Below are positions 1 through 64,000 of a stretch of DNA of 64,000 nt, one piece after another. Every line of letters starts with the position of its first letter. Positions within the stretch are counted from its first letter, which is position 1. The DNA comes from Bryobacterales bacterium (GTDB lineage Bacteria; Acidobacteriota; Terriglobia; Bryobacterales; UBA6623): the NCBI GenBank assembly GCA_965263255.1, contig CBDHHA010000008.1, forward strand, positions 2,945,399-3,009,398, given 5' to 3'. The translations under genes and the position numbers were made by a program. The notes beneath the pieces were generated by a model. That model searched no databases, was not told where the DNA came from, and saw only the letters and a list, made by a program, of their open reading frames with translations.

Positions 1-2088
1 GAGCCTCCGGTCACTTTCGGCGGCGACGTCTTGCCGGTCCTGACCCGCGTGGGCTGCAACGGCGGGAACTGCCACGGGGCTATGAACGGTCAGAACGGAT
101 TCAAGCTCTCCCTGTTCGGCGACCACCCGAACGACGATTACGCGATGATCGTCGATGGGGACGGCGGTCGCCGGCTCGATCTCGGGAACCCCGCCGCGAG
201 CCTGCTCCTGCGCAAGCCGACGTTCCAGGTTTCGCACGGCGGCGGTCACGTCCTCGAGGCGGATTCGGTCGAGTACCGCACGTTGCTCCGCTGGATCACG
301 GGGGGAGCGAAGCGCGTCCCCGAGAGCGACAAGCGCCTCGTCGGGCTCACCGTGCATCCCGAGCACATCGTGCTCCACGGGAAGGCCGCGCGGATCCCTC
401 TCCTTGTCACGGCGCACTATTCGGACGGCACGGAGTCCGACTTCACCCGCCTTGCGTACTTCGACGCACACGACACGACGGTCGCCGAAGTGGACAGCAA
501 TGGCGTCGTCACCTCGCGAGGCCGTGGCGAGACGACCGTACTCGTCCGTGGGCCGGGGGCAGTTGCAGCTGCCCGGATCGGGGTAGTCACCGAGAGGCAC
601 CCGGTCGGCGAGGTCGAATCGCGAAACGTGATCGACCGGCACATCTTTGCCAAGCTCAGGGACCTGCACATCCCCCCATCCCCGCCGGCGGACGACGCCA
701 CGTTCCTGCGAAGGGCGTTCCTCGACATCATCGGCTTGGTGCCGACGGCCGACGAGGTGCGGCGGTTCGTGGCCGATGGCGACCCATCGAAGCGGGTCAA
801 GCTGGTCGACCGGCTCCTCGAGCGGCCGGAGTACGCGGATTTCTGGTCGCTGTACTGGGGCGATCACCTCAACAACACGAAGCAGCTGCTCTACAACAAG
901 GGCCCCTACACGTTCACGCGCTGGCTCTACGAGGCCTTCCGGCGGAACACGCCTTACGACGAGTTCGTGCGCACGCTGCTGACGTCGACCGGGAACATGT
1001 ACGACGCTCCCGAAACGAGCTTCTACCCGCTGATGAAGAAGCCGCTGGATCTGGCGTCCCAGACGAGCCAGCTCTTCCTCGGCATCCGTATCGGCTGCGC
1101 ACGCTGCCACAACCATCCCATGGAGAAGTGGACGCAGGACGACTACAACGGGATGGCTGCGTTCTTCTCCCAGATCCGCTACAAGGGGGGCGTCGGCCCG
1201 CGCAACAACGAGAGGACGCTGTACCTGGACTTCGACCGCGAGTTCTACCACCCCGAGAACGAGCGACACTACCGGCCCAAGGCCCTGGGCGGGCCCTACG
1301 CCGATGCGGGGGATTGGGTGGATCGTCGCGAGAAGCTTGCCGACTGGATGACGGACCCGAGCAACCCCTACTTTAGCCGCGCGATCGTCAACCGCATGTG
1401 GAAGCAGTTCATGGGGCGAGGCTTCGTGGAGCCTGTGGACGACTTCCGGGTCACGAACCCTCCGAGCCACCCCGAGCTGCTGGACTGGCTCGCCCGGGAT
1501 TTCGCCGAGCACGGGTACGACCTGCACCACCTGATCCGTCGGATCACCTCGAGCCGGGCCTACCAGACCACTTCGGTCCCGACCGAGGCGAACCGGGAGG
1601 ACACCACGGCCTACTCGCGCTACGGGGTGCGTCGGCTCACGGCCGAGCAGCTGCTCGACTCCATCTCGCAGGCAACCGGCGTGCCGGAGGACTTCGAGTC
1701 GCTGTATCCGGGCACGAGAGCGGCTCAGCTGCCCGAGCCGGAAGTGCCCTCGTACTTCCTGGACGTATTCGACCGCCCGTCCCGGCAACTGGTGTCCGAC
1801 CGCAACACCACGAACTCCCTCAATCAGGCCCTCCACCTGGCATCGGGCAACGCACTGGATGCCAAGATCCGCCACGAGCGAGGAATCCTCCAGCGGATGC
1901 TCGAGGACGGTCTGTCCACTAGGGAGATTGTCGAGGAGCTATACCTGAGGACTGTCTCGCGGTTCCCTACCCCTCAGGAGCGGGACGAGCTAGCCGGCTT
2001 CGTCGAGGCCGCTGGCTCGACGGACCGGGCCTTGGAAGACATCTTCTGGTCCCTGCTGAATTCCAAGGAGTTCCTCTTCCAGCACTAG
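1..2088 (+). CDS. DUF1549/DUF1553 (PSCyt/PSD-type) domain protein, 5'-truncated by window edge
   Basis: Frame 1 is open from nt 1, and the track ORF at 31 is only the first TTG. Contains the 'GCNGGNCHG' cytochrome-like motif and the DUF1553 signature 'CARCHNHPMEKWTQDDYNGMAAFF'. Family recognised from memory. Confidence 0.85.
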   Translation, partial: EPPVTFGGDVLPVLTRVGCNGGNCHGAMNGQNGFKLSLFGDHPNDDYAMIVDGDGGRRLDLGNPAASLLLRKPTFQVSHGGGHVLEADSVEYRTLLRWITGGAKRVPESDKRLVGLTVHPEHIVLHGKAARIPLLVTAHYSDGTESDFTRLAYFDAHDTTVAEVDSNGVVTSRGRGETTVLVRGPGAVAAARIGVVTERHPVGEVESRNVIDRHIFAKLRDLHIPPSPPADDATFLRRAFLDIIGLVPTADEVRRFVADGDPSKRVKLVDRLLERPEYADFWSLYWGDHLNNTKQLLYNKGPYTFTRWLYEAFRRNTPYDEFVRTLLTSTGNMYDAPETSFYPLMKKPLDLASQTSQLFLGIRIGCARCHNHPMEKWTQDDYNGMAAFFSQIRYKGGVGPRNNERTLYLDFDREFYHPENERHYRPKALGGPYADAGDWVDRREKLADWMTDPSNPYFSRAIVNRMWKQFMGRGFVEPVDDFRVTNPPSHPELLDWLARDFAEHGYDLHHLIRRITSSRAYQTTSVPTEANREDTTAYSRYGVRRLTAEQLLDSISQATGVPEDFESLYPGTRAAQLPEPEVPSYFLDVFDRPSRQLVSDRNTTNSLNQALHLASGNALDAKIRHERGILQRMLEDGLSTREIVEELYLRTVSRFPTPQERDELAGFVEAAGSTDRALEDIFWSLLNSKEFLFQH

Positions 2089-2374
2089 GTCTGCTCGCCG
2101 AGGCCAGTTCGACGGAATTGCGGGTGTCCTGATGCGACAGGGACATGCATGGCTGAGTTTGGCGGATAAGGACCGAGTATCGCTGGGGCGGGCCACGGCT
2201 CGCACACGGGTCCCGCAACGCGAGGATCTCAACCCATAAGTCATTGCTCAATAAGCACTTCTGAGTGCTGGCGGGCAAGCAGCCGAGCAACACTTGACGT
2301 CAGCCGGAGACTGTGCCAACATAATCGTTGGCAACAATTTCATTGGCAACGGTCATGCTGTTAGGAGTTCATCA

Positions 2375-3601
2375 ATGCTGAGAAAAACGGTAGGCAACTG
2401 GGTCGACGGCGATCGATTCTTTGACCGCGAGGCCGATATCGCGGATCTGCGCGAGCGGGTACGAGAGGGCACGCATACTCTGATCACGGCACAGAGAAGA
2501 AAGGGCAAGACAAGCCTCGTGCGCGAACTCTTGCGTCAACTGCATGAAGCGAAGGAAGCCGAATGCATCTTTGTCGATTTGGAAGACGCCAGGGACGCAG
2601 CGGACGCGATTGTCGAAATCGGCTTGCAAACGCGACACATGCAGCCTGTATGGCAGATATTGCTGGACACCGCCGCTCGGACCGTTCAGCATGTCGAGGA
2701 CGTGCAGTTATCCGAATTGAGAATTCGCCTGCGAAACACCATCGATTCCGGCAACTGGAAGCACAAGGGCAACGACCTGTTCAACATCCTGGCCGACCAA
2801 GAGCGGCTAGTGCTCGCGATCGACGAGTTGCCGCTACTGATCAATCGGATCCTCAAGGGTTCCGACAGTCGCAAGACCGAGGCGAGCATCCAGGACGCAG
2901 ACGAGTTCCTCTCCTGGTTGCGCCGGAATGCCCAACAGCACCGAGACAGAATCTGTCTAATTCTCTCCGGCAGCGTCGGCATCGCTCCGATTCTCAAAGA
3001 CGCTGGATTGAGCGCCACGATGAACGTGTTTTCCGCATATGACCTTAGGCCATGGGATACCCCGACCGCATGTCAATGCCTCGCCGAGTTGGCGAGCAGT
3101 TACGATATCGATCTGCCATCGCAGGTGCAAGAGGCCATGTGTCGGCGCCTACGGTCCTGCATTCCTCATCACATCCAGCAATTCTTTGACGCACTTCATC
3201 GCCACCTCAGGTTGCAAGGCAAGCAGAACGCCACGCTTAGAGATGCAGAAGCAGCATACCGGGAGGACATGCTCGGTACTAGAGGACGTATCGACATGGA
3301 TCACTACGAGGACCGGCTGAAGCTAATTCTGGGGATCGATGCGTACAGAGTAGCTCTCGCACTTCTGGCCGAGACTGCAACCACGGGATATCTCGACGCA
3401 GCGGGCATCCGAGCCTATAGCGATAGGCTGCGTGCTTCAGGGGATGGTGGATCTGATCGGATACCGCATGTCATCGACGTACTGGAGCACGACGGCTATC
3501 TAGTGAAGGAGATTGATCGTCACGAATTTGCATCAGGCCTTCTTAGGGACTGGTGGCGCGCTCGTGCAGGTCATGCTTTCCTTCCATTCACTAAAGGATG
3601 A
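2375..3601 (+). CDS. P-loop ATPase (archaeal-ATPase/AAA-like) with C-terminal helical/wHTH-like region
   Basis: ATG 2375 is preceded by AGGAG (2363-2367). N-terminus is 'FFDREADIADLRERV' followed by Walker A-like 'AQRRKGKTSL' and Walker B-like 'LVLAIDELP'. The track start at 2294 (TTG) is probably an extension. Composition is lower GC than the flanks. Confidence 0.7.
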   Translation: MLRKTVGNWVDGDRFFDREADIADLRERVREGTHTLITAQRRKGKTSLVRELLRQLHEAKEAECIFVDLEDARDAADAIVEIGLQTRHMQPVWQILLDTAARTVQHVEDVQLSELRIRLRNTIDSGNWKHKGNDLFNILADQERLVLAIDELPLLINRILKGSDSRKTEASIQDADEFLSWLRRNAQQHRDRICLILSGSVGIAPILKDAGLSATMNVFSAYDLRPWDTPTACQCLAELASSYDIDLPSQVQEAMCRRLRSCIPHHIQQFFDALHRHLRLQGKQNATLRDAEAAYREDMLGTRGRIDMDHYEDRLKLILGIDAYRVALALLAETATTGYLDAAGIRAYSDRLRASGDGGSDRIPHVIDVLEHDGYLVKEIDRHEFASGLLRDWWRARAGHAFLPFTKG

Positions 3602-3634
3602 ACTACTAGGCATCTATCTGAAGTCAACGGCACA

Positions 3635-6115
3635 ATGGGGAAACGTATCGTAAAGTACAACCCTGGCTTCCTCGACGAAGAGGAGCTCGTGAGATCCTTT
3701 TGTGTCCGCACGAATGAGTTTGATCTAATCGTTCAGAGTCTAAGGGAAAGCACAGGCAGGTCGAATTCCCATCAGCTAGTGATCGGCCCGCGTGGGTGCG
3801 GCAAGACGACACTCTTGCTGCGCGTCGCAGCTGAGGTGAACAGGGACGCGAATCTTCGATCCTTCCTGTTCCCGATCATTTTCGCGGAGGAAAGCTATGA
3901 AATTGCGACGTGCGGCGAGTTCTGGTTGCAGTGCCTAGACAATCTAGCGAGCCGAGCCATTCACGGCGAACAGACGAGGGACCTTAGGCTCACGCTTGAA
4001 GAGTTTCGAAAAACTACGGATGATCGCACCCTCGTGGATCGCTGCCTCGGAGCGATCTTGGAGTTCGCCGATCGAGAAGGCAAACGTCTTGTACTGATTG
4101 TAGAGAACTTGAACACGATGTTCGCTGACATCGGCGACCCCGAGGTCGGGTGGCAACTACGCAAAACCCTTCAACACGAACCACGGATCATTTTCCTCGC
4201 TAGTGCAACAGCACGCTTCGAAGAGATTGACAACTCGAGCAGGGCCTTGTACGACATCTTCCAGGTCCATACGCTGAGAGCGTTGGGCCAAGGCGCCTGC
4301 GCTTCACTTTGGAAGCAAGTAGCTGGAAGGCATATCGATCCACGCTTTGCTCGGGCACTTCAAATTCTGACCGGCGGAAATGCTCGCTTGTTAGTGATTG
4401 TCGCTCAGTTCGGCGCACACCTGTCCTTTGCCAATTTGATGCAATCGATGTTGGATCTTGTCGATGACTACACCGAATATTTTAGGGGCCACCTTGAATC
4501 ACTATCGCCCCAAGAGCGTCGTGTCTACCTAGCGCTGGCACGCCTCTGGAGGCCAGCAGCTGCTAGGGACATTTCCGGGCTCGCACGGATTTCTACCAAC
4601 CAATGTAGTGCGATTCTAGGTCGACTCATGCGGCGAGGAGTAGTGTTGCGTGGCGAGGGTCCTAGGCATCGGCAGGAATACTGCTTGGCCGAGCGAATGT
4701 ACAACATCTACTACCTGCTGAGAACCAGCCGGGGTCACGACGGCGTCGTCCAAGCGTTCATCCGGTTCATGGCGGCATACTACGAGGCCTCAGAGCCTTC
4801 AGATATACGTGATGCAATCCGCAGGGCATCTACTAACATCGACGCAAGCAAAAGAGGAATGAGGGAGTCTGTAATCCGGGCTATCTCCCCCCATGTCGGA
4901 ATGGACCTTGCGCATCGGGTGGTGTCGCTGTGCAGGATCGGTCGCTGGGATGAGGCTCTCGAGGCAGTCAAGGAGATCTTGCAGAACTTCGAGGCCAGGA
5001 CGTACCCCGAGGCTGTCTGGCGTCGGGCTCTGGTTGTCTTCCTCCAAGGCTATGCGCTAATGGGTTTGGGCCGCTTGACGGAGGCGCACGCAGCCTTTGA
5101 CACGGCGAACACCGAATTCGAGGCAATCAACACCCCCGAAGCTCGAGAACTCCTTGCGCGGGTACGTTTGGCAAGGGCAGCACTCCTTGCAAGGCAAGGC
5201 TTGTCTGACAAAGTATCGGAGGCGTGTGATTCTCTATCCGATCAGTATGAGTCCAGCAGCGTGCCTGGGGAGATCGAGGTCGCGGCCGAGGCCTTGCTGC
5301 TAAAGGCCCGATCGTTTCAGGAGAGGCGGAAACTCGACGATGCGCTGGAACTCTACAGTCGGGTCGCAACTCTTGTTGAAGCCCTCGATTCAGACGGGGC
5401 GCTCGAACTATGGGCAATGGCTTGGGCAGGGAAAGCAAGGGTCTTGGCCAGCAGCAGCAATGAGGAGATGGTTCACCAAGCCTACGATACTGTGATCGAG
5501 CGCTTCGCACGTGCCAGCCCAACCGAGCCCGCCGAGACTGTCGCCAGAGTGCTTCTGAGCAAGGGAAATCTACTCAGCAGCGAGACTCGCTTCAGGGAGA
5601 GTCTGGAGGTCTACAACCAGCTGGTCAATCGCTATGGAGACAGCGACTCGTCAACGCTGCGCGAACTGGTGGGGTATGGGCTGATCGGGCGATCCAATTC
5701 GGAGCTGTCGCTTGGAAGGGCAGCCGCAGCAGCAACCACAGCTGGCAAGGCCCATCAGATCGCCTCCGCAGATGACTCCGACCTAGCGATTGCGTCAGTG
5801 CTGCAACGTGCGCTAGCGCACCTTGTGGGCGGAAACGTGGAAGACTGCGAGGCTGTTCTCGCGGCCATGCTCGGACTTCTTCCGAAATTCCCGTCTGTGA
5901 CGAGCCCGGCCATTGAGGGCCTCATCGGATTCACGGCTCAGATGGGGCCCCGACCAGTCCTGGAACTGCTCCAAGAGTCCCCCTCCGAGGATCTGCTGCT
6001 TCCATTGACAACGGCCCTGCGGATGGAACTCGGCATTGAGACAAGGGTGGCGGAGGAGGTCCGAGAAGTTGCGAGCGACATCCGACAGGACCTAGCCAAG
6101 CTTCGTGAGCACTGA
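3635..6115 (+). CDS. STAND-like NTPase: P-loop ATPase + winged-helix + C-terminal TPR-like helical repeats
   Basis: Walker A 'GPRGCGKTTLLL' and Walker B-like 'RLVLIVENLN'. MarR/Orc-like wHTH segment 'SPQERRVYLALARLWRPAAARDISGLARISTNQCSAILGRLMRRGVV'. About 400 aa of Ala/Leu-rich TPR-like repeats follow. Lies 33 nt downstream of the previous gene on the same strand. Confidence 0.7.
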   Translation: MGKRIVKYNPGFLDEEELVRSFCVRTNEFDLIVQSLRESTGRSNSHQLVIGPRGCGKTTLLLRVAAEVNRDANLRSFLFPIIFAEESYEIATCGEFWLQCLDNLASRAIHGEQTRDLRLTLEEFRKTTDDRTLVDRCLGAILEFADREGKRLVLIVENLNTMFADIGDPEVGWQLRKTLQHEPRIIFLASATARFEEIDNSSRALYDIFQVHTLRALGQGACASLWKQVAGRHIDPRFARALQILTGGNARLLVIVAQFGAHLSFANLMQSMLDLVDDYTEYFRGHLESLSPQERRVYLALARLWRPAAARDISGLARISTNQCSAILGRLMRRGVVLRGEGPRHRQEYCLAERMYNIYYLLRTSRGHDGVVQAFIRFMAAYYEASEPSDIRDAIRRASTNIDASKRGMRESVIRAISPHVGMDLAHRVVSLCRIGRWDEALEAVKEILQNFEARTYPEAVWRRALVVFLQGYALMGLGRLTEAHAAFDTANTEFEAINTPEARELLARVRLARAALLARQGLSDKVSEACDSLSDQYESSSVPGEIEVAAEALLLKARSFQERRKLDDALELYSRVATLVEALDSDGALELWAMAWAGKARVLASSSNEEMVHQAYDTVIERFARASPTEPAETVARVLLSKGNLLSSETRFRESLEVYNQLVNRYGDSDSSTLRELVGYGLIGRSNSELSLGRAAAAATTAGKAHQIASADDSDLAIASVLQRALAHLVGGNVEDCEAVLAAMLGLLPKFPSVTSPAIEGLIGFTAQMGPRPVLELLQESPSEDLLLPLTTALRMELGIETRVAEEVREVASDIRQDLAKLREH

Positions 6116-6539
6116 CTGTGGTTCGGGCCTTCCGGATCGGGCGCAGACGCTCTTGGGATGTCGGGTTGGGGTCCTGCGCGACACTTCGGTTGGCCGGAAC
6201 AGGGCGCCCGAGGGCCCTTCCATTTCGGGGTTGGCGTGCCGAATCTGAGACACCGGAGTCGTCCGTGGCCTGCTGGCGTCAGCTCGATTTCGAGGTCCCC
6301 GGCCTGGGAACCGTCGCGGCCGTGACCGCCGGAGAGTGAATCGACAGGTATGCTGCGGCAACCCGCTCTGGTGGGGGCCACAAGAGTGTGCGCAGGCAAT
6401 ATAATCAAGGTGCTCATTTCGGGATTGAGCCGCGTCGGGTCTCCGTGTGCGTCCCCCGGGACGACCGTCAGTGGGCCGGCGGCCGTCCAGTCCCGGAGGT
6501 GGATGGAGGTCTCCTCACTTCAGGGATGCAGCGTCAGTC

Positions 6540-7820
6540 ATGCACGTCACGAATCACACATCGCTCTTCGGACGCAGGGATTTTCTGAAGATCGGCTCCC
6601 TCGGCCCGCTGGGACTGACACTGGGCCAGGCCCTGCAGGCCCGCCCCAGCAAGGAAGTCTCGTGCATCCTGGTCTGGCAGAGCGGGGGGTGCCCGCAGCA
6701 GGACACCTTCGACATGAAGCCTGACGCCCCGCTGGAGTACCGCGGGGAGTTCAAGCCGATTCCGACCAACGTGCCCGGCATCCAGGTCTGCGAGCACCTG
6801 CCCCTCACGGCCAGGCAGGCCGACAAGTTCACGATCCTGCGGTCGTTGCGATCTCAGGAGAACAACCACGAGCGGGCGATCAACTACCTCCTGACCGGCT
6901 ACCTGCCCCTGCCGACAGTCGAGTTCCCCAGCATGGGTTCGGTAGTCTCCGAGCGTCTCGGCTCTCGGAACGGCCTGCCACCGTACGTGGCAGTGCCCAA
7001 GACGTTCCCCTCCTACGGGGCGGGCTTCCTCGGTGGGGCGCACAATCCCTACAACTCCGGAGATCCGAACGTTCCCGGCTACCAGGCCCGCGACCTGACG
7101 CTCTCCGCTGATGTCGACTGGTCCCGCCTCGGCGACCGGCGTCGGCTCCTAGCCAGCATGGACAGCAAGTTTAAGGCCATCGAGAGCAGTCCCGAATTCG
7201 GGGCAATGGACTCGTTCTACGAGCAGGCGTACTCACTGCTGAGCTCCCCGGAAGCGAAGAGCGCATTCGACATCGAGGCAGAGCCGCCCGCCTTGCGGGA
7301 GCGATACGGGCGGACGCCAGTCGGGCAGGGATGCCTGCTGGCGCGCCGGCTCGTGGAGTCCGGGGTGCGCTTCGTGACCGTGGCCAAGGGCTGGCTCAAT
7401 TACGACACCCACGGCGACAACTTCAACACGATGAAGAAGGTCCTGCTCCCTGAATTCGACAAGGCCTTCGCAAGCCTCCTCGAGGACCTGGAGCAGCGCG
7501 GAATGCTGGACACGACTCTGGTCATCGCGATGGGCGAGTTCGGCCGCACGCCGAAGGTGAACAGCGCGGCCGGCCGCGACCACCACAAGGACTGCTGGTC
7601 GATCGCACTGGCAGGAGCCGGCATCCCGGGCGGGCGCATTCTCGGAGCGACCGACAAGCACGCCGCCGAGGTGACCGAGCTTCCGGTCGAGCCTGAAGAC
7701 CTGCTGTTCACGCTCTACAGCATTCTGGGCATCGACCCGACGCACGAGTACGACACGCCGCTGCGCCGACCGATCAAGGTCAGCAACGGCGGCAAGATGA
7801 TTCCCGGCCTGCTGGCATGA
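6540..7820 (+). CDS. DUF1501 domain protein (sulfatase-fold, Tat-leader)
   Basis: ATG 6540 places the twin-arginine leader 'FGRRDFLKIGSLG' at the N-terminus. Conserved 'GEFGRTP' and 'GRDHH' motifs are present. The track start at 6447 is an upstream extension. Confidence 0.85.
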   Translation: MHVTNHTSLFGRRDFLKIGSLGPLGLTLGQALQARPSKEVSCILVWQSGGCPQQDTFDMKPDAPLEYRGEFKPIPTNVPGIQVCEHLPLTARQADKFTILRSLRSQENNHERAINYLLTGYLPLPTVEFPSMGSVVSERLGSRNGLPPYVAVPKTFPSYGAGFLGGAHNPYNSGDPNVPGYQARDLTLSADVDWSRLGDRRRLLASMDSKFKAIESSPEFGAMDSFYEQAYSLLSSPEAKSAFDIEAEPPALRERYGRTPVGQGCLLARRLVESGVRFVTVAKGWLNYDTHGDNFNTMKKVLLPEFDKAFASLLEDLEQRGMLDTTLVIAMGEFGRTPKVNSAAGRDHHKDCWSIALAGAGIPGGRILGATDKHAAEVTELPVEPEDLLFTLYSILGIDPTHEYDTPLRRPIKVSNGGKMIPGLLA

Positions 7821-7895
7821 CCCGCTGCGGCCGGGCCGCGCGCGTCACCTTGGCTCGCGGCGCGCCGCGAGCGACCCTGACCGCCCTGCCATGAC

Positions 7896-9470
7896 ATGTC
7901 GGCGACCCGGCGAGCACTGACGTCCGCGCTGTTGGCGGGATATCTCGGAGCAGCGGCACCGCTGCATTCCCAAGCGCAAACCGAGCGGGCTCGCGCCAGT
8001 GCCGAGGCAAGAGGCTGGATCGACTCGGGCCGGCCTGATCTCGCCGTGCCGATCTATCGCTCGCTGCTAGAGTCGACGCCGGATGATCCAAGGCTGCTGC
8101 TGAATCTAGCCGTCTCGCAATTCAAGGCTGGGGATTACCTGGGCGCGATCGACACGTGCGGGCGTCTGCTTGCACTGGATCCGACTTCCGGGCCGGCCCT
8201 GCTGTTCCTTGGAGCAAGCCACTTCCAACTGGCAGAGCCGGCACGCGCCGTCGGGCCCCTCCAGCGAGTGGTCGCGGCGCAGCCGAACGAGCGGAACGCG
8301 CGTTTGATGCTGGCCGAATCGCTCGCGCTGCTGGAGCGCCACGAGGAGGCGCTGCGGCACTTCGAGACCGGTGCGTCGCTGCTTCCTCGGGAGCCTCGCG
8401 CCTGGTACGGACTCAATCAGGCCTACAGGCACACCTCCCGCGCGGCCTTCGGCAGACTCCATGCAAGATTTCCCGACAGTGCCTACTCCCGGGCAGCGCT
8501 GGGCCGATCCTACGAGGCGCAGAGCGATTACCGACAGGCCGCGTACGAATTCCGGAGCGCACTGGAAGGCGGCGAACTGGACTCCCACGCTAGGGCGCGG
8601 GTGATGTCATCGCTCGCAGCAATCTATCGCCGGCTCGGCATGGAGGGCCATCAGGCGGGTGGGGACGGCGCCGGCGAGAATTCCACGGCAACGGACTGCG
8701 CCGAGAACGATCCGGCATGCCTGTTCGTGGCTGGACGTTTTCGGGAAAGCAGGGCGGCGAGCCGTTCCGGCACAAGTGCGAGCTCGCTCTTCTGGCTGTC
8801 CGAGGCCGGCGAAGCGCTCGCGGACGAGGCGTTCGAGCGCCTAATGGAGCTGCCTCCGTCGTTCCAGCTCTTCGAACTGCGGGCCAGGCGTGATTCCCGG
8901 CAGGGAAACCACCGCAGTGCGGCTGGACATTGGCGCGAGGCTCTGGCTTTGGATCCCGAGAACCGTGTCCTGAAGACCGGCCTTGCCAGCGCTCTGTTCG
9001 ACTCACAAGACTTCGAGGCCGCAGTCAAGGCATTGGACCCGCTCCTTGGTGCAGACGGCTCTTCCGCGGACCTCCTGCTGATGCGAGGTAGCGCCCGCCT
9101 TGCCCTCAATCAACCCGAAGAAGCCATACCCGACCTCCTTGAGTCCGCCAAACTCGCCTCGGAAACCGGGGCTGCTCTCGCGGAACTAGGCCGCGCGTAC
9201 CTGCTTGCCGACCGTCCCGATCAAGCGATCCCGCCGCTGCAGCAGATTCTGGACGACGATGAGGACGGCAGCTACCACTATCGGCTCGCGGTCGCATACA
9301 GCCGCACCGGGCAAGCGGACAGGGCCGCGATCATGCTCGAGCGATTCCGGCAGCTCAAGGCCGCAGCCGAGGAGTGGAGGCGGGATCTCGAGAAGCGGCT
9401 GGCCCTGCCGGAGGGTGAGCGGGGCGCTGCAGTGAATCCCCCAGCCACGGTACCAGGACGACTACCCTAG
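7896..9470 (+). CDS. TPR repeat protein, secreted
   Basis: Signal-peptide-like N-terminus 'MSATRRALTSALLAGYLGAAAPLHSQA'. Repeated TPR-type A/L/Y helices run throughout. Confidence 0.75.
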   Translation: MSATRRALTSALLAGYLGAAAPLHSQAQTERARASAEARGWIDSGRPDLAVPIYRSLLESTPDDPRLLLNLAVSQFKAGDYLGAIDTCGRLLALDPTSGPALLFLGASHFQLAEPARAVGPLQRVVAAQPNERNARLMLAESLALLERHEEALRHFETGASLLPREPRAWYGLNQAYRHTSRAAFGRLHARFPDSAYSRAALGRSYEAQSDYRQAAYEFRSALEGGELDSHARARVMSSLAAIYRRLGMEGHQAGGDGAGENSTATDCAENDPACLFVAGRFRESRAASRSGTSASSLFWLSEAGEALADEAFERLMELPPSFQLFELRARRDSRQGNHRSAAGHWREALALDPENRVLKTGLASALFDSQDFEAAVKALDPLLGADGSSADLLLMRGSARLALNQPEEAIPDLLESAKLASETGAALAELGRAYLLADRPDQAIPPLQQILDDDEDGSYHYRLAVAYSRTGQADRAAIMLERFRQLKAAAEEWRRDLEKRLALPEGERGAAVNPPATVPGRLP

Positions 9471-9546
9471 GGAGCAACGTTGGCGGAGGCCGCGACGCTC
9501 TTTCCCGCGAGACGCGACCGAGCCTAGCCGTCGCGGACCCGCATCC

Positions 9547-10962
9547 ATGACGGATCCGATCTCGATTCCGACTTGGCTGGCCGCCTTGGGTTCGGCCCTA
9601 GCGGCGTGGTCCCTGCTAGACCGCCTAGCGATCCCGAGCGTGCGCTGGCTGATGCGGCGTCGGGCCCTCCGAGTCGTTGACGACCTCAATACCCGGCTCC
9701 AGTTCCGAATCCACCCATTCAAGCTCACCCGGAGGAAGGTGCTGATTGACCGCCTGACATCCGACCCGGAAGTAATGCGGGCCGTCGCCGATCGTTCCGA
9801 CGAGACCGGCGTCCCTCGAGAGGCATTGCGCGCAGAAGTAAATCGCTATGCACGCGAGATCGTCCCCTCGTTCAATGCGGATGCCTACTTCCGGATCGGA
9901 AGCTATCTGGCTCGCCGGACCGCACAACTCCTGTACCGGCTCCGACTGGGCTATTCCGACGACGAAGCGCTGTCCAAGATCGAGCCGGACGCGAGCATCG
10001 TGTTCGTCATGAACCATCGCAGCAACATGGACTACGTGGTCGTCGCCTACATGGCGGCCAGCCGGACCGCGCTCAGCTACGCGGTCGGAGAGTGGGCCAG
10101 CGTCTGGCCCCTGCGGACGCTGATCCGGTCTCTGGGCGGGTACTTTGTCCGACGCAACTCCCGAGACCCACTCTACCGGCGAATCCTCGCGCGATATGTC
10201 CAGATGGCGACCGAGGGCGGCGTCGTCCAGGCGGTGTACCCAGAGGGCCGCCTGAGTCGGGACGGACGCCTGCAGCCGTTCCGGCTGGGCCTGATCAGCT
10301 ACATGGTCGATTCCTTCGACCCTCAATCGGGCAGGGACCTCGTATTCATTCCAGTCGGCGTCAATTACGACCGGGTCATCGAGGATCGCTCGCTGATCCG
10401 GACCCTTGACCCGGAGTCACCGCCTCGTGGCCGCCTGTTCGCGGTCGCCACCGCCCTGCGTGCGGTCCTGCACAACCTGGCCCTCATGGCCCTGCAGCGC
10501 TGGTATCGGCTGGGGTATGCCTGCGTCAACTTCGGGGCTCCCATCTCGATGCGCGATTACTGTCGGAACCGGAGTCTCGACCTCGGCTCCGCAGGACTCG
10601 AGGCCCGACACAAGGCGATCGAGCGCCTTGGAGACGACTTGCGAGCGGCCGTGGCGCGGACTATTCCAGTGCTCCCGGCAGCGCTGGTCTCGACGGTGTT
10701 CCTGCGCAACCCTTCTCGCTCGCTGAGCACTCTTGAAATCAAGTCCGGCGTGCAGGCCGTGATCGAAGAACTCGGTCCTACCAATGCCTACGTGCATGTG
10801 CCTCGATCGGACCGCGATTACGCCGTGACAGTCGGCCTCCGGATGCTCGTGCTGCGGCGGTTCGTGATCGAATCGGAGGGTCTGTACCGGACTGCGCCGG
10901 GCGAGGAAGCCCTCCTCTCGTATTACGCCAAGTCCATTGGACACTTCTTGGATCCAAACTGA
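9547..10962 (+). CDS. Glycerol-3-phosphate/lysophospholipid acyltransferase (PlsB/GPAT-like)
   Basis: Acyltransferase blocks 'VMNHRSNMDYVV' (HX4D), 'GGYFVRRN', 'YPEGRLSRDGRL' and 'IPVGVNYDRV'. An N-terminal hydrophobic segment is present. Confidence 0.8.
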   Translation: MTDPISIPTWLAALGSALAAWSLLDRLAIPSVRWLMRRRALRVVDDLNTRLQFRIHPFKLTRRKVLIDRLTSDPEVMRAVADRSDETGVPREALRAEVNRYAREIVPSFNADAYFRIGSYLARRTAQLLYRLRLGYSDDEALSKIEPDASIVFVMNHRSNMDYVVVAYMAASRTALSYAVGEWASVWPLRTLIRSLGGYFVRRNSRDPLYRRILARYVQMATEGGVVQAVYPEGRLSRDGRLQPFRLGLISYMVDSFDPQSGRDLVFIPVGVNYDRVIEDRSLIRTLDPESPPRGRLFAVATALRAVLHNLALMALQRWYRLGYACVNFGAPISMRDYCRNRSLDLGSAGLEARHKAIERLGDDLRAAVARTIPVLPAALVSTVFLRNPSRSLSTLEIKSGVQAVIEELGPTNAYVHVPRSDRDYAVTVGLRMLVLRRFVIESEGLYRTAPGEEALLSYYAKSIGHFLDPN

Positions 10963-11212
10963 GCTGCAATCTGCTGAACGGCGTTCGCACGCCGCCCCGG
11001 CTGCATCTTCCGAGCCCGTTCAGGGTCGGTGCGGCTTGGTGGTCGGGTTGCTGTGCTGCAGGGGCGGCTACTCCCCGCAAGACTGCCCCAGCCTGGCGCA
11101 AGAGCCGTGACACTCGCACAACGGTGCCGCATCGGGGGGCCCAGCCCCGGAGTCACTCCTGCACGCAAGATTGCTCCAGCGGTCCCGCTACGACCCGGTT
11201 CGCCCGGCACCA

Positions 11213-12880
11213 TCAAGAACCGCTCGCACCGTCGGGCTCGACGATCCGGATGACAGCGTTGGAAGGAATCCCCCTCAACTCCTGGACAACCCCGCTGGGC
11301 CACCGCACCTCGATCGCCCGAACCGTCTCTGCAGCCCCGAGCCCGAAGTGCACGGGCCCGTGGCTTGACGAGGCGTAGCCGACGCTCGCGGTCATCTGGT
11401 TGTGCTGGCCTGCGATGCTGACCCGGGCCCCGATCCCGTCACGGTTGCTCAGCGAGCCTTCCAGCTGGAGCGCAATCCAGTTCCCCGTCCCCGGGGTGAT
11501 GTTTTCCCAGAGCTCGGCCCGCTCGCCGAGCGCCGTCACGACGACATCCATCCTCCCGTCGCCGTTGAAGTCCGCGAATGCCGCTCCCCGATGGGCTCGC
11601 AGAGCACCGAGCCCGGCACCCGGCACTTCGCGGAATGTGCCGTCGCCACGGTTCGCGTGGACGGAGTTGGCGAGCCTGTAGGGCGTCGCTTGGAAGTGCT
11701 CCACCGTGTCGTTCACGTGGGAGTTGGCGGCGAAGACATCCTTCCATCCGTCGTTGTCGAAATCGAACAGCCCGACGCTCCAGCCGCTGCGGTTGAAGCT
11801 CAGCGCGCTCATGCCGCTGCGATAGGTCACATCGCGGAACGAGCCCGAGCCGGTGTTGCGGAACAGTGGATACGACTCGCCGGCCAGAGCCGTGAGCAGC
11901 ACATCGGGCCGCCCGTCGTTGTCGTAGTCCCGGAAATCGACCCCCATTCCGGACACCGCCATCCCGTGATCCTGCAATGCCGCTCCCGCGACCAGAGCGG
12001 TCTCCTCGAATGTGCCGTCACCGAGATTCCGGAAGAGGAAATTGGGCGTCTTGTCATTGGCGACGAAGATGTCCGGATAGCCGTCTTCGTCGTAGTCGGC
12101 CATGGCCGCTCCCATGCCCTTGCCGACGTGCCGCGCGATGCCGGAAGCTTCGGAAACATCCTCGAACGTGCCGTCGCCCCGATTCCTGTACAGCTGGTTC
12201 GGGAGGCCCTCGAAGAGGCTCGGATCACAGTACGAGCGCACGCCGGCACGAGGGTCCCCGCAGTAGGTGTCGAAGTCGCTCGACCACTGGAGATAGTTCA
12301 CGGCGAACAGGTCCAGCCAGCCGTCCAGGTCGTAATCCAGCCACACCCCGCCAACCGCCCACTCGCCACTGCGGATGCCCGCCTCGCCGGACACCTCATC
12401 GAACCTGCCGTCCCCGTCATTGCGGTACAGCATGTTCCGCTCTACCCCGGCCACGAACAGGTCGCGGTCTCCGTCGTTGTCGTAATCCGCCGCCGCCGCG
12501 CCAATGCAGAAACCGACGCCGGCCAGCCCCGCACGCTGGGTGACGTCCTCGAAGCGCATGCCGCCTGCGTTGCGGTAGAGCCGGTTCGAATGCGTGACCG
12601 GGCTCTTCTCGAGACCCGGCAGAGCCGCTCCGTTGGCAAGGAAGATGTCAATCCTGCCGTCCGCGTCGTAGTCGAACGCGGCGACGCCTCCGGCCATCGC
12701 CTCGACGAGATGCTTGTCGGGAGTCGGGCTGTGCTGGAGGACGAAGTCCAGTCCCGCCTTGCCGGCGACATCGACGAACCGGATCTCGGCCGCGCCGCCA
12801 GATGCCGTGCCTGCCACGACAGCCAAGACCAGAACGGGAGCGAGCCGAGCGGCCGCCGGCCGGAGGCTACCTCCTCTCAT
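11213..12880 (-). CDS. CRTAC1-family protein (FG-GAP/VCBS repeats + ASPIC/UnbV C-terminus)
   Basis: Signal peptide, then repeated 'DYDNDGxxDLFV'-type FG-GAP motifs. C-terminal 'GIGARVSIAG...SSHGPVHFGLG' is ASPIC/UnbV-like. Confidence 0.85.
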   Translation of the reverse strand: MRGGSLRPAAARLAPVLVLAVVAGTASGGAAEIRFVDVAGKAGLDFVLQHSPTPDKHLVEAMAGGVAAFDYDADGRIDIFLANGAALPGLEKSPVTHSNRLYRNAGGMRFEDVTQRAGLAGVGFCIGAAAADYDNDGDRDLFVAGVERNMLYRNDGDGRFDEVSGEAGIRSGEWAVGGVWLDYDLDGWLDLFAVNYLQWSSDFDTYCGDPRAGVRSYCDPSLFEGLPNQLYRNRGDGTFEDVSEASGIARHVGKGMGAAMADYDEDGYPDIFVANDKTPNFLFRNLGDGTFEETALVAGAALQDHGMAVSGMGVDFRDYDNDGRPDVLLTALAGESYPLFRNTGSGSFRDVTYRSGMSALSFNRSGWSVGLFDFDNDGWKDVFAANSHVNDTVEHFQATPYRLANSVHANRGDGTFREVPGAGLGALRAHRGAAFADFNGDGRMDVVVTALGERAELWENITPGTGNWIALQLEGSLSNRDGIGARVSIAGQHNQMTASVGYASSSHGPVHFGLGAAETVRAIEVRWPSGVVQELRGIPSNAVIRIVEPDGASGS

Positions 12881-13991
12881 CGGGCTCGACGGCCTTCAAC
12901 TCGCGGAACCTCTTGATCGACCGCTTCGCGAGTTCATCCTCGCCCAGCAGGCCGTAGATCCGAGCGAGCAGATAGACCGGCTCGGTATAGGCCGGGTCCA
13001 GCCTGGCGGAGCGCTCGAGCCACTTGCGGGCGTCCTCGATTCGCTCGAGCCCTGCGAGGGCCTTCCCGCCCAGGTAGAAGTTCCTCGCCGAGTAAGGATT
13101 GCGCCGCGCCGCGGTTCCCGCCGCCTCGTAGCCGCGCTGCAGGTCCCCTTGGTCGATCAGCAGGCTTGCCAGGTTCGCATAGGGCCAGTCGTAGTCCGGG
13201 TGCTCGGCCTCGACGATCTGGATGGCGGCGAGGAAATGCTGGATCGCCTTCTCGGTCTCCCCGAGCGCCTCGTGGCAAAGCCCGAGATTGTCGTAGGCCT
13301 TGTGGTTGCGGGGATCGAGCCGCACGACCTTCTGGAACTGCGCGGCCGCGTGGCCGAAGCGGTTCTCCTGATAGTAGATCCTGCCGAGCATGTACGCCGC
13401 TTCCGTGTCGGCCGGGTACCGGTCGAGAAGGCGCAGGAAGATTCCCTCGGCTTCAGCCGACTGCCCGAGAAAGTAGGTGGAATTGCCAAGCAGCTTCATG
13501 GCGGTCGCGTTCCCAGGGTCCCGGCGGAGCACGGCGGCAGCCGTGCTGGAAGCATCCTCGAAGCGCTGGGCGCGCAGCTGGATGTCGGCAGCGACCAGCA
13601 ACCCGGGGACCGAGTCGGCGTCCTGATCCAGGAACTCCCGGGCAAGCTGCACAGCTCGGTCGAAGTCCCGGGCGCGCGCCAGCGCCCGGGCGGCCTCGAG
13701 CAGGATCCCATTCCTAGCGGGACAGGCCCGGTAGGCCTCGGCCAGCAGCTTCCCAGCCTCGGCGGGGTCAAGCGCAGGCTGCCGCGCCTGGCTTGCGAGG
13801 CGGTCCGCGGAGGCCGAGTCGCAGGATGGCGCAACAGCGCCCCTGCCGGGGCCCCCCGCCGGGTGGACCGTCTGGGCAGCAAGCGCCGGGAGCGCGAGGA
13901 TCGCCGCCACGGCGACTCCCGTCCGGTGCAAGCCCGGGCGCTGCCACGGTCTCACGGGCGAGCGCGCCGGGCTCGGCTGTCGGCAGACCAC
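12867..13991 (-). CDS. TPR repeat protein
   Basis: Multiple TPR units (e.g. 'AYMLGRIYYQENRFGHAAAQFQKVVRLDPRNHKAYDNLGLCH'). Overlaps the downstream CRTAC1 gene by 14 nt. The exact start is uncertain. Confidence 0.7.
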   Translation of the reverse strand: MVCRQPSPARSPVRPWQRPGLHRTGVAVAAILALPALAAQTVHPAGGPGRGAVAPSCDSASADRLASQARQPALDPAEAGKLLAEAYRACPARNGILLEAARALARARDFDRAVQLAREFLDQDADSVPGLLVAADIQLRAQRFEDASSTAAAVLRRDPGNATAMKLLGNSTYFLGQSAEAEGIFLRLLDRYPADTEAAYMLGRIYYQENRFGHAAAQFQKVVRLDPRNHKAYDNLGLCHEALGETEKAIQHFLAAIQIVEAEHPDYDWPYANLASLLIDQGDLQRGYEAAGTAARRNPYSARNFYLGGKALAGLERIEDARKWLERSARLDPAYTEPVYLLARIYGLLGEDELAKRSIKRFRELKAVEPDERR

Positions 13992-14010
13992 GCGACCAGC
14001 CTGCCGGCAA

Positions 14011-17000
14011 CTACCAAGCGAAGCGCGCCTCCAGCTGGATCAGCCGCTGGCCGCTGCCGTTGATCCGTATCTTGCCGAAATCGGCGGAACTGATGTTGGT
14101 GGTCACGAAGCCCCGTCCGTGGCGGTTGAACGGATTGATGGCTGCGGCCCCGAACTCGAATTCCACGTCCTCGTACAGCTGGATCCTCTTGACCAGCCGC
14201 ATGCGCTCGCTGCTCGCGTGCGGGCCCCGCACGTTCGGGAGCCTTCGAGGCGCAGTGCCCAGCCGGAGCGGCGTTCCGTTCGCAGTCCGTCCGCCGTTCT
14301 CCGGAGAGAGGGCCTGGAATGCGGCCGGGTTGAGGTAGGGCGTCCCGTCGAAGAAATCTAGGTTGTCGGAAGCTCCTCCCAGCTTCTGGCTCTGCCCGGT
14401 CACGTCGGGACGGAAGCCGCCGAAGCCCGCAGGTGTTCGCACGCCGCCCTGGCCGATCGAGACCGGGTTGCCCGCACGGTACTCGTGAATGGCGCTGAAG
14501 GTCCAGCCCCCGAGGAGCTTGTCGACGACCGCGTTCCGGTTGCCGAACTTCTTGCCCTGGCCGAACGGGAGCTCGTACAGCCAGGTGAGGCGGAACACGT
14601 GGGGCACGTGATGCGCTGCCACGGAACGCTCCAGGTTGCGGTTGTAATAGTCCTGGATCGCGCCCGTCCATCCCACTTGGAGAGCCGTGTCGTTCGCCTG
14701 GCTGATGGCTTTCGACCACGTGTAGGCGGCCAGCACGCCCAGGCCGCCGCTGAACCGGCGCGTCATCGTCACCTGCGCGGAGTGGTAGCTGGAGTTGCTG
14801 TTGTGGGGATACGGCTCGGTGACTGCGGTGTATTGCGGGTACGGCCGCAAGGCCTGGGCGACCGACTGGCTGTCGGGGAACGAGTCGTAGGGCTTGTACT
14901 GCGGGAACCTGCCCACCTGCTCGAACAGCACGTCGCCCAGGGACAGGAAGCTGACAGGGAGCGGATTGTAGCTGTTGAAGTACGAGCTGCGGAGGCGGCG
15001 CCCGACGTTGCCGATGTAGGCCGCCTCGAGCACGAAGGAGTGCGGCAGCTGATGCTGGACCGTGAGGTTCCAGTTCTGCGTGTAGGGCAGGCGGGTGCTG
15101 TCGCGCGAGGTGCTCTGGACGCCGGTAAACACGCCCTGTCCCGGGTCGGTGTTCGGCAGCTCGCCCTCGAAGGCGGGGTAGGGCTGGTCCAGCCAGTGTG
15201 CCGGATCGTCCGTGAATCCGGTGGGGCTCGTGCCCGCGTTGATCGGGATGCTCGCGCTGTACCCGCGGGTGAACCCGCCGAATCCCCAGTCGTTGCGGAT
15301 CGGCGGCATGTTCGTCACGGCGTAGCCGCCCCGGACGACGGTCCTCGAATTCAGCTGGTAGGCGAACCCGAAGCGAGGCCCGAACTGCTTCCAGTTGGTG
15401 TCCTGGAACCGGTTGTCGAACACGAACGCCCCCGGCAGACCTCCGGCCGAGGGGTTGGGCGTGTTCAGGTCCACTTGGGACATGCGATCCGTCAGCTCGA
15501 AGAAGGGTTCCACGATCTCCCACCGGAAGCCCAGGTTCAGGGTGAGCTTCGGCGTGACCTTCCAGTCATCCATGAAGTAAATGCCGTGGCTGGGGTGCCT
15601 GTGGCCGCTGTACAGCGTCGTGACCCCGCGGCCGGCGGAATGCACGGCTCCCAGCACGAAGCTGGCGAATGCGTGGCCGGTCTCGTTGCTGAAGCCCGGG
15701 AGGTGAGTCTGGACCGGGCGGAAGTTGAAGTTGCCGGAGCCGTTCTTCGCGCGGGAGTTCATGAAGTACCGGCGGTGCTCGTAGCCGATGCGGTATGTGT
15801 GGGCCCCCCGGATGATTGTCATGTCGTCCTGGAAGATCCAGCTGCCGTTGAAGCCTTCCCCCGCGTTGCTGGAACCGATCTGGCCGGTCAGGCCGCCCTG
15901 CCACTCGTTGCCGCCGAAGTTCATGCGCGGGAAGTGGGACGGGGAGGTGCCCTGCACCCCGATCTGCGACGCCCAGTCCTCGTCGACGAAGACCGACTCG
16001 TTGCTGTTGCGGAAACGGTTGTAGCCTGCGGCGAACCGGTTGATGACCGTGTCGGTGATGGTCGAGTTGACCGACATCCGAACCATGCGCGACGGCGTGT
16101 ACTGGTTCTGCCAAGTCTGGGTCGGAAGTCCCGGAACGGGCTCGTAACGGGGACCGCCGTTGTTGTTGCGGATCCGGTACTCGTGGTTGTAGACGCCCGA
16201 CACGTGGTGCTTGTCGTTGATGTTGTGGTCGCCCTTGACGCCGATGGTGTAGAGGCTGAAGAACGGGCAGCAGGTTCCGATCGTCGGCGTATTGCGCACC
16301 ATGGTGTCGATCTCCGGGTCCTTCAGCCCCACGCCGATCACGTTGTTGTAGACAGTGCTGAACCGGCTCTGGGGAATGACGTTGTTCGGGAAAACCATCC
16401 GCGTCGCGCCCACGCTCGAGTTCGCCGTGCTCAAGGGATCGTAGATCGCGCCGAATACGCTGGTCGCGCCGGCGTCGTTCGAGATGGCCGAGCCCGAAGC
16501 CGCGTTCCCCGTGAAGCCCGGATCCAGCATCCGGCTGAAGTCGCCGGCCTTGAAGTCCCGGTTCGCGAGGGTCGTCGTGAGCCCGGCAATGTTGAAGTTC
16601 GAGCGCGTGGTCCTCTCCAGGTTGGTGAAGAAGAACGACTTGCTCTTGCCGTTGTAGACCTTCGGGATGTAGATCGGGCCCCCTGCCGAGTAGCCGTAAT
16701 TGTGCTGGCGGAACGGGGACTTGGTGGTGACACCGCGCGAGTTGTTGGCGTAGGTGTTGGCGTTGAGCCCCTCGTTCTGGCCGTAATAGAACAGCGAGCC
16801 GTGCAGGCTGTTGGTCCCGGACTTGAAGTTGAAGTTGGCCACCGCGGTGTGGCCGCCGTTGTACTGGGCATTGATCGAGCCGGTGTGCAGCTTGAACTCG
16901 CCCACCGCTTCCGCGGACGGGCTCATTTCGTTGTTGTTGCCGCCGGACAGGTCCATGCGGCCGACCGGGATGCCCTCGATCAGGATCTCGTGCGAGTACT

Positions 17001-17535
17001 GCTGGCCTCCGTTGATCGATCCCTCGAATTCCCCTCCGGTCGTGCCTGGCAGGCTGCGAAAGATGAAGCTCTGGATCTGGCGCTGGCCGTCCTCCACGAA
17101 GATCGGCCAGTTCTGGTACTCCTCGGAACTCACGTAGCGCCCGATCTCGGCCGTCCCCGACTCCAGCAGCGGCGGCGTGGCGCTGACGGTGACCTCCTCG
17201 GTGACCGCTCCGATCTGCATCTCGATGTTCACGGTCATCGTCTGGCCGACCCGGAGGATGACATTCTGCTGGTTGGCCGTGCGGAAGCCGGGCGCTGTGA
17301 TGCGCAGCGAATAGGTCCCGGGCGCAAGGTACGGGAGCGTGTAGGCCCCTGCGGACGTGGACGACGTGGCGCTCTCGACGCTGGTGCCGACGTTGGTGGC
17401 CACGACCGTGGCGCCGGGGATCACGGCCCCGGTCGTGTCGAGTATCGTCCCGTTGAGCGTGCCCACCGCGCCCTGCCCGAAGAGCGGGACCGATGCGCAG
17501 CACACAAGCACGAAGAGAGAAAGGAGGCGTCTCAT
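14011..17535 (-). CDS. TonB-dependent receptor with N-terminal carboxypeptidase-regulatory-like domain
   Basis: ATG at 17535 gives the signal peptide 'MRRLLSLFVLVCCASVPLFG'. CarboxypepD_reg-like 'GTLNGTILDTTGAVIPGATVVATN...GTYSLRITAPGF' follows. A long beta-barrel region ends in the aromatic terminus '...LEARFAW'. Confidence 0.85.
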   Translation of the reverse strand: MRRLLSLFVLVCCASVPLFGQGAVGTLNGTILDTTGAVIPGATVVATNVGTSVESATSSTSAGAYTLPYLAPGTYSLRITAPGFRTANQQNVILRVGQTMTVNIEMQIGAVTEEVTVSATPPLLESGTAEIGRYVSSEEYQNWPIFVEDGQRQIQSFIFRSLPGTTGGEFEGSINGGQQYSHEILIEGIPVGRMDLSGGNNNEMSPSAEAVGEFKLHTGSINAQYNGGHTAVANFNFKSGTNSLHGSLFYYGQNEGLNANTYANNSRGVTTKSPFRQHNYGYSAGGPIYIPKVYNGKSKSFFFTNLERTTRSNFNIAGLTTTLANRDFKAGDFSRMLDPGFTGNAASGSAISNDAGATSVFGAIYDPLSTANSSVGATRMVFPNNVIPQSRFSTVYNNVIGVGLKDPEIDTMVRNTPTIGTCCPFFSLYTIGVKGDHNINDKHHVSGVYNHEYRIRNNNGGPRYEPVPGLPTQTWQNQYTPSRMVRMSVNSTITDTVINRFAAGYNRFRNSNESVFVDEDWASQIGVQGTSPSHFPRMNFGGNEWQGGLTGQIGSSNAGEGFNGSWIFQDDMTIIRGAHTYRIGYEHRRYFMNSRAKNGSGNFNFRPVQTHLPGFSNETGHAFASFVLGAVHSAGRGVTTLYSGHRHPSHGIYFMDDWKVTPKLTLNLGFRWEIVEPFFELTDRMSQVDLNTPNPSAGGLPGAFVFDNRFQDTNWKQFGPRFGFAYQLNSRTVVRGGYAVTNMPPIRNDWGFGGFTRGYSASIPINAGTSPTGFTDDPAHWLDQPYPAFEGELPNTDPGQGVFTGVQSTSRDSTRLPYTQNWNLTVQHQLPHSFVLEAAYIGNVGRRLRSSYFNSYNPLPVSFLSLGDVLFEQVGRFPQYKPYDSFPDSQSVAQALRPYPQYTAVTEPYPHNSNSSYHSAQVTMTRRFSGGLGVLAAYTWSKAISQANDTALQVGWTGAIQDYYNRNLERSVAAHHVPHVFRLTWLYELPFGQGKKFGNRNAVVDKLLGGWTFSAIHEYRAGNPVSIGQGGVRTPAGFGGFRPDVTGQSQKLGGASDNLDFFDGTPYLNPAAFQALSPENGGRTANGTPLRLGTAPRRLPNVRGPHASSERMRLVKRIQLYEDVEFEFGAAAINPFNRHGRGFVTTNISSADFGKIRINGSGQRLIQLEARFAW

Positions 17536-17806
17536 GGCCGGAGAATATACCAAACCGTCAAGGCCAAGGGAAGGGTTTCTTGCACGAAAATCACGCGGTG
17601 CGGGCCTCCGGAGCTCAAGCGGCGATAGGATCGCCGGCGCTGCCAAGCCGCCCCTCCCCGTTTGCCCACTGGAAAGGGCATTCCGCGACACCCGAAAGAC
17701 TCTGGCTGGAGCGGCCGTTCTGACCCGCGCGGCAATCGGAGAGAGTCGCGAGCGCGCCGGACTCGACCGAGCCCTCTAGATCTCGCAGGTGGGACACTGG
17801 ATGGCT

Positions 17807-19111
17807 ATGAGAGTCGCTGCTGTCGCCCGGTACCTCGCCATCCTGCTGCTGGCTCTGGCATCGTGCGCCCGCGCCGGCGTCGAGCGCCTCACGATCCTGC
17901 ACCTCAACGACATCCATGCCCAGCTGATACCCGACGGGCGGGGAATGGGTGGACTGGCTCACGTGGCGACTGCCATACAGCAGGAGAAGCGGGGGTCGCC
18001 GGCCGCAATCGTCCTGCACGGCGGCGACATGGTGCAAGGCTCCCCGGTGTCGACCATCTTCCAGGGAACGCCGGTATACGAGGTCGCCAACAGCCTCGGG
18101 TTCGACGCGCACTGCCTGGGGAACCACGAGTTCGACTACGGATGGGAGCGAATCGCGGATTTCCGCAATGCGTCGGACGCCCCGATCCTCGCCGCCAACG
18201 TCCGCAACCAGCTCGGCGAGACCCTCGTGCCGGCAACGCACGTGCTGGAAGCAGGCAGTCTCCGCATCGGGGTGGTGGGAGCCCTGACCGCACGACTAGC
18301 AAGGCTCATCAAGCCCGAGCAGGCAGGACCCTGGCGCGCGGAGCCCATTGTCGAATCCCTTGCACCGGTGGTCCGCGAGATCCATGGAGAGGTCGACCTG
18401 GTGGTGGTTCTCGGGCATTTGTTCGACGACGAGGACGAGCAGGTTCTGCGCCACCTGACAGACGTGGACGTGGTCGTCAGCGGGCATGACCACGGCGGAC
18501 TCGACGAGGAACTGGTGATCGACGGGCGGATCGTGGTGAAGCTGCGTCCCAGCGGTCGCGAGCTGGGGCGGCTCGACATCTGGTTCGACACCGAAGGCGA
18601 GAAAATCCTCCGTCATGAATGGGAGCGGATCCCGGTGCGGGCGGACGCCTACCCGCCCCGGCCGGAGACTCAGGCGCTGGTGGAGAAGTGGGAGGCGCAG
18701 GTCTCCCAGCGCGTCGACGTGGACATCGCGCAGAACTCGCGGGCGCTGGGCCGGTCCGAGGTCCAGGCGCTCGTCGAACGGGCCATCCGAGAGAGAACCG
18801 GAGCGGACCTTGCCTACATGAATCGGGGAGGCGTGCGGGCGTCGCTCGCTCCCGGCACGGTCAAGGCCCGCCACGTCTGGAACATCCTCCCGTTCGACAA
18901 CGAGCTCGTCGAAGCGAGGATCCAGGGGCGGGATCTGCCGGAGGAGTACGCGGAAGACCGGCAGATCGACCCGGACCGGACCTACCGATTCGTCACGAAC
19001 GATTACGTGTCGGCCCAGTGGTCGCGCTACGGCTTCCGGTTCGAACCCGTGGGGGAAACCCTGCGCGACCTTTTCCTCGCGTGGGTCGAGGCCCGCGGGA
19101 AACTGCCGTGA
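17807..19111 (+). CDS. Bifunctional metallophosphatase/5'-nucleotidase (UshA-like)
   Basis: Signal peptide 'MRVAAVARYLAILLLALASCARA'. Metallophosphatase motifs 'LHLNDIHAQL', 'GGDMVQG' and 'GNHEFDYG', plus a C-terminal 5'-nucleotidase domain. Confidence 0.85.
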   Translation: MRVAAVARYLAILLLALASCARAGVERLTILHLNDIHAQLIPDGRGMGGLAHVATAIQQEKRGSPAAIVLHGGDMVQGSPVSTIFQGTPVYEVANSLGFDAHCLGNHEFDYGWERIADFRNASDAPILAANVRNQLGETLVPATHVLEAGSLRIGVVGALTARLARLIKPEQAGPWRAEPIVESLAPVVREIHGEVDLVVVLGHLFDDEDEQVLRHLTDVDVVVSGHDHGGLDEELVIDGRIVVKLRPSGRELGRLDIWFDTEGEKILRHEWERIPVRADAYPPRPETQALVEKWEAQVSQRVDVDIAQNSRALGRSEVQALVERAIRERTGADLAYMNRGGVRASLAPGTVKARHVWNILPFDNELVEARIQGRDLPEEYAEDRQIDPDRTYRFVTNDYVSAQWSRYGFRFEPVGETLRDLFLAWVEARGKLP

Positions 19112-19150
19112 AGTGTCAGCGGGCCCTGCCGCGACCGGCAAATGGCCAAG

Positions 19151-19600
19151 CTACTGCCCGCGCCGCTCCTTGTCGTACGGGGCCCCGGTGCCCGAGGACC
19201 CGAGGAAGAACTTCCTCCCGTCCTCGAATGTCACGTCCCTGCCGTTAGCGCGGTTCGACCGGTCCTTCGCCTGGTAGCCGTCGACGACGACGACCGAGCC
19301 GATCTTGATGGTGTCCCGCTTGAGCCCGCGGCGCAGCAGGCTGTTCGGCGTGCCGCCCTCGACCATCCAGATCTCCTTCGCGCCGTCCTCCCCGGTCACC
19401 TCGATGTGGATCCACGTGTGGGGATTCACCCATTCCACGCGCACCACGGGCCCCTTGAGGATCAGCGGCCGGTTCGGGTCGAATTCCGCGCCGAAGGCGT
19501 GATGAGCGTAGGCGGGAACCACTGCAGCCAGCAGCATTGCCGTCCCCGCAAGAGCGGCCGCCGCGGCCGCAGGCCAGTTGGATGAGATTGCCTTGGTCAT
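19151..19600 (-). CDS. DUF6152-like small secreted protein
   Basis: ATG at 19600 begins 'MTKAISSNWPAAAAAALAGTAMLLAAVVPAYAHHAFGAEFD...W.NPH.W'. This is the signal peptide + 'AHH' + OB-like pattern I associate with DUF6152. The remainder of the 258-aa track ORF is an extension. Confidence 0.6.
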   Translation of the reverse strand: MTKAISSNWPAAAAAALAGTAMLLAAVVPAYAHHAFGAEFDPNRPLILKGPVVRVEWVNPHTWIHIEVTGEDGAKEIWMVEGGTPNSLLRRGLKRDTIKIGSVVVVDGYQAKDRSNRANGRDVTFEDGRKFFLGSSGTGAPYDKERRGQ

Positions 19601-19634
19601 GCGCCTGTCGTCCTCCGGGCGGATGGACTTCCGC

Positions 19635-20690
19635 CTAGTCGTCATCTGTCTTGCCGAGAGCATCGGCCTCCAGGATCCGCGCGCCCCGCAGGATGCCCCC
19701 GAACGAGTAGTTGGCCTCGTGGCACGCGTACTCGTAGACCCTGCTCTGCGTGGAGGGCCAGACGTACTCGCCGCTCCAGGACCGTGTCCAGACGGCCGGG
19801 TCCTCGACGGTGAAGCTGTACAGGAGAGTCTTGTCGTCAATGCGCTTGAAGCGCTCGACGACATGAAGGCTGCTCGTCGCCCCGGACAGCGCGGGCCGGT
19901 CGCTGAAGTTGGTCGTGTCGACGACAAGAGTGTCTCCCTCCCAGCGGCCGACGGAGTCTCCCAGCCAGCTGCGCACGTCGGGCGGCGCGTGTTCCGCGTT
20001 CATGCGGATGATCCGTGCGTCATGAACCATCTCGACGAGAATCATGACGTGGTCGTCCGTCTGGACGATCCGCTTGAGGTTGTTGTACAGCACTGGCAGC
20101 ATCGGCGGCCCGCCGGTCGAGCCGAATCCCAGCAGGCAGCGCTCCGCCAGGGGCCGTAGCTCGGGGTCGTCGTAAGGCCCCGGCTCGAGGCCCTCCTCGA
20201 TCCACCACGCCACCCCCTTGTTGGGGCGGTACCGCTTGGCCCGCTCAGCAGCGGCCTTCTTCCCGCCCGGCGTGAGCTCGGGCCTGCGCCCGTTCGGCGG
20301 GTCGGTGATGATCGAGGTGCGCCACTTCCCGTCGATCCGGAACGCACCCGCGCCGCGGTCGATCCAGAACGCGTTGTAGCCCCCTACGTTCCCGGCCGCT
20401 CCTGTCGAGCCGTCGCCGCCTTCGGGTGGCGCTTCCCTTTCGGGGTCCGTTGCGGCGTTGCGCTGGGCTAGGTACTCGGCCTCCTTACGGGCGATCGCCT
20501 CGGCCTCCTCGTCGGTAAGGGTCAGCTTGTCTCCGTAGCGCGCGGGACGCTGCAGCGGCGTCAGGGTGGCAATGTCGTAGGTGCCCGACAGGTCGGGGTG
20601 TCCGGATGGCGTCCGAGGGATGTCCTCGGCCGCGAGCGGGGCGATGGCGAAGGCCAGCCCGCAGAGCGCGGTCAGGAAATGATGCAGCAT
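19635..20690 (-). CDS. Hypothetical secreted protein (paralogue of 20823-21662)
   Basis: ATG at 20690 gives the signal peptide 'MLHHFLTALCGLAFAIAPLAA'. Shares 'GDSVGRWEGDTLVVDTTNF...LHVVERF...EDPAVWTRSW' with the next gene. Confidence 0.6.
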   Translation of the reverse strand: MLHHFLTALCGLAFAIAPLAAEDIPRTPSGHPDLSGTYDIATLTPLQRPARYGDKLTLTDEEAEAIARKEAEYLAQRNAATDPEREAPPEGGDGSTGAAGNVGGYNAFWIDRGAGAFRIDGKWRTSIITDPPNGRRPELTPGGKKAAAERAKRYRPNKGVAWWIEEGLEPGPYDDPELRPLAERCLLGFGSTGGPPMLPVLYNNLKRIVQTDDHVMILVEMVHDARIIRMNAEHAPPDVRSWLGDSVGRWEGDTLVVDTTNFSDRPALSGATSSLHVVERFKRIDDKTLLYSFTVEDPAVWTRSWSGEYVWPSTQSRVYEYACHEANYSFGGILRGARILEADALGKTDDD

Positions 20691-20822
20691 GGCACGTGCT
20701 CCCTTTCTGGTTTCTGGTTCGGTCCGCATGGCGGGCAGGCTCTCCGAGCCTGCGCGGTTGCCCGGGCGATCGGGAAAGGACAGGTGGCCTGGTCGCTTGC
20801 GGTTCACTGCGGTTACCGGTGG

Positions 20823-21662
20823 CTACCTCTCCAGGGGCTTGCGACGGTACTCGCCGTAGATCAGCTCCTCGACGAACTCGACGCACTTGAAATCCATGAG
20901 GCGGGCGTCTTCCTCCATCCGCCGGTACAGCGGCAGGGAAATCCTCCAAGGGCGCGTGAAGACTTCCGGGTCCTCGATCTCGGCCTCGTAACGGATATGG
21001 TAGGGCGAGGTGAGCGTGTACCGCTCGACAACCCGGAGCTGGTTGCTGTGGTGGGTCCCGGAGCGGTCGAACCAGGTCTGGTCGCTCTGCCCGGTCACCT
21101 CGACAACGAGGGTGTCTTCCTCCCAGCGGCCGACAGACTGGCCCATCCAGGAGTCGGTCTCGGCAGGCCCCACGTCCTTCATATAGATCTCGCGGACAGC
21201 GCCGGCGAACTCGTACGCGATGAAGACCGAGCTCTCGTTCTGGAGGATCTGGAACGGGAACGGCATGTAAGTGGCGCGCGGCACGCCGGGGAGATAGCAC
21301 TTGATTTCCGGATCGCGCTCGATCCATCGGGCGCGGTTCTCGTCCCGCTTCGCCGCCGCTTCCGGCTTGTAGGGGATCTTGCCGCCTTCGACGATCCCCA
21401 TCCCGCCGGGCACGGAGCCGACGGCGCCGAGGGCCAGGACAGGCACCGCCGGAAGCGGACCGTGCGGCCCCTCTCGCAGCATCATGGAATGCCGGGCCAC
21501 GTGGCGTTCGATGTCGAAATGCGCCGAGCTGTTGGCCTGCCAGATCCCGTTCAGGTCCGGCGTGCCGTTCGCGAGCCTCTTGGGCTCGAAGTCCGGGGAC
21601 TGCCCGGCGACGGAAAAGGCAAGCCCGGCAAGTGCCATGGCCAGCGTCACGAATCGCGTCAC
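20823..21662 (-). CDS. Hypothetical secreted protein (paralogue of 19635-20690)
   Basis: Start is GTG 21662 or ATG 21638, giving the signal peptide 'VTRFVTLAMALAGLAFSVAG'. Shares 'GQSVGRWEEDTLVVEVTG...LRVVERY...EDPEVFTRPW' with the previous gene. Confidence 0.6.
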   Translation of the reverse strand: MTRFVTLAMALAGLAFSVAGQSPDFEPKRLANGTPDLNGIWQANSSAHFDIERHVARHSMMLREGPHGPLPAVPVLALGAVGSVPGGMGIVEGGKIPYKPEAAAKRDENRARWIERDPEIKCYLPGVPRATYMPFPFQILQNESSVFIAYEFAGAVREIYMKDVGPAETDSWMGQSVGRWEEDTLVVEVTGQSDQTWFDRSGTHHSNQLRVVERYTLTSPYHIRYEAEIEDPEVFTRPWRISLPLYRRMEEDARLMDFKCVEFVEELIYGEYRRKPLER

Positions 21663-22084
21663 GTCACAAAGTACCCTACCATGCCCGGCCCGTCCGCCAC
21701 CCGGGATGCCGGGCACTGATCCGAGCGCCTGGACTGGCGGGGCAGGGCAGGGTCGGACTGGAGGCCGTCCACGGATCAAAGGAGCAGCCTTGCGGGCGGG
21801 GTACGGCATCGCCGCCCGCCCGCCAGTCGCCCACGTTGCGCGCCGACCTTCGGCGTGATCAACAGCAGCCACCCTGGCAGAATCGTGCAGTTCGGGCTCG
21901 AACTCTACTTCTAGAGCAGCCCTGGCAGCCTGTTCGGGTGCGCGCGGAATCGCAGAGTCGATCGTTGCCAAGGCCATGCGGGGCAGCTAGACTGTCTGGT
22001 GCGAAGCCCCTCCGGTTCCCCCGGGCGCGGCCAGCGAGGCCGTATCCCCGGTCGGTCCGGACGGCGCTTGGGTCAGATACCGGG

Positions 22085-25000
22085 TTGCGTCACTCTATCG
22101 CGCTGGCAGTCCTGGTCGGCGCCGCCGCAATGCCAGGCAGCGCCCTCGCGGCAGTGCACCCCGCCACCGAGGTTGTGGCCCGCCGCTGCCTTCCGTGCCA
22201 CGGCCCCGCGCAGCGGATGGGGGGGCTGGACCTGTCCTCGCGACAAGGCGCGCTGGCCGGCGGGGCCCGCGGGCCAGCGATCGCGCCGGCAGACCCCGCG
22301 GCGAGCCTCCTGCTAGCGCGGGTGCTGGCCGAGGAGATGCCGCCGGGCTCGCCCCTGCCGGCCGAGGACAAGCGGCTCCTGCACGAGTGGATCGCCGCCG
22401 GAGCGGAGTGGCCCGGCGTCATCGCCGGTCGCCGGGCCGGGCCGGACTGGTGGTCACTGCAACCCCTGCGCGAACCCGCCCCGCCCCCGGCTGCTTCCGT
22501 CCCGGCAGGATGGAGCGAGTCGCCGATCGACCGCTGGATCTACGCCGCGCTCCAAGCGAAGGGCCTTCGGCCTTCTCCCGCAGCCGAGCGCCGGGACCTG
22601 ATCCGGCGGGTCTCGCTCTCCCTTACCGGCCTTCCCCCGGACCCCGGGGAGTTGAAGGCCTTCCTGGCTGATCATTCGCCCGGCGCCTACGAGAGGCTCG
22701 TGGACCGGCTGCTGGCGTCCCCCCGGTACGGAGAGCGCTGGGCCCGCCACTGGCTGGACGTTGTCCGGTTCGCCGAGAGCGAGGGCTTCGAGCGGGATCT
22801 GCCCCGGGACCATGCGTGGCCGTACCGCGACTACGTGATCCGCAGCTTCAACCAGGACAGGCCCTACCTGCGGTTCGCCAGGGAACAGATCGCCGGCGAC
22901 GTGATCGAACCCGTCACCCGGGACGGAGTCGCTGCGACCGCAATGCTGACTCTCGGCCCGGTGGATGCCATCGGGCTCACCTCGGCCGTTCCCGAAGAGC
23001 GCGCTGCGGTGCGCGAGGATCTCCTGGAGGAGATGCTGGGCACGGTCACCCAGGCATTCCTAGGCCTGACAGTGAACTGCGCCCGCTGCCACGACCACAA
23101 GTTCGACCCGATCAGCCAGGAGGAGTACTACCGCATGAAGGCCGCGTTCCAAGCGGTCTGGCCGCCTACCAAGCCGGTGCCCAGCGCGGGGCTCGACGCG
23201 CTCTTCCCGCACGGCCGGCCGCTGATGTCGGGCGCGGATCGCCGGGACCGCGAGACACGCATCCGGCGGATCGAGAGCCGCTTGCAGCAGATCGAGTCGG
23301 AGACCGGCGGGCTCTACCGAGCCGCCAGACCGGCCGGACCCGAGCGCGAGGCGCCCCGGCCCTTCGCCCGCTGGACGTTTGACACGGACGGCCGGGCCGA
23401 CTTCGCACCGCTCCACCTGGCTCGCGTGGGGCCGGTGCAGCTGGATGCCGGCTCGTTCGGGCTACGCGTGCCCCGCGTGCGGGAGACAGAAGGCACCGGA
23501 CCGGCAGAGGAGGAACCGGAATCGGGGTCCGGCGTGGGCGTCAGCAAGAGGCTGGCCGCCGACATCCGGGAGAAGACGCTCGAGGTCTGGCTCGACGTGC
23601 GGGGCGTACCGGCGAAGGCGGAGACGGTGATGGAAATCCGGGGCCTGAGCGGCTACCGGGGCGCCTCGGTGGACGGAATCCAATACATGGGCGGGGACAC
23701 CCCGCGCTGGGAGAACTTCTCGATCGGCCGATTCAGGTCCCAGGATCCCGGAGCGGGGCCCGAGGAACTCGAGCCCGGCCAGCGGATTCACATCGCGATC
23801 TCGTATGCCGCGGACGGGACGATCCAGCTGTTCCGCGACGGGCGGCCCCTAGGCGAGCCGTACAGGCCGGACGGCGGGATCCCGGCAGGCCGGCTCCAGG
23901 CCTACGGGGCCGGCGACTCCGTGGTGCGATTCCCGGCAAGCCGGCACTTGCGCGTCGCCGAGGCCCGGCTTTACAGCATCCCCCTGACTGCGGCGCAGGT
24001 CCGGGATTCCTGGACGGCGGGAATCGAGGACCACGCCCCGGAAGCCCTCCGGAACCGCATGGCGCCCGGGCAGCGGGACCGGCTGGCATCCCTGGAAGGC
24101 GAGCGCGAGCGCCTCGCCGAGGAGCGCAGGGCGATCCCGGAGCCCGAGCTGGTTCATGCGGCGACGATCCGGGACGGCGAGCCTACCCATTTGCTGCTCC
24201 GCGGGTCGGTCAGCCAGCCGGGCAAGAGGGTCTGGCCGGCCGGACTGGAATGCGTGCAGGGCCTGCCGGCCGACTTCGGGCTCGACCGCGGCGCTTCCGA
24301 GGCCGAGCAGCGCCGGGCGATGGCGGAGTGGATCGCCAGCCCGGCGAACCCGCTTTTCCCCCGGGTGATCGCCAATCGCGTCTGGCACTGGCACTTCGGC
24401 AGCGGATTTGTCGCCAACCCGAGCGACTTCGGCTACAACGGCGGGCAGCCCAGCCATCCTCAGCTGCTGGACTGGCTGGCATCCGAGCTGGTGAGGAACG
24501 GCTGGAGCCTCAAGGCCCTGCACAGGCGGATACTGCTGTCCCGCACCTACCGGCAGGCGTCCCGGTTCGACGCGAGGGCGGCCTCGCTGGATGCGGACAA
24601 CCGGCTGCTGTGGCGTTTCACCCCCCGGCGCATGGAAGCCGAGTCCGTGCGCGACGCGATCCTTGCGGTGAGCGGTGACCTCAACCGAGAGATGCACGGG
24701 CCGAGCTTCCGGCCCTTCGAATTCGGCGAGAGGCGCGGAAGCCTACGCAGCTACGTACTCACGGGCGACGACTCCCCGGCACTGCGCAGGCGCACGGTCT
24801 ACCGGATGAATGTCATCACGGGCGGGGATCCGCTGCTGGAGGCCCTGGACTGCCCGCTCCCTTCCACGAAGACACCTCAGCGGCGCTCGACCACGACGGC
24901 CATGCAGGCGCTGAGCCTGATGAACAATGCATTCGTCGACGCCCGGGCCGAGGGCTTCGCCGCCCGGCTGCGTCGCGAGGCTCCCGATCCGCCCGGGCAG

Positions 25001-25144
25001 GTGCGGCGGGCGTTCGAACTGGCCCTGGGGCGCGTGCCCGGCCCTCGCGAGATGGCGGCAAGCCTTGGTCTCGTCCGAGCGAGCGGGCTCGAGTCCCTCT
25101 GCTGGGGGCTCTTCAACACGAGCGAGTTCCTGTATGTCCGCTAG
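22085..25144 (+). CDS. PSCyt1/DUF1549/DUF1553 domain protein
   Basis: TTG 22085 gives the signal peptide '(M)RHSIALAVLVGAAAMPGSALA'. Contains 'CLPCHG' and 'CARCHDHKFDPISQEEYYRMKAAF'. The C-terminal DUF1553 region ends 'FNTSEFLYVR'. The first ~150 codons of the track ORF are an extension. Confidence 0.85.
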   Translation: MRHSIALAVLVGAAAMPGSALAAVHPATEVVARRCLPCHGPAQRMGGLDLSSRQGALAGGARGPAIAPADPAASLLLARVLAEEMPPGSPLPAEDKRLLHEWIAAGAEWPGVIAGRRAGPDWWSLQPLREPAPPPAASVPAGWSESPIDRWIYAALQAKGLRPSPAAERRDLIRRVSLSLTGLPPDPGELKAFLADHSPGAYERLVDRLLASPRYGERWARHWLDVVRFAESEGFERDLPRDHAWPYRDYVIRSFNQDRPYLRFAREQIAGDVIEPVTRDGVAATAMLTLGPVDAIGLTSAVPEERAAVREDLLEEMLGTVTQAFLGLTVNCARCHDHKFDPISQEEYYRMKAAFQAVWPPTKPVPSAGLDALFPHGRPLMSGADRRDRETRIRRIESRLQQIESETGGLYRAARPAGPEREAPRPFARWTFDTDGRADFAPLHLARVGPVQLDAGSFGLRVPRVRETEGTGPAEEEPESGSGVGVSKRLAADIREKTLEVWLDVRGVPAKAETVMEIRGLSGYRGASVDGIQYMGGDTPRWENFSIGRFRSQDPGAGPEELEPGQRIHIAISYAADGTIQLFRDGRPLGEPYRPDGGIPAGRLQAYGAGDSVVRFPASRHLRVAEARLYSIPLTAAQVRDSWTAGIEDHAPEALRNRMAPGQRDRLASLEGERERLAEERRAIPEPELVHAATIRDGEPTHLLLRGSVSQPGKRVWPAGLECVQGLPADFGLDRGASEAEQRRAMAEWIASPANPLFPRVIANRVWHWHFGSGFVANPSDFGYNGGQPSHPQLLDWLASELVRNGWSLKALHRRILLSRTYRQASRFDARAASLDADNRLLWRFTPRRMEAESVRDAILAVSGDLNREMHGPSFRPFEFGERRGSLRSYVLTGDDSPALRRRTVYRMNVITGGDPLLEALDCPLPSTKTPQRRSTTTAMQALSLMNNAFVDARAEGFAARLRREAPDPPGQVRRAFELALGRVPGPREMAASLGLVRASGLESLCWGLFNTSEFLYVR

Positions 25145-26540
25145 CCGCTCACGCCGGCGCTGGATGCTCGACGCCGCAGGGGGATTCGGGTGGATGGCCC
25201 TGGCAGCGATGCTGTCCGGGGAGGCTCCCGGCTCGCCGACGGGCGCGACGCCCCGGCACGACGCCGCGCGTTTTCGGCCGCGCGCCAAGCGCGTGATCCA
25301 GATCTTCGCCGTCGGCGGAATGAGCCACGTGGACACCCTGGACTACAAGCCCGAGCTGGAGCGCCGGGACGGCGCCCCCTACTCGATGCCGACGTTCTTC
25401 GGACAGGGAGGAAACCTGCGCGGCCCCGCCTGGCGGTTCCGCCAGCGCGGGGAAAGCGGAATCTGGGTGAGCGACTTGCTGCCGGGCCTGGCCCGCCAGG
25501 CGGACCGGCTCACCGTCGTCCGCAGCATGGTGTCGAAGAGCGCGAACCACATGCCGGCAGTGGCGCAGATGAACACTGGATTCATCCTGACGGGCTTTCC
25601 GGCCATGGGCGCTTGGGTGAGCTACGCGCTGGGCTCGGAGAACGAGAACCTGCCCTCCTTCGTCGTCCTCCCGGATCCGAACAGCCATCCGTGGGGCGGC
25701 TCGGCCCAGTGGACCAACGGGTTCCTGCCGGCCGCCGTGCAGGGCACCGCATTCCGGACGCACGGCGGGGGTGCTCCGGTGCCGGACATCGCGCCGCCGC
25801 CCGAATCCCGGCCGGGCGCCCAGGAAGCGGCCCTGGCATGGCTCCGGGAGAGGAACACCGAGTACGCCCGCCGCCATCCCGGCGACTCGAGCCTGGAGGC
25901 CCGGATCCGCAGCTACGAGGTGGCGGCCGGGATGCAGGTGAGCATTCCGAGAATCGCCGATCTGGACAGCGAGCCGGAACTGATGAGGGAACTCTACGGC
26001 TACGGCGAGGAGGCAACCGCGGACTTGGCGCGGAACTGCCTGCTGGCCCGGCGGCTGGTGGAGCGTGGCGTCCGATTCGTGCAGGTCTATCACGGGGGCG
26101 CAGGGAAGAGCTGGGACGCCCACTCCAATCTCGTGAGCAACCACGAGAAGATGGCTCGGGAATACGACCGCCCAGTCGCCGGACTGCTCGAGGACCTGCG
26201 CAGCCGCGGCCTGCTGGAGGACACGCTGGTGATGGGAGTGACCGAGTTCGGGAGGACCCCGGTGTCGCAGGGCACCGGAGAGACCGCGGGCCGGGACCAC
26301 CATCCCCACTGTTTCAGCTGCTGGCTGGCGGGAGGCGGGACGAGACCCGGGTTCCTGTACGGGGAGTCCGACGATCTCGGGTACGAGCCCGCGAGCGCCC
26401 CGGTCACCATCTACGACCTGCACGCCACCGCACTGCGTTTGCTGGGGCTCGATCACGAGCGGCTGACGTTCTATCACAATGGCATCGACCGCCGGCTCAC
26501 CGACGTGCACGGCCGCGTCGTCGAGGAACTGATCGCCTAG
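25134..26540 (+). CDS. DUF1501 domain protein (Tat-leader)
   Basis: ATG 25134 begins 'MSASRSRRRWMLDAAGGFGWMALAAML' (twin-arginine). Contains 'TEFGRTP' and 'GRDHH'. Overlaps the upstream DUF1553 gene by 11 nt. Confidence 0.85.
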   Translation: MSASRSRRRWMLDAAGGFGWMALAAMLSGEAPGSPTGATPRHDAARFRPRAKRVIQIFAVGGMSHVDTLDYKPELERRDGAPYSMPTFFGQGGNLRGPAWRFRQRGESGIWVSDLLPGLARQADRLTVVRSMVSKSANHMPAVAQMNTGFILTGFPAMGAWVSYALGSENENLPSFVVLPDPNSHPWGGSAQWTNGFLPAAVQGTAFRTHGGGAPVPDIAPPPESRPGAQEAALAWLRERNTEYARRHPGDSSLEARIRSYEVAAGMQVSIPRIADLDSEPELMRELYGYGEEATADLARNCLLARRLVERGVRFVQVYHGGAGKSWDAHSNLVSNHEKMAREYDRPVAGLLEDLRSRGLLEDTLVMGVTEFGRTPVSQGTGETAGRDHHPHCFSCWLAGGGTRPGFLYGESDDLGYEPASAPVTIYDLHATALRLLGLDHERLTFYHNGIDRRLTDVHGRVVEELIA

Positions 26541-26801
26541 GGCGGGGTGCATGCGGCACCTTCGCGCGGCACCTCCGCCCCGCGCCCGGCCGCGGAATGC
26601 CGGCATCACGCGGGCGCCGCACCGGCATGCCGCTTCCGCTGGCGGCGCCGGGCAGCGACCGTTCCGCGGCGACAGGGGCCGAAACCGCTCACGCGCCAGC
26701 CCGGGAAGCGCGTCCCAATCCAAGGCTTCCCGGCGGTCAGCGCGGCGTCCGGCACTGGCTGCGTAACGGGGCGGCGCTCGGGACAGTCCAACCTGTCGAC
26801 C

Positions 26802-27638
26802 TTGAAGCTGTGGGCCATATCGGACGTGCACATGTCGCACGCGGCCAACCGGGAGGCGGTCGAGCGGATGCCCGCGTATCCGGACGACTGGCTGCTGCTG
26901 GCCGGCGATGTCACGCATGGCCTCGACGCATTCGCAAAGGGGCTGGAACTGCTGGCGTCGAAGTTCAAGCAGGTTGTCTGGGCGCCGGGCAACCACGAGC
27001 TCTGGACGGCCGACGGCAGCGCCGGCGAGTTGCGGGGCGAGCCGCTGTACCACTCGCTGGTCGCAGTCGCCCGCGACCACGGGGTGATGACACCTCTGGA
27101 CCCCTACCCGGTGTTCCCGCATCCGAGCGGTGACATTCTCATCGCGCCGCTGTTCCTGCTGTACGACTACAGCTTCCGCCCGGACCATGTCCGCGCCGAC
27201 GAGGTGGTGAGGTGGGCACGGGAGCAGCGCAGCGTGTGCGCGGACGAATACTGGCTCCCGTCCGACCCTTTCCGCAATCGCGGCTCCTGGTGCGCGGCGC
27301 TGTGCGAGGAGGCCTCGGCGCGCCTGGCCGCGTGCCCTCGAGACATCCCCAAGGTGTTGGTCAACCATTACCCGCTCGAGGAGGAGCGCGCTGTCCTTCC
27401 CGGAGTCCCGCGCCTGTCCCCTTGGTGCGGGACCCGGCGAACCCGCGGCTGGCACACCCGTTTCAACGCCTGCGCGGTGGTGTACGGCCACTTGCATGTG
27501 CGCGGAACGTGGTGGCTCGACGGGGTGCCGTTCCAAGAGGTGTCGCTGGGCTACCCCCGCGACTGGGACCCGCAGCAGGGCGTGAGCACTTACCTCCGCG
27601 AGGTCAAGGTCGCAACGCCGCGAAACGCGAGCGTGTGA
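26802..27638 (+). CDS. Metallophosphoesterase (calcineurin-like)
   Basis: TTG 26802 gives '(M)KLWAISDVHMSH', followed by 'LLLAGDVTHG' and 'APGNHE'. The upstream part of the track ORF is Arg/Ala-rich with no similarity. Confidence 0.7.
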   Translation: MKLWAISDVHMSHAANREAVERMPAYPDDWLLLAGDVTHGLDAFAKGLELLASKFKQVVWAPGNHELWTADGSAGELRGEPLYHSLVAVARDHGVMTPLDPYPVFPHPSGDILIAPLFLLYDYSFRPDHVRADEVVRWAREQRSVCADEYWLPSDPFRNRGSWCAALCEEASARLAACPRDIPKVLVNHYPLEEERAVLPGVPRLSPWCGTRRTRGWHTRFNACAVVYGHLHVRGTWWLDGVPFQEVSLGYPRDWDPQQGVSTYLREVKVATPRNASV

Positions 27639-27721
27639 GCCCGGCGGCGCTTCCCCGGCCCCGGTGTACAATCGCGGATCGTCACGGCCGGTTGGGCGCA
27701 ACCCTCCGCCGTGCGTGGCAA

Positions 27722-28855
27722 ATGAGGGTCCTAGTCTCTGCGGGCGAGGCTTCGGGCGATGCCTACGCTGCGAGCCTTATTGCGGCTCTAAGGCGGCTGA
27801 TCCCCGATGCGCAATTCGTGGGGTGCGGAGGTCCTCGCATGAGGGAGGCCGGCGTGCGCGCCGTGGTCCGTGCGGAGGACCTCGCCGTGGTCGGCCTGTT
27901 CGAGGTCGCACGCCACATCCCGCGCATCCACGGGCTCTTCCGCAAGCTCGTTGCGGCGGCAGAGAGCCTGAAGCCTGATCTCGCAATCCTGACGGACGCT
28001 CCGGACTTCCACCTGCGGCTCGCGAAGAAGCTGCGCGCGATGGGGGTACCGATCGTCTACTACGTGGCTCCGCAGGTTTGGGCATGGCGGCGCCATCGAA
28101 TCCGGGCGATCCGGCGGCTGGTCGACCAGCTGCTGGTGATCTTCCCGTTCGAGGAGGAGTACTTCCGGAGCCGTGGCGTCGACGCTTTGTTCGTGGGGCA
28201 CCCGCTCAGCGACCTCGCCGGAACCGACCTGACGAGGACCGAGTTCTTCGTACGGCACGGCCTGGACGCGGGCCAGCGCTTGGTTGCGCTGCTGCCCGGC
28301 AGCCGGAAGAGCGAGTCGGCACGGCACCTGCCGGCCTTGCAGGATGCGACCGAGCGGCTGGCTGAGTCGGGCGTGCGCCAGTTCGTGCTGCCGGCGTCCG
28401 CCACGACCGGGAAGGCGTTCTTCGAGGAGCGGTGGGAAGGGCCGCCGGTCCGCATCTTGGAGGGCGGGGCTCGGGAGTGCGTCGGTCACGCGGACGTGGC
28501 TCTGGTGGCCAGCGGCACCGCGACGGTCGAGACCGCGATTCTTGGAACGCCGCTCGTGACGTTCTACCGGCTCTCCTGGCCAAGCTACTGGCTGGCTCGA
28601 ATGCTGGTCGACGTCCCGTTCTACAGCATGGTGAACCTGCTGGCCGGCAAGTCCGTCATCGCCGAGTGCATCCAGCACGACTGCGAGGGTGCGAAACTAG
28701 CCGAAGAGGCGATACGTCTCCTCAGTAGGGAGAGTGATCGATGCCGAATGATCGAGGAACTAGCACAGGTCCGGGCGGCGCTCCGGACCGGGTTGCCCGC
28801 GTCCGAGCGGGCCGCCAGGGCCATCGCGGACCGCTTCGGGCCGGAGGGGACTTGA
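27722..28855 (+). CDS. lpxB: Lipid-A-disaccharide synthase
   Basis: ATG 27722 begins 'MRVLVSAGEASGDAYAASLIAALRRL', followed by '...YYVAPQVWAWR...'. This is the canonical LpxB N-terminus and core. Confidence 0.9.
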   Translation: MRVLVSAGEASGDAYAASLIAALRRLIPDAQFVGCGGPRMREAGVRAVVRAEDLAVVGLFEVARHIPRIHGLFRKLVAAAESLKPDLAILTDAPDFHLRLAKKLRAMGVPIVYYVAPQVWAWRRHRIRAIRRLVDQLLVIFPFEEEYFRSRGVDALFVGHPLSDLAGTDLTRTEFFVRHGLDAGQRLVALLPGSRKSESARHLPALQDATERLAESGVRQFVLPASATTGKAFFEERWEGPPVRILEGGARECVGHADVALVASGTATVETAILGTPLVTFYRLSWPSYWLARMLVDVPFYSMVNLLAGKSVIAECIQHDCEGAKLAEEAIRLLSRESDRCRMIEELAQVRAALRTGLPASERAARAIADRFGPEGT

Positions 28856-30834
28856 CAGTCCTGCTGACAGCCGCCCTGCTCGCCGGCGCGGCCATCATGT
28901 CCTCGCCGGCCCTGGCGCAAGGGCCCGGGACGCCCCCGCTGATCGATGTGGAGCACTATTCGATCGACGCCCGCGTGAACATGGATGCCGCGCTGCTGGA
29001 GGCCACGGCCGAGGTGCGCTTCGTGCCCCGGGACCCTGCCAGCGTGGTGACGTTCGAGTTGCACAACGGGCTCCATGTCGACGCTGTCGAGACCGAGTCG
29101 GGCGAGAGCCTGTTCCATTCGCGCGGCTCCGCAGACTCCAGCATCGAAGTCAGCTTTCCCGAGACTCTTCCCGTCGACCGTCCGCAGGTGGTCCGGTTCC
29201 TCTACGGTGGCCGGCTGATCGGCTACGAGGACTCGCCCGCCGAAGGCTACGCCCTGGCGGAGATCGGGCCGGAGCGGGCCATCCTTCTCTACGCCGGGCG
29301 CTGGTTCCCGGTCAACGGATACGGAGCGGACCGCTTCACGTCGGAGATCCGCGTCACGGCTCCAGAGGGCGTGAGAGTGCTGGGCAGCGGCGTGGGCCTG
29401 CGCACCGAGGCGATCGAGGGGGTGGAACACGCCTTCGAGTTCGGCTATCCGTCCTTCCCCGGCACTATCGCGATGGTCCGGGAGGAGCCCCTGCAGGCAG
29501 GAGCAGGCAGCGGCGCGGTCTCGGTCTACATGCCGGGCGCGACAGAGTCGCTGGCACTGGAGTACGGCGAGACCGCCAGCGAGATGGTCGAGTACTTTAC
29601 CGACCTCTACGGCGCGCCGTACTCCAAGGCGCTCGCGATTGTCGAGATGGGCGAGTTCGCTCCCAACGGCTACTGGGCTCCGGGCCTGGTGCTGATGAGC
29701 CCGTACGGGCGGCGCGAGACCTTGAACCGCCGCCTGCTGGGCCAGCTGGTGGCCAACCAGTGGTGGGGCGGGCTGGTCGGAGCAGGCAACCGCAACCATC
29801 TGTGGCTGGTGGATGGCCTGGCGCACTACTCGGCCCTGCTCGAGCTGGAGGAGACCGAGGGAGAGGACGCCTTCCTCGAGGCGCTGGCGGACACCCGGGT
29901 CAACGCCCTCACTTTTGACGAGGTGCCCTTGCGGCAGTCCAGCCGGGTGGCCGACTTCTCCCCGCAGATGGAGGCCCTCACGGCGGCGCGCGGCGCGATG
30001 GTGCTGCACATGCTCCGCTGGCGGGTGGGCGACGAGCCGTTCTTCTCGACGCTGCGCGAGCTCGCGACGGGGCACACCTGGGGCACGCTGACGACCGATG
30101 CCTTCCGAGGGATCTTCGAGGACGTGACCGGCAGGGACCTCGACGGCTTCTTCCTGCAGTGGACGGAGACGAACATCACCCCGGAGTTCAAGCAGGAGTA
30201 CACGATCTACAGGCTGGGCGGGAACGAAGGGTTCCGGGTGATCGGCAAGATCAACCAGGACATGGACACCTTCAGCATGCCGGTCGAGCTCAAGGTCGAG
30301 ACGGAGGGCGAGCCCGAGTTCCATGTCGTCGAGGTGAGCGGGAACGCCTCGGACTTCGTGCTGGAAACGTTCGGCAAGCCGAAGCAGGTCGTCCTGGACC
30401 CGAACCACCGCATCCTGCGCATGGATGACAACACCCGCGTGCGGGTCGCGATCCGGCGCGGCGAGCAGCTGATCGAGCTCGGCTACTACACCGACGCCCT
30501 GACCGAGTACCAGAAGGCGCTGGACATCAACAGGTTCAGCTCGCTGGCGCACTACCGGATGGGCGAGGCGATGTTCCTGATGAACAACTACCAGGGGGCG
30601 GCCAACGAGTTCCGCGAGGCGCTCAACGGGGACGGGGACCCCGAATGGGTCGAGGTGTGGTCCCACGTCAACCTGGGCAAGATCTTCGACATCACCGGCC
30701 AGCGGGAGAGGGCGGTGAACGAGTACCAGCTCGCGGTCCGGACGCGGGACAACACCCAGAACGCCCAGGACGAGGCGAGCAAGTACCTAGCCAGTCCCTA
30801 CCGGAGGCCCCGGCCCAAGGAGCGGACGTACTGA
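28852..30834 (+). CDS. M1-peptidase (aminopeptidase N)-like protein with degenerate active site and C-terminal TPR
   Basis: TTG 28852 overlaps the lpxB stop and gives the signal peptide '(M)TVLLTAALLAGAAIMSSPALA'. The layout is M1 fold-like, but the HEXXH position reads 'QLVAN' ('GQLVANQWWG') and the 'WLNEG' position reads 'WLVDG'. The C-terminus has TPR units. Confidence 0.75.
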   Translation: MTVLLTAALLAGAAIMSSPALAQGPGTPPLIDVEHYSIDARVNMDAALLEATAEVRFVPRDPASVVTFELHNGLHVDAVETESGESLFHSRGSADSSIEVSFPETLPVDRPQVVRFLYGGRLIGYEDSPAEGYALAEIGPERAILLYAGRWFPVNGYGADRFTSEIRVTAPEGVRVLGSGVGLRTEAIEGVEHAFEFGYPSFPGTIAMVREEPLQAGAGSGAVSVYMPGATESLALEYGETASEMVEYFTDLYGAPYSKALAIVEMGEFAPNGYWAPGLVLMSPYGRRETLNRRLLGQLVANQWWGGLVGAGNRNHLWLVDGLAHYSALLELEETEGEDAFLEALADTRVNALTFDEVPLRQSSRVADFSPQMEALTAARGAMVLHMLRWRVGDEPFFSTLRELATGHTWGTLTTDAFRGIFEDVTGRDLDGFFLQWTETNITPEFKQEYTIYRLGGNEGFRVIGKINQDMDTFSMPVELKVETEGEPEFHVVEVSGNASDFVLETFGKPKQVVLDPNHRILRMDDNTRVRVAIRRGEQLIELGYYTDALTEYQKALDINRFSSLAHYRMGEAMFLMNNYQGAANEFREALNGDGDPEWVEVWSHVNLGKIFDITGQRERAVNEYQLAVRTRDNTQNAQDEASKYLASPYRRPRPKERTY

Positions 30835-30856
30835 GGCGGCCCGGACGCGCGCGGGC

Positions 30857-32299
30857 TCAGTACTTCGGCACGGCCGGATCGACTTCGTCACTCCAGCGCA
30901 GGATGCCGCCTGCCAGGTTCGTCACGCGGCTGAAGCCCATTTCCTTGAGCAGGCGCTGCGCCTTGCCGCTGCGCACCCCGCTCTTGCAGTGCACGACGAT
31001 GTCCGCAGTGGAGTCGAGTTCGTGGACGTGCCGGGGCAGCGTCCCCAGCGGGATCAGGGTCGAGCCGGGAATGCTGGCGATCTCGAATTCGTGCGGCTCG
31101 CGGACATCCAGGACGAACACGCTGTCGCCCTTGTCGAGGCGAGCCTTCAGCGCGGCAGGCGTCGTCTCCGGCAGCCGTTCCATCGCGGCCTCCTCCTGCG
31201 CCTGCTGGGGGATGCCGCAGAACTGCTGGTAGTCGATCAGCTCGCGCACGGTCGGGTTGTCGCCGCAGACGGGGCAGTCCGGGTTGCGGCGCAGCTTCAG
31301 CTCGCGGAAGCGCATCGCCAGGGCGTCGTACAGCAGCAGCCTGCCGCTCAGCGAGTCGCCCTTGCCGAGGATCACCTTGACGGCCTCGGTCGCCTGGATG
31401 CTGCCGATCACCGCCGGCAGGATTCCCAGCACGCCGCCTTCCGCGCAGCTCGGCACCAGGCCGGGCGGCGGGGGCTCGGGGTACAGGCAGCGGTAGCACG
31501 GCCCGCCTTGGTGATGGAACACCGTCGCCTGGCCTTCGAACCGGAAGATCGAGCCGTAGGCGTTCGGCTTCCCCAGCAGCACGCAGGCGTCGTTGACAAG
31601 GTAGCGTGTCGGGAAGTTGTCCGTGCCGTCCACGACGACGTCGTAGCCGGCAAGGATTTCCATGGCGTTGGCGCTCGTCAGGGCGGTCTCGAACTTGTCG
31701 ATCCGCAGCCCGGGGTTGATGTCCTGCATCGTCTCGGCGGCCGAGTCGATCTTGGGGCGCCCGACATCCTTGGAGCCGTGTATGACCTGTCGCTGCAAGT
31801 TGGTCTCGTCAACAACGTCGAAGTCCACGATGCCGATCCGGCCGATGCCGGCGGCCGCCAGGTACAGGCCCAGCGGTGCACCAAGGCCGCCCGTGCCCAC
31901 CATCAGCACACTGGCGCCTTTCAGCCGGCGCTGCCCCTCGAGGCCGACCTCGGGAAGGATGAGGTGGCGGCTGTAGCGCAGGATTTCCGGATTCGACAGC
32001 TCCGGCAGGTCGGTCGCGGCAGCCCCGGCGCCTCCCGCGATTGACGGCACGATACTGACCGTGCTGCCCTCCTCCAGTGCGGTGTCCTCGCGGTCGAGGT
32101 AGCGAATATCCTCGTCGTCCACGTACACGTTGACGAAGCTCCGCAACCGTCCCTGCTCGTTGAACAGGTTCCGCCGGATCTGCGGGTGCGCGGTGACCAG
32201 CTGCTCCAGGGCCTCGCCCACCGTCGAGCCCGAGACCTCTACGGTGTCGCGGCCTTCCGCGAATTGCCGCAGCGGCGTGGGAATCAGTATCGACGCCAT
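30857..32299 (-). CDS. Fusion protein: CysO/MoaD/ThiS-like ubiquitin-fold domain + MoeB/ThiF-type adenylyltransferase + rhodanese (MoeZ-like)
   Basis: Residues 1-90 are 'MASILIPTPLRQF...VNVYVDDEDIRYL...VSIVPSIAGG' (CysO-like, ending in GG). No stop follows. Next come 'EILRYSRHLILPEVG...VGTGGLGAP...DFDVVDETNLQRQ' (E1-like, with two CxxC pairs) and C-terminal 'VVHCKSGVRSGKA' (rhodanese Cys loop). Confidence 0.85.
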   Translation of the reverse strand: MASILIPTPLRQFAEGRDTVEVSGSTVGEALEQLVTAHPQIRRNLFNEQGRLRSFVNVYVDDEDIRYLDREDTALEEGSTVSIVPSIAGGAGAAATDLPELSNPEILRYSRHLILPEVGLEGQRRLKGASVLMVGTGGLGAPLGLYLAAAGIGRIGIVDFDVVDETNLQRQVIHGSKDVGRPKIDSAAETMQDINPGLRIDKFETALTSANAMEILAGYDVVVDGTDNFPTRYLVNDACVLLGKPNAYGSIFRFEGQATVFHHQGGPCYRCLYPEPPPPGLVPSCAEGGVLGILPAVIGSIQATEAVKVILGKGDSLSGRLLLYDALAMRFRELKLRRNPDCPVCGDNPTVRELIDYQQFCGIPQQAQEEAAMERLPETTPAALKARLDKGDSVFVLDVREPHEFEIASIPGSTLIPLGTLPRHVHELDSTADIVVHCKSGVRSGKAQRLLKEMGFSRVTNLAGGILRWSDEVDPAVPKY

Positions 32300-32452
32300 G
32301 ATCGTGCCGTCCCCCGATGCTAGCAATCACCCTATTCCCTGTCAACAAGGTAGGGATTGCTCCGGGCGGCCGAGTCGGCGCCCTGCTGCGGGATGCAACC
32401 AGTCTACAATCGAGCTGCCGCCGGGCCTGCCGGTCCGGCGGCCGCACGACCC

Positions 32453-33040
32453 GTGACGCCCCGGTTCTTCGCCAGCGCTGCCGAACTCCGGGCCTGGTTC
32501 CGCGAGCACCATGACCGGCTCGACGACCAGTGGGTCGGCTACTTCAAGAAGGGCACCGGGATTCCGAGCATCGACTGGCCGGAATCCGTCGACGTCGCGC
32601 TTTGCTTCGGCTGGATCGACGGCATCCGCAAGCGCCACGACGAGAGCAGCTACAAGGTGCGCTTCACGCCGCGCCGGCCGGGAAGCCGCTGGAGCGCTCG
32701 GAACGTCGGCCGGATGGAGTCCCTGATCGCTGCGGGGCTCGCCGAGGAGTCCGGGCTCGCCGCGTTCCGGTCGAGGAATACCGAGGCCCCCGACAGCAAA
32801 CCGGCCGCGACCGATCTGCCGGAGGAGTACCTCGCCCGGGTCCGTGCCGTCCCGCAGGCGTGGGAGTACTTCCAGCGGGCCCGTCGGTCGTACCAGAGGC
32901 AGGTCGCGGCGTGGATCACATCCGCCAAGAGAGAGGAAACCCGGCTGCGCCGGCTCGGCACGCTGGTCGAGTCCTGCACCCGCAGCGAGCCGGTCCCACC
33001 GCTGCGCTGGCTGGGAGACCCGCGCCGGAAGTCCGGGTGA
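32453..33040 (+). CDS. YdeI/OmpD-associated family protein
   Basis: GTG 32453 begins '(M)TPRFFASAAELRAWFREHH...VGYFKKGTGIPSIDWPESVDVALCFGWIDGIRK', the typical YdeI pattern. The start is uncertain. Confidence 0.7.
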   Translation: MTPRFFASAAELRAWFREHHDRLDDQWVGYFKKGTGIPSIDWPESVDVALCFGWIDGIRKRHDESSYKVRFTPRRPGSRWSARNVGRMESLIAAGLAEESGLAAFRSRNTEAPDSKPAATDLPEEYLARVRAVPQAWEYFQRARRSYQRQVAAWITSAKREETRLRRLGTLVESCTRSEPVPPLRWLGDPRRKSG

Positions 33041-33059
33041 TCCCACTCACTGGAGCCGG

Positions 33060-33635
33060 TCAGGGAGCGGGCTTCGCGGCCTGCTGGAACATGCTGATCC
33101 CGGCCACCCCCGCCGCACCGGCGGCCAGGCAGTCCGGGACTCGCTCGCGATTCAAGCCGCCCAGAGCCGCCACCGGGATCCGCACGGCGGAGCATGCGGC
33201 CCGCAGGCCGTCCAGCCCGGGGAAGCGGTCGAGGCCGGGCTTGGACGAGGTCGGGAAGACCGGTCCGAACACCGCGAGATCAGCTCCTTCGCGCTCGGCC
33301 CTCACCACTCCGTCGATGTCGTGCGTCGAGACCCCGAACAGGAATCCCGCCGGCGCCGCCCGCCGGAGGCTGGCGACCGAAGGCGCGTCGCCCGGCAGGT
33401 GCACTCCGTGAGCCCCGGCCGCAAGCGCAACGTCCATCCGCCCGTTCACCAGCAAGCGCGTGCCGAGCGGGCGGATGCGTGACGCAGCCGCGCTTGCCAG
33501 GGCCAGCAGGTCCCGCACGGGGAGATCCTTCTCGCGGATCTGGATCCAGTCCACGCCCCGGCGGGCGTTCGCCTCGATGCAGTCGAGCAAGTCTACCCGG
33601 CAAGTCTGTCGGTCCGTTATGTAGTATTCCAGCAC
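33060..33635 (-). CDS. thiE: Thiamine-phosphate synthase
   Basis: 'YYITDR...GVDWIQIREKDL...LVNGRMDVALAAGAHGVHL...FGPVFPTSSKPG...VAALGG' is TMP-TENI/ThiE-like. Confidence 0.85.
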   Translation of the reverse strand: MLEYYITDRQTCRVDLLDCIEANARRGVDWIQIREKDLPVRDLLALASAAASRIRPLGTRLLVNGRMDVALAAGAHGVHLPGDAPSVASLRRAAPAGFLFGVSTHDIDGVVRAEREGADLAVFGPVFPTSSKPGLDRFPGLDGLRAACSAVRIPVAALGGLNRERVPDCLAAGAAGVAGISMFQQAAKPAP

Positions 33636-33687
33636 CGTCGCACAGCCTCTGACGCGGCGCAGGGCAACCGCGCAATGTTGATAATCC

Positions 33688-33717
33688 TTGACTCAAGTTA
33701 CGTCATGAGTGTATACT
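33688..33717 (+). promoter_or_regulatory. Putative sigma70-type promoter of dnaK overlapping HAIR-like (HspR operator) inverted repeats
   Basis: TTGACT (33688-33693), an 18-nt spacer, then TATACT (33712-33717), about 85 nt upstream of the dnaK ATG. An exact 'ACTCAAG' HAIR half-site lies at 33691-33697. ACTCA-N10-TGAGT spans 33691-33710. Confidence 0.5.
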
Positions 33718-33802
33718 AAGACTTCGGCGGGAGGGCGACGAGGCCCTGCCTGCCAAGCGTTCAGGCGCGCGACAGCGGGCCGCCTAGGAAAAGGGAACGG
33801 AG

Positions 33803-35719
<1,917 letters not shown>

Positions 35720-35769
35720 ACTGAGAGACCCGGCCGGAGCGGCGGCGCGCCCGGTCGGGGCGGTGCAAG

Positions 35770-36915
35770 ATGGCGTTCGGACGCGGCAAGGACTACTACT
35801 CGGCGCTGGGCGTGGCCAAGAATGCAACGCCGGACGCCATCCGCAAGGCCTACCGACACCTGGCCCGCAAGCTCCATCCGGACGTGAATCCGGGCGACAG
35901 CGCCTCCGAGGAGCGCTTCAAGGAGGTCCAGGAGGCTTACGCCGTCCTGAATGACGAGAAGAAGCGGGAGTTCTACGACCGCCACGGCTTCTATTCGGAC
36001 CAGGCCTATAGCACCGGCGGGCCGGCCGGGCCGGGAGCCGGAGGCGGGTTCGGCTTCGACGGCTTCGATTTCAACGACGTCGCCGGCCAGGGAGGGCCGG
36101 ACCTGGGCTCGATGTTCGAGTCCTTTTTCGGCGGCGGGCGCCGGCGCAAGGCGAATTCGACGGAGAAGCGGTCCGGCGAGGATCTCGAATACGCTCTCGA
36201 GATCGGATTCGACGAGGCGATCCAGGGCACCGAGGTGCGCCTGAGCGTGGACCGCTACAGGCCGTGCGCCCCGTGCGGGGCGTCCGGCTCGTCGGCATCG
36301 GAGCCGCCCCACCAGTGCACGCAGTGCGGCGGAAGCGGAAAGTCGCACGCCGCCATGGCCAACATGCGGTTCTCCGTGCCCTGCCCCGCCTGCCAGGGGG
36401 AAGGCTTGGTCCGCACGCCCTGCCCGGCCTGCGGCGGCGATGGCCGCGTCCGCGAGGCGAGCGCTGTGGAGGCGAGGATCCCGCCCGGGACGGGCGAGAA
36501 CTCGCGACTGAGGATTCCCGGAAAGGGCAACGCCGGGATCCGCGGCGGTCCCCCGGGAGATCTCTACGTCGTGGCGCGTGTGGGCAAGCATGCCTTCTTC
36601 GAGCGCAAGGGATACGACATCTACATCCAAGTGCCGGTGACGCCCGCCGAAGCTGTGCTCGGCGCGAAGATCGAAGTGCCGACCATCGACGGCACGGCGT
36701 TCCTGCGGGTGCCGCCCGCGACGAGCTCTGGCAAGACGTTCCGCGTACGCGGGCGCGGCGTGAAGGATCCCCGCAGCGACGAGCGCGGGGACCAGTTCGT
36801 TAGAATCACGATTGCCGTGCCGGAAATCCCGGACGAGGCGACCAAGGATCTGATGCGGCAGTATTCGGAGCGCAATCCCGAGAATCCGCGGAAGGCCCTC
36901 CTGGACACCACCTGA
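35770..36915 (+). CDS. dnaJ: Molecular chaperone DnaJ
   Basis: J-domain 'DYYSALGVAKNATPDAIRKAYRHLARKLHPDVNPGD', a G/F-rich linker, and four CxxCxG zinc-finger motifs. Confidence 0.95.
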   Translation: MAFGRGKDYYSALGVAKNATPDAIRKAYRHLARKLHPDVNPGDSASEERFKEVQEAYAVLNDEKKREFYDRHGFYSDQAYSTGGPAGPGAGGGFGFDGFDFNDVAGQGGPDLGSMFESFFGGGRRRKANSTEKRSGEDLEYALEIGFDEAIQGTEVRLSVDRYRPCAPCGASGSSASEPPHQCTQCGGSGKSHAAMANMRFSVPCPACQGEGLVRTPCPACGGDGRVREASAVEARIPPGTGENSRLRIPGKGNAGIRGGPPGDLYVVARVGKHAFFERKGYDIYIQVPVTPAEAVLGAKIEVPTIDGTAFLRVPPATSSGKTFRVRGRGVKDPRSDERGDQFVRITIAVPEIPDEATKDLMRQYSERNPENPRKALLDTT

Positions 36916-36917
36916 CG

Positions 36918-37352
36918 ATGGCGAGGCAGCGCAAGGGCAAGGGTCTGTACACCATTTCGGTCGTCGCCAAGCGCTTCGACGTCCATCCCCAGACGCTGCG
37001 GCTCTACGAGCGCGAGGGCCTGCTGACGCCGTCGCGCACGGACGGGAACACTCGTCTCTACACCGAGCAGGACATCGAGCGCCTGGACATCATCCTCTCG
37101 CTCACCAGGGACCTCGGCGTGAACCTTGCGGGCGTCGAGATCATCCTCAACATGCGCAGCAAGATGGATGCCATGCAGCGCCAGATCCGGGAGTTCGTCA
37201 AGTACGTCAACAGCTCGATGGAATGGGCGGGCGATGACGAGGAGGATCCGCTCACCAACGCATTGATCCCCGTCAGGACGCGCATCCCGCTGAAGGTCCG
37301 CGAGGCCGCCGGCGAGGAGAGCGACGGACCGGAGATCGTGGATATCCGATAG
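36918..37352 (+). CDS. hspR: MerR-family heat-shock repressor HspR
   Basis: 'YTISVVAKRFDVHPQTLRLYEREGLLTPSRTDGNTRLYTEQDIERL' is a MerR HTH. The gene sits immediately after dnaJ (2-nt gap). Confidence 0.85.
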   Translation: MARQRKGKGLYTISVVAKRFDVHPQTLRLYEREGLLTPSRTDGNTRLYTEQDIERLDIILSLTRDLGVNLAGVEIILNMRSKMDAMQRQIREFVKYVNSSMEWAGDDEEDPLTNALIPVRTRIPLKVREAAGEESDGPEIVDIR

Positions 37353-37466
37353 GGCCGCGAACCGGATGGGGTCGGGGCGCTGGACGGGCGGCACCGTCCG
37401 GACCGAGGGTTCGTGCGACGGCCTCGTGAACCGGCGGCCTGTCCGGCATGGCGGCCACGCCGCCGC

Positions 37467-38255
37467 TCACGCAGTGCTCGGTGCGTAAATCGTCAGGATC
37501 AGCTCCGACACGTCGGGCATCGAATACTTCGGCCTTCTGCCGGAAAGAGCCTCGCTTCTCGAGAGGATAGTGGGCACGCCCTCTCCCCGCCTGTCCATGA
37601 CGTGAGACCTGTGACTGGCGATGTCCGGCCGGTTCACCGGGCACCGAGCCAGCAAGCTCGTTACCGTGGGGTTGCGCGAGATCTGGCGGTACTCGAGCAG
37701 TTCCGGAGTGAGTGAATTCGGCAGGCGACCTGGTGTATAGAGTTCTAGGCGGTCGTCGAACAGCCGGAGGCGAACGTGGCTCCCATCCATCGCGTAATCT
37801 CGGTGCGCAACCGAGTTCGTGATGGCGTCATACACGGCCAGCATGTCGAATTGGGGTAAGTCCACTTGCCCGCCGTCGGGGAGCTTGCGAGCCCCGACTC
37901 TCATGTTCTTTCGCACGAAGTCACACGCCTCGAAGATCTGGCGGTCGAGAGGACCGGTGATGTCGGCCGCGTCCAGCTGGTAGATGTCCCCCTCGGACGC
38001 TACGACAGACGTCCCCCGGTACGCGACAGCCTGGATGTAGGCTTCCCGCAGGTAGTCTTCGGGCCTGCTGCATCCCAACAATAGTCCCGCGACGGTTGGC
38101 CTGGACTCGCCAGAGGAGTCGTCCAATATGATTCCCAGCTTGCGCAGTTGGGCGTGGGGCTGGTCAGGGGAGTGCGTTCGGAGGAATCGATCGCAGAGGG
38201 CGCGGTCCAAGGCCGCAAGTGGCGCATCGGTAATAGGCATTTCGTCGAAGTGCAT
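37467..38255 (-). CDS. HATPase_c_4-type ATP-binding protein (RecG-like/Schlafen-associated family), apparently lacking the N-terminal AlbA_2 domain
   Basis: ATG at 38255 begins 'MHFDEMPITDAPLAALD...PTVAGLLLGCSRPEDYL...ITNSVAHRDYAMDGSHVRLRLFDDRLELYTPGRLPN...SRNP...RGEGVPTI'. The remaining ~310 codons of the 572-aa track ORF overlap the SNF gene out of frame. Confidence 0.65.
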   Translation of the reverse strand: MHFDEMPITDAPLAALDRALCDRFLRTHSPDQPHAQLRKLGIILDDSSGESRPTVAGLLLGCSRPEDYLREAYIQAVAYRGTSVVASEGDIYQLDAADITGPLDRQIFEACDFVRKNMRVGARKLPDGGQVDLPQFDMLAVYDAITNSVAHRDYAMDGSHVRLRLFDDRLELYTPGRLPNSLTPELLEYRQISRNPTVTSLLARCPVNRPDIASHRSHVMDRRGEGVPTILSRSEALSGRRPKYSMPDVSELILTIYAPSTA

Positions 38256-38344
38256 TCGTCTGGAATTGCTTCGACGTTCAGACAGGTTTGGGACGGACTC
38301 CGGTGAGAGCGGCCACGCACGCGCCGAACACGGCCTGGATGCTG

Positions 38345-39670
<1,326 letters not shown>

Positions 39671-39717
39671 GGTCCCTTCCAAGTGGCCAAAGGTAGCACC
39701 CTGCGGGGGGCGCGGGC

Positions 39718-40971
39718 CTATTCGTCGATCCCGGTCTCGCCTTCTGACTTGGCGATGATCGCGGCTCCGCACGAGTCGCTGAAGATGTTGATCACGGTGC
39801 GGTACATGTCGAGCGGGCGGTCGACGGCCAGCATCGCTCCCACGATCAGCTCGACCTGGGGACCAGTGAGATTGACGGCCTCGAGCACGATGAAGATCAC
39901 GACAAGTCCGGCGGAGGGCACGGCGGCGGCGCCGATCGACGCCAGCAGGGCCGTGAACACGACGAGCAGCTGCTGCTCCAAGCCGAGCGGAACGCCCATC
40001 ACCTGTGCGATGAACAGCACGCCGACGCACTCGTACAGCGCGGTTCCGTCCATGTTGACGGTCGCACCCATGGGTAGCACGAACGACGTGACGCGGTTCG
40101 AGACGCCCACCTTGTTCTCGACAGCATCGATGGTCACCGGTAGCGTCGCGCCGGAGGAGCTCGTCGAGAACGCCATGACCATCGGCTCGATCATGTTGCG
40201 GAAGTGGTTGATCGGGTTGATCCCCCCAAGGAACCGCAGCACCAGCGGCATGGTGATCAGCAGGTGCAGCGTCAGTCCGGCGACCAGCACCAAGGCATAC
40301 AGGCCGAGGGTCTTGAAGGCTGCCAGGCCCGTCGTGCCCATCAGCCTGGTGATCAGCGCGAACACGCCCAGCGGGGCCACGAAGTGAATGATCCCGCCCG
40401 TAAGGCGCATCATGGCCTCGAAGCCTGACTCGAACAGGGCCCGCAACGGCTCGCCGTGCTGAGGCTTGAGCGTGCTGATCGAGATTCCGAGGACGATCGC
40501 GAAGAAGATGATCGCCAGCATGTCGGTCTGCGCCGCGGCTGCGAAGAAGTTCTCGGGCACGATGTCGAGGATGATCTCGACCGGGGATTGCGCTGTCTGG
40601 AGTTCCGGCATCTCATCGGCCTCCACCGAAACGAGATCCGCCCCGACTCCCGGCTTGATCGCGTTCACCATCACCAGCCCGACAACGCTCGCGAGCAGGC
40701 TGGTCAGCATGTAGTAGCCCAGCGTCTTGCCGAAGAGGCGCCCGAGCCCTGCCCCGGCGCCGACTGACGCGACGCCAGTCACGATCGATGTGAGCACAAG
40801 CGGGACGATGATCATCTTCAGCAGGCGGATGAAGAGCGTTCCGATCCAGCCGATCGCATCGGCCGCTGGCTCGCCACCCAGCAAGCCGACAATCACCCCG
40901 GCCAGCATCGCGATTGCGATGCGCCAGTGAAGCTGCTGGTGCCACTTGGCACCGGGTCTTGATTCACTCAC
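39718..40971 (-). CDS. Dicarboxylate/amino acid:cation symporter (DAACS family)
   Basis: Multi-TM protein with 'SSSGATLPV' and 'NMDGTALYE'-type DAACS motifs. Confidence 0.9.
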   Translation of the reverse strand: MSESRPGAKWHQQLHWRIAIAMLAGVIVGLLGGEPAADAIGWIGTLFIRLLKMIIVPLVLTSIVTGVASVGAGAGLGRLFGKTLGYYMLTSLLASVVGLVMVNAIKPGVGADLVSVEADEMPELQTAQSPVEIILDIVPENFFAAAAQTDMLAIIFFAIVLGISISTLKPQHGEPLRALFESGFEAMMRLTGGIIHFVAPLGVFALITRLMGTTGLAAFKTLGLYALVLVAGLTLHLLITMPLVLRFLGGINPINHFRNMIEPMVMAFSTSSSGATLPVTIDAVENKVGVSNRVTSFVLPMGATVNMDGTALYECVGVLFIAQVMGVPLGLEQQLLVVFTALLASIGAAAVPSAGLVVIFIVLEAVNLTGPQVELIVGAMLAVDRPLDMYRTVINIFSDSCGAAIIAKSEGETGIDE

Positions 40972-40993
40972 CTACCCCTGACCTCCTTGGCCG

Positions 40994-41023
40994 GCTAGCG
41001 CGCGGTCCTGGCCGCGCGCTAGC
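40994..41023. repeat. Perfect 12-bp inverted repeat GCTAGCGCGCGG-N6-CCGCGCGCTAGC
   Basis: Read directly from the sequence. Lies 23-52 nt upstream of the DAACS start (40971, minus strand), in a 485-nt intergenic region. Confidence 0.6.
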
Positions 41024-41462
41024 GCGTCGAACAATGGTTGCACAACTGTGCCCTTCGCGTACAAGTGCGATGGCGCTGGCCGACCTGGAATGGCCGGTCG
41101 CGGGGACTCCGCCGCGAGCGGGAGACGGGCCGGGCCGACGATGCGCCGGGCCGATATTCCCGGCAGAGGCGGCTTCCGAGACAGCAGCTCGCCGACCGGG
41201 TAAACCGGGGGGCGTGCTATCCTGAGGGTCTTGGATTCATAGTTCAGAAACTGGCACTACGGAGGTTCTGCAAGAAGGCCACGGAGACGGGCGCGGCGCT
41301 GGCGGAGCGTCGGAAAGCACGGTTCCAGAAGCGCTAGCAGGCACCGAAAGACCGTTACGAACCAATGCTAGCCGAGCGACGCCGGGTGCGCTCGGCGGTG
41401 GCGATAGGGACCGTCGCCCGGCAGGAACACTGCTTCGGCAGGCGACTAGACAGGAAGTGGTT

Positions 41463-42812
41463 ATGACTCAAGATAGGCCGACTTACGATAGCAGCCGGGG
41501 GCGGGCTCCGGCACGCGTTCGAGAGATCCTGCGGATCTCGTCCAGCTTGGAAAAGCCGGACGTGGCGCGCGAGATCATTCTGGAATGGCTCGAGAATGAA
41601 GCCGAGACGGATCTTCCCGAGCCCGCATGGAAGGGAGGCGCCTTCCACCACCAGGCCGGCGACCGTTCCTTCACGGCCGTCCGTGCCGAGCAGGAGCAGA
41701 AAGTCACATGGGCACTCCGGTACGTCGGACCCGACGCAGGCGGAGGGGAGCGCGAATGGACGACGGAGGTTGCGATCCAGGAGCGCCGGGACCAAGGTCA
41801 GCTATTCAGCCTGCGGACGCTAGTGAGGTCCGAGGAGCTCAAGTTACGGATCCAGCCGAGCGTGCCCAAATTCATGGAGCACGTAGCGAGCGAATCCGGA
41901 CTGGAGCAAGGAGGCAGGAAGGTCGACCAGGCACCTTGGGTCATCGGCTCCGACTATGACGCCGCGGAACTGGCGGAGTTCCTCTCGGACCCCAAGCGGC
42001 TGACTCCGGCCTTCGTGCTCACGGTGCCGGAGGAGGCAGAGGATCCCAACGAGCCGTTGCTGGACCCGGCCCCTCTCCAAGCGGACACCCTGGGCATTGC
42101 CAAGGTAATCGTCCTACCTGCTGACTACACGTGGAAGCTGACAAACCGGTTCGGAAAGCGACTTTCGGTCTACCGCGGGGCAATGCGGGTGTACCTGCCC
42201 GGCTTCTCCGAGCACGCCGATCCGGAGGGCGGCCACGACCTGTTCATGCCCCACCGGATGGAGACGCCGGAGAGCGCGGCCAAGCTCGGCTCCCTGCTCC
42301 GGTGGATGGCGGCGCGGGAGAGCCTGCGGCGCCTGCGCCTGGACCACGACGTGCTGCCTTTCGCATCGGTGCTGATACCGTCCGTGGAGATCGAGGCGGC
42401 CAAGCTGGCCGAAGGCGGCGCGAGCGAGTCCGAACGGCTCGAGGCGATCCAGAAGCACATGGGAATCCTGCGGCAGGAACTGGAACTGTCAATGCAGATC
42501 CAGCAGTGGCTGACCGAGGAAAACAAGATGCTGGAGAGCCGCGTGCGAGAGGCCGAATCGAAAGCACGAAGCGCGCAGGGACGCGGCCGGGGGCCGATGG
42601 ATCGGATGCCGCGGGACCGCCAGCGACCGCGGTACCCGCAGCAGTCGTACGGCGGTCCGCAGGAGTCCTACGGCCGCGAGGGCGAGTCCTACCGACCCCC
42701 GCCCCGGTCCTATCCGCGGGACGACAGCTCCTATCCGCCCCGTGGCGGGTCCTACCCCCAGGGTGGAGGGGGTTACCGGCAGGGCGGCGGCTGGGGCCGC
42801 CGCGGCCGCTAG
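41463..42812 (+). CDS. Hypothetical protein with coiled-coil segment and C-terminal R/G/Y-rich heptad-repeat tail
   Basis: Long ORF with coding-like composition (ATG 41463; GTG 41457 also possible). I recognise no family. Its stop lies 3 nt before the SDR gene start. Confidence 0.6.
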   Translation: MTQDRPTYDSSRGRAPARVREILRISSSLEKPDVAREIILEWLENEAETDLPEPAWKGGAFHHQAGDRSFTAVRAEQEQKVTWALRYVGPDAGGGEREWTTEVAIQERRDQGQLFSLRTLVRSEELKLRIQPSVPKFMEHVASESGLEQGGRKVDQAPWVIGSDYDAAELAEFLSDPKRLTPAFVLTVPEEAEDPNEPLLDPAPLQADTLGIAKVIVLPADYTWKLTNRFGKRLSVYRGAMRVYLPGFSEHADPEGGHDLFMPHRMETPESAAKLGSLLRWMAARESLRRLRLDHDVLPFASVLIPSVEIEAAKLAEGGASESERLEAIQKHMGILRQELELSMQIQQWLTEENKMLESRVREAESKARSAQGRGRGPMDRMPRDRQRPRYPQQSYGGPQESYGREGESYRPPPRSYPRDDSSYPPRGGSYPQGGGGYRQGGGWGRRGR

Positions 42813-42815
42813 GCG

Positions 42816-43625
42816 ATGCCGCCAGGGGCCATGCAGCAATCCTTGTCGAGGGACCTGCTAGGCAAGTCCGCCCTCGTCACGGGCGGATCGCGCGGCATCG
42901 GGCGTGCGGTCTGCCTCGAGCTGGCCGGGCGCGGAGCTAGCGTGGCCGTCAACTACGTCAGCCGGACTGACGCCGCCGAGGCGGTCGCGCGAGAAGCGCG
43001 CGCAAGAGGCGTTGAAGCGATCAGCGTGCAGGCGGACGTTTCGGACCGGTCGGCGGTGACGGCCATGGCCGAGAAGGTAAACCGCGAATTGGGGGGACCG
43101 GATATCCTCGTGAACAACGCCGGCCTGCTCTTCCCCGGGAGACTCCTCGACTACCAGGAGGAGGAGTTCGACCGCATGTGGCGCACGAACGTCAAGGGGG
43201 TCCTGCACTGCTCGGAGGCGGTCGCGCCGGGCATGATCGAGCGCGGCTGGGGCCGCATCGTGAACCTCGCCTCAAACGCCGCCATCGGCACTGCGATGCC
43301 CGGAACGACCCTGTATGCCGTCACGAAGGGAGCGGTGCTGACGCTGACGAAGCGCCTGGCGTACGAGCTCTCGCCGAGCGGGATAACGGTCAACGCCGTG
43401 CTGCCTGGTTTCACGAAGACGGACATGGTGCTGGAGGGGAAGACCGCCGAAGAAGTGGAGCGCTTGCTGGCGGATGTCGCCGGCCGGTCGCTCGTCGGCC
43501 GGACGGGCGATCCAGAGGACATCGCCACCGTGACGGGATTCCTGTGCTCGCCGTCCAGCGGCTTCATGACCGGTCAGTACCTGATGGCGGACGGCGGGCG
43601 AATGGACTACATCACCAGGGTCTGA
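42816..43625 (+). CDS. SDR-family oxidoreductase (FabG-like)
   Basis: 'GKSALVTGGSRGIGRAV' (TGxxxGxG), 'NNAG', and the catalytic region 'YAVTKGAV'. Confidence 0.9.
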   Translation: MPPGAMQQSLSRDLLGKSALVTGGSRGIGRAVCLELAGRGASVAVNYVSRTDAAEAVAREARARGVEAISVQADVSDRSAVTAMAEKVNRELGGPDILVNNAGLLFPGRLLDYQEEEFDRMWRTNVKGVLHCSEAVAPGMIERGWGRIVNLASNAAIGTAMPGTTLYAVTKGAVLTLTKRLAYELSPSGITVNAVLPGFTKTDMVLEGKTAEEVERLLADVAGRSLVGRTGDPEDIATVTGFLCSPSSGFMTGQYLMADGGRMDYITRV

Positions 43626-44033
43626 GCGGCCTGTGGCAGGAACGCCCGGCCACTCTCCGGTGGAGCAGTGCCTCTTGGCGCGAAGTGCGAGTCCTTTTCC
43701 CAGTCCCGGTCCGGCAGGCCGGCGCCCCTGATCCACGAACAGGCCACCTTGCAGGACCGGACACGCAAGCGAGGCGGATCCGCACCGACAGCCGCCACGC
43801 CCGCCGGCCAGGATTGAGCGGAGCGACGGGGTGGTGCGAGCACCCGGCGCAGGGCCCTGTGCCCGCCTCTGGCATTCGAGAAGCGAGCGCCTGCAAGGAT
43901 CCGGTGATGCGGCCTGCCGACTCAGGGCACGGCCCTGGTCCTTCGGAACGCTGCGCAATCATGGCGAGGGTATTCCAAGGGGCTCATTTAGGAAAGTAGC
44001 CGGGCACTAACCACACCGGGCTTAAGCTAAAGA

Positions 44034-45280
44034 CACGTGGAAGTGATTGCCTCGGCATCGGCGGCGGGCAAGTGCAGCAGGCGGGGGTACTCCGAGCTAG
44101 ACGCGCTGCTGGGGCGGCTGCGCCGACTCTACAATGACGCGCTGGCTGAACGGACGCATGGGAGAATGACCAGGCAACTATCAGCCTGTACGATCAGTTC
44201 AAGTCGCTGACGGTCCAGCGGAAGGATAAGGATCATGCCGCCTTCGGCATACCGACCGTGATCGCGCGCGGGCCGTTGCGGCGCGTGCACAATGCGTACT
44301 CGGCGTTCTTCCGCAGGTGCAGGGAAGCAGCCAGGGGAAAGGCAGCCGAGCCCGGGTATCCCAGGTTCAAGTCGTTCGGGCAATACGAGACGATTGATGT
44401 CCCGCGAGTTCCCAAGGGCGCTATCCGGAGGCGGCGCAGCGGGTACGTGCTGTGCATGAATGGCTTGCCGCGAATCCGGTTCCATCTGTCCAGGGCGCTG
44501 CCGGAAGATTGCAGGCTGAAGATGGTGAAGGTGATCCGGCGGAACATGCGCGGGGTGGAACTCAGGCTGGTTTACGCCACGCGCAAGACGCCGCTGGCGC
44601 CGTCGGGCAATGCCGTGGGCATCGATCTCGGCGTGCGGGACCGGGTGTTCACAAGCGACGGCGAGACGCTGGACAGCGAGACGGCGGACAAGGCACGGCT
44701 GGGCCGGATGGCGCGGGCGATCAGCCGGTGCAAGGGTTCCAGGAGGGGCGAGAAGCCGAGCAACACCCGCCGCAAGCGCCAGGCTGCACGGCGGCGCTCG
44801 GAGCGCAGGCGAATGATTCGCCGGCGCAATGCCAGCCATCGGTTCACGACGCAGCTCGTGCGGGAGAACGGCTTGATCGCAGCCGAGAAGCTGCGGCAGG
44901 TGAATATGGTGAGGAGCGCGAGGGGCACGGCCGGGAATCCGGGCGTGAACGTGGCGCAGAAGAGGGGATTGAATCGGAGCATTCAGGAGCAGGCGTGGGG
45001 CGAGATTCGCTGGCAGCTCTCGTACAAGGCAGCATGGGCCGGTCGGGAGTATGTGGAAGTCGATCCGCGCAACACTTCGCGCACGTGTAGCAGGTGCGGG
45101 AACGTGAAGGCGAAGCTGGGGGCTCGGAAGACGTATCGCTGCGGCGGGTGCGGTCACGTGCAGGACCGCGACTGGAATGCAGCGGCCAACATATTGGCGG
45201 CCGGGGCTATTGCCGCCGGTGCGGGAACGTGGGGCGATGGCCCGGGCGTTGCACCAGAACTGTATGCGAAAGCGGCCTAG
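44034..45280 (+). pseudogene. tnpB: IS200/IS605-family TnpB (RNA-guided endonuclease) gene, interrupted by a frameshift near 44150
   Basis: The N-terminal piece is in frame 3 (44034-44149: '...ELDALLGRLRRLYNDALAER'). It continues in frame 2 after the TGA at 44147-44149: 'DAWENDQATISLYDQFKSLT...GYPRFKSFG...AVGIDLGV...IAAEKL...CSRCG...CGGCGHVQDRDWNAAANI'. Confidence 0.8.
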
Positions 45281-45318
45281 GGTGTGTCAGATTAAGTGTG
45301 TAAGTGGATTCTGCGCCT

Positions 45319-45897
45319 CTAGGCTGAACTCCTTCCTTGTAGCCTTTCCCCGAAGAGAATGTCCAGCTGATTGAGCGCCTTTCTCCAGCCCGCCACCGGG
45401 GCCTTCCATTTTCGCTCGATATTGCGGATCGCCAAGTACAGCAGCTTCGCGGCGGCTTGCTCGCTGGGAAAGTGGCCGCGCGTCTTGACCGCCTTGCGCA
45501 AGCCTCGATTGAGGCTCTCGATCGCGTTGGTCGTGTACAGCAGCCGGCGCACGTCCGGGCCGAAGGCAAACATCGGGATCACTTGCTCCCAGTTGTTCCG
45601 GCTCACCACTGAAGGATAGCGCTCGCCCCACTGCTGCTCGCCGTCCAGCCGCGGGCGTGGCGGACCGGTAGATGCACCAGAACTGCATCAATGCAGATGC
45701 AGGGCCTAGAACATGGCTATCGCTCTGCGAACCCCTTCAGCCCGTCCACGACCGCGAACAGGATGTCGCGCACGCCGCGGCCGTGCAGCTCGGTCATCAC
45801 CCGTAACCAGAACTTGGCCCCCTCAGTGCTTTGCATCCAAAGGCCTAGCACCTCCTTCGTGCCGTCCGAGCGGATGCCCAGCGCCAAGTACACGCGC
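45319..45897 (-). pseudogene. IS256-family (Mutator-like) transposase remnant: 5'-truncated, internally deleted, with frameshift and stops
   Basis: C-terminal piece (45319-45687): 'LDGEQQWGERYPSVVSRNNWEQVIPMFAFGPDVRRLLYTTNAIESLNRGLRK...'. Middle piece (45717-45897): 'VYLALGIRSDGTKEVLGLWMQSTEGAKFWLRVMTELHGRGVRDILFAVVDGLKGFAE'. The N-terminal ~150 aa and the DDE middle segment are missing. Confidence 0.8.
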
Positions 45898-46125
45898 AAG
45901 CGCCAGATCGCTCCGGCACCGGGTCGCTGCGCGGCCCTCGCAGGCGCTGAGGCGGGGCTGTCGAGGTGCCGGATCCAGGGAAAGCGAAGCAGCTCGTCGC
46001 TGCGCACCTACCCGGTTCCGCGCATGCCGGATCTCGGCTAGTTGCCGCTTCTTCGTGCGGGCGAGCAGGGCAAGCTGCAGCGCCGCCGAGGCTTCTCGTA
46101 GCCCTCCAGCAAGCCGGAAGTGCGC
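45893..46125. repeat. Degenerate (indel-riddled) duplicate of the recO upstream/5'-coding region (compare 46176-46345)
   Basis: By-eye alignment shows shared blocks 'cgcgcaagcgccag', 'tcgctgcgcggccctcgcagg', 'atccagggaaagcgaagcag', 'ctgcgcacctaccc' and 'gcgagcagggcaagctgc' in the same order. The first copy carries many 1-7 nt insertions. Confidence 0.6.
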
Positions 46126-46235
46126 GGCCTAGAATGGCTACTCTCGTATATAAGTCCCTATTCCAATAGCGATTCCGCGCAAGCGCCAGCCTCCGGCACT
46201 CGCTGCGCGGCCCTCGCAGGCCGAGCGGGCTGTCG

Positions 46236-47042
46236 ATGCCATCCAGGGAAAGCGAAGCAGTCGTCCTGCGCACCTACCCGTTCCGCGATGCGGATCTCGT
46301 AGTGAGCTTCTTCACACGCGAGCAGGGCAAGCTGCGAGGCGTGGCAGCCGGAGTGCGCCGCCCGAAGAACAAGTTCGGCGTCTCCCTAGAGCGCTTGGCG
46401 CATTCCCGGCTGTTCTACATGCAGAAGGAGAATGCCGAGCTTGTCAGCCTCCAGCGCGCCGAGCTGATAGGCCCGGCGAACCTCTGGAAGGCAGGCTACG
46501 CCGCCAGCGTTGTCCTGGATGTCGTGGCAGAGACGGCCGACCTCGTCCTGCCCGAGCGCGAGCCGCAGGACTCGTTCTTCCGCCTGCTCACGCTGGTCGG
46601 GGAGGAGTTCCAGCGCGGAATCGCCGAGGGCGACTCGTCCGGGACAGTGCCGGACTGGGCGCACCGGGCGCTGGTCTACTTTCTGCTTTGGTCGGCTCGG
46701 CTGGGAGGCTGGCTGCCCCCTCTGGACCGCTGTATCGCATCCGGCAAGCCGTTCGCCGAGAGCGAGCGGTGCTACTTCAGCCCGCACAAGGAGGGACTGT
46801 TCCGAGTTGAGTTCCGGGATGGGGACTCGTGGCCGCTCCCTGCCGAGGCACGCGCGCTGGCCGGATGGATGCTCAGGAACCGGCCAGTCCTGCTCGAGGG
46901 CTCGGAATGGCCGGCCGAGGCGGCCCTCGCGCTGCAGCGGTACCTGCTGCAATGCACGCAGGCGCAGATCGGAGACCGGCTCCGCGGCCTGCAGTCCCTG
47001 CGGGACCTATGGCAGGAAGACGGGGCGTTGACGGGCCGCTAG
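46236..47042 (+). CDS. recO: DNA repair protein RecO
   Basis: 'EAVVLRTYPFRDADLVVSFFTREQGKLRGVAAGVRRPKNKF' is the RecO N-terminal OB fold. A C-terminal Cys-containing region follows. Confidence 0.9.
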   Translation: MPSRESEAVVLRTYPFRDADLVVSFFTREQGKLRGVAAGVRRPKNKFGVSLERLAHSRLFYMQKENAELVSLQRAELIGPANLWKAGYAASVVLDVVAETADLVLPEREPQDSFFRLLTLVGEEFQRGIAEGDSSGTVPDWAHRALVYFLLWSARLGGWLPPLDRCIASGKPFAESERCYFSPHKEGLFRVEFRDGDSWPLPAEARALAGWMLRNRPVLLEGSEWPAEAALALQRYLLQCTQAQIGDRLRGLQSLRDLWQEDGALTGR

Positions 47043-47968
47043 CGGCGCTCTGGCGACGATCCCGGCGACGCCACCGGGCGTGCAGGGGACCCGCTGCCGG
47101 GGATCCCGAGCCTCAGGCTCCTCCTCCCGCGGTCGCGCACGATCTCAAGCTCGGCGCTGCCTCCTGCCGCCAGCGGCAGGAGCGTTCGGCGGACATCGTC
47201 CATTCCGCGGACTGCCCTTCCGTCGAAGCCCACAATGACATCGCCCGCACGGAACCCGGCATCGCGGGCGGGCGAGGGGTCGAGAACACTGCGAACCAGC
47301 GCACCGGCCTCGACGCCGAGGAACGCCGCCAACTGGCCTCCGACTTCAATGAGTTCTAGTCCGATCCGGCTGTCGGCGAAGCGCCGAACGGGCGTTCCGA
47401 ACTCCCCGCCCGGCCCCAGCCGCCCTTCGGGGCATTCCGGGCAGGATCCCTGGTCTCCGGGCAACAGGCGCTGGCGGAGCGAGTCCAGGTGCTCCCGGAC
47501 GGACTCCAGGTGCCGGCCGTTGCCCGCCAGGCTCTCCTTGACCGCGTCGATCGTCGCCCGCACGGACGCTGCGGCATCCCGGCGCCCGATCTCGACCGCG
47601 ACGGCCAGACGCTCCTGCCCCCGCACCACGCCGAGCTCGACCTTGCCGCCCACTGGGGTCTCCCGGACGAGGCGCGCGAAGTGCTCGATGCCGTTCACGC
47701 GCTCGTCCCGGTAAGTCAGCACCACATCAGCCTCCCGCAGTCCCGCGTGGCGGGCGGGACTGTCTCTTGCAACGCTGCTGACCTCGACTCCGTGCGGCTC
47801 CACCAACCCGATCTCCCGGGCCCTGTCGGAACTGACTTCCATGATGCCGACACCCAGGTAACTGACCGGAGGCAAGAGCGCGGAGGCGGCTTGTTGCGAG
47901 GCTGCCTGCGGCGGGCCTGCGGCGACGGCGCCTGCCAGGACGGCGGCGAGTGCGATTTCCCTCGGCAT
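47039..47968 (-). CDS. Secreted protein with two PDZ domains
   Basis: Signal peptide 'MPREIALAAVLAGAVAAG'. Two 'G(V/L)...V...SPA..AG...GDVI' PDZ-type segments. Confidence 0.8.
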   Translation of the reverse strand: MPREIALAAVLAGAVAAGPPQAASQQAASALLPPVSYLGVGIMEVSSDRAREIGLVEPHGVEVSSVARDSPARHAGLREADVVLTYRDERVNGIEHFARLVRETPVGGKVELGVVRGQERLAVAVEIGRRDAAASVRATIDAVKESLAGNGRHLESVREHLDSLRQRLLPGDQGSCPECPEGRLGPGGEFGTPVRRFADSRIGLELIEVGGQLAAFLGVEAGALVRSVLDPSPARDAGFRAGDVIVGFDGRAVRGMDDVRRTLLPLAAGGSAELEIVRDRGRRSLRLGIPGSGSPARPVASPGSSPERR

Positions 47969-47996
47969 GCAGGAGTCCGGAAAGGGGCGGGCGGCC

Positions 47997-49166
47997 CTAT
48001 CGCTGCCTCCTGATCTCCACGTGTCCGATTCCGGTGCGGGAGCGAAGCACCGGTCCGCCCCCGTTGATCGATCCGCTCGCGCCCGACCCGCCTAGCAGGC
48101 CCGGCAGCCGCCGAATCCGAATCGCCGGGAAGTCGCTCACGATTCCCTGCCTGCCCTTGACCAACTGCACGGCTGCCTCGACAGTCAATGCGAGCGATTC
48201 GGGCAAGGAGACCACGACCGACCCGACACCGGTCGACAGGACGGAGTCGCGCAGCCTCGTTCCCTCCTGAAGCGCCACAGCGATGTTGCCGGTGCCGCTG
48301 GTCAGGTTCAGCGTCCCGGACACCCGTCGTACGCGGATGTCCCCGGCGCCGACGTCCGCCTCCAGTCCGTTGAGCGCGTCCCCTACCTGAATCGACCCGC
48401 TGGAGGTCGCCAGCCGGGCCGTCCCGGACACGCGCCCGACCTGAATGCTCCCCGCACCCGTCGCGGCATCAAGGTCGCCCTGGACGCTCTCCACCCGTAG
48501 GCTGCCGACGCTAGTCCGGAGACTGGCCGGGCCTGTCACCCGGCCGACCTCTACCCTCCCTGAACGGGTCTCGCAGTTCACAGGGCCGGAGACATTCTCC
48601 AGTCTGACGCTGCCTGCCGCGATCACGTCGACAGCGCCGCCGATCGACTCCAAGTCGACTGATCCCCCGTCAGCGAGAGCACGGACCGACCCGCGAACGT
48701 TGCTGACGCGGATATCTCCGAATGGCGTGCGGAGGTCAATTTCCACGGTGCTTTCTGGGATCTGTATCTCGACGCTGGCGTCCAGCCTGCAGCCGGCGCA
48801 TTCCGGCTCGATCAGGGAGAGTTCCAAGGCGCCGTCCTCGCGTTCCAGCGCCTCGATCCCCGAGCTGCCCAGCGCCGCCTGCACCCATTCAGTCCCGTCG
48901 CCGGGGGCGCGCACCCGAAGCCTTGCAGCGTACCGGATGCTTTCCCTCGAGCTGCCGGCTATGGTGATGTCACCCTTTGTCCTGACCACCAAGCGGGCTG
49001 CAGCGGCCAGCTCGGCATGCCTGTCCTGGATCCAGCCGGATCCGATCGGCCGACGCTCGCGCAAGCCCTGGGCCACCGAATCCGGCGGAAGCAAACCAAG
49101 GACTACCGTCGCGACAGCAATGGCGGACCACCCGCCTGGCGCGCCCTTCCTGCATTCCGTCGGCAT
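47997..49166 (-). CDS. DUF4097-family beta-repeat protein (putative adhesin-like)
   Basis: ATG at 49166. Repeated 'GDIRV.NV.G.V...T.SGSI.V' beta-strand units, as in DUF4097/YvlB-like proteins. Confidence 0.75.
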   Translation of the reverse strand: MPTECRKGAPGGWSAIAVATVVLGLLPPDSVAQGLRERRPIGSGWIQDRHAELAAAARLVVRTKGDITIAGSSRESIRYAARLRVRAPGDGTEWVQAALGSSGIEALEREDGALELSLIEPECAGCRLDASVEIQIPESTVEIDLRTPFGDIRVSNVRGSVRALADGGSVDLESIGGAVDVIAAGSVRLENVSGPVNCETRSGRVEVGRVTGPASLRTSVGSLRVESVQGDLDAATGAGSIQVGRVSGTARLATSSGSIQVGDALNGLEADVGAGDIRVRRVSGTLNLTSGTGNIAVALQEGTRLRDSVLSTGVGSVVVSLPESLALTVEAAVQLVKGRQGIVSDFPAIRIRRLPGLLGGSGASGSINGGGPVLRSRTGIGHVEIRRQR

Positions 49167-49170
49167 CGTC

Positions 49171-50160
49171 TCAATACCGCTCCATGGACGCTCCGATCGC
49201 GTCAAGGATGCGCTCGCTCTCCTGGACCACGTAGGCATTCGGCTCGCGCTCGATCAGTTCCTGGAGCGGCCCGGCCATGTCCCGGTCGGCGTGGTCGCGG
49301 AGAATCTCGATCGCGTGCGCCCGCATGCCAGGGCTGGGATCCCGCTCCAAGGTCTGCACGAGCGCCCGGCGCACGTCGGGAAGGCGGGCCTGCGCCTGCA
49401 CGGCCTCCAGGGCCTTCAGGCGGACGCCCACGTCCTCGTCCTCGAGCATCGTGCGCAACAGCGCCTCGCGGATCTCGCTATCCGACGCCTGGTCCCGCAA
49501 TGCGTCGAGGGACGTCAGCCGGGCACCGGTGTGGGACTCCTGCACCGTCGTCAGCAGCATCCCGCGGATGAAGGGGTCGGATGAGTCCCCGGAAACGGTC
49601 CGGCGTTCCTCGATCACGATCTGCACCTGGCCGCTGAGCGGGTCCAGGCGGACTGCCTCGATCCCGGTCAGCGCGGGATCACCGGCGGAGGAGATCGCGG
49701 TTCCTCGCACAAGAGGCGCGGCTCCGGTCAATGCGCCGCCCACCTCGGACTCCAGACCCCGGCCGCCCAGGAAACCGGCTAACAGCAGCAACGCAGCAGC
49801 GGCCGGCTGCCAGGCAAATGGCCGGGCGGTCAGCGCAGCCCCCGCCAGCCGCAGGGCGCGCAGGCCGCGCGCGAGCGCCGAACTGGATCTATCCGGTCGG
49901 GGCTCTAGCGCGATGGCCCGATCGAGCCTGGCCCGGCACTCGGCCAGAAGGTCGTCCGGCTCCGGACGGGGCTCCGGGTCCCCGAGCGACTGCAGGAACT
50001 CCTGCTCGTCCCGGAACAATGCCCGGAATGCGGGATCCTCGTCCCGGCAGCGCTCGATCTCGAGCCGCTCCGACGTGCCCAGCTCGCCATACAAGTACAG
50101 CCTGATCCGCTGCCGGAGGAGCTCGCTGTCGATCGGAGCGGCGCCGTCATTCCCGGACAT
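49171..50160 (-). CDS. Putative anti-sigma factor with single TM helix and periplasmic HEAT-like repeats
   Basis: N-terminal 'LRQRIRLYLYGELGTSERLEIERC' is anti-sigma-like. TM segment 'FAWQPAAAALLLLAGFLGG'. HEAT-like 'DVGVRLKALEAV...DPSPGMRAHAIEIL' at the C-terminus. Overlaps the sigma gene by 14 nt. Confidence 0.65.
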   Translation of the reverse strand: MSGNDGAAPIDSELLRQRIRLYLYGELGTSERLEIERCRDEDPAFRALFRDEQEFLQSLGDPEPRPEPDDLLAECRARLDRAIALEPRPDRSSSALARGLRALRLAGAALTARPFAWQPAAAALLLLAGFLGGRGLESEVGGALTGAAPLVRGTAISSAGDPALTGIEAVRLDPLSGQVQIVIEERRTVSGDSSDPFIRGMLLTTVQESHTGARLTSLDALRDQASDSEIREALLRTMLEDEDVGVRLKALEAVQAQARLPDVRRALVQTLERDPSPGMRAHAIEILRDHADRDMAGPLQELIEREPNAYVVQESERILDAIGASMERY

Positions 50161-50806
50161 CGTCCAACTCCTTGCGCAGCTTGCGTGTAGCCCGGAAGAG
50201 GCATTGCTTCGCCGAATCCTCGCTCATCGCGTTGATCTCGCCGATCTCGCGGAGCCGCATGCCTGCGTGATGGCGGAGGGTGAAGACGGCCCGCTCGCGG
50301 TCGGACAGCCTGTCAAGGGCCCGGTCGAGACGTTCCCGCTTCTCGGCGCTGCGAGCCATGCGGTAGGGCGATCCGGTGGGCGCCGCGTCGGCAGCCACGT
50401 CGAGCGGGGAGAGGCCGGCGCCGTCGGTCTCCAGCGCCGTGAATTCCGGCCGGGACTTCCGCCGGCGCAGCAGGTCCAGGCAGGCATTCGTGGCGATCCG
50501 GTAAATCCACGTGCTCAGGCGGCACTGGAACCGGAACTTGTGAAGGTTCCGGTAGACCTTCAGGAAAGCCTCCTGGTAGGCATCCTGCGCATCGTCCGGG
50601 GATCGCATGATCCGCAGTGCGATCCGCAGCACGCTGCGGTCGTAGAGCCGCACCAACTCCGAGAACGCAGCCTGGTCACCGTCCCGGGCAGCTTCGACGA
50701 GCCTCCTTTCGGCTTGGTCGGGCGCGTCCGACTCGAGGCCTAACGGAATTGGTTGGGCATTCGCAAGGTCCACTTCGCCGGATTCCCTCTGATGACTTGG
50801 ACGCAT
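50147..50806 (-). CDS. ECF-type RNA polymerase sigma-70 factor
   Basis: ATG at 50806. Region 2 'FSELVRLYDRSVLRIALRIMRSPDDAQDAYQEAFLKVYRNL' and region 4 'LSDRERAVFTLRHHAGMRLREIGEINAMSEDSAKQCL'. Confidence 0.9.
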   Translation of the reverse strand: MRPSHQRESGEVDLANAQPIPLGLESDAPDQAERRLVEAARDGDQAAFSELVRLYDRSVLRIALRIMRSPDDAQDAYQEAFLKVYRNLHKFRFQCRLSTWIYRIATNACLDLLRRRKSRPEFTALETDGAGLSPLDVAADAAPTGSPYRMARSAEKRERLDRALDRLSDRERAVFTLRHHAGMRLREIGEINAMSEDSAKQCLFRATRKLRKELDDVRE

Positions 50807-50849
50807 GGGAACGAGGAAGGTGACGGCAGAACTCCGGGCTGGCCGGCGG

Positions 50850-51962
50850 TCAGCAGATCCAGCCTCCGCCCAGGACGGCGTCGCCGTCGTAGAAGACGGC
50901 GGCCTGGCCCGGGGTAACGGCCCGCTGAGGCTGCTTGAAGACGACCCGCGCACGGTCGGGCGAGCCCTCGACGGGGTGGATCTCCGCATTTGCGGGGACC
51001 GCCCGGTAGCGGATCTTGACGTGCGCATCCAAGGTCCGGCAGAGCGAGTCGAACGCGATCCAGTTGACGTCCCGAACTTCGAGCTCGGCCCTGAGTAGGG
51101 ACTCTGCGGGGCCAACCACGACGCTCCGGTCAGCCGCCCGGATCTCGGTCACGTAAACGGGCCTGCCGGCGGCGATGCCGAGGCCCTTGCGCTGCCCGAC
51201 GGTGTAGCGGTGGATCCCGTCGTGACGACCGAGGACGTTGCCGTCCTCGGTGACCACGTCGCCGCCCTCCGGGCTGCCGGCGGCTCCCCGCTCCCGCTGG
51301 TAGGCCTCCACGAAGGCGGCGTAGTCCCCGTTCGGAACGAAGCAGATCTCGCGGCTCTCCGCCTTGGCCGCGATATCCAGGCCGAGCTCGGCAGCGAGCC
51401 GGCGCACGTCGGCCTTCAGCATGTCTCCCAGCGGAAAGCGGGCCCGGGCAAGCTGGTCCTGGGTGAGGCCGAACAGGAAGTAGGACTGGTCCCTCGACTC
51501 GTCCCTGCCGCGCAGCAAGAGGTGCCGCCCGCTCTCCGGATCCTTGCGGATGCGCGCGTAATGCCCGGTCGCGACGGTCTCGGCGCCGACCTGGCGGGCG
51601 GTGTCGATGAAACGGTCGAACTTCAGGTAGTTGTTGCAGAGCGTGCAGGGAATGGGCGTCCTGCCGGCCAGGTAGTCGCTAACGAACGGCTCGACGACCT
51701 GCCGCTCGAAACTGTCCTCGTAATTGACCACGTAGTACGGAATGCCCAGTCGCTGCGCGACCCAGCGCGCGTCGTATACGTCGTCCAGCGAGCAGCAGCG
51801 GCCCGACGAGCCCCCCTCGGGAATCAGTTCCGGCATGCGGCGCTGGTTCCACAGCTGCATCGTCATCCCAACGACCGGCCTGGACTCGCGATGCAGCAGT
51901 CCCGCTACAACGGAGGAATCGACCCCGCCGCTCATGGCCACCGCTACCAGCGAGCCGGACAC
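50850..51962 (-). CDS. mnmA: tRNA 2-thiouridine(34) synthase MnmA
   Basis: '[16 protein letters not shown]' PP-loop, plus 'ATGHYAR' and the conserved C-terminal domains. Confidence 0.95.
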
Positions 51963-51998
51963 TGCCTCCAGCGTAACCCGGCGCCGAAGCGGGCAGTT

Positions 51999-53789
51999 CT
52001 AGCGCCAGCCGACTTTCCGTCCCGCGTTCTGCTCCTCGAGGTAGGAAACCAGCGGCTCGAAGTACTCCAGCATGGCCTTGGTCGACACTTCGCTGCCCGT
52101 CATCTCGAGCATGACCTCGCGCCAGTCGCGCGTCGCGCCCAAGCTCAGCAGGTTCCACAAGAACGTCCCGACCTCCCGGTTGCCGTAGTAGTTGCAGTCG
52201 CGCGGATCCTGCTTGAGGATGTTCTTCGCGATGTAGGTGTGCAGCTGGTACTTGATCACGAAGGCCATGGCGTAGTCGTAGTACTGCGCCGGGTCGTCCG
52301 TGATGTGGGTCTTCGTGCAGGCGTCGCAGAACTCCTCGCCTCTCTCGCCCGGGGGGGCGATGCCCTGGAACCGTCCGGCATGCTCCCACCAGCGCTTGTT
52401 GAACTCGCTGACGGGCAGTTCTTCGGAGTACAGGTCGTGCTCGAAGAAGGACATGGTCCCGGCCGAGAACGGGATGAAGACCACGGCCTGGTCCAGGGCC
52501 TCGTCCAGCAGCCAGGCAGTCTTGTCAATCTCGGCGTCCCCGTCCAGCAGTCCGATCTCCTTCAGGTAGGCGGGCTGGCGGGCCGCGATTCCGATCAGGT
52601 CGCCGACCGCCTCGTGAAAGGCGCGGTTGGCGCCGCCCCGCAGGGCCAGGGGGACGCCGGCGCTGGTGTAGGCGAGGTAGTAGTAGATGTGCCCGAGCTC
52701 GTGATGCGAGGTCTCGAACCAGCGCCAGTTGTTCTCCACGCTCATCAGCGACCGCACGTCGTTCTCCAGATCGACATGCCAGGCGGACGCGTGGGTGTTC
52801 TTCTTGCGGCCGGAACCCGGTTCCAGCGGGTACAGATCGGACTTGTCGTAGAACGATGGCGGCAGCGGCGGCATTCCCATCGAGGTGTAAAACGCCTCGG
52901 CCTGCTTGACGATCCATTCCGGATCCTTGTCACGGACCAGGCTGTCGAGATCCACGCCCCGGCTCAGGCCGGGCCAGGCCTGGGCCCACCGGTTGCCGAT
53001 CCAGTGAGCGGGAATCATGTCGGGAGGCTCCTGGCGGTAGCGTTCCGCCAGCTCGTGCTTGGCCCATGTGTGGAGCTGCTCGTACAAGGGCCCAAGGTCC
53101 TCGTTGAAGCGCCTCATCATGGACATCATCTCGTCGACCGTCATCCCGTAATCCGCCACCTGGAGCGCGAAGAACGAGTCGAAGCCCATCTCCCTCGCCA
53201 CTTGGTTGCGCAGGTTGCGGAGCCGGTCGATCCCCTGCTTGAGGGCCGGACCGGTCTGCTTGGAGACCTCCCAGATCCTCCGCCTCTCGGCTTCGTCCCT
53301 GGACGTCACCAGCACCTGGTCGATCTGGTTGGGGGTGACAACCTCGACGCAGTTGTCGCCGGCCCGCTCGGCGCAGAACTGGAACGAGTCCAGGATCGCG
53401 CCCTGCTGGGCTTCCTCTGTCACTCGCGCCTCGACAATCTCAGGGACGGTGCCCGGGTGCTCTGCGGCCGACAGCAGCACGCTCTGCAACTGGCGCACGG
53501 TTAGGTCGTCCAGGCTCTCCTTCTCATCCAGCAGGTCCCTGACGGTTTCGATGACCCACGGGTTGCCGCTGAACGAGCCCATCACCTTCTCGGCACCGAT
53601 CCGCTCCCCGACATGCATCTCGGTCACATCCGTCGCCGACTTCCAGTAGGCTTCAGCCGTGATCTTGTACATCTTCTGGATGACGCCATCGTAGATTCGA
53701 AGGAATTCCTCGGCCCGTTCCTGGGGAGGCCGACCGCAGCCGGCAAGAAGCATCACGCACGAGGCACCAGCGAGGGCAACACGTCTCAT
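51999..53789 (-). CDS. M2-family (ACE-like) zinc metallopeptidase, lipoprotein
   Basis: Lipobox 'MLLAGC'. 'SHHELGHIYYY' (HEXXH) and downstream 'FHEAVGD' match the angiotensin-converting-enzyme-like gluzincin pattern. Confidence 0.85.
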   Translation of the reverse strand: MRRVALAGASCVMLLAGCGRPPQERAEEFLRIYDGVIQKMYKITAEAYWKSATDVTEMHVGERIGAEKVMGSFSGNPWVIETVRDLLDEKESLDDLTVRQLQSVLLSAAEHPGTVPEIVEARVTEEAQQGAILDSFQFCAERAGDNCVEVVTPNQIDQVLVTSRDEAERRRIWEVSKQTGPALKQGIDRLRNLRNQVAREMGFDSFFALQVADYGMTVDEMMSMMRRFNEDLGPLYEQLHTWAKHELAERYRQEPPDMIPAHWIGNRWAQAWPGLSRGVDLDSLVRDKDPEWIVKQAEAFYTSMGMPPLPPSFYDKSDLYPLEPGSGRKKNTHASAWHVDLENDVRSLMSVENNWRWFETSHHELGHIYYYLAYTSAGVPLALRGGANRAFHEAVGDLIGIAARQPAYLKEIGLLDGDAEIDKTAWLLDEALDQAVVFIPFSAGTMSFFEHDLYSEELPVSEFNKRWWEHAGRFQGIAPPGERGEEFCDACTKTHITDDPAQYYDYAMAFVIKYQLHTYIAKNILKQDPRDCNYYGNREVGTFLWNLLSLGATRDWREVMLEMTGSEVSTKAMLEYFEPLVSYLEEQNAGRKVGWR

Positions 53790-53880
53790 ACGCTGTATTC
53801 TCCACTATTCCCCGAACTCCCGGGGCCCTTGGCGGGACCGAGCCGGTCCGACCCGCGAGTGAGTCGGGACAGACCGGAGG

Positions 53881-54285
53881 CTAGGGGAGGTTCAGCTGCC
53901 AGCTGACCCCGTACCGGTCCTGGACCCACGCGAAGCGTGCGCTGAATCCGTAGTCACCCAGCGGCATGAGTTCCATCCCCCCGTCCACCAGCCGCGCGTG
54001 GGCCTGGACGAGCTCGGCCTCGGACTCGCATTCGACGTACAGGGAGATGGCCGGAGTGATCGTGAACCGGTGGTCGTAGGCGCTGTCCATTGCCCTCACT
54101 TGGACACCGTTGAGGGAGAACCGGGCGGTCTTGACCATGCCTTCGGGTTCCTCCTCACCGGGACCGTAGCGCTCGATGGACAGAATCTCGGAATTCTCGA
54201 ACACCGACACATAGAAGGCAACCGCCTCCTCGGCCTTGCCCTTCTGGTCGCCGATGAACATGAGGCATGGCGCAAGTCCCTTCAT
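53881..54285 (-). CDS. VOC-family protein (PhnB-like)
   Basis: ATG at 54285 begins 'MKGLAPCLMFIGDQKGKAEEAVAFYVSVFENSEI...YGVSWQLN', the typical PhnB/3-demethylubiquinone-methyltransferase-domain pattern. The track ORF has a 56-codon extension. Confidence 0.8.
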   Translation of the reverse strand: MKGLAPCLMFIGDQKGKAEEAVAFYVSVFENSEILSIERYGPGEEEPEGMVKTARFSLNGVQVRAMDSAYDHRFTITPAISLYVECESEAELVQAHARLVDGGMELMPLGDYGFSARFAWVQDRYGVSWQLNLP

Positions 54286-54661
54286 CACATAAGCGGTATA
54301 GCACGAATCCGGCCTGGAGATCCCGACGCTGCGGCCAGGCTGAGGGGTCCTCGCCGCAGCGGAGACATTGGGCGCTCGCCGCGCAACGCCGAGAGCGCGC
54401 GCCGGCACAGCCCCGGAGAGGCTGCGGGGAACGTCCGGGGCGGGCTCGATCGGCACTCGTCGCGGCGGTCAGGCGGGGCCGCGTACGGAGCGAGGGAGTG
54501 TTGCAGCCCAGGCGGGAAATCCCCTACCCTATATGGAGTAGCGTGCTATCTGCGGAACCGTCGCATCCAGTGGATGATTCCGTCGCGCGCAACGTGGCAC
54601 CCGGCAGCCTCGGTCGCACCAAGCGCCCGCAAACTTGCCTCAGCCAAGGAGAATGCCAGAT

Positions 54662-55804
54662 ATGAACAACCGCGCTTGGTTGGCATTGCCAGCAATCGCT
54701 TTCGTCGTCGGACTGGGCTGCGGGCCAGCCGAGACCGAGGCCCCGGAACCATTGCTGCCGGTCGGCGAAACCGTGATGATCGAGCCCCCGCTCGGCCTCC
54801 CCCCGGTCGCAATCCCGGCGGACAATCCTCCCACGGCGGAGACAATTGCCCTGGGCAGGAAGCTCTACTTCGACAAGGGGCTGTCGATCGACAGCACAAT
54901 CGCCTGCGCCAGCTGCCACCGGCCCGAAGCGGGCTTCGCGGACCCCGACCAGTTCTCGAAGGGCGTCGGGGGCGAGCTGGGCGGGCGCCAGGCGCCGCCA
55001 GTGATGAACGCCGCCTACTTCACGACCCAGTTCTGGGACGGCCGCGCGGCCAGCCTCGAGGAGCAGGCAGGCGGCCCTGTCGAGAACCCGGTGGAAATGG
55101 CCTTCACCCACGAGGGGGTCGAGGAGCGACTTTCCGAGGATCCGGTCTACGTGGAGATGTTCAAGGCCGCGTGGGGCGACAAGCCGATCGCGTTCGAGAT
55201 GGTCGCGAAGTCGATAGCCAGCTTCGAGCGGACCGTCCTCGTGGGCAACTCGCCGTTCGACCGCTACCTCTTCGGCGACGACGAGGAGGCCATGAGCCCG
55301 GAGGCCATACGCGGGCTGGAGATCTTCCGCGACCCCGAGAAGGGCAATTGCGAGGTCTGCCACACCATCAGCGAGGAGGAAGGCTACGCCCTGTTCACGG
55401 ACAACAAGTTCCACAACTTGGGAGTCGGCGCCGAACTCGACGGATCGCTGGCTGACATCGGCCGCTTCGAGCAGACGCAGGCCGAGGGGGACCAGGGGGC
55501 CTTCAAGACCTCCCACCTTCGCAACATCACCGATAGCGGACCCTACATGCACGACGGTCACCTCAAGACCCTCAAGGAGGTGCTCGACTTCTATATCGGC
55601 GCCGGCAACTCCAACGATTTCCGCGACGAGGAGATCAAGGAACTGGATCACCTCACCGCCCAGGAACGGACGGACCTGATCGCGTTCCTCGAGGCCCTCA
55701 CTGGCGAGTACCCGCCGGACACCGGCCCGCCGGACGGCGACATGGCCTACCTCGACGTGCCTGCGGAATCGCTCGCGCGAGGGTGCTTCCGCCCGGCCTT
55801 GTAG
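54662..55804 (+). CDS. Di-haem cytochrome c peroxidase (CCP/MauG family), lipoprotein
   Basis: ATG 54662 with lipobox 'VVGLGC'. Two haem motifs 'CASCH' and 'CEVCH'. 'FWDGRA' and 'PYMHDG' signatures are present. Confidence 0.9.
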   Translation: MNNRAWLALPAIAFVVGLGCGPAETEAPEPLLPVGETVMIEPPLGLPPVAIPADNPPTAETIALGRKLYFDKGLSIDSTIACASCHRPEAGFADPDQFSKGVGGELGGRQAPPVMNAAYFTTQFWDGRAASLEEQAGGPVENPVEMAFTHEGVEERLSEDPVYVEMFKAAWGDKPIAFEMVAKSIASFERTVLVGNSPFDRYLFGDDEEAMSPEAIRGLEIFRDPEKGNCEVCHTISEEEGYALFTDNKFHNLGVGAELDGSLADIGRFEQTQAEGDQGAFKTSHLRNITDSGPYMHDGHLKTLKEVLDFYIGAGNSNDFRDEEIKELDHLTAQERTDLIAFLEALTGEYPPDTGPPDGDMAYLDVPAESLARGCFRPAL

Positions 55805-55813
55805 CCCCGCCCC

Positions 55814-55895
55814 AAGCGGCGTCCCTGCTGTCCGGCGCCGCTTCATCCCAACGCGGACAGCGCTGACAACCCGGACGGGGCCCTCGGCCCCGTCC
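55814..55895 (+). terminator. Two GC-rich hairpins downstream of the peroxidase gene (possible terminator, no U-tract)
   Basis: AAGCGGCG (55814-55821) pairs with CGCCGCTT (55836-55843). GGACGGGGCC (55873-55882) pairs with GGCCCCGTCC (55886-55895) across a 3-nt loop. No T-run follows either hairpin. Confidence 0.35.
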
Positions 55896-55930
55896 CGAAC
55901 GATCCGAGAGAAGGGAGAAGCCCACCCATC

Positions 55931-56761
55931 GTGAACCCGCACGCGCTCGGCCTCGCCTTGATTCTCGGCAGCGGAGCCGTGGGCTTCTCGATGCTCGGCC
56001 AGGGCGGCGGCGTGCTCTACACGCCGATCCAGGTCCTGTTCGGAGTGGACTTCCACACGGCGGTCTTCCAGAGCCTCTGGTTCACGATCCTCACGGCCCT
56101 GCCCGCCACGATCCTGTTCCGCAAGTCGAACCAGGTTGACTGGGCCATGGCCGGAGTCCTCGAGTCGGGCAGCTTCGCAGGGGCTTTTCTGAGCGGATAC
56201 TTCGCCAACCGGCTTCCGGCGCACCTGCTGACGTTCGTGCTGGCAACACTGGTGTTCGCCGCCGGAGTGTCCATGCTTCTCAAGCTCGGCCCTCGCAAGC
56301 CTGCCGGGAAGCGGTCGCGGCTGGAGTGGGAACGGGAGCTAGGCGGGGAGCGGTACCGGGTGCACCTGGGCAAGGCCCTGCCCCTGTCCTGCCTGATCGG
56401 CATCACGTCAGGACTGACAGGGGCCGCAGGCGGCTTCCTTAAGATCCCGATGCTGGTCCGGATGTTCGGCGTGCCGATCAATATTGCCTTCGGCACATCG
56501 GCTCTCATGGTGAGCATCACGGCGGCCGGGGGGCTGCTGGGGCATCTCGCGACGAGCCAGGCCGTGTGGGAAGAACCCTTCCTGCTGAGTGCCTTCGTCT
56601 TGATCGGGTCCCAGATCGGTCCTCGGATCAGCATGCGGTCGAAGCCCGTGACGATGCGAAAGCGTTTCGCGACCTACCTATTCGGACTCGCCTGCCTCGT
56701 CATCGCCAGTTCCTTCGTGAGCACGGACGGCGGCGAGATCGCGCAAGTCCTCTTCGACTGA
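55931..56761 (+). CDS. TauE/SafE-family sulfite/anion exporter
   Basis: Polytopic membrane protein of ~275 aa with duplicated 4-TM halves, the typical TauE pattern. GTG start. Confidence 0.8.
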   Translation: MNPHALGLALILGSGAVGFSMLGQGGGVLYTPIQVLFGVDFHTAVFQSLWFTILTALPATILFRKSNQVDWAMAGVLESGSFAGAFLSGYFANRLPAHLLTFVLATLVFAAGVSMLLKLGPRKPAGKRSRLEWERELGGERYRVHLGKALPLSCLIGITSGLTGAAGGFLKIPMLVRMFGVPINIAFGTSALMVSITAAGGLLGHLATSQAVWEEPFLLSAFVLIGSQIGPRISMRSKPVTMRKRFATYLFGLACLVIASSFVSTDGGEIAQVLFD

Positions 56762-56824
56762 GGGCCGTACCGGCTGGAGCCGCTCCGCCACACGCCGGGC
56801 GAGCGCCCCGGCGCTCAGCGCGGG

Positions 56825-57718
56825 TCAGTTGAAGACCACGAACGGGTGGAAGACCCGGGGAATCACCGCCTGTCCCAGGCAGACAAGCTGCCCGTCTGCG
56901 GTGACTGCCTTGATGAAGTGCGCGTCCCGGCACTTCCCGAAGGGGCTGACCCGAAAGTCCCTCCCGTGGCGGATCAGCGCCGCTTCGTCGCGACCGACCC
57001 GGTGGACGGGTATCTCGGGAAGGAGATCGAGCGGGGAGAGGACAGCACGGTCAAGCGTCCCGCTCTCGCTCAGCCCCTGCAGATCCTCGATCGTGCGGGC
57101 ATCTTCCAGGGAGAACTCACCGACGCGTGTCCGCCGGAGCGACGCGACGTGCGCGCCGCAACCCATCAGTTGCCCGATAGCGTGCGCCAGCGACCGGATG
57201 TACGTCCCGGTCGAGCAGAAGCAGCGAATCGTCGCCGTCGACTCGCTGACATCCACTAGCTCCAGCTCGTAGATCTCAACCTCGACCGGATCCGGCTCCA
57301 CCGGCGCCTCGCTCCGGGCTAGCTTGTACGCCCGGACACCGTCGATCTTCTTCGCGGAGACGGGCGGAGGCACCTGGCTGATGACCCCGCGGAACCCTTC
57401 CAGCAGCCCTTCGACATCGGAGGCGTCGATGCTGGCCTCTACAGGGTCACCGAGCGGCTCGCCGTCCTGGTCGTAAGTGTCGGTAGCCCAGCCGAACCGG
57501 ATCCCCGCCACGTACTCGCGCTTGTGCCCGAGGTAGAACTGCGCCAAGCGGGTGGCACGGCCTACAAGCATCGGCAGCACGCCCGTACCCAGCGGGTCCA
57601 GCGTGCCTACGTGCCCGACCTTCGCTCCCCCCAGCAGGCCACGGACCTTTCGCACTGCGGCGAACGAAGTGATGCCGGCAGGCTTGTCCAGGATGACCGC
57701 ACCGTCCATCCACCTCAT
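56825..57718 (-). CDS. truB: tRNA pseudouridine(55) synthase TruB
   Basis: 'GAVILDKPAGITSFAAVRKVR...KVGHVGTLDPLGTGVLPMLVGRATRL' contains the catalytic Asp motif. Confidence 0.95.
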   Translation of the reverse strand: MRWMDGAVILDKPAGITSFAAVRKVRGLLGGAKVGHVGTLDPLGTGVLPMLVGRATRLAQFYLGHKREYVAGIRFGWATDTYDQDGEPLGDPVEASIDASDVEGLLEGFRGVISQVPPPVSAKKIDGVRAYKLARSEAPVEPDPVEVEIYELELVDVSESTATIRCFCSTGTYIRSLAHAIGQLMGCGAHVASLRRTRVGEFSLEDARTIEDLQGLSESGTLDRAVLSPLDLLPEIPVHRVGRDEAALIRHGRDFRVSPFGKCRDAHFIKAVTADGQLVCLGQAVIPRVFHPFVVFN

Positions 57719-57719
57719 T

Positions 57720-58778
57720 CTACGGGCCGTCCCCGGACAGCCGGCCGCTCCCGTCCAGCAGGGCGCGGGCAGCCAGAACGACCCGTTCCGCGGGGACGCC
57801 TGTCATGCAGGGATGGCCCTCCACCGTGCACTCGCGCAGCAAGCACGGCGAGCACTCCACGGGCTCCCGGACGATCGTAGCCCAGGGTGCGGCCGGCCCT
57901 GTAGCCTCGGAATCCGTGGCCCCGAAGACGGCCACTGTCGGGACGCCAAGCGCCGCGGCAACATGCATGGAACCGGAATCATTGGTCAGGTACAGGCTGC
58001 ACGTGGACGCTAGGTCCAGGTACTCGGAGAGTGTCGTCTTGCCGGCAAGCGAGGTCGATCGTCCGCCCGCCCGGCGGGCCACTTGGGTCGCCAGAGGGGC
58101 CTCGGATCGCGACCCGAAAACGGCGACGTGCGAACCCGCCTCGCTAGCGAGGACACGGGCCGCCTCGGCAAAGCGCTCCGGGATCCAGCGCTTGGCGGAA
58201 CCGAAGGCCGCGCCCGGGCTGACGCCGATCCACGGGCCTCGCGGCAGGCCGCGGCGCGCCCACTGGGCCGCGCCCCGTTGCCGGCGATCCGACAATCCCT
58301 CGAGCCGCGCCTGCGTGTCGTCGGGAATGCGCTGGATCAGGCCCGCTCGCAGGAGGAGTTCCAAGTAGTAGAAGCGCTGGTGGGCCGGAATCTCCCCGCT
58401 TGCGGGTCGCGCGATCCGATCGGTGAGCAGCAGCCCGCGTCCGTCCCGGTCGTATCCGATCCGTTCGGGAATCCCCGCTCTCCACGCAATCCAGGCAGCG
58501 TCGAAGGCATTCTGGAGCAGGATCGCCCGGTCGAACCCTCGCCCGCGTAGATCCCTCGCCAGGCGCTCGCGCCCGAGGACGCCGCGATGCTCTGCATCGC
58601 TCCGGTACAGCACCACCTCGTCGCAGAACGGCTCCCCTGCGTAGAGCTCGGCCACCCAAGGACGGGCAAGGATGGTCACGCGCCATCCGTCATGGACCCT
58701 CCGGATCTCGCGTAAGGCCGGGATTGACATCACGGCGTCCCCGATCCAGTTGGTCGCGCGTACGAGCAGCTTCCGCAT
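57720..58778 (-). CDS. waaF: Lipopolysaccharide heptosyltransferase II (GT9)
   Basis: 'MRKLLVRATNWIGDAVMSIPALREIR' and 'LYLTNDSGSMHVAAALGVPTVAVFG' are glycosyltransferase family 9 motifs. Confidence 0.85.
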   Translation of the reverse strand: MRKLLVRATNWIGDAVMSIPALREIRRVHDGWRVTILARPWVAELYAGEPFCDEVVLYRSDAEHRGVLGRERLARDLRGRGFDRAILLQNAFDAAWIAWRAGIPERIGYDRDGRGLLLTDRIARPASGEIPAHQRFYYLELLLRAGLIQRIPDDTQARLEGLSDRRQRGAAQWARRGLPRGPWIGVSPGAAFGSAKRWIPERFAEAARVLASEAGSHVAVFGSRSEAPLATQVARRAGGRSTSLAGKTTLSEYLDLASTCSLYLTNDSGSMHVAAALGVPTVAVFGATDSEATGPAAPWATIVREPVECSPCLLRECTVEGHPCMTGVPAERVVLAARALLDGSGRLSGDGP

Positions 58779-58874
58779 GAGCGGCAGCCTCCAGCATAGC
58801 GGTATCGGCCTGGGCCGGAACCGGGGACGGAACCGGGGACGGGCCAGCGCGCACGGGCGGTTAGAATCGTTGCA

Positions 58875-60179
58875 ATGCTCCGTCCGCTACTCGCGGCCCT
58901 GGCAACCGCGTCCGTCCTGCTGGCACAGAACGTGCCGCAGGCGTTCGTCGGGGGCCGCGTCATACCCATTTCCGGTCCCGCCATCGAGAGCGGAACCGTC
59001 GTCATTCACGAAGGCCGGATTGTCGCGGTCGGCGATTCCGCCAGCACCGGGATTCCGGATGGCGCGGTGCGGCACGACACGAGCGGCAAGGTGGTGATGC
59101 CGGGCTTCGTCGACACGCACAGCCATGTCGGCAGCGTCGACGGGGGCGACGGCAGCGGACCGATGCATCCCGAGGCCCGGGCCCTCGATTCCATCAATGT
59201 CCGCGACGCCAGGTTCCAGAAGGCCCAGGCGGGCGGCATCACCACCTCGAACATCATGCCGGGCTCGGGCCACCTGCTGAGCGGGCAGACCCTCTACGTG
59301 AAGCACCGCGAGGCCACTTCGATCGACGACATGTTCATCCGGCGGCCGGACGGCTCCCTGGCGTACGGGGTCAAGATGGCGAACGGAACGAATTCCCGCA
59401 AGGCGCCCCCCTTCCCGGGCACGCGCGCGAAGTCCGCGGCGATCGTAAGGCAGCAGTTCGTCAAGGCCGCCGAGTACCGGGACAAGCTCGCGGCCGCCGG
59501 CAGCGATCCTGGCGAGCGGCCCGAGCGCGATCTCGGGCTGGAGACCCTGGTCGACATCCTAGAGGGCGATCGCGTGGTCCACTTCCACACGCACCGGCAC
59601 GACGATATCGTGACAATCCTGCGGCTTGCGGAGGAGTTCGGCTTCCGCGTGGTGCTGCAGCACGTCAGCGATGGATGGCTCGTCCCGGAGCAGATCGCGG
59701 CGTCCCCGCACGTGGTGGGCGCCTCGCTGATTCTAATCGACAGCCCCGGAGGCAAGATCGAGGCCAAGGACAACCGATTCGAGACGGCTCCGATCCTGGA
59801 TCGCGCCGGCGTCGTGACGGGATTTCATTCGGACGACTCGATCACCGATTCGCGGCTCTTCAACCGCATGGCAGCCCTCGCCGTTCGCGCCGGCATGCCC
59901 CGTGACCGAGCCCTGTACGGGCTGACCATGGCGGGCGCAATCATGCTGGGCCTCGAGGATCGCGTCGGCTCCCTGGAGCCCGGCAAGGACGCCGATGTGA
60001 TCGTCCTCTCGGGCGATCCCCTCAGCGTCTACACCCAGGTGCTCGAGACATGGGTCGACGGCACCAAGGTCTTCGACCGGTCCGATCCGAAGGACAGGCT
60101 CTATGCGGAGGGCGGCCTCGGCGCAAGTCACGACCAGAGCGGAAGCCACCACGACATTGCCAATGGAGAGTACCGATGA
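58875..60179 (+). CDS. Amidohydrolase-family protein (secreted)
   Basis: Signal peptide, then 'MPGFVDTHSHVG' (HxH metal site) and C-terminal 'GSLEPGKDADVIVL'. Confidence 0.85.
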   Translation: MLRPLLAALATASVLLAQNVPQAFVGGRVIPISGPAIESGTVVIHEGRIVAVGDSASTGIPDGAVRHDTSGKVVMPGFVDTHSHVGSVDGGDGSGPMHPEARALDSINVRDARFQKAQAGGITTSNIMPGSGHLLSGQTLYVKHREATSIDDMFIRRPDGSLAYGVKMANGTNSRKAPPFPGTRAKSAAIVRQQFVKAAEYRDKLAAAGSDPGERPERDLGLETLVDILEGDRVVHFHTHRHDDIVTILRLAEEFGFRVVLQHVSDGWLVPEQIAASPHVVGASLILIDSPGGKIEAKDNRFETAPILDRAGVVTGFHSDDSITDSRLFNRMAALAVRAGMPRDRALYGLTMAGAIMLGLEDRVGSLEPGKDADVIVLSGDPLSVYTQVLETWVDGTKVFDRSDPKDRLYAEGGLGASHDQSGSHHDIANGEYR

Positions 60180-61390
60180 ACCGCGCTACCGGTATCGCAA
60201 TCGCCGTCGCGGCCGTAGCCGCAGCAGTGCCGGCGCCAGCCCAGGTGGCGGTGCATGGCGACACCGTCCACACCGCAGCCGGCGAGCCTCTCGAGGACGC
60301 CGTAGTGCTCATCGAGGACGGCAGGATCAGCCGTTTCGGCCCCGCCAGCGAGATCGAAGTCCCGGACGGCTTCCGGACCCTGCGCGCCAAGGTCGTGACG
60401 CCCGGGCTGATCGACGCCCACTGCACGATCGGACTGAGCGGCTACCTCAACCAGCCGCACGATCAGGACCAATCCGAAGGGTCGGAACCCATCCAGCCCG
60501 AGCTACGCGCCATCGACTCCTACAATCCCCACGAAGCGCTGGTGGGCTGGGCCCGCGCCTACGGGGTCACGACCGTTCACACCGGACACGCCCCGAGAGC
60601 GCTTGTCAGCGGGCAAACCGCGATTGTCAAGCTGCGAGGAAGGACGCTCGAAGAGGCTCTGGTCAAACCGATCGCCATGATCTCGGCGACGCTGGGCGAG
60701 GGCGCTCGCGAGAGCGGCGGCAAGTCTCCGGGCACGCGCGCCAAGATGGCGTCGATGCTCCGGGCCGAGCTCGTGAAGGCCCAGGAGTACGTTGCCAAGC
60801 GCTCCGCGAATGACGGCAAGCCGACCGACCGCAGCCTCCGGCTGGACACGATGGGAATGGTCATCCGGGGCGAGGTGCCGCTGCTGGTCACAGCCCAGCG
60901 CGCCCAGGACATTCTCACGGCGCTGAGGATCAGGGACGAGTTCAGCATTCCGATCGTCCTGGACGGCGCTGCGGAGGCGCCCGAGGTGCTGGAACGGATC
61001 CGCGCGGCAGGCGTCCCGGTGATCGTCCATCCGACCATGCTGCGCGCCAGGGGAGAGACCGAGAACCTGAGCTTCGAGACGGCAGCGAAGCTCTATGCGG
61101 CCGGCATACCGGCGGCAATCCAGGGCGGCTTCGAAGCCTACGTGCCGAAGAGCCGGCTAGTGCTGTTCGAGGCCGGCGTCGCGGCGGCGCACGGCCTCGG
61201 ATTCGAGAATGCGCTGCGGAGCATCACGATCAATGCCGCGAGAATCCTCGGCATCGACGACCGCGTGGGCTCGATCGAGGCCGGCAAGGACGGGGATCTG
61301 GCCCTGTACGACGGCGATCCGTTCGAGTACGCTTCCCACTGCATCGGGGTGGTAATCGAAGGCGAGGTCGTCAGCGAGCAGGTCCGATGA
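60176..61390 (+). CDS. Amidohydrolase-family protein (secreted), paralogue of upstream gene
   Basis: ATG 60176 overlaps the upstream stop (ATGA). Contains 'TPGLIDAHCTIG' and 'GSIEAGKDGDLALY'. Confidence 0.85.
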   Translation: MNRATGIAIAVAAVAAAVPAPAQVAVHGDTVHTAAGEPLEDAVVLIEDGRISRFGPASEIEVPDGFRTLRAKVVTPGLIDAHCTIGLSGYLNQPHDQDQSEGSEPIQPELRAIDSYNPHEALVGWARAYGVTTVHTGHAPRALVSGQTAIVKLRGRTLEEALVKPIAMISATLGEGARESGGKSPGTRAKMASMLRAELVKAQEYVAKRSANDGKPTDRSLRLDTMGMVIRGEVPLLVTAQRAQDILTALRIRDEFSIPIVLDGAAEAPEVLERIRAAGVPVIVHPTMLRARGETENLSFETAAKLYAAGIPAAIQGGFEAYVPKSRLVLFEAGVAAAHGLGFENALRSITINAARILGIDDRVGSIEAGKDGDLALYDGDPFEYASHCIGVVIEGEVVSEQVR

Positions 61391-62388
61391 AGCTGGTCAC
61401 ATACCCGGAAATCGAGCCCGGACGGCTGGCGCGGATCGAGTCGGCATGCGGCCCGATGCGCGTTGCGAACTGCCGGACCGAGCCTGAGGCCGTCCGGGAG
61501 ATCGCCGATGCGGACGCCTTCTTCGGCAAGCTGACGCCCGAGATGCTGGCGGCGGCCGGACGCCTGCGCTGGGTCCAGTCACCGACGGCCAGCCTGGAGC
61601 ATTACGTATTCCCTGAACTCGCCGAGCATGCCGCGCAACTTACGAACATGCGCGGCCTGTTCCACGACAACATCGCCGATCACGTTTTCGGATGCATGCT
61701 TTGCTTCGCTAGGAACCTGCATGTCTACATCCGACAGCAGCAGCGGGCCGAGTGGAAGCCGTACGGGGGCTCGAAAGAGGGCCAGTCGTTCCGCAGCGGG
61801 CCGGCGGTGACTACCGGAGTCGATCTGGAACACACTACACTGTCCGGCTCGACGATGGGCGTGATCGGGCTGGGATCGATCGGTTCGGAGATCGCCCGCC
61901 GCGGCATTTGCTTCGGGATGCGCGTGATCGCCGTCGACAGCGATCCCCGGGACGCACCGGAAGGAGTCGAGGGGCCCTGGCCGGCGACTAGGCTGGATGA
62001 CCTCCTCGCGGAGAGCGACTACGTGGTGATCGCCGCGCCCCACACTCCGGAGACGGAGGGCCTGTTCTGCGCTCCCAGGTTCCGGCGAATGAAATCTTCG
62101 GCCGTGCTCGTGAATATCGGGCGCGGGGTGATCGTGCGACTCGACGACCTGGTGCGAGCGCTGGAGAACGGAGAAATCCGAGGAGCGGCCCTGGACGTGT
62201 ACGAGATCGAGCCCCTGCCCGCTGACCACCCCCTGTGGACCTTCGACAACGTCATTCTTACCCCGCACATCGCCGGCCACTCCCCGGCAATCGCCGAGCG
62301 GCATCTTCAAGTGGTACTCGACAACGTGTCCCGCTTCGTCGGCGGTCTGCCGCTGAAGAACGTTGTCGACAAGCGCCGCTGGTTCTGA
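61387..62388 (+). CDS. D-isomer-specific 2-hydroxyacid dehydrogenase family protein
   Basis: 'MGVIGLGSIGSEIARR' (GxGxxG), 'NIGRG', and 'AALDVYEIEPLP...TPHIAG'. The start overlaps the upstream stop by 4 nt. Confidence 0.85.
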   Translation: MKLVTYPEIEPGRLARIESACGPMRVANCRTEPEAVREIADADAFFGKLTPEMLAAAGRLRWVQSPTASLEHYVFPELAEHAAQLTNMRGLFHDNIADHVFGCMLCFARNLHVYIRQQQRAEWKPYGGSKEGQSFRSGPAVTTGVDLEHTTLSGSTMGVIGLGSIGSEIARRGICFGMRVIAVDSDPRDAPEGVEGPWPATRLDDLLAESDYVVIAAPHTPETEGLFCAPRFRRMKSSAVLVNIGRGVIVRLDDLVRALENGEIRGAALDVYEIEPLPADHPLWTFDNVILTPHIAGHSPAIAERHLQVVLDNVSRFVGGLPLKNVVDKRRWF

Positions 62389-62537
62389 TCGGCCACAGTC
62401 CTGGCACTCACCCGGATCCACCGCGCGGGACTGCCGCAACCGGAAATCGAGGATGCCGGGGTATTCGTGGCGGGGCGCGGCGTTTCGGCCTAGTGGGAGC
62501 CCGGCACGGAATGACGAATCCGATGAGACCGGCCCAC

Positions 62538-62581
62538 GGGGTCCAATGGGGGTCCAATGGGGTCTTATGGGGGTCCCATTG
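62538..62581. repeat. Four degenerate tandem ~11-nt repeats (GGGGTCCAATG x2, GGGTCTTATG, GGGGTCCCATTG)
   Basis: Read directly in the 375-nt intergenic region between the dehydrogenase (+) and CRTAC1 (-) 3' ends. Confidence 0.7.
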
Positions 62582-62763
62582 CAGAAGGGATGAACGACGC
62601 TGATGCGCCGAAGGAGCCGAGGCGGCGCCAACGCCGCCAATCCGGCTCGTCCGGTTCACGCCATGCGATGCTTCGAAACTGTGTCCGCAAGGCTCGTCTG
62701 CGGGCCGCTATCGGCTGCCCGAACTCGCGGATATCCTGCCGGAATTGCGGGAGTGGCCCGGCA

Positions 62764-64000
62764 TCACCTCCCGGGCGCCAATCCCGGTCCCGGCTCCTCG
62801 ACAACGACAAATCGATTGACAGCCACATCCTCGATCTCGGTGACTGCGCCGGACAGCCACTGAACAGTGAGGCTGTCGATCCGCTGGGCCTCGCCGAGAC
62901 CGAAGTGCAGGCGCGGGTCGTTGGCAGACAAGTAGCTGGCGGACGAGCGGACCTCGCGCATGAGCGTTCGACTGCCAGCCCTCAGAAGCACTCTGGATCC
63001 GACCGCCGACCGGCCGGCATGCCGGCCCCTGAGGTCTACGACCAGCCAGTCGCTGCGATTCCCGCCGTCGTTTCGGAGCAGCGTCGGGGGTCCGTCGAGA
63101 TTGTTCACCACCGCATCGAGATCGCCGTCGTTGTCGTAGTCGCCCAAGGCGAGCCCGCGGCTCTTGTACCGCCGGTCCAGGCCGAACTGCAGTCCGCGCT
63201 CGGCGAACGCCTGGCCCGATTCGTTCATGAAGACCAGCCAGCGTTGCTCGTACTTCAGGCCCATCTCGAAGCGGTCCGCCTCCGGGTAGAGGTGGCCGTT
63301 GACGACGAAGAGATCCTCCCAGGTGTCGTTGTCGAGGTCGCCGAACGATACTCCCCAGCCCACGTACAGGTGCGTGCTCTGGCCATGGCCGGCGGGGTCG
63401 GTGAGATTGGTGAAGCTGCCGTCCCCGTTGTTGACAAGGAGCGAATTGCTCTCGTAGGAGGAGTTCGTGTAATAGAGATCCAGCCATCCGTCATGGTCGA
63501 TGTCCGCCGTGTCGACGCCCATGGACCCTTCCTCCACCCCGTCCTGGGAGAAGGCGGTGCCCAGGAGCACGGCCAACTCCTCGAAGGTGCCGTCCCCGTT
63601 GTTGCGGTAGAAGAGGTTGGCGGTGAGGTCGTTGGCCACGAAGATGTCCGGCCAGGAATCGTTGTCGTAGTCGGCGACCTGGACACCGAGGCCGAAGAGA
63701 CGCCCGTCATCGATAGCGCGCTCCGGCGCGACATCCACGAAGTTCCCGGCGCCGTCGTTGATGTACAGCGAGTCGCGCAGGCCCGGCATGCCGCGTGGCC
63801 CGCAGAAGACCGCGAAGCCGCGGTAGTTGCAGTTCGCGTCGCGACCAGGCAGCCTGTCCAAGGGGTAGGCAAGATAGTTGCTGACGTAGAGATCGAGGTC
63901 TCCGTCCCGGTCAATGTCGGCGAATGCCGCTCCGAGGCTCCATTGCGGCACGGCGATACCGGCGGACCGGCCCACTTCACGGAACGTTCCGTCACCAAGG
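62764..64000 (-). CDS. CRTAC1-family protein (FG-GAP/VCBS + ASPIC/UnbV), 5'-truncated by window edge
   Basis: The reading frame stays open to nt 64000 ('LGDGTFREVGRSAGI...'). Repeated 'D.D.DG..DL' FG-GAP motifs. C-terminal 'GSRVLLRAG...SYLSANDPRLHFGLG' is ASPIC/UnbV-like. Confidence 0.85.
   Translation of the reverse strand, partial: LGDGTFREVGRSAGIAVPQWSLGAAFADIDRDGDLDLYVSNYLAYPLDRLPGRDANCNYRGFAVFCGPRGMPGLRDSLYINDGAGNFVDVAPERAIDDGRLFGLGVQVADYDNDSWPDIFVANDLTANLFYRNNGDGTFEELAVLLGTAFSQDGVEEGSMGVDTADIDHDGWLDLYYTNSSYESNSLLVNNGDGSFTNLTDPAGHGQSTHLYVGWGVSFGDLDNDTWEDLFVVNGHLYPEADRFEMGLKYEQRWLVFMNESGQAFAERGLQFGLDRRYKSRGLALGDYDNDGDLDAVVNNLDGPPTLLRNDGGNRSDWLVVDLRGRHAGRSAVGSRVLLRAGSRTLMREVRSSASYLSANDPRLHFGLGEAQRIDSLTVQWLSGAVTEIEDVAVNRFVVVEEPGPGLAPGR

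Follow-up and report, generated by a model that had tools for sequence, protein, structure and literature searches.

A horizontally mobile AAA+ and STAND-TPR gene pair with its own promoter and operator array in a Bryobacterales genome: a candidate immune-type or signalling switch

Analysis of a 64,000-nucleotide stretch of a Bryobacterales genome (the window) showed that a DUF1549/DUF1553 gene and its DUF1501 neighbor are separated by a cassette that is self-contained and horizontally mobile. The cassette comprises a predicted strong σ70-type promoter, an array of putative CAAC-N6-GTTG palindromic operators and two NTPase genes, gene 1 and gene 2 (Table 1). The cassette was found to travel with its own promoter and operator across phyla, in hosts of 39-69% G+C and at different chromosomal sites. 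Its features suggest an immune-type or signalling switch not yet described. As judged from its sequence features, we favor an autorepressed, NLR-like conflict or sensor module, made of an AAA+ and a STAND-TPR protein, with a probability of roughly 40%.

Table 1. Features of the insert and its flanks (positions in the window)
Feature	Position	Strand	Basis or remark
DUF1549/DUF1553 (PSCyt2/PSD1) gene, 3' part, left flank	31-2088	+	Pfam PSCyt2 2.5e-50, PSD1 6.5e-53
Acquired insert, ~4.3 kb, right end approximate	2090-6375	+	Composition, empty site in relatives, DUF1501 upstream block
σ70-type cassette promoter	2294-2324	+	-35 TTGACG 2294-2299; -10 overlaps first operator unit
Operator array, three 14-bp palindromic units, 15-bp register	2317-2360	.	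CAAC-N6-GTTG; non-coding
Operator unit 1, CAACATAATCGTTG	2317-2330	.	CAAC-N6-GTTG palindrome
Operator unit 2, CAACAATTTCATTG	2332-2345	.	CAAC-N6-GTTG palindrome
Operator unit 3, degenerate, CAACGGTCATGCTG	2347-2360	.	CAAC-N6-GTTG-type palindrome
Gene 1 ribosome-binding site (RBS) AGGAG	2363-2367	+	Read from sequence
Gene 1, AAA+ ATPase, archaeal ATPase_2 / Orc-Cdc6 type, 408 aa	2375-3601	+	Pfam, AF2 fold
Gene 2, STAND-type NTPase, 826 aa	3635-6115	+	Pfam, invariant columns, AF2 fold
Gene 2 winged helix-turn-helix (wHTH), residues ~290-350, putative operator binder	4502-4684	+	Conserved pattern; Pfam TrmB, DUF7342
Non-coding 3' tail of insert	6116-6375	.	No Pfam match for its ORFs, no Rfam match
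Promoter-like host block 5' of DUF1501, GGCAATATAATCAAGGTGCT	6395-6414	+	Conserved in window, L009, L010, L011, L029
DUF1501 gene, right flank	6540-7820	+	Pfam DUF1501 1.7e-103

The G+C content of positions 2089-6539 was 0.576 compared to 0.672 in the rest of the window. The mean over all 4451-nt segments of the 64 kb was 0.667 (sd 0.026); the ten lowest all overlapped the insert, and every 1-kb segment with a G+C content below 0.60 lay between 2001 and 5500. Tetranucleotide distance to the window average also peaked at the insert, where it reached 0.39 (mean 0.17, sd 0.05). At least 13 relatives from Bryobacterales/Terriglobia lacked any insert at the orthologous site, their DUF1501 orthologues (70-91% identity) adjoining DUF1553 with a gap of 14-47 nt. 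Within the closest clade, other cargo occupied the junction: L011 carried a RES/Xre toxin-antitoxin pair there, whereas L009 and L010 had unrelated spacers. The same insert was present at this site only in the sister strain L008, which is 98% identical. These findings uphold the proposal of the first-pass annotation that the segment was acquired horizontally, which had been based on a composition shift and a break in synteny. Its hand counts of G+C (25/60, 27/60 and 39/60) were exact, and the intact pair that it used as a control (22085-25144 and 25134-26540) was identified by Pfam as DUF1549/DUF1553 and DUF1501. Across 23 loci, 19 had a gene pair poorer in G+C than the DNA on either side (median difference -3.3 points; Wilcoxon p=0.0016), related genomes carried the cassette in different loci, and in several genomes IS elements or recombinases adjoined it. 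The cassette was not found in phage and plasmid collections.

At the left edge of the insert, DNA homology to relatives ended at the DUF1553 stop codon (2089); the start of that gene lies 5' of the window, and its orthologues are 805-827 aa long. The insertion had originally been drawn from 2089 to 6539. The splitting of the DUF1553/DUF1501 pair stood, but the right end had to be moved to approximately 6375, since the block GGCAATATAATCAAGGTGCT upstream of DUF1501 is common to the window and its closest relatives; host-type sequence restarts at about 6376. Among the fetched loci, homology to the insert tail was found in L008 only. The two same-strand genes, with 33 nt between them, were as first described, and checking likewise found no integrase, tRNA gene or convincing flanking repeat at the insert.

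Of the 75 metagenomic loci that extended far enough past gene 1 to hold gene 2, all 75 had it directly there, with gaps of 4-46 nt and in unrelated neighborhoods, and the reverse search from gene 2 to an adjacent gene 1 held in both cases tested. No third gene recurred among 150 neighbors from 32 loci. These findings show that gene 1 and gene 2 form an obligate pair, organized as a strict two-gene operon. The two proteins are paralogous (hhalign E 1.5e-4 over 207 columns). In two genomes, L008 and L150, gene 1 was deleted or split with gene 2 intact, the loss in L008 amounting to 273 codons, indicating either that the pair decays easily or that gene 2 is able to stand alone.

Members of the gene 1 family (512 clusters at 50% identity, E<=1e-30) were all approximately 400-430 aa long and stand-alone. 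The mean column identity of gene 1 across phyla was 64%, which is unusually high for a defense gene. Gene 1 matched Pfam AAA_22 with 28.8 bits (cut-off 27) and ATPase_2 with 28.4 bits, under the 33.2 cut-off of that model. It contains the Walker A motif RRKGKTS, a canonical Walker B motif (AIDE) and a C-terminal DUF234-like winged helix, and the closest PDB folds to its AF2 model (pLDDT 78.8) were 2qen and 2fna, followed by Cdc6/Orc1. Gene 2 matched AAA_16 (2.1e-7), TrmB (3.6e-5) and TPR_2 (5.3e-7), and the top PDB fold for its AF2 model (pLDDT 75.7) was the STAND-TPR protein 6mfv (Foldseek E 1.3e-9). Its Walker A motif (GPRGCGKT) is intact, and it carries a 'SATxR' sensor and a 'GGxxR' motif. 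Its Walker B motif, LIVEN, is non-canonical, with E157-N158 invariant where gene 1 has 'DE'. The NTPase is followed by a TrmB-like wHTH, a TPR array (residues ~400-700) and a conserved helical C-terminus. Both products are thus P-loop ATPases with winged-helix parts, and the description of gene 2 as STAND-like, made earlier from the letters, agrees with the Pfam and structure matches. The wHTH pattern ER.VY..LA...S..L.RL..RG.V was kept across 47 loci; this is the proposed operator-binding domain, its binding to DNA being predicted from the sequence.

Homologues of gene 2 were between about 500 and 1446 aa long, differing in the number of TPRs alone. In two near-identical strains, L144 and L145, gene 1 was 100% identical and the flanks differed by 0-2%, while gene 2 differed by 7.6-20% and included two additional 43-aa repeats. 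The dN/dS ratio of gene 2 between these strains was 0.49 in the TPR part compared to 0.13 in the NTPase. Gene 2 has therefore been swapped for a divergent allele next to an unchanged gene 1, a new finding, and the variable, recombining portion of the cassette is the sensor part of gene 2.

An exact TTGACA was found at a fixed distance from the operator array in most of 47 homologous loci. In the window the candidate -10 elements are CAACAT (2317-2322) and CATAAT (2319-2324); the -10 began 8 nt 5' of the first operator unit in 17 loci and otherwise overlapped it, as it does here. A generic promoter scan did not list this promoter, and the first-pass annotation had mentioned neither the promoter/operator array, nor the unusual Walker B motif of gene 2, nor the replacement of sensor alleles. 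In 47 of 47 loci, two to four in-phase operator units lay no more than approximately 85 nt from where gene 1 starts, and an RBS-like motif stood between the array and the start codon in 36 of the 47. The distance from CAAC to GTTG was exactly 10 in 76 cases and that from CAAC to CAAC exactly 15 in 41, with a background near 0. No double units occurred elsewhere in 537 kb of flanking DNA, and the window holds one such array only (expected 0.13). The array was the sole DNA similarity between loci in the flanks of the island. The presence of the promoter and operator array in every locus is a second new finding. Its occurrence at all 47 loci and nowhere else in the 537 kb implies that the cassette regulates itself through a DNA-binding domain of its own, and a DNA motif kept alongside the genes across phyla speaks for a binder that the cassette supplies.

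The even, iteron-like spacing of these repeats is also what might be expected of a selfish addiction/maintenance module or of a remnant replication/partition unit of a mobile element, in which Orc/Cdc6-like AAA+/winged-helix initiators would act on the repeats. Both proteins resemble Cdc6/Orc1 initiators on origin DNA (2qby), and the cassette is mobile, poor in G+C and often adjoined by IS elements. However, the array always lies between the promoter and the gene 1 RBS, which is the geometry of an operator and not of an origin. Moreover, no replicase, integrase or partition gene recurred among the 150 neighbors from the 32 loci, plasmid and phage collections lack the cassette, and the deletion of gene 1 with gene 2 intact speaks against an antidote role for gene 1 toward gene 2. 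We consider such an identity very unlikely. It is about equally improbable that the insert in this particular genome is a decaying passenger without current function. The third operator unit is degenerate, L008 has lost 273 codons of gene 1, and the dN/dS of gene 2 between the window and L008 was 0.27 compared to 0.13-0.16 in flanking genes. Nevertheless, a ratio of 0.27 still denotes purifying selection, both ORFs are intact in the window, every invariant family residue checked was present, and the promoter, two good operator units and the RBS have been kept.

For the favored reading, a conflict or sensor module, we propose that the two NTPases act as a hetero-complex in which gene 1 would be the hydrolysis-competent AAA+ partner and gene 2, given the Asn in place of its catalytic Walker B residue, a nucleotide-binding switch. 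At rest, a winged helix of the cassette, most likely the TrmB-like wHTH of gene 2, would occupy the operator array over the -10 and start site and tightly repress the operon. The TPR array would bind the ligand, which, by analogy with antiviral STAND/NLR-like proteins, is probably a protein made by an invading genetic element, and ligand plus ATP would lead to oligomerization and release of the operator. The weakest step is the output; as the cassette has no enzyme domain, the AAA+/winged-helix complex would most likely act on DNA directly or work through a host factor. Mobile two-gene paired-STAND operons with one eroded partner have been predicted to be counter-invader systems (PMC8195603), and STANDs with TPRs are established sensors of phage proteins (PMC13581612).

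Several observations speak against a defense role. No effector domain was recognizable in any gene 1 or gene 2 homologue examined, in agreement with the original failure to see one in the window, whereas the compared antiviral STANDs carry one (PMC13581612). PADLOC gave P-loop-level matches only (mad8, 1e-5 over 79 residues), NCBIfam gave nothing near its cut-offs for either gene, and neither these nor Pfam assigned the pair to a described system, as the first reading had anticipated. The suggested location in defense islands was not clearly borne out: neighbors were mixed, with only some defense-type or mobile-element genes, most of the 150 looked housekeeping, and PADLOC matches among them were few and partly generic. 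The strong conservation of gene 1, its loss in L008 and L150, and the absence of the cassette from phages and plasmids count in the same direction.

Much of this would also suit a signal-responsive pair of transcription factors outside defense, with gene 2 a MalT/PH0952-like STAND regulator whose TPRs sense a metabolite or protein and whose wHTH binds the arrays, and gene 1 an accessory AAA+ remodeler; the targets would be the cassette itself and unlinked host genes. The palindromic array at the cassette's own promoter, the conserved recognition helix of the TrmB-like wHTH, the match to 6mfv, the missing effector, the chiefly housekeeping neighbors and the conserved gene 1 are all consistent with it. 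We nonetheless regard a regulator of this kind as rather unlikely, as the cassette moves without cargo or target genes, neither the 537 kb of flanking DNA nor the window contains a second array, the distribution is patchy with an empty site in close relatives, and composition is foreign in most hosts. The swapping of the sensor allele between near-identical strains and the toxin-antitoxin pair at the same junction in L011 also weigh against it.

Among known systems, the Avs/AVAST proteins, bacterial NLR-like sensors (Lee et al. 2026, PMC13581612), share with gene 2 a STAND NTPase, a winged helix and a TPR-like sensor, as well as variable sensor length, horizontal mobility and a fast-diverging sensor part. 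In contrast to these, gene 2 has no N- or C-terminal effector, its P-loop beginning at residue 51, requires a separate AAA+ partner gene, has 'EN' in Walker B, and combines a winged helix that looks like a DNA-binding TrmB type with a dedicated operator array; the PADLOC Avs models did not match the cassette. The nSTAND2 paired-STAND operons (Kaur, Iyer, Burroughs & Aravind 2021, PMC8195603) are likewise mobile two-gene operons of STAND/Orc-Cdc6-clade NTPases, and in both systems the altered catalytic motifs of one partner suggest a hetero-oligomer. There, however, the partner with eroded motifs carries a fused effector that varies (GT4 or HEPN). The cassette is effector-free, gene 2 retains an intact Walker A motif, variability lies in a TPR array, and the operator array is conserved. 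This comparison was made by description, the Pfam matches being weak and to nSTAND1 and nSTAND5.

Gene 1 shares its AAA+ core, lid and C-terminal winged helix with the ATPase_2 (PF01637)/DUF234 proteins PAB2304 (2qen) and SSO1545 (2fna) and with Orc1/Cdc6 (E 3.7e-10 to 6e-8, at TM-scores of only 0.26-0.42), but differs from them in being always paired with gene 2 and in having no origin context. We know of no function for ATPase_2/DUF234 proteins of the PAB2304 and SSO1545 type. MalT recognizes repeated boxes set in arrays, and its binding depends on ligand and ATP. STAND regulators of the MalT/PH0952 type with TPR (SUPR) sensors (6mfv) have the same order of NTPase, winged helix and TPR sensor as gene 2. 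Compared to these, gene 2 lacks the C-terminal LuxR-type DNA-binding domain and has an AAA+ partner gene, and the cassette is mobile and compositionally foreign; the one array found is that at its own promoter, placed as a repressor site would be. Finally, autoregulated toxin-antitoxin and defense operons, such as the RES-Xre pair of L011, differ in encoding a small toxin and antitoxin instead of large NTPases, and gene 1 of the cassette can be lost with gene 2 intact; they resemble the cassette in being small mobile operons at the same kind of insertion hot-spot, with palindromic operators over their own promoter.

The ORF map returned the same coordinates as the first-pass annotation, and Pfam agreed with its domain calls, placing two P-loop NTPase genes between a DUF1549/DUF1553 gene and a DUF1501 gene. 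The second DUF1549/DUF1553 and DUF1501 pair, taken there as an internal control, was confirmed together with its overlap. In the DUF1549/DUF1553 gene of this pair, a PSCyt1 (Planctomycete cytochrome c) domain is added at the N-terminus; the N-terminus of the first pair lies outside the window. The segment separating the first pair had been described as low in GC, and its G+C was found to be 0.576 compared to 0.672 in the rest of the window; the three underlying hand counts were exact on recount. Each of the ten lowest-GC windows of 4451 nt in the 64 kb overlaps this segment, all 1-kb windows below 0.60 G+C lie inside it, and the tetranucleotide distance in a sliding analysis of the window was also maximal there. 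A search upheld the absence of a tRNA, an integrase and a convincing terminal repeat at the insert: among flanking direct and inverted repeats, the best inverted pair (24 nt, 71% complementarity) was unconvincing. No Rfam family was matched in the island. A perfect palindrome 5' of gene 1 has arms that resemble CIRCE half-sites at the wrong spacing; it might form a small hairpin or terminator downstream of DUF1553, or serve as a further operator.

Horizontal acquisition had been proposed from composition and broken synteny, and inspection of the orthologous site bore this out. The closest loci in GTDB genomes placed the source in the Bryobacterales (Acidobacteriota). The junction was empty in at least 13 related genomes (comparison loci L012, L013, L015, L016, L017, L020, L021, L023, L024, L026, L027, L028 and L030), with 14-47 nt between the DUF1553 stop and the DUF1501 start. 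DNA homology to relatives stops at position 2089, and a promoter-like block, GGCAATATAATCAAGGTGCT, is shared with the nearest relatives upstream of DUF1501; the foreign DNA is therefore bounded approximately as listed in the table. The block is confined to the clade in which the DUF1553/DUF1501 junction is opened, and is probably a promoter that uncouples the expression of DUF1501 from that of DUF1553. The same insert as in the window was found only in L008, a 98%-identical sister strain.

Coordinates of the features in the window and in the comparison loci (L-handles)
Locus	Position	Feature	Remark
Window	31-2088	DUF1549/DUF1553 gene	
Window	2089-6539	Low-GC segment	
Window	~2090-6375	Foreign DNA, approximate extent	
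Window	2254-2269	Perfect palindrome AGCACT-TCTG-AGTGCT	~120 nt 5' of gene 1, inside the insert
Window	2294-2299	-35 element, TTGACG	
Window	2317-2330, 2332-2345, 2347-2360	Putative operator units	Sole such array in the 64-kb window
Window	2375-3601	Gene 1, AAA+ ATPase	408 aa
Window	2668-3479	Stretch of gene 1 deleted in L008	
Window	3635-6115	Gene 2, STAND NTPase with TPR	826 aa
Window	6395-6414	Promoter-like block with perfect TATAAT	~130-145 nt upstream of DUF1501; common to L009, L010, L011, L029
Window	6540-7820	DUF1501 gene	
Window	22085-26540	Control DUF1549/DUF1553 and DUF1501 pair	
L003	15449-16300	Transposase gene adjoining the cassette	
L006	1337-1864	Transposase gene adjoining the cassette	
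L008	9560-9967	Gene 1 remnant	Sister strain
L011	8596-9549	RES toxin and Xre/MbcA/ParS antitoxin	
L029	1170-8701	Rearranged region upstream of DUF1501	OZ241924.1
L137	850-904	CAACA-N4-TGTTG units	Phage-like, IMG/VR
L138	945-1010	CAACA-N4-TGTTG units	Phage-like, IMG/VR; L141 is the same, reversed
L144	11266-13767	Gene 2	
L144	13903-14919	Transposase gene adjoining the cassette	
L145	11266-14025	Gene 2	
L148	8564-9675	Transposase gene adjoining the cassette	

In the nearest clade (90-91% DUF1501 identity) other material was found at the same place, which makes the junction a local hot spot for accessory cargo in Bryobacterales. Unrelated spacers of 875 nt and 578 nt occupy it in L009 and L010, respectively; a Bryobacterales MAG (L011, 91% identical) carries a RES toxin and an Xre/MbcA/ParS antitoxin there (Pfam 6.6e-26 and 4.1e-9, respectively); and the region upstream of DUF1501 is rearranged in L029. 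No DUF1553 partner was present within 10 kb upstream of DUF1501 in L029, two paralogous ORFs of ~1033 aa standing there instead, and the same genome holds a divergent copy of the cassette ~130 kb away (L149).

The two genes, singled out as a paired module from the window alone, travel together elsewhere. A gene 2 homologue lay downstream of the gene 1 homologue, on the same strand and after a gap of 4-46 nt, at all 75 metagenomic or genomic loci in which 600 nt or more were present downstream of gene 1, and the reverse check placed gene 1 upstream of a gene 2 homologue in both of two independent look-ups. No third gene recurred when 150 neighbour ORFs from 32 non-redundant loci were compared all-against-all by BLAST, and each Pfam family among them occurred at most three times. 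These findings show that the two genes form an obligate, self-contained pair.

A 90%-clustered database contains more than 1,700 relatives of gene 1, which stay above 50% identity in records labelled as Bryobacterales, Acidobacteria, Chloroflexota and Gammaproteobacteria. An exhaustive profile search (E≤1e-30) gave 512 clusters at 50% identity, and every full-length member is a protein of 400-430 aa free of fused domains. The relatives of gene 2 number more than 3,000 and range from about 500 to 1446 aa. With ~512 clusters drawn from Acidobacteriota, Chloroflexota, Proteobacteria-labelled records and many environmental metagenomes, the family is large enough to be ecologically relevant. The hosts span 39-69% G+C, and the pair was poorer in GC than its flanks at 19 of 23 loci (median -3.3 points, p=0.0016). 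Searches with gene 1 gave no matches on PLSDB plasmids, INPHARED phages or IMG/VR contigs. That the cassette is a functionless passenger is very improbable.

Residence in defence islands, which the first-pass annotation had raised, held only in part. Annotated contexts often included mobile or conflict-type genes (AbiEii, a type I restriction fragment, IS1595, IS3, IS110, a serine recombinase, TraG, HTH_3/DUF6932), but elsewhere they were purely metabolic and PADLOC matches among the neighbours were few and partly generic, so that an association with defence islands is weak or inconclusive. The candidate defence neighbours mad2 and mad3 were each matched by 3 of 150 neighbours and were set aside as probably generic, since no neighbour family recurs. 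Transposase genes of the IS1595, IS3 and IS110 families directly adjoin the cassette in several unrelated genomes (among them L144, L148, L006 and L003), with no one family recurring.

The product of gene 1 carries, in order, FFDRE, a Walker A motif RRKGKTS, a canonical Walker B motif AIDE, an 'SGSVG' strand and a 'PHH' lid, followed by a C-terminal winged helix with the conserved 'LEHDGYL...F.S.LL.DWW'. Its model (pLDDT 78.8) was closest by Foldseek to the archaeal Walker-type ATPases 2qen (3.7e-10) and 2fna (3.3e-9) and then to Cdc6/Orc1; the fold is an AAA+ core, a lid and a C-terminal winged helix, as in the Pfam ATPase_2 (PF01637) family. Gene 1 itself scored 28.4 bits against PF01637, under the cut-off of 33.2, and precomputed PF01637 matches are carried by many of its homologues. 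A literature search on PF01637 or DUF234 in defence, or on Sll1717, found nothing relevant. In the sister strain L008, gene 1 has suffered an in-frame deletion of 819 nt with CTGGA microhomology that leaves a 135-aa remnant, and in another comparison locus (L150) it is broken into two ORFs (185 and 250 aa); gene 2 is intact in both. This damage reflects either repeated loss of gene 1 or long-read assembly errors. Such loss and splitting suggest rapid turnover of the cassette, and with gene 2 left intact they disfavour gene 1 as the antidote to a toxic gene 2. An addiction module or a replication remnant is a very unlikely identity for the cassette.

In the product of gene 2, the Walker A motif GPRGxGKT (GxxGxGKT) is intact at residues 51-58, which leaves no space for an N-terminal effector. 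The Walker B motif is an invariant 'VEN', with Glu for the usual Asp and Asn for the catalytic acid ('EN' vs 'DE/DD'), and a STAND-like 'SATSR' strand and a 'GGxPR' lid motif are conserved. Pfam matches were to AAA_16 (2.1e-7), nSTAND5 (7.5e-6) and ORC-CDC6-like (5.9e-6). A winged HTH with the TrmB/MarR signature 'ER.VY..LA...S..L.RL..RG.V' follows, then a TPR array and a conserved helical tail, 'LLLPL.TAL..ELG...RVA.EV.EVA.DIR.DL'. As the tail is present, the 826-aa protein of the window is complete and merely has few repeats. The model (pLDDT 75.7) was closest in fold to 6mfv, a STAND-TPR protein, and shows residues 400-826 as all-helical repeats (pLDDT 80-95). TPR families matched the window protein and its long homologues, and TPR_MalT reached 47 bits (cut-off 45) in the latter. 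The NTPase modules of gene 1 and gene 2 were aligned by hhalign at E 1.5e-4 (probability 51%) and are distant paralogues. No DNA-level tandem repeats, a possible sign of recent repeat turnover, were detected by TRF in the TPR region of the window or of the comparison locus L072.

The absence of an effector, noted from the sequence, was sustained: none was present in gene 2 of the window or in six long homologues, which have extra TPRs only, and the relatives of gene 1 are stand-alone proteins of ~410 aa. A Card1/DUF1887 nuclease match in long gene 2 homologues proved to be a summed repeat artefact of the TPR array, with 0 significant stretches on direct scan. In line with the first-pass annotation, neither gene could be assigned to a named system, both giving only P-loop-level, sub-threshold matches in PADLOC and NCBIfam; for gene 2 these were mad8 alone in PADLOC (5e-4 over 29 residues) and a best NCBIfam score of 28.7 bits against a cut-off of 75.

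Sensor exchange was seen between L144 and L145, two complete genomes that share the cassette neighbourhood. Their gene 1 DNA is 100% identical and the flanks differ by 0-2%. The mismatch in gene 2 rises from 1.6% at the 5' end to 20% in the TPR region and falls to 0.2% just 3' of the stop codon, and the L145 gene has two additional 43-aa TPR repeats. The dN/dS was lowest in the NTPase (0.13) and the winged helix (0.20), and higher in the TPR part (0.49) and the tail (0.45). Since dS was also high (0.18-0.36), import of a divergent gene 2 allele is indicated and not local hypermutation. An unchanging partner combined with a sensor that varies in length and can be exchanged would be expected of a recognition module under diversifying pressure. 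In L146, a third length variant of gene 2 has a frameshifted C-terminus, in an assembly of only 7x coverage.

Inspection of the regions upstream of gene 1 revealed repeated GTTG(G/C)CAAC-like words. The density of the core TTG[GC]CAA was 11.9 per kb over the 120 nt preceding gene 1, compared to 0.20 per kb elsewhere. The start-to-start distance from CAAC to GTTG was exactly 10 nt (n=76), 25 nt (n=31) or 40 nt (n=7), and that from CAAC to CAAC exactly 15 nt (n=41) or 30 nt (n=9), with a background of approximately zero in both cases. These spacings define a 14-bp palindromic unit, CAACA-N4-TGTTG (consensus CAACAAWWTTGTTG), in a strict 15-bp register. In-phase units were found at all 47 loci with enough sequence upstream of gene 1 (two units in 37, three in nine and four in one), the array ending 8-42 nt before the start codon, and no double unit occurred elsewhere in 537 kb. 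At six additional loci, gene 1 was likewise preceded by the promoter and by CAAC-N6-GTTG units. The array is not a translated N-terminal extension: in-frame stops interrupt it at 28 of 47 loci, the reading-frame phase is random (13/17/17), and an RBS lies between array and ATG at 36 of 47.

At most loci, an exact TTGACA -35 and a TATAAT-like -10 stand at a fixed distance from the array, so that the first unit starts ~2 nt past the -10 or overlaps it. A generic promoter and terminator scan was uninformative and missed the TTGACG promoter of the window because its -10 is non-consensus. Judged from sequence, the layout is that of a putative repressible promoter. This layout is kept across phyla and moves together with the genes, so that the cassette itself most plausibly encodes the binder. 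The TrmB-like winged helix-turn-helix of gene 2 is the favoured candidate because its recognition helix is conserved; the equivalent helix of gene 1 is acidic, hydrophobic and partly variable. No relevant report of this operator was found in the literature searched, and no Rfam family corresponds to it. The 15 exact double-unit matches on viral contigs were rejected as phage-borne arrays, being nearly all 15-nt coding tandem repeats or repeated 'NKxV' peptides, and none lies beside a cassette gene. Two phage-like IMG/VR contigs, L137 and L138, carry three to four units at 15-16-bp spacing, in one of them intergenic and directly past a TATAAT; these arrays are ambiguous and could represent chance, the operator of a related repressor, a target or a decoy.

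These findings show a mobile, compositionally foreign and self-contained two-gene cassette with its own promoter and putative operator, no effector domain and a diversifying TPR sensor. The cassette would repress itself through its own winged helix, the hydrolysing AAA+ protein of gene 1 and the switch-like STAND protein of gene 2 would form a hetero-complex, and the TPRs would sense a ligand. Our leading reading, tentative at a probability of about 0.42, is an NLR-like conflict or defence module. A signal-responsive regulator pair is rather unlikely; its fold and winged helix would fit such a role, and the cassette array stands at its own promoter, with no other target seen such as the boxes bound by MalT/LAL-type regulators. 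Unlikely too, and the boldest form of the defence reading, is a widespread, new class of effector-less immune module. Here gene 2 would be a DNA-binding STAND/NLR-like receptor and gene 1 its Orc/Cdc6-like AAA+ partner, silenced on the cassette-borne CAAC-N6-GTTG array; recognition of an invader by the exchangeable TPR would lead to direct action on nucleic acid, for instance an ATP-driven assembly on DNA by which replication or transcription is blocked, without nuclease, NADase or protease. With the operator consensus, the candidate binding domain, the Walker motifs and natural sensor alleles now defined, the cassette is directly testable.

At least one defining feature tested fails for each named system, and the cassette is therefore not a member of any of them. 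Avs and other antiviral STAND proteins share with gene 2 the STAND NTPase core with a helical or winged-helix module and the large C-terminal TPR-like repeat sensor. In contrast to the Avs-type sensors, which combine the STAND-TPR logic with fused effectors (PMC13581612), gene 2 has no fused nuclease, protease, SIR2 or TIR and matched no curated defence HMM; a literature search on effector-less STANDs found nothing relevant. The closest described concept is nSTAND2, a predicted mobile operon of two STAND NTPases (Kaur et al. 2021; PMC8195603), in which variable GT4 or HEPN effectors are fused to an inactive partner (PMC8195603). The cassette is likewise a mobile two-gene operon whose products are both STAND-clade NTPases, and the Walker B 'EN' of gene 2 may correspond to the eroded NTP-binding motifs of one nSTAND2 partner, although its Walker A is intact; no GT4 or HEPN was present in any cassette homologue scanned. 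Among nSTAND families, gene 2 gave only weak Pfam matches, to nSTAND1 and nSTAND5, and nSTAND2 was compared by description. MalT/LAL-type regulators also join a STAND NTPase to a TPR/SUPR sensor, but gene 2 lacks their separate C-terminal LuxR-type HTH output domain (no LuxR/GerE match, the C-terminus being a conserved helical cap). MalT/PH0952-type regulators share the fold of gene 2, but their DNA-binding domain is a separate one and they do not form mobile cassettes. The cassette is thus classed with the STAND/NLR-like switches and is not categorically new. In the work consulted, the STAND/NLR-like immune sensors characterised in prokaryotes have a repeat sensor with a killing domain fused to it. 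The cassette departs from them on four points: an effector domain is absent, a second AAA+ protein is required as partner, the winged helix is of a DNA-binding-like type, and the cassette keeps its own promoter and putative operator across phyla. As a defence system, it would suggest that the output of NLR-like sensors can be non-enzymatic or directed at DNA; as a regulator, it would be a rare mobile, self-contained STAND switch.
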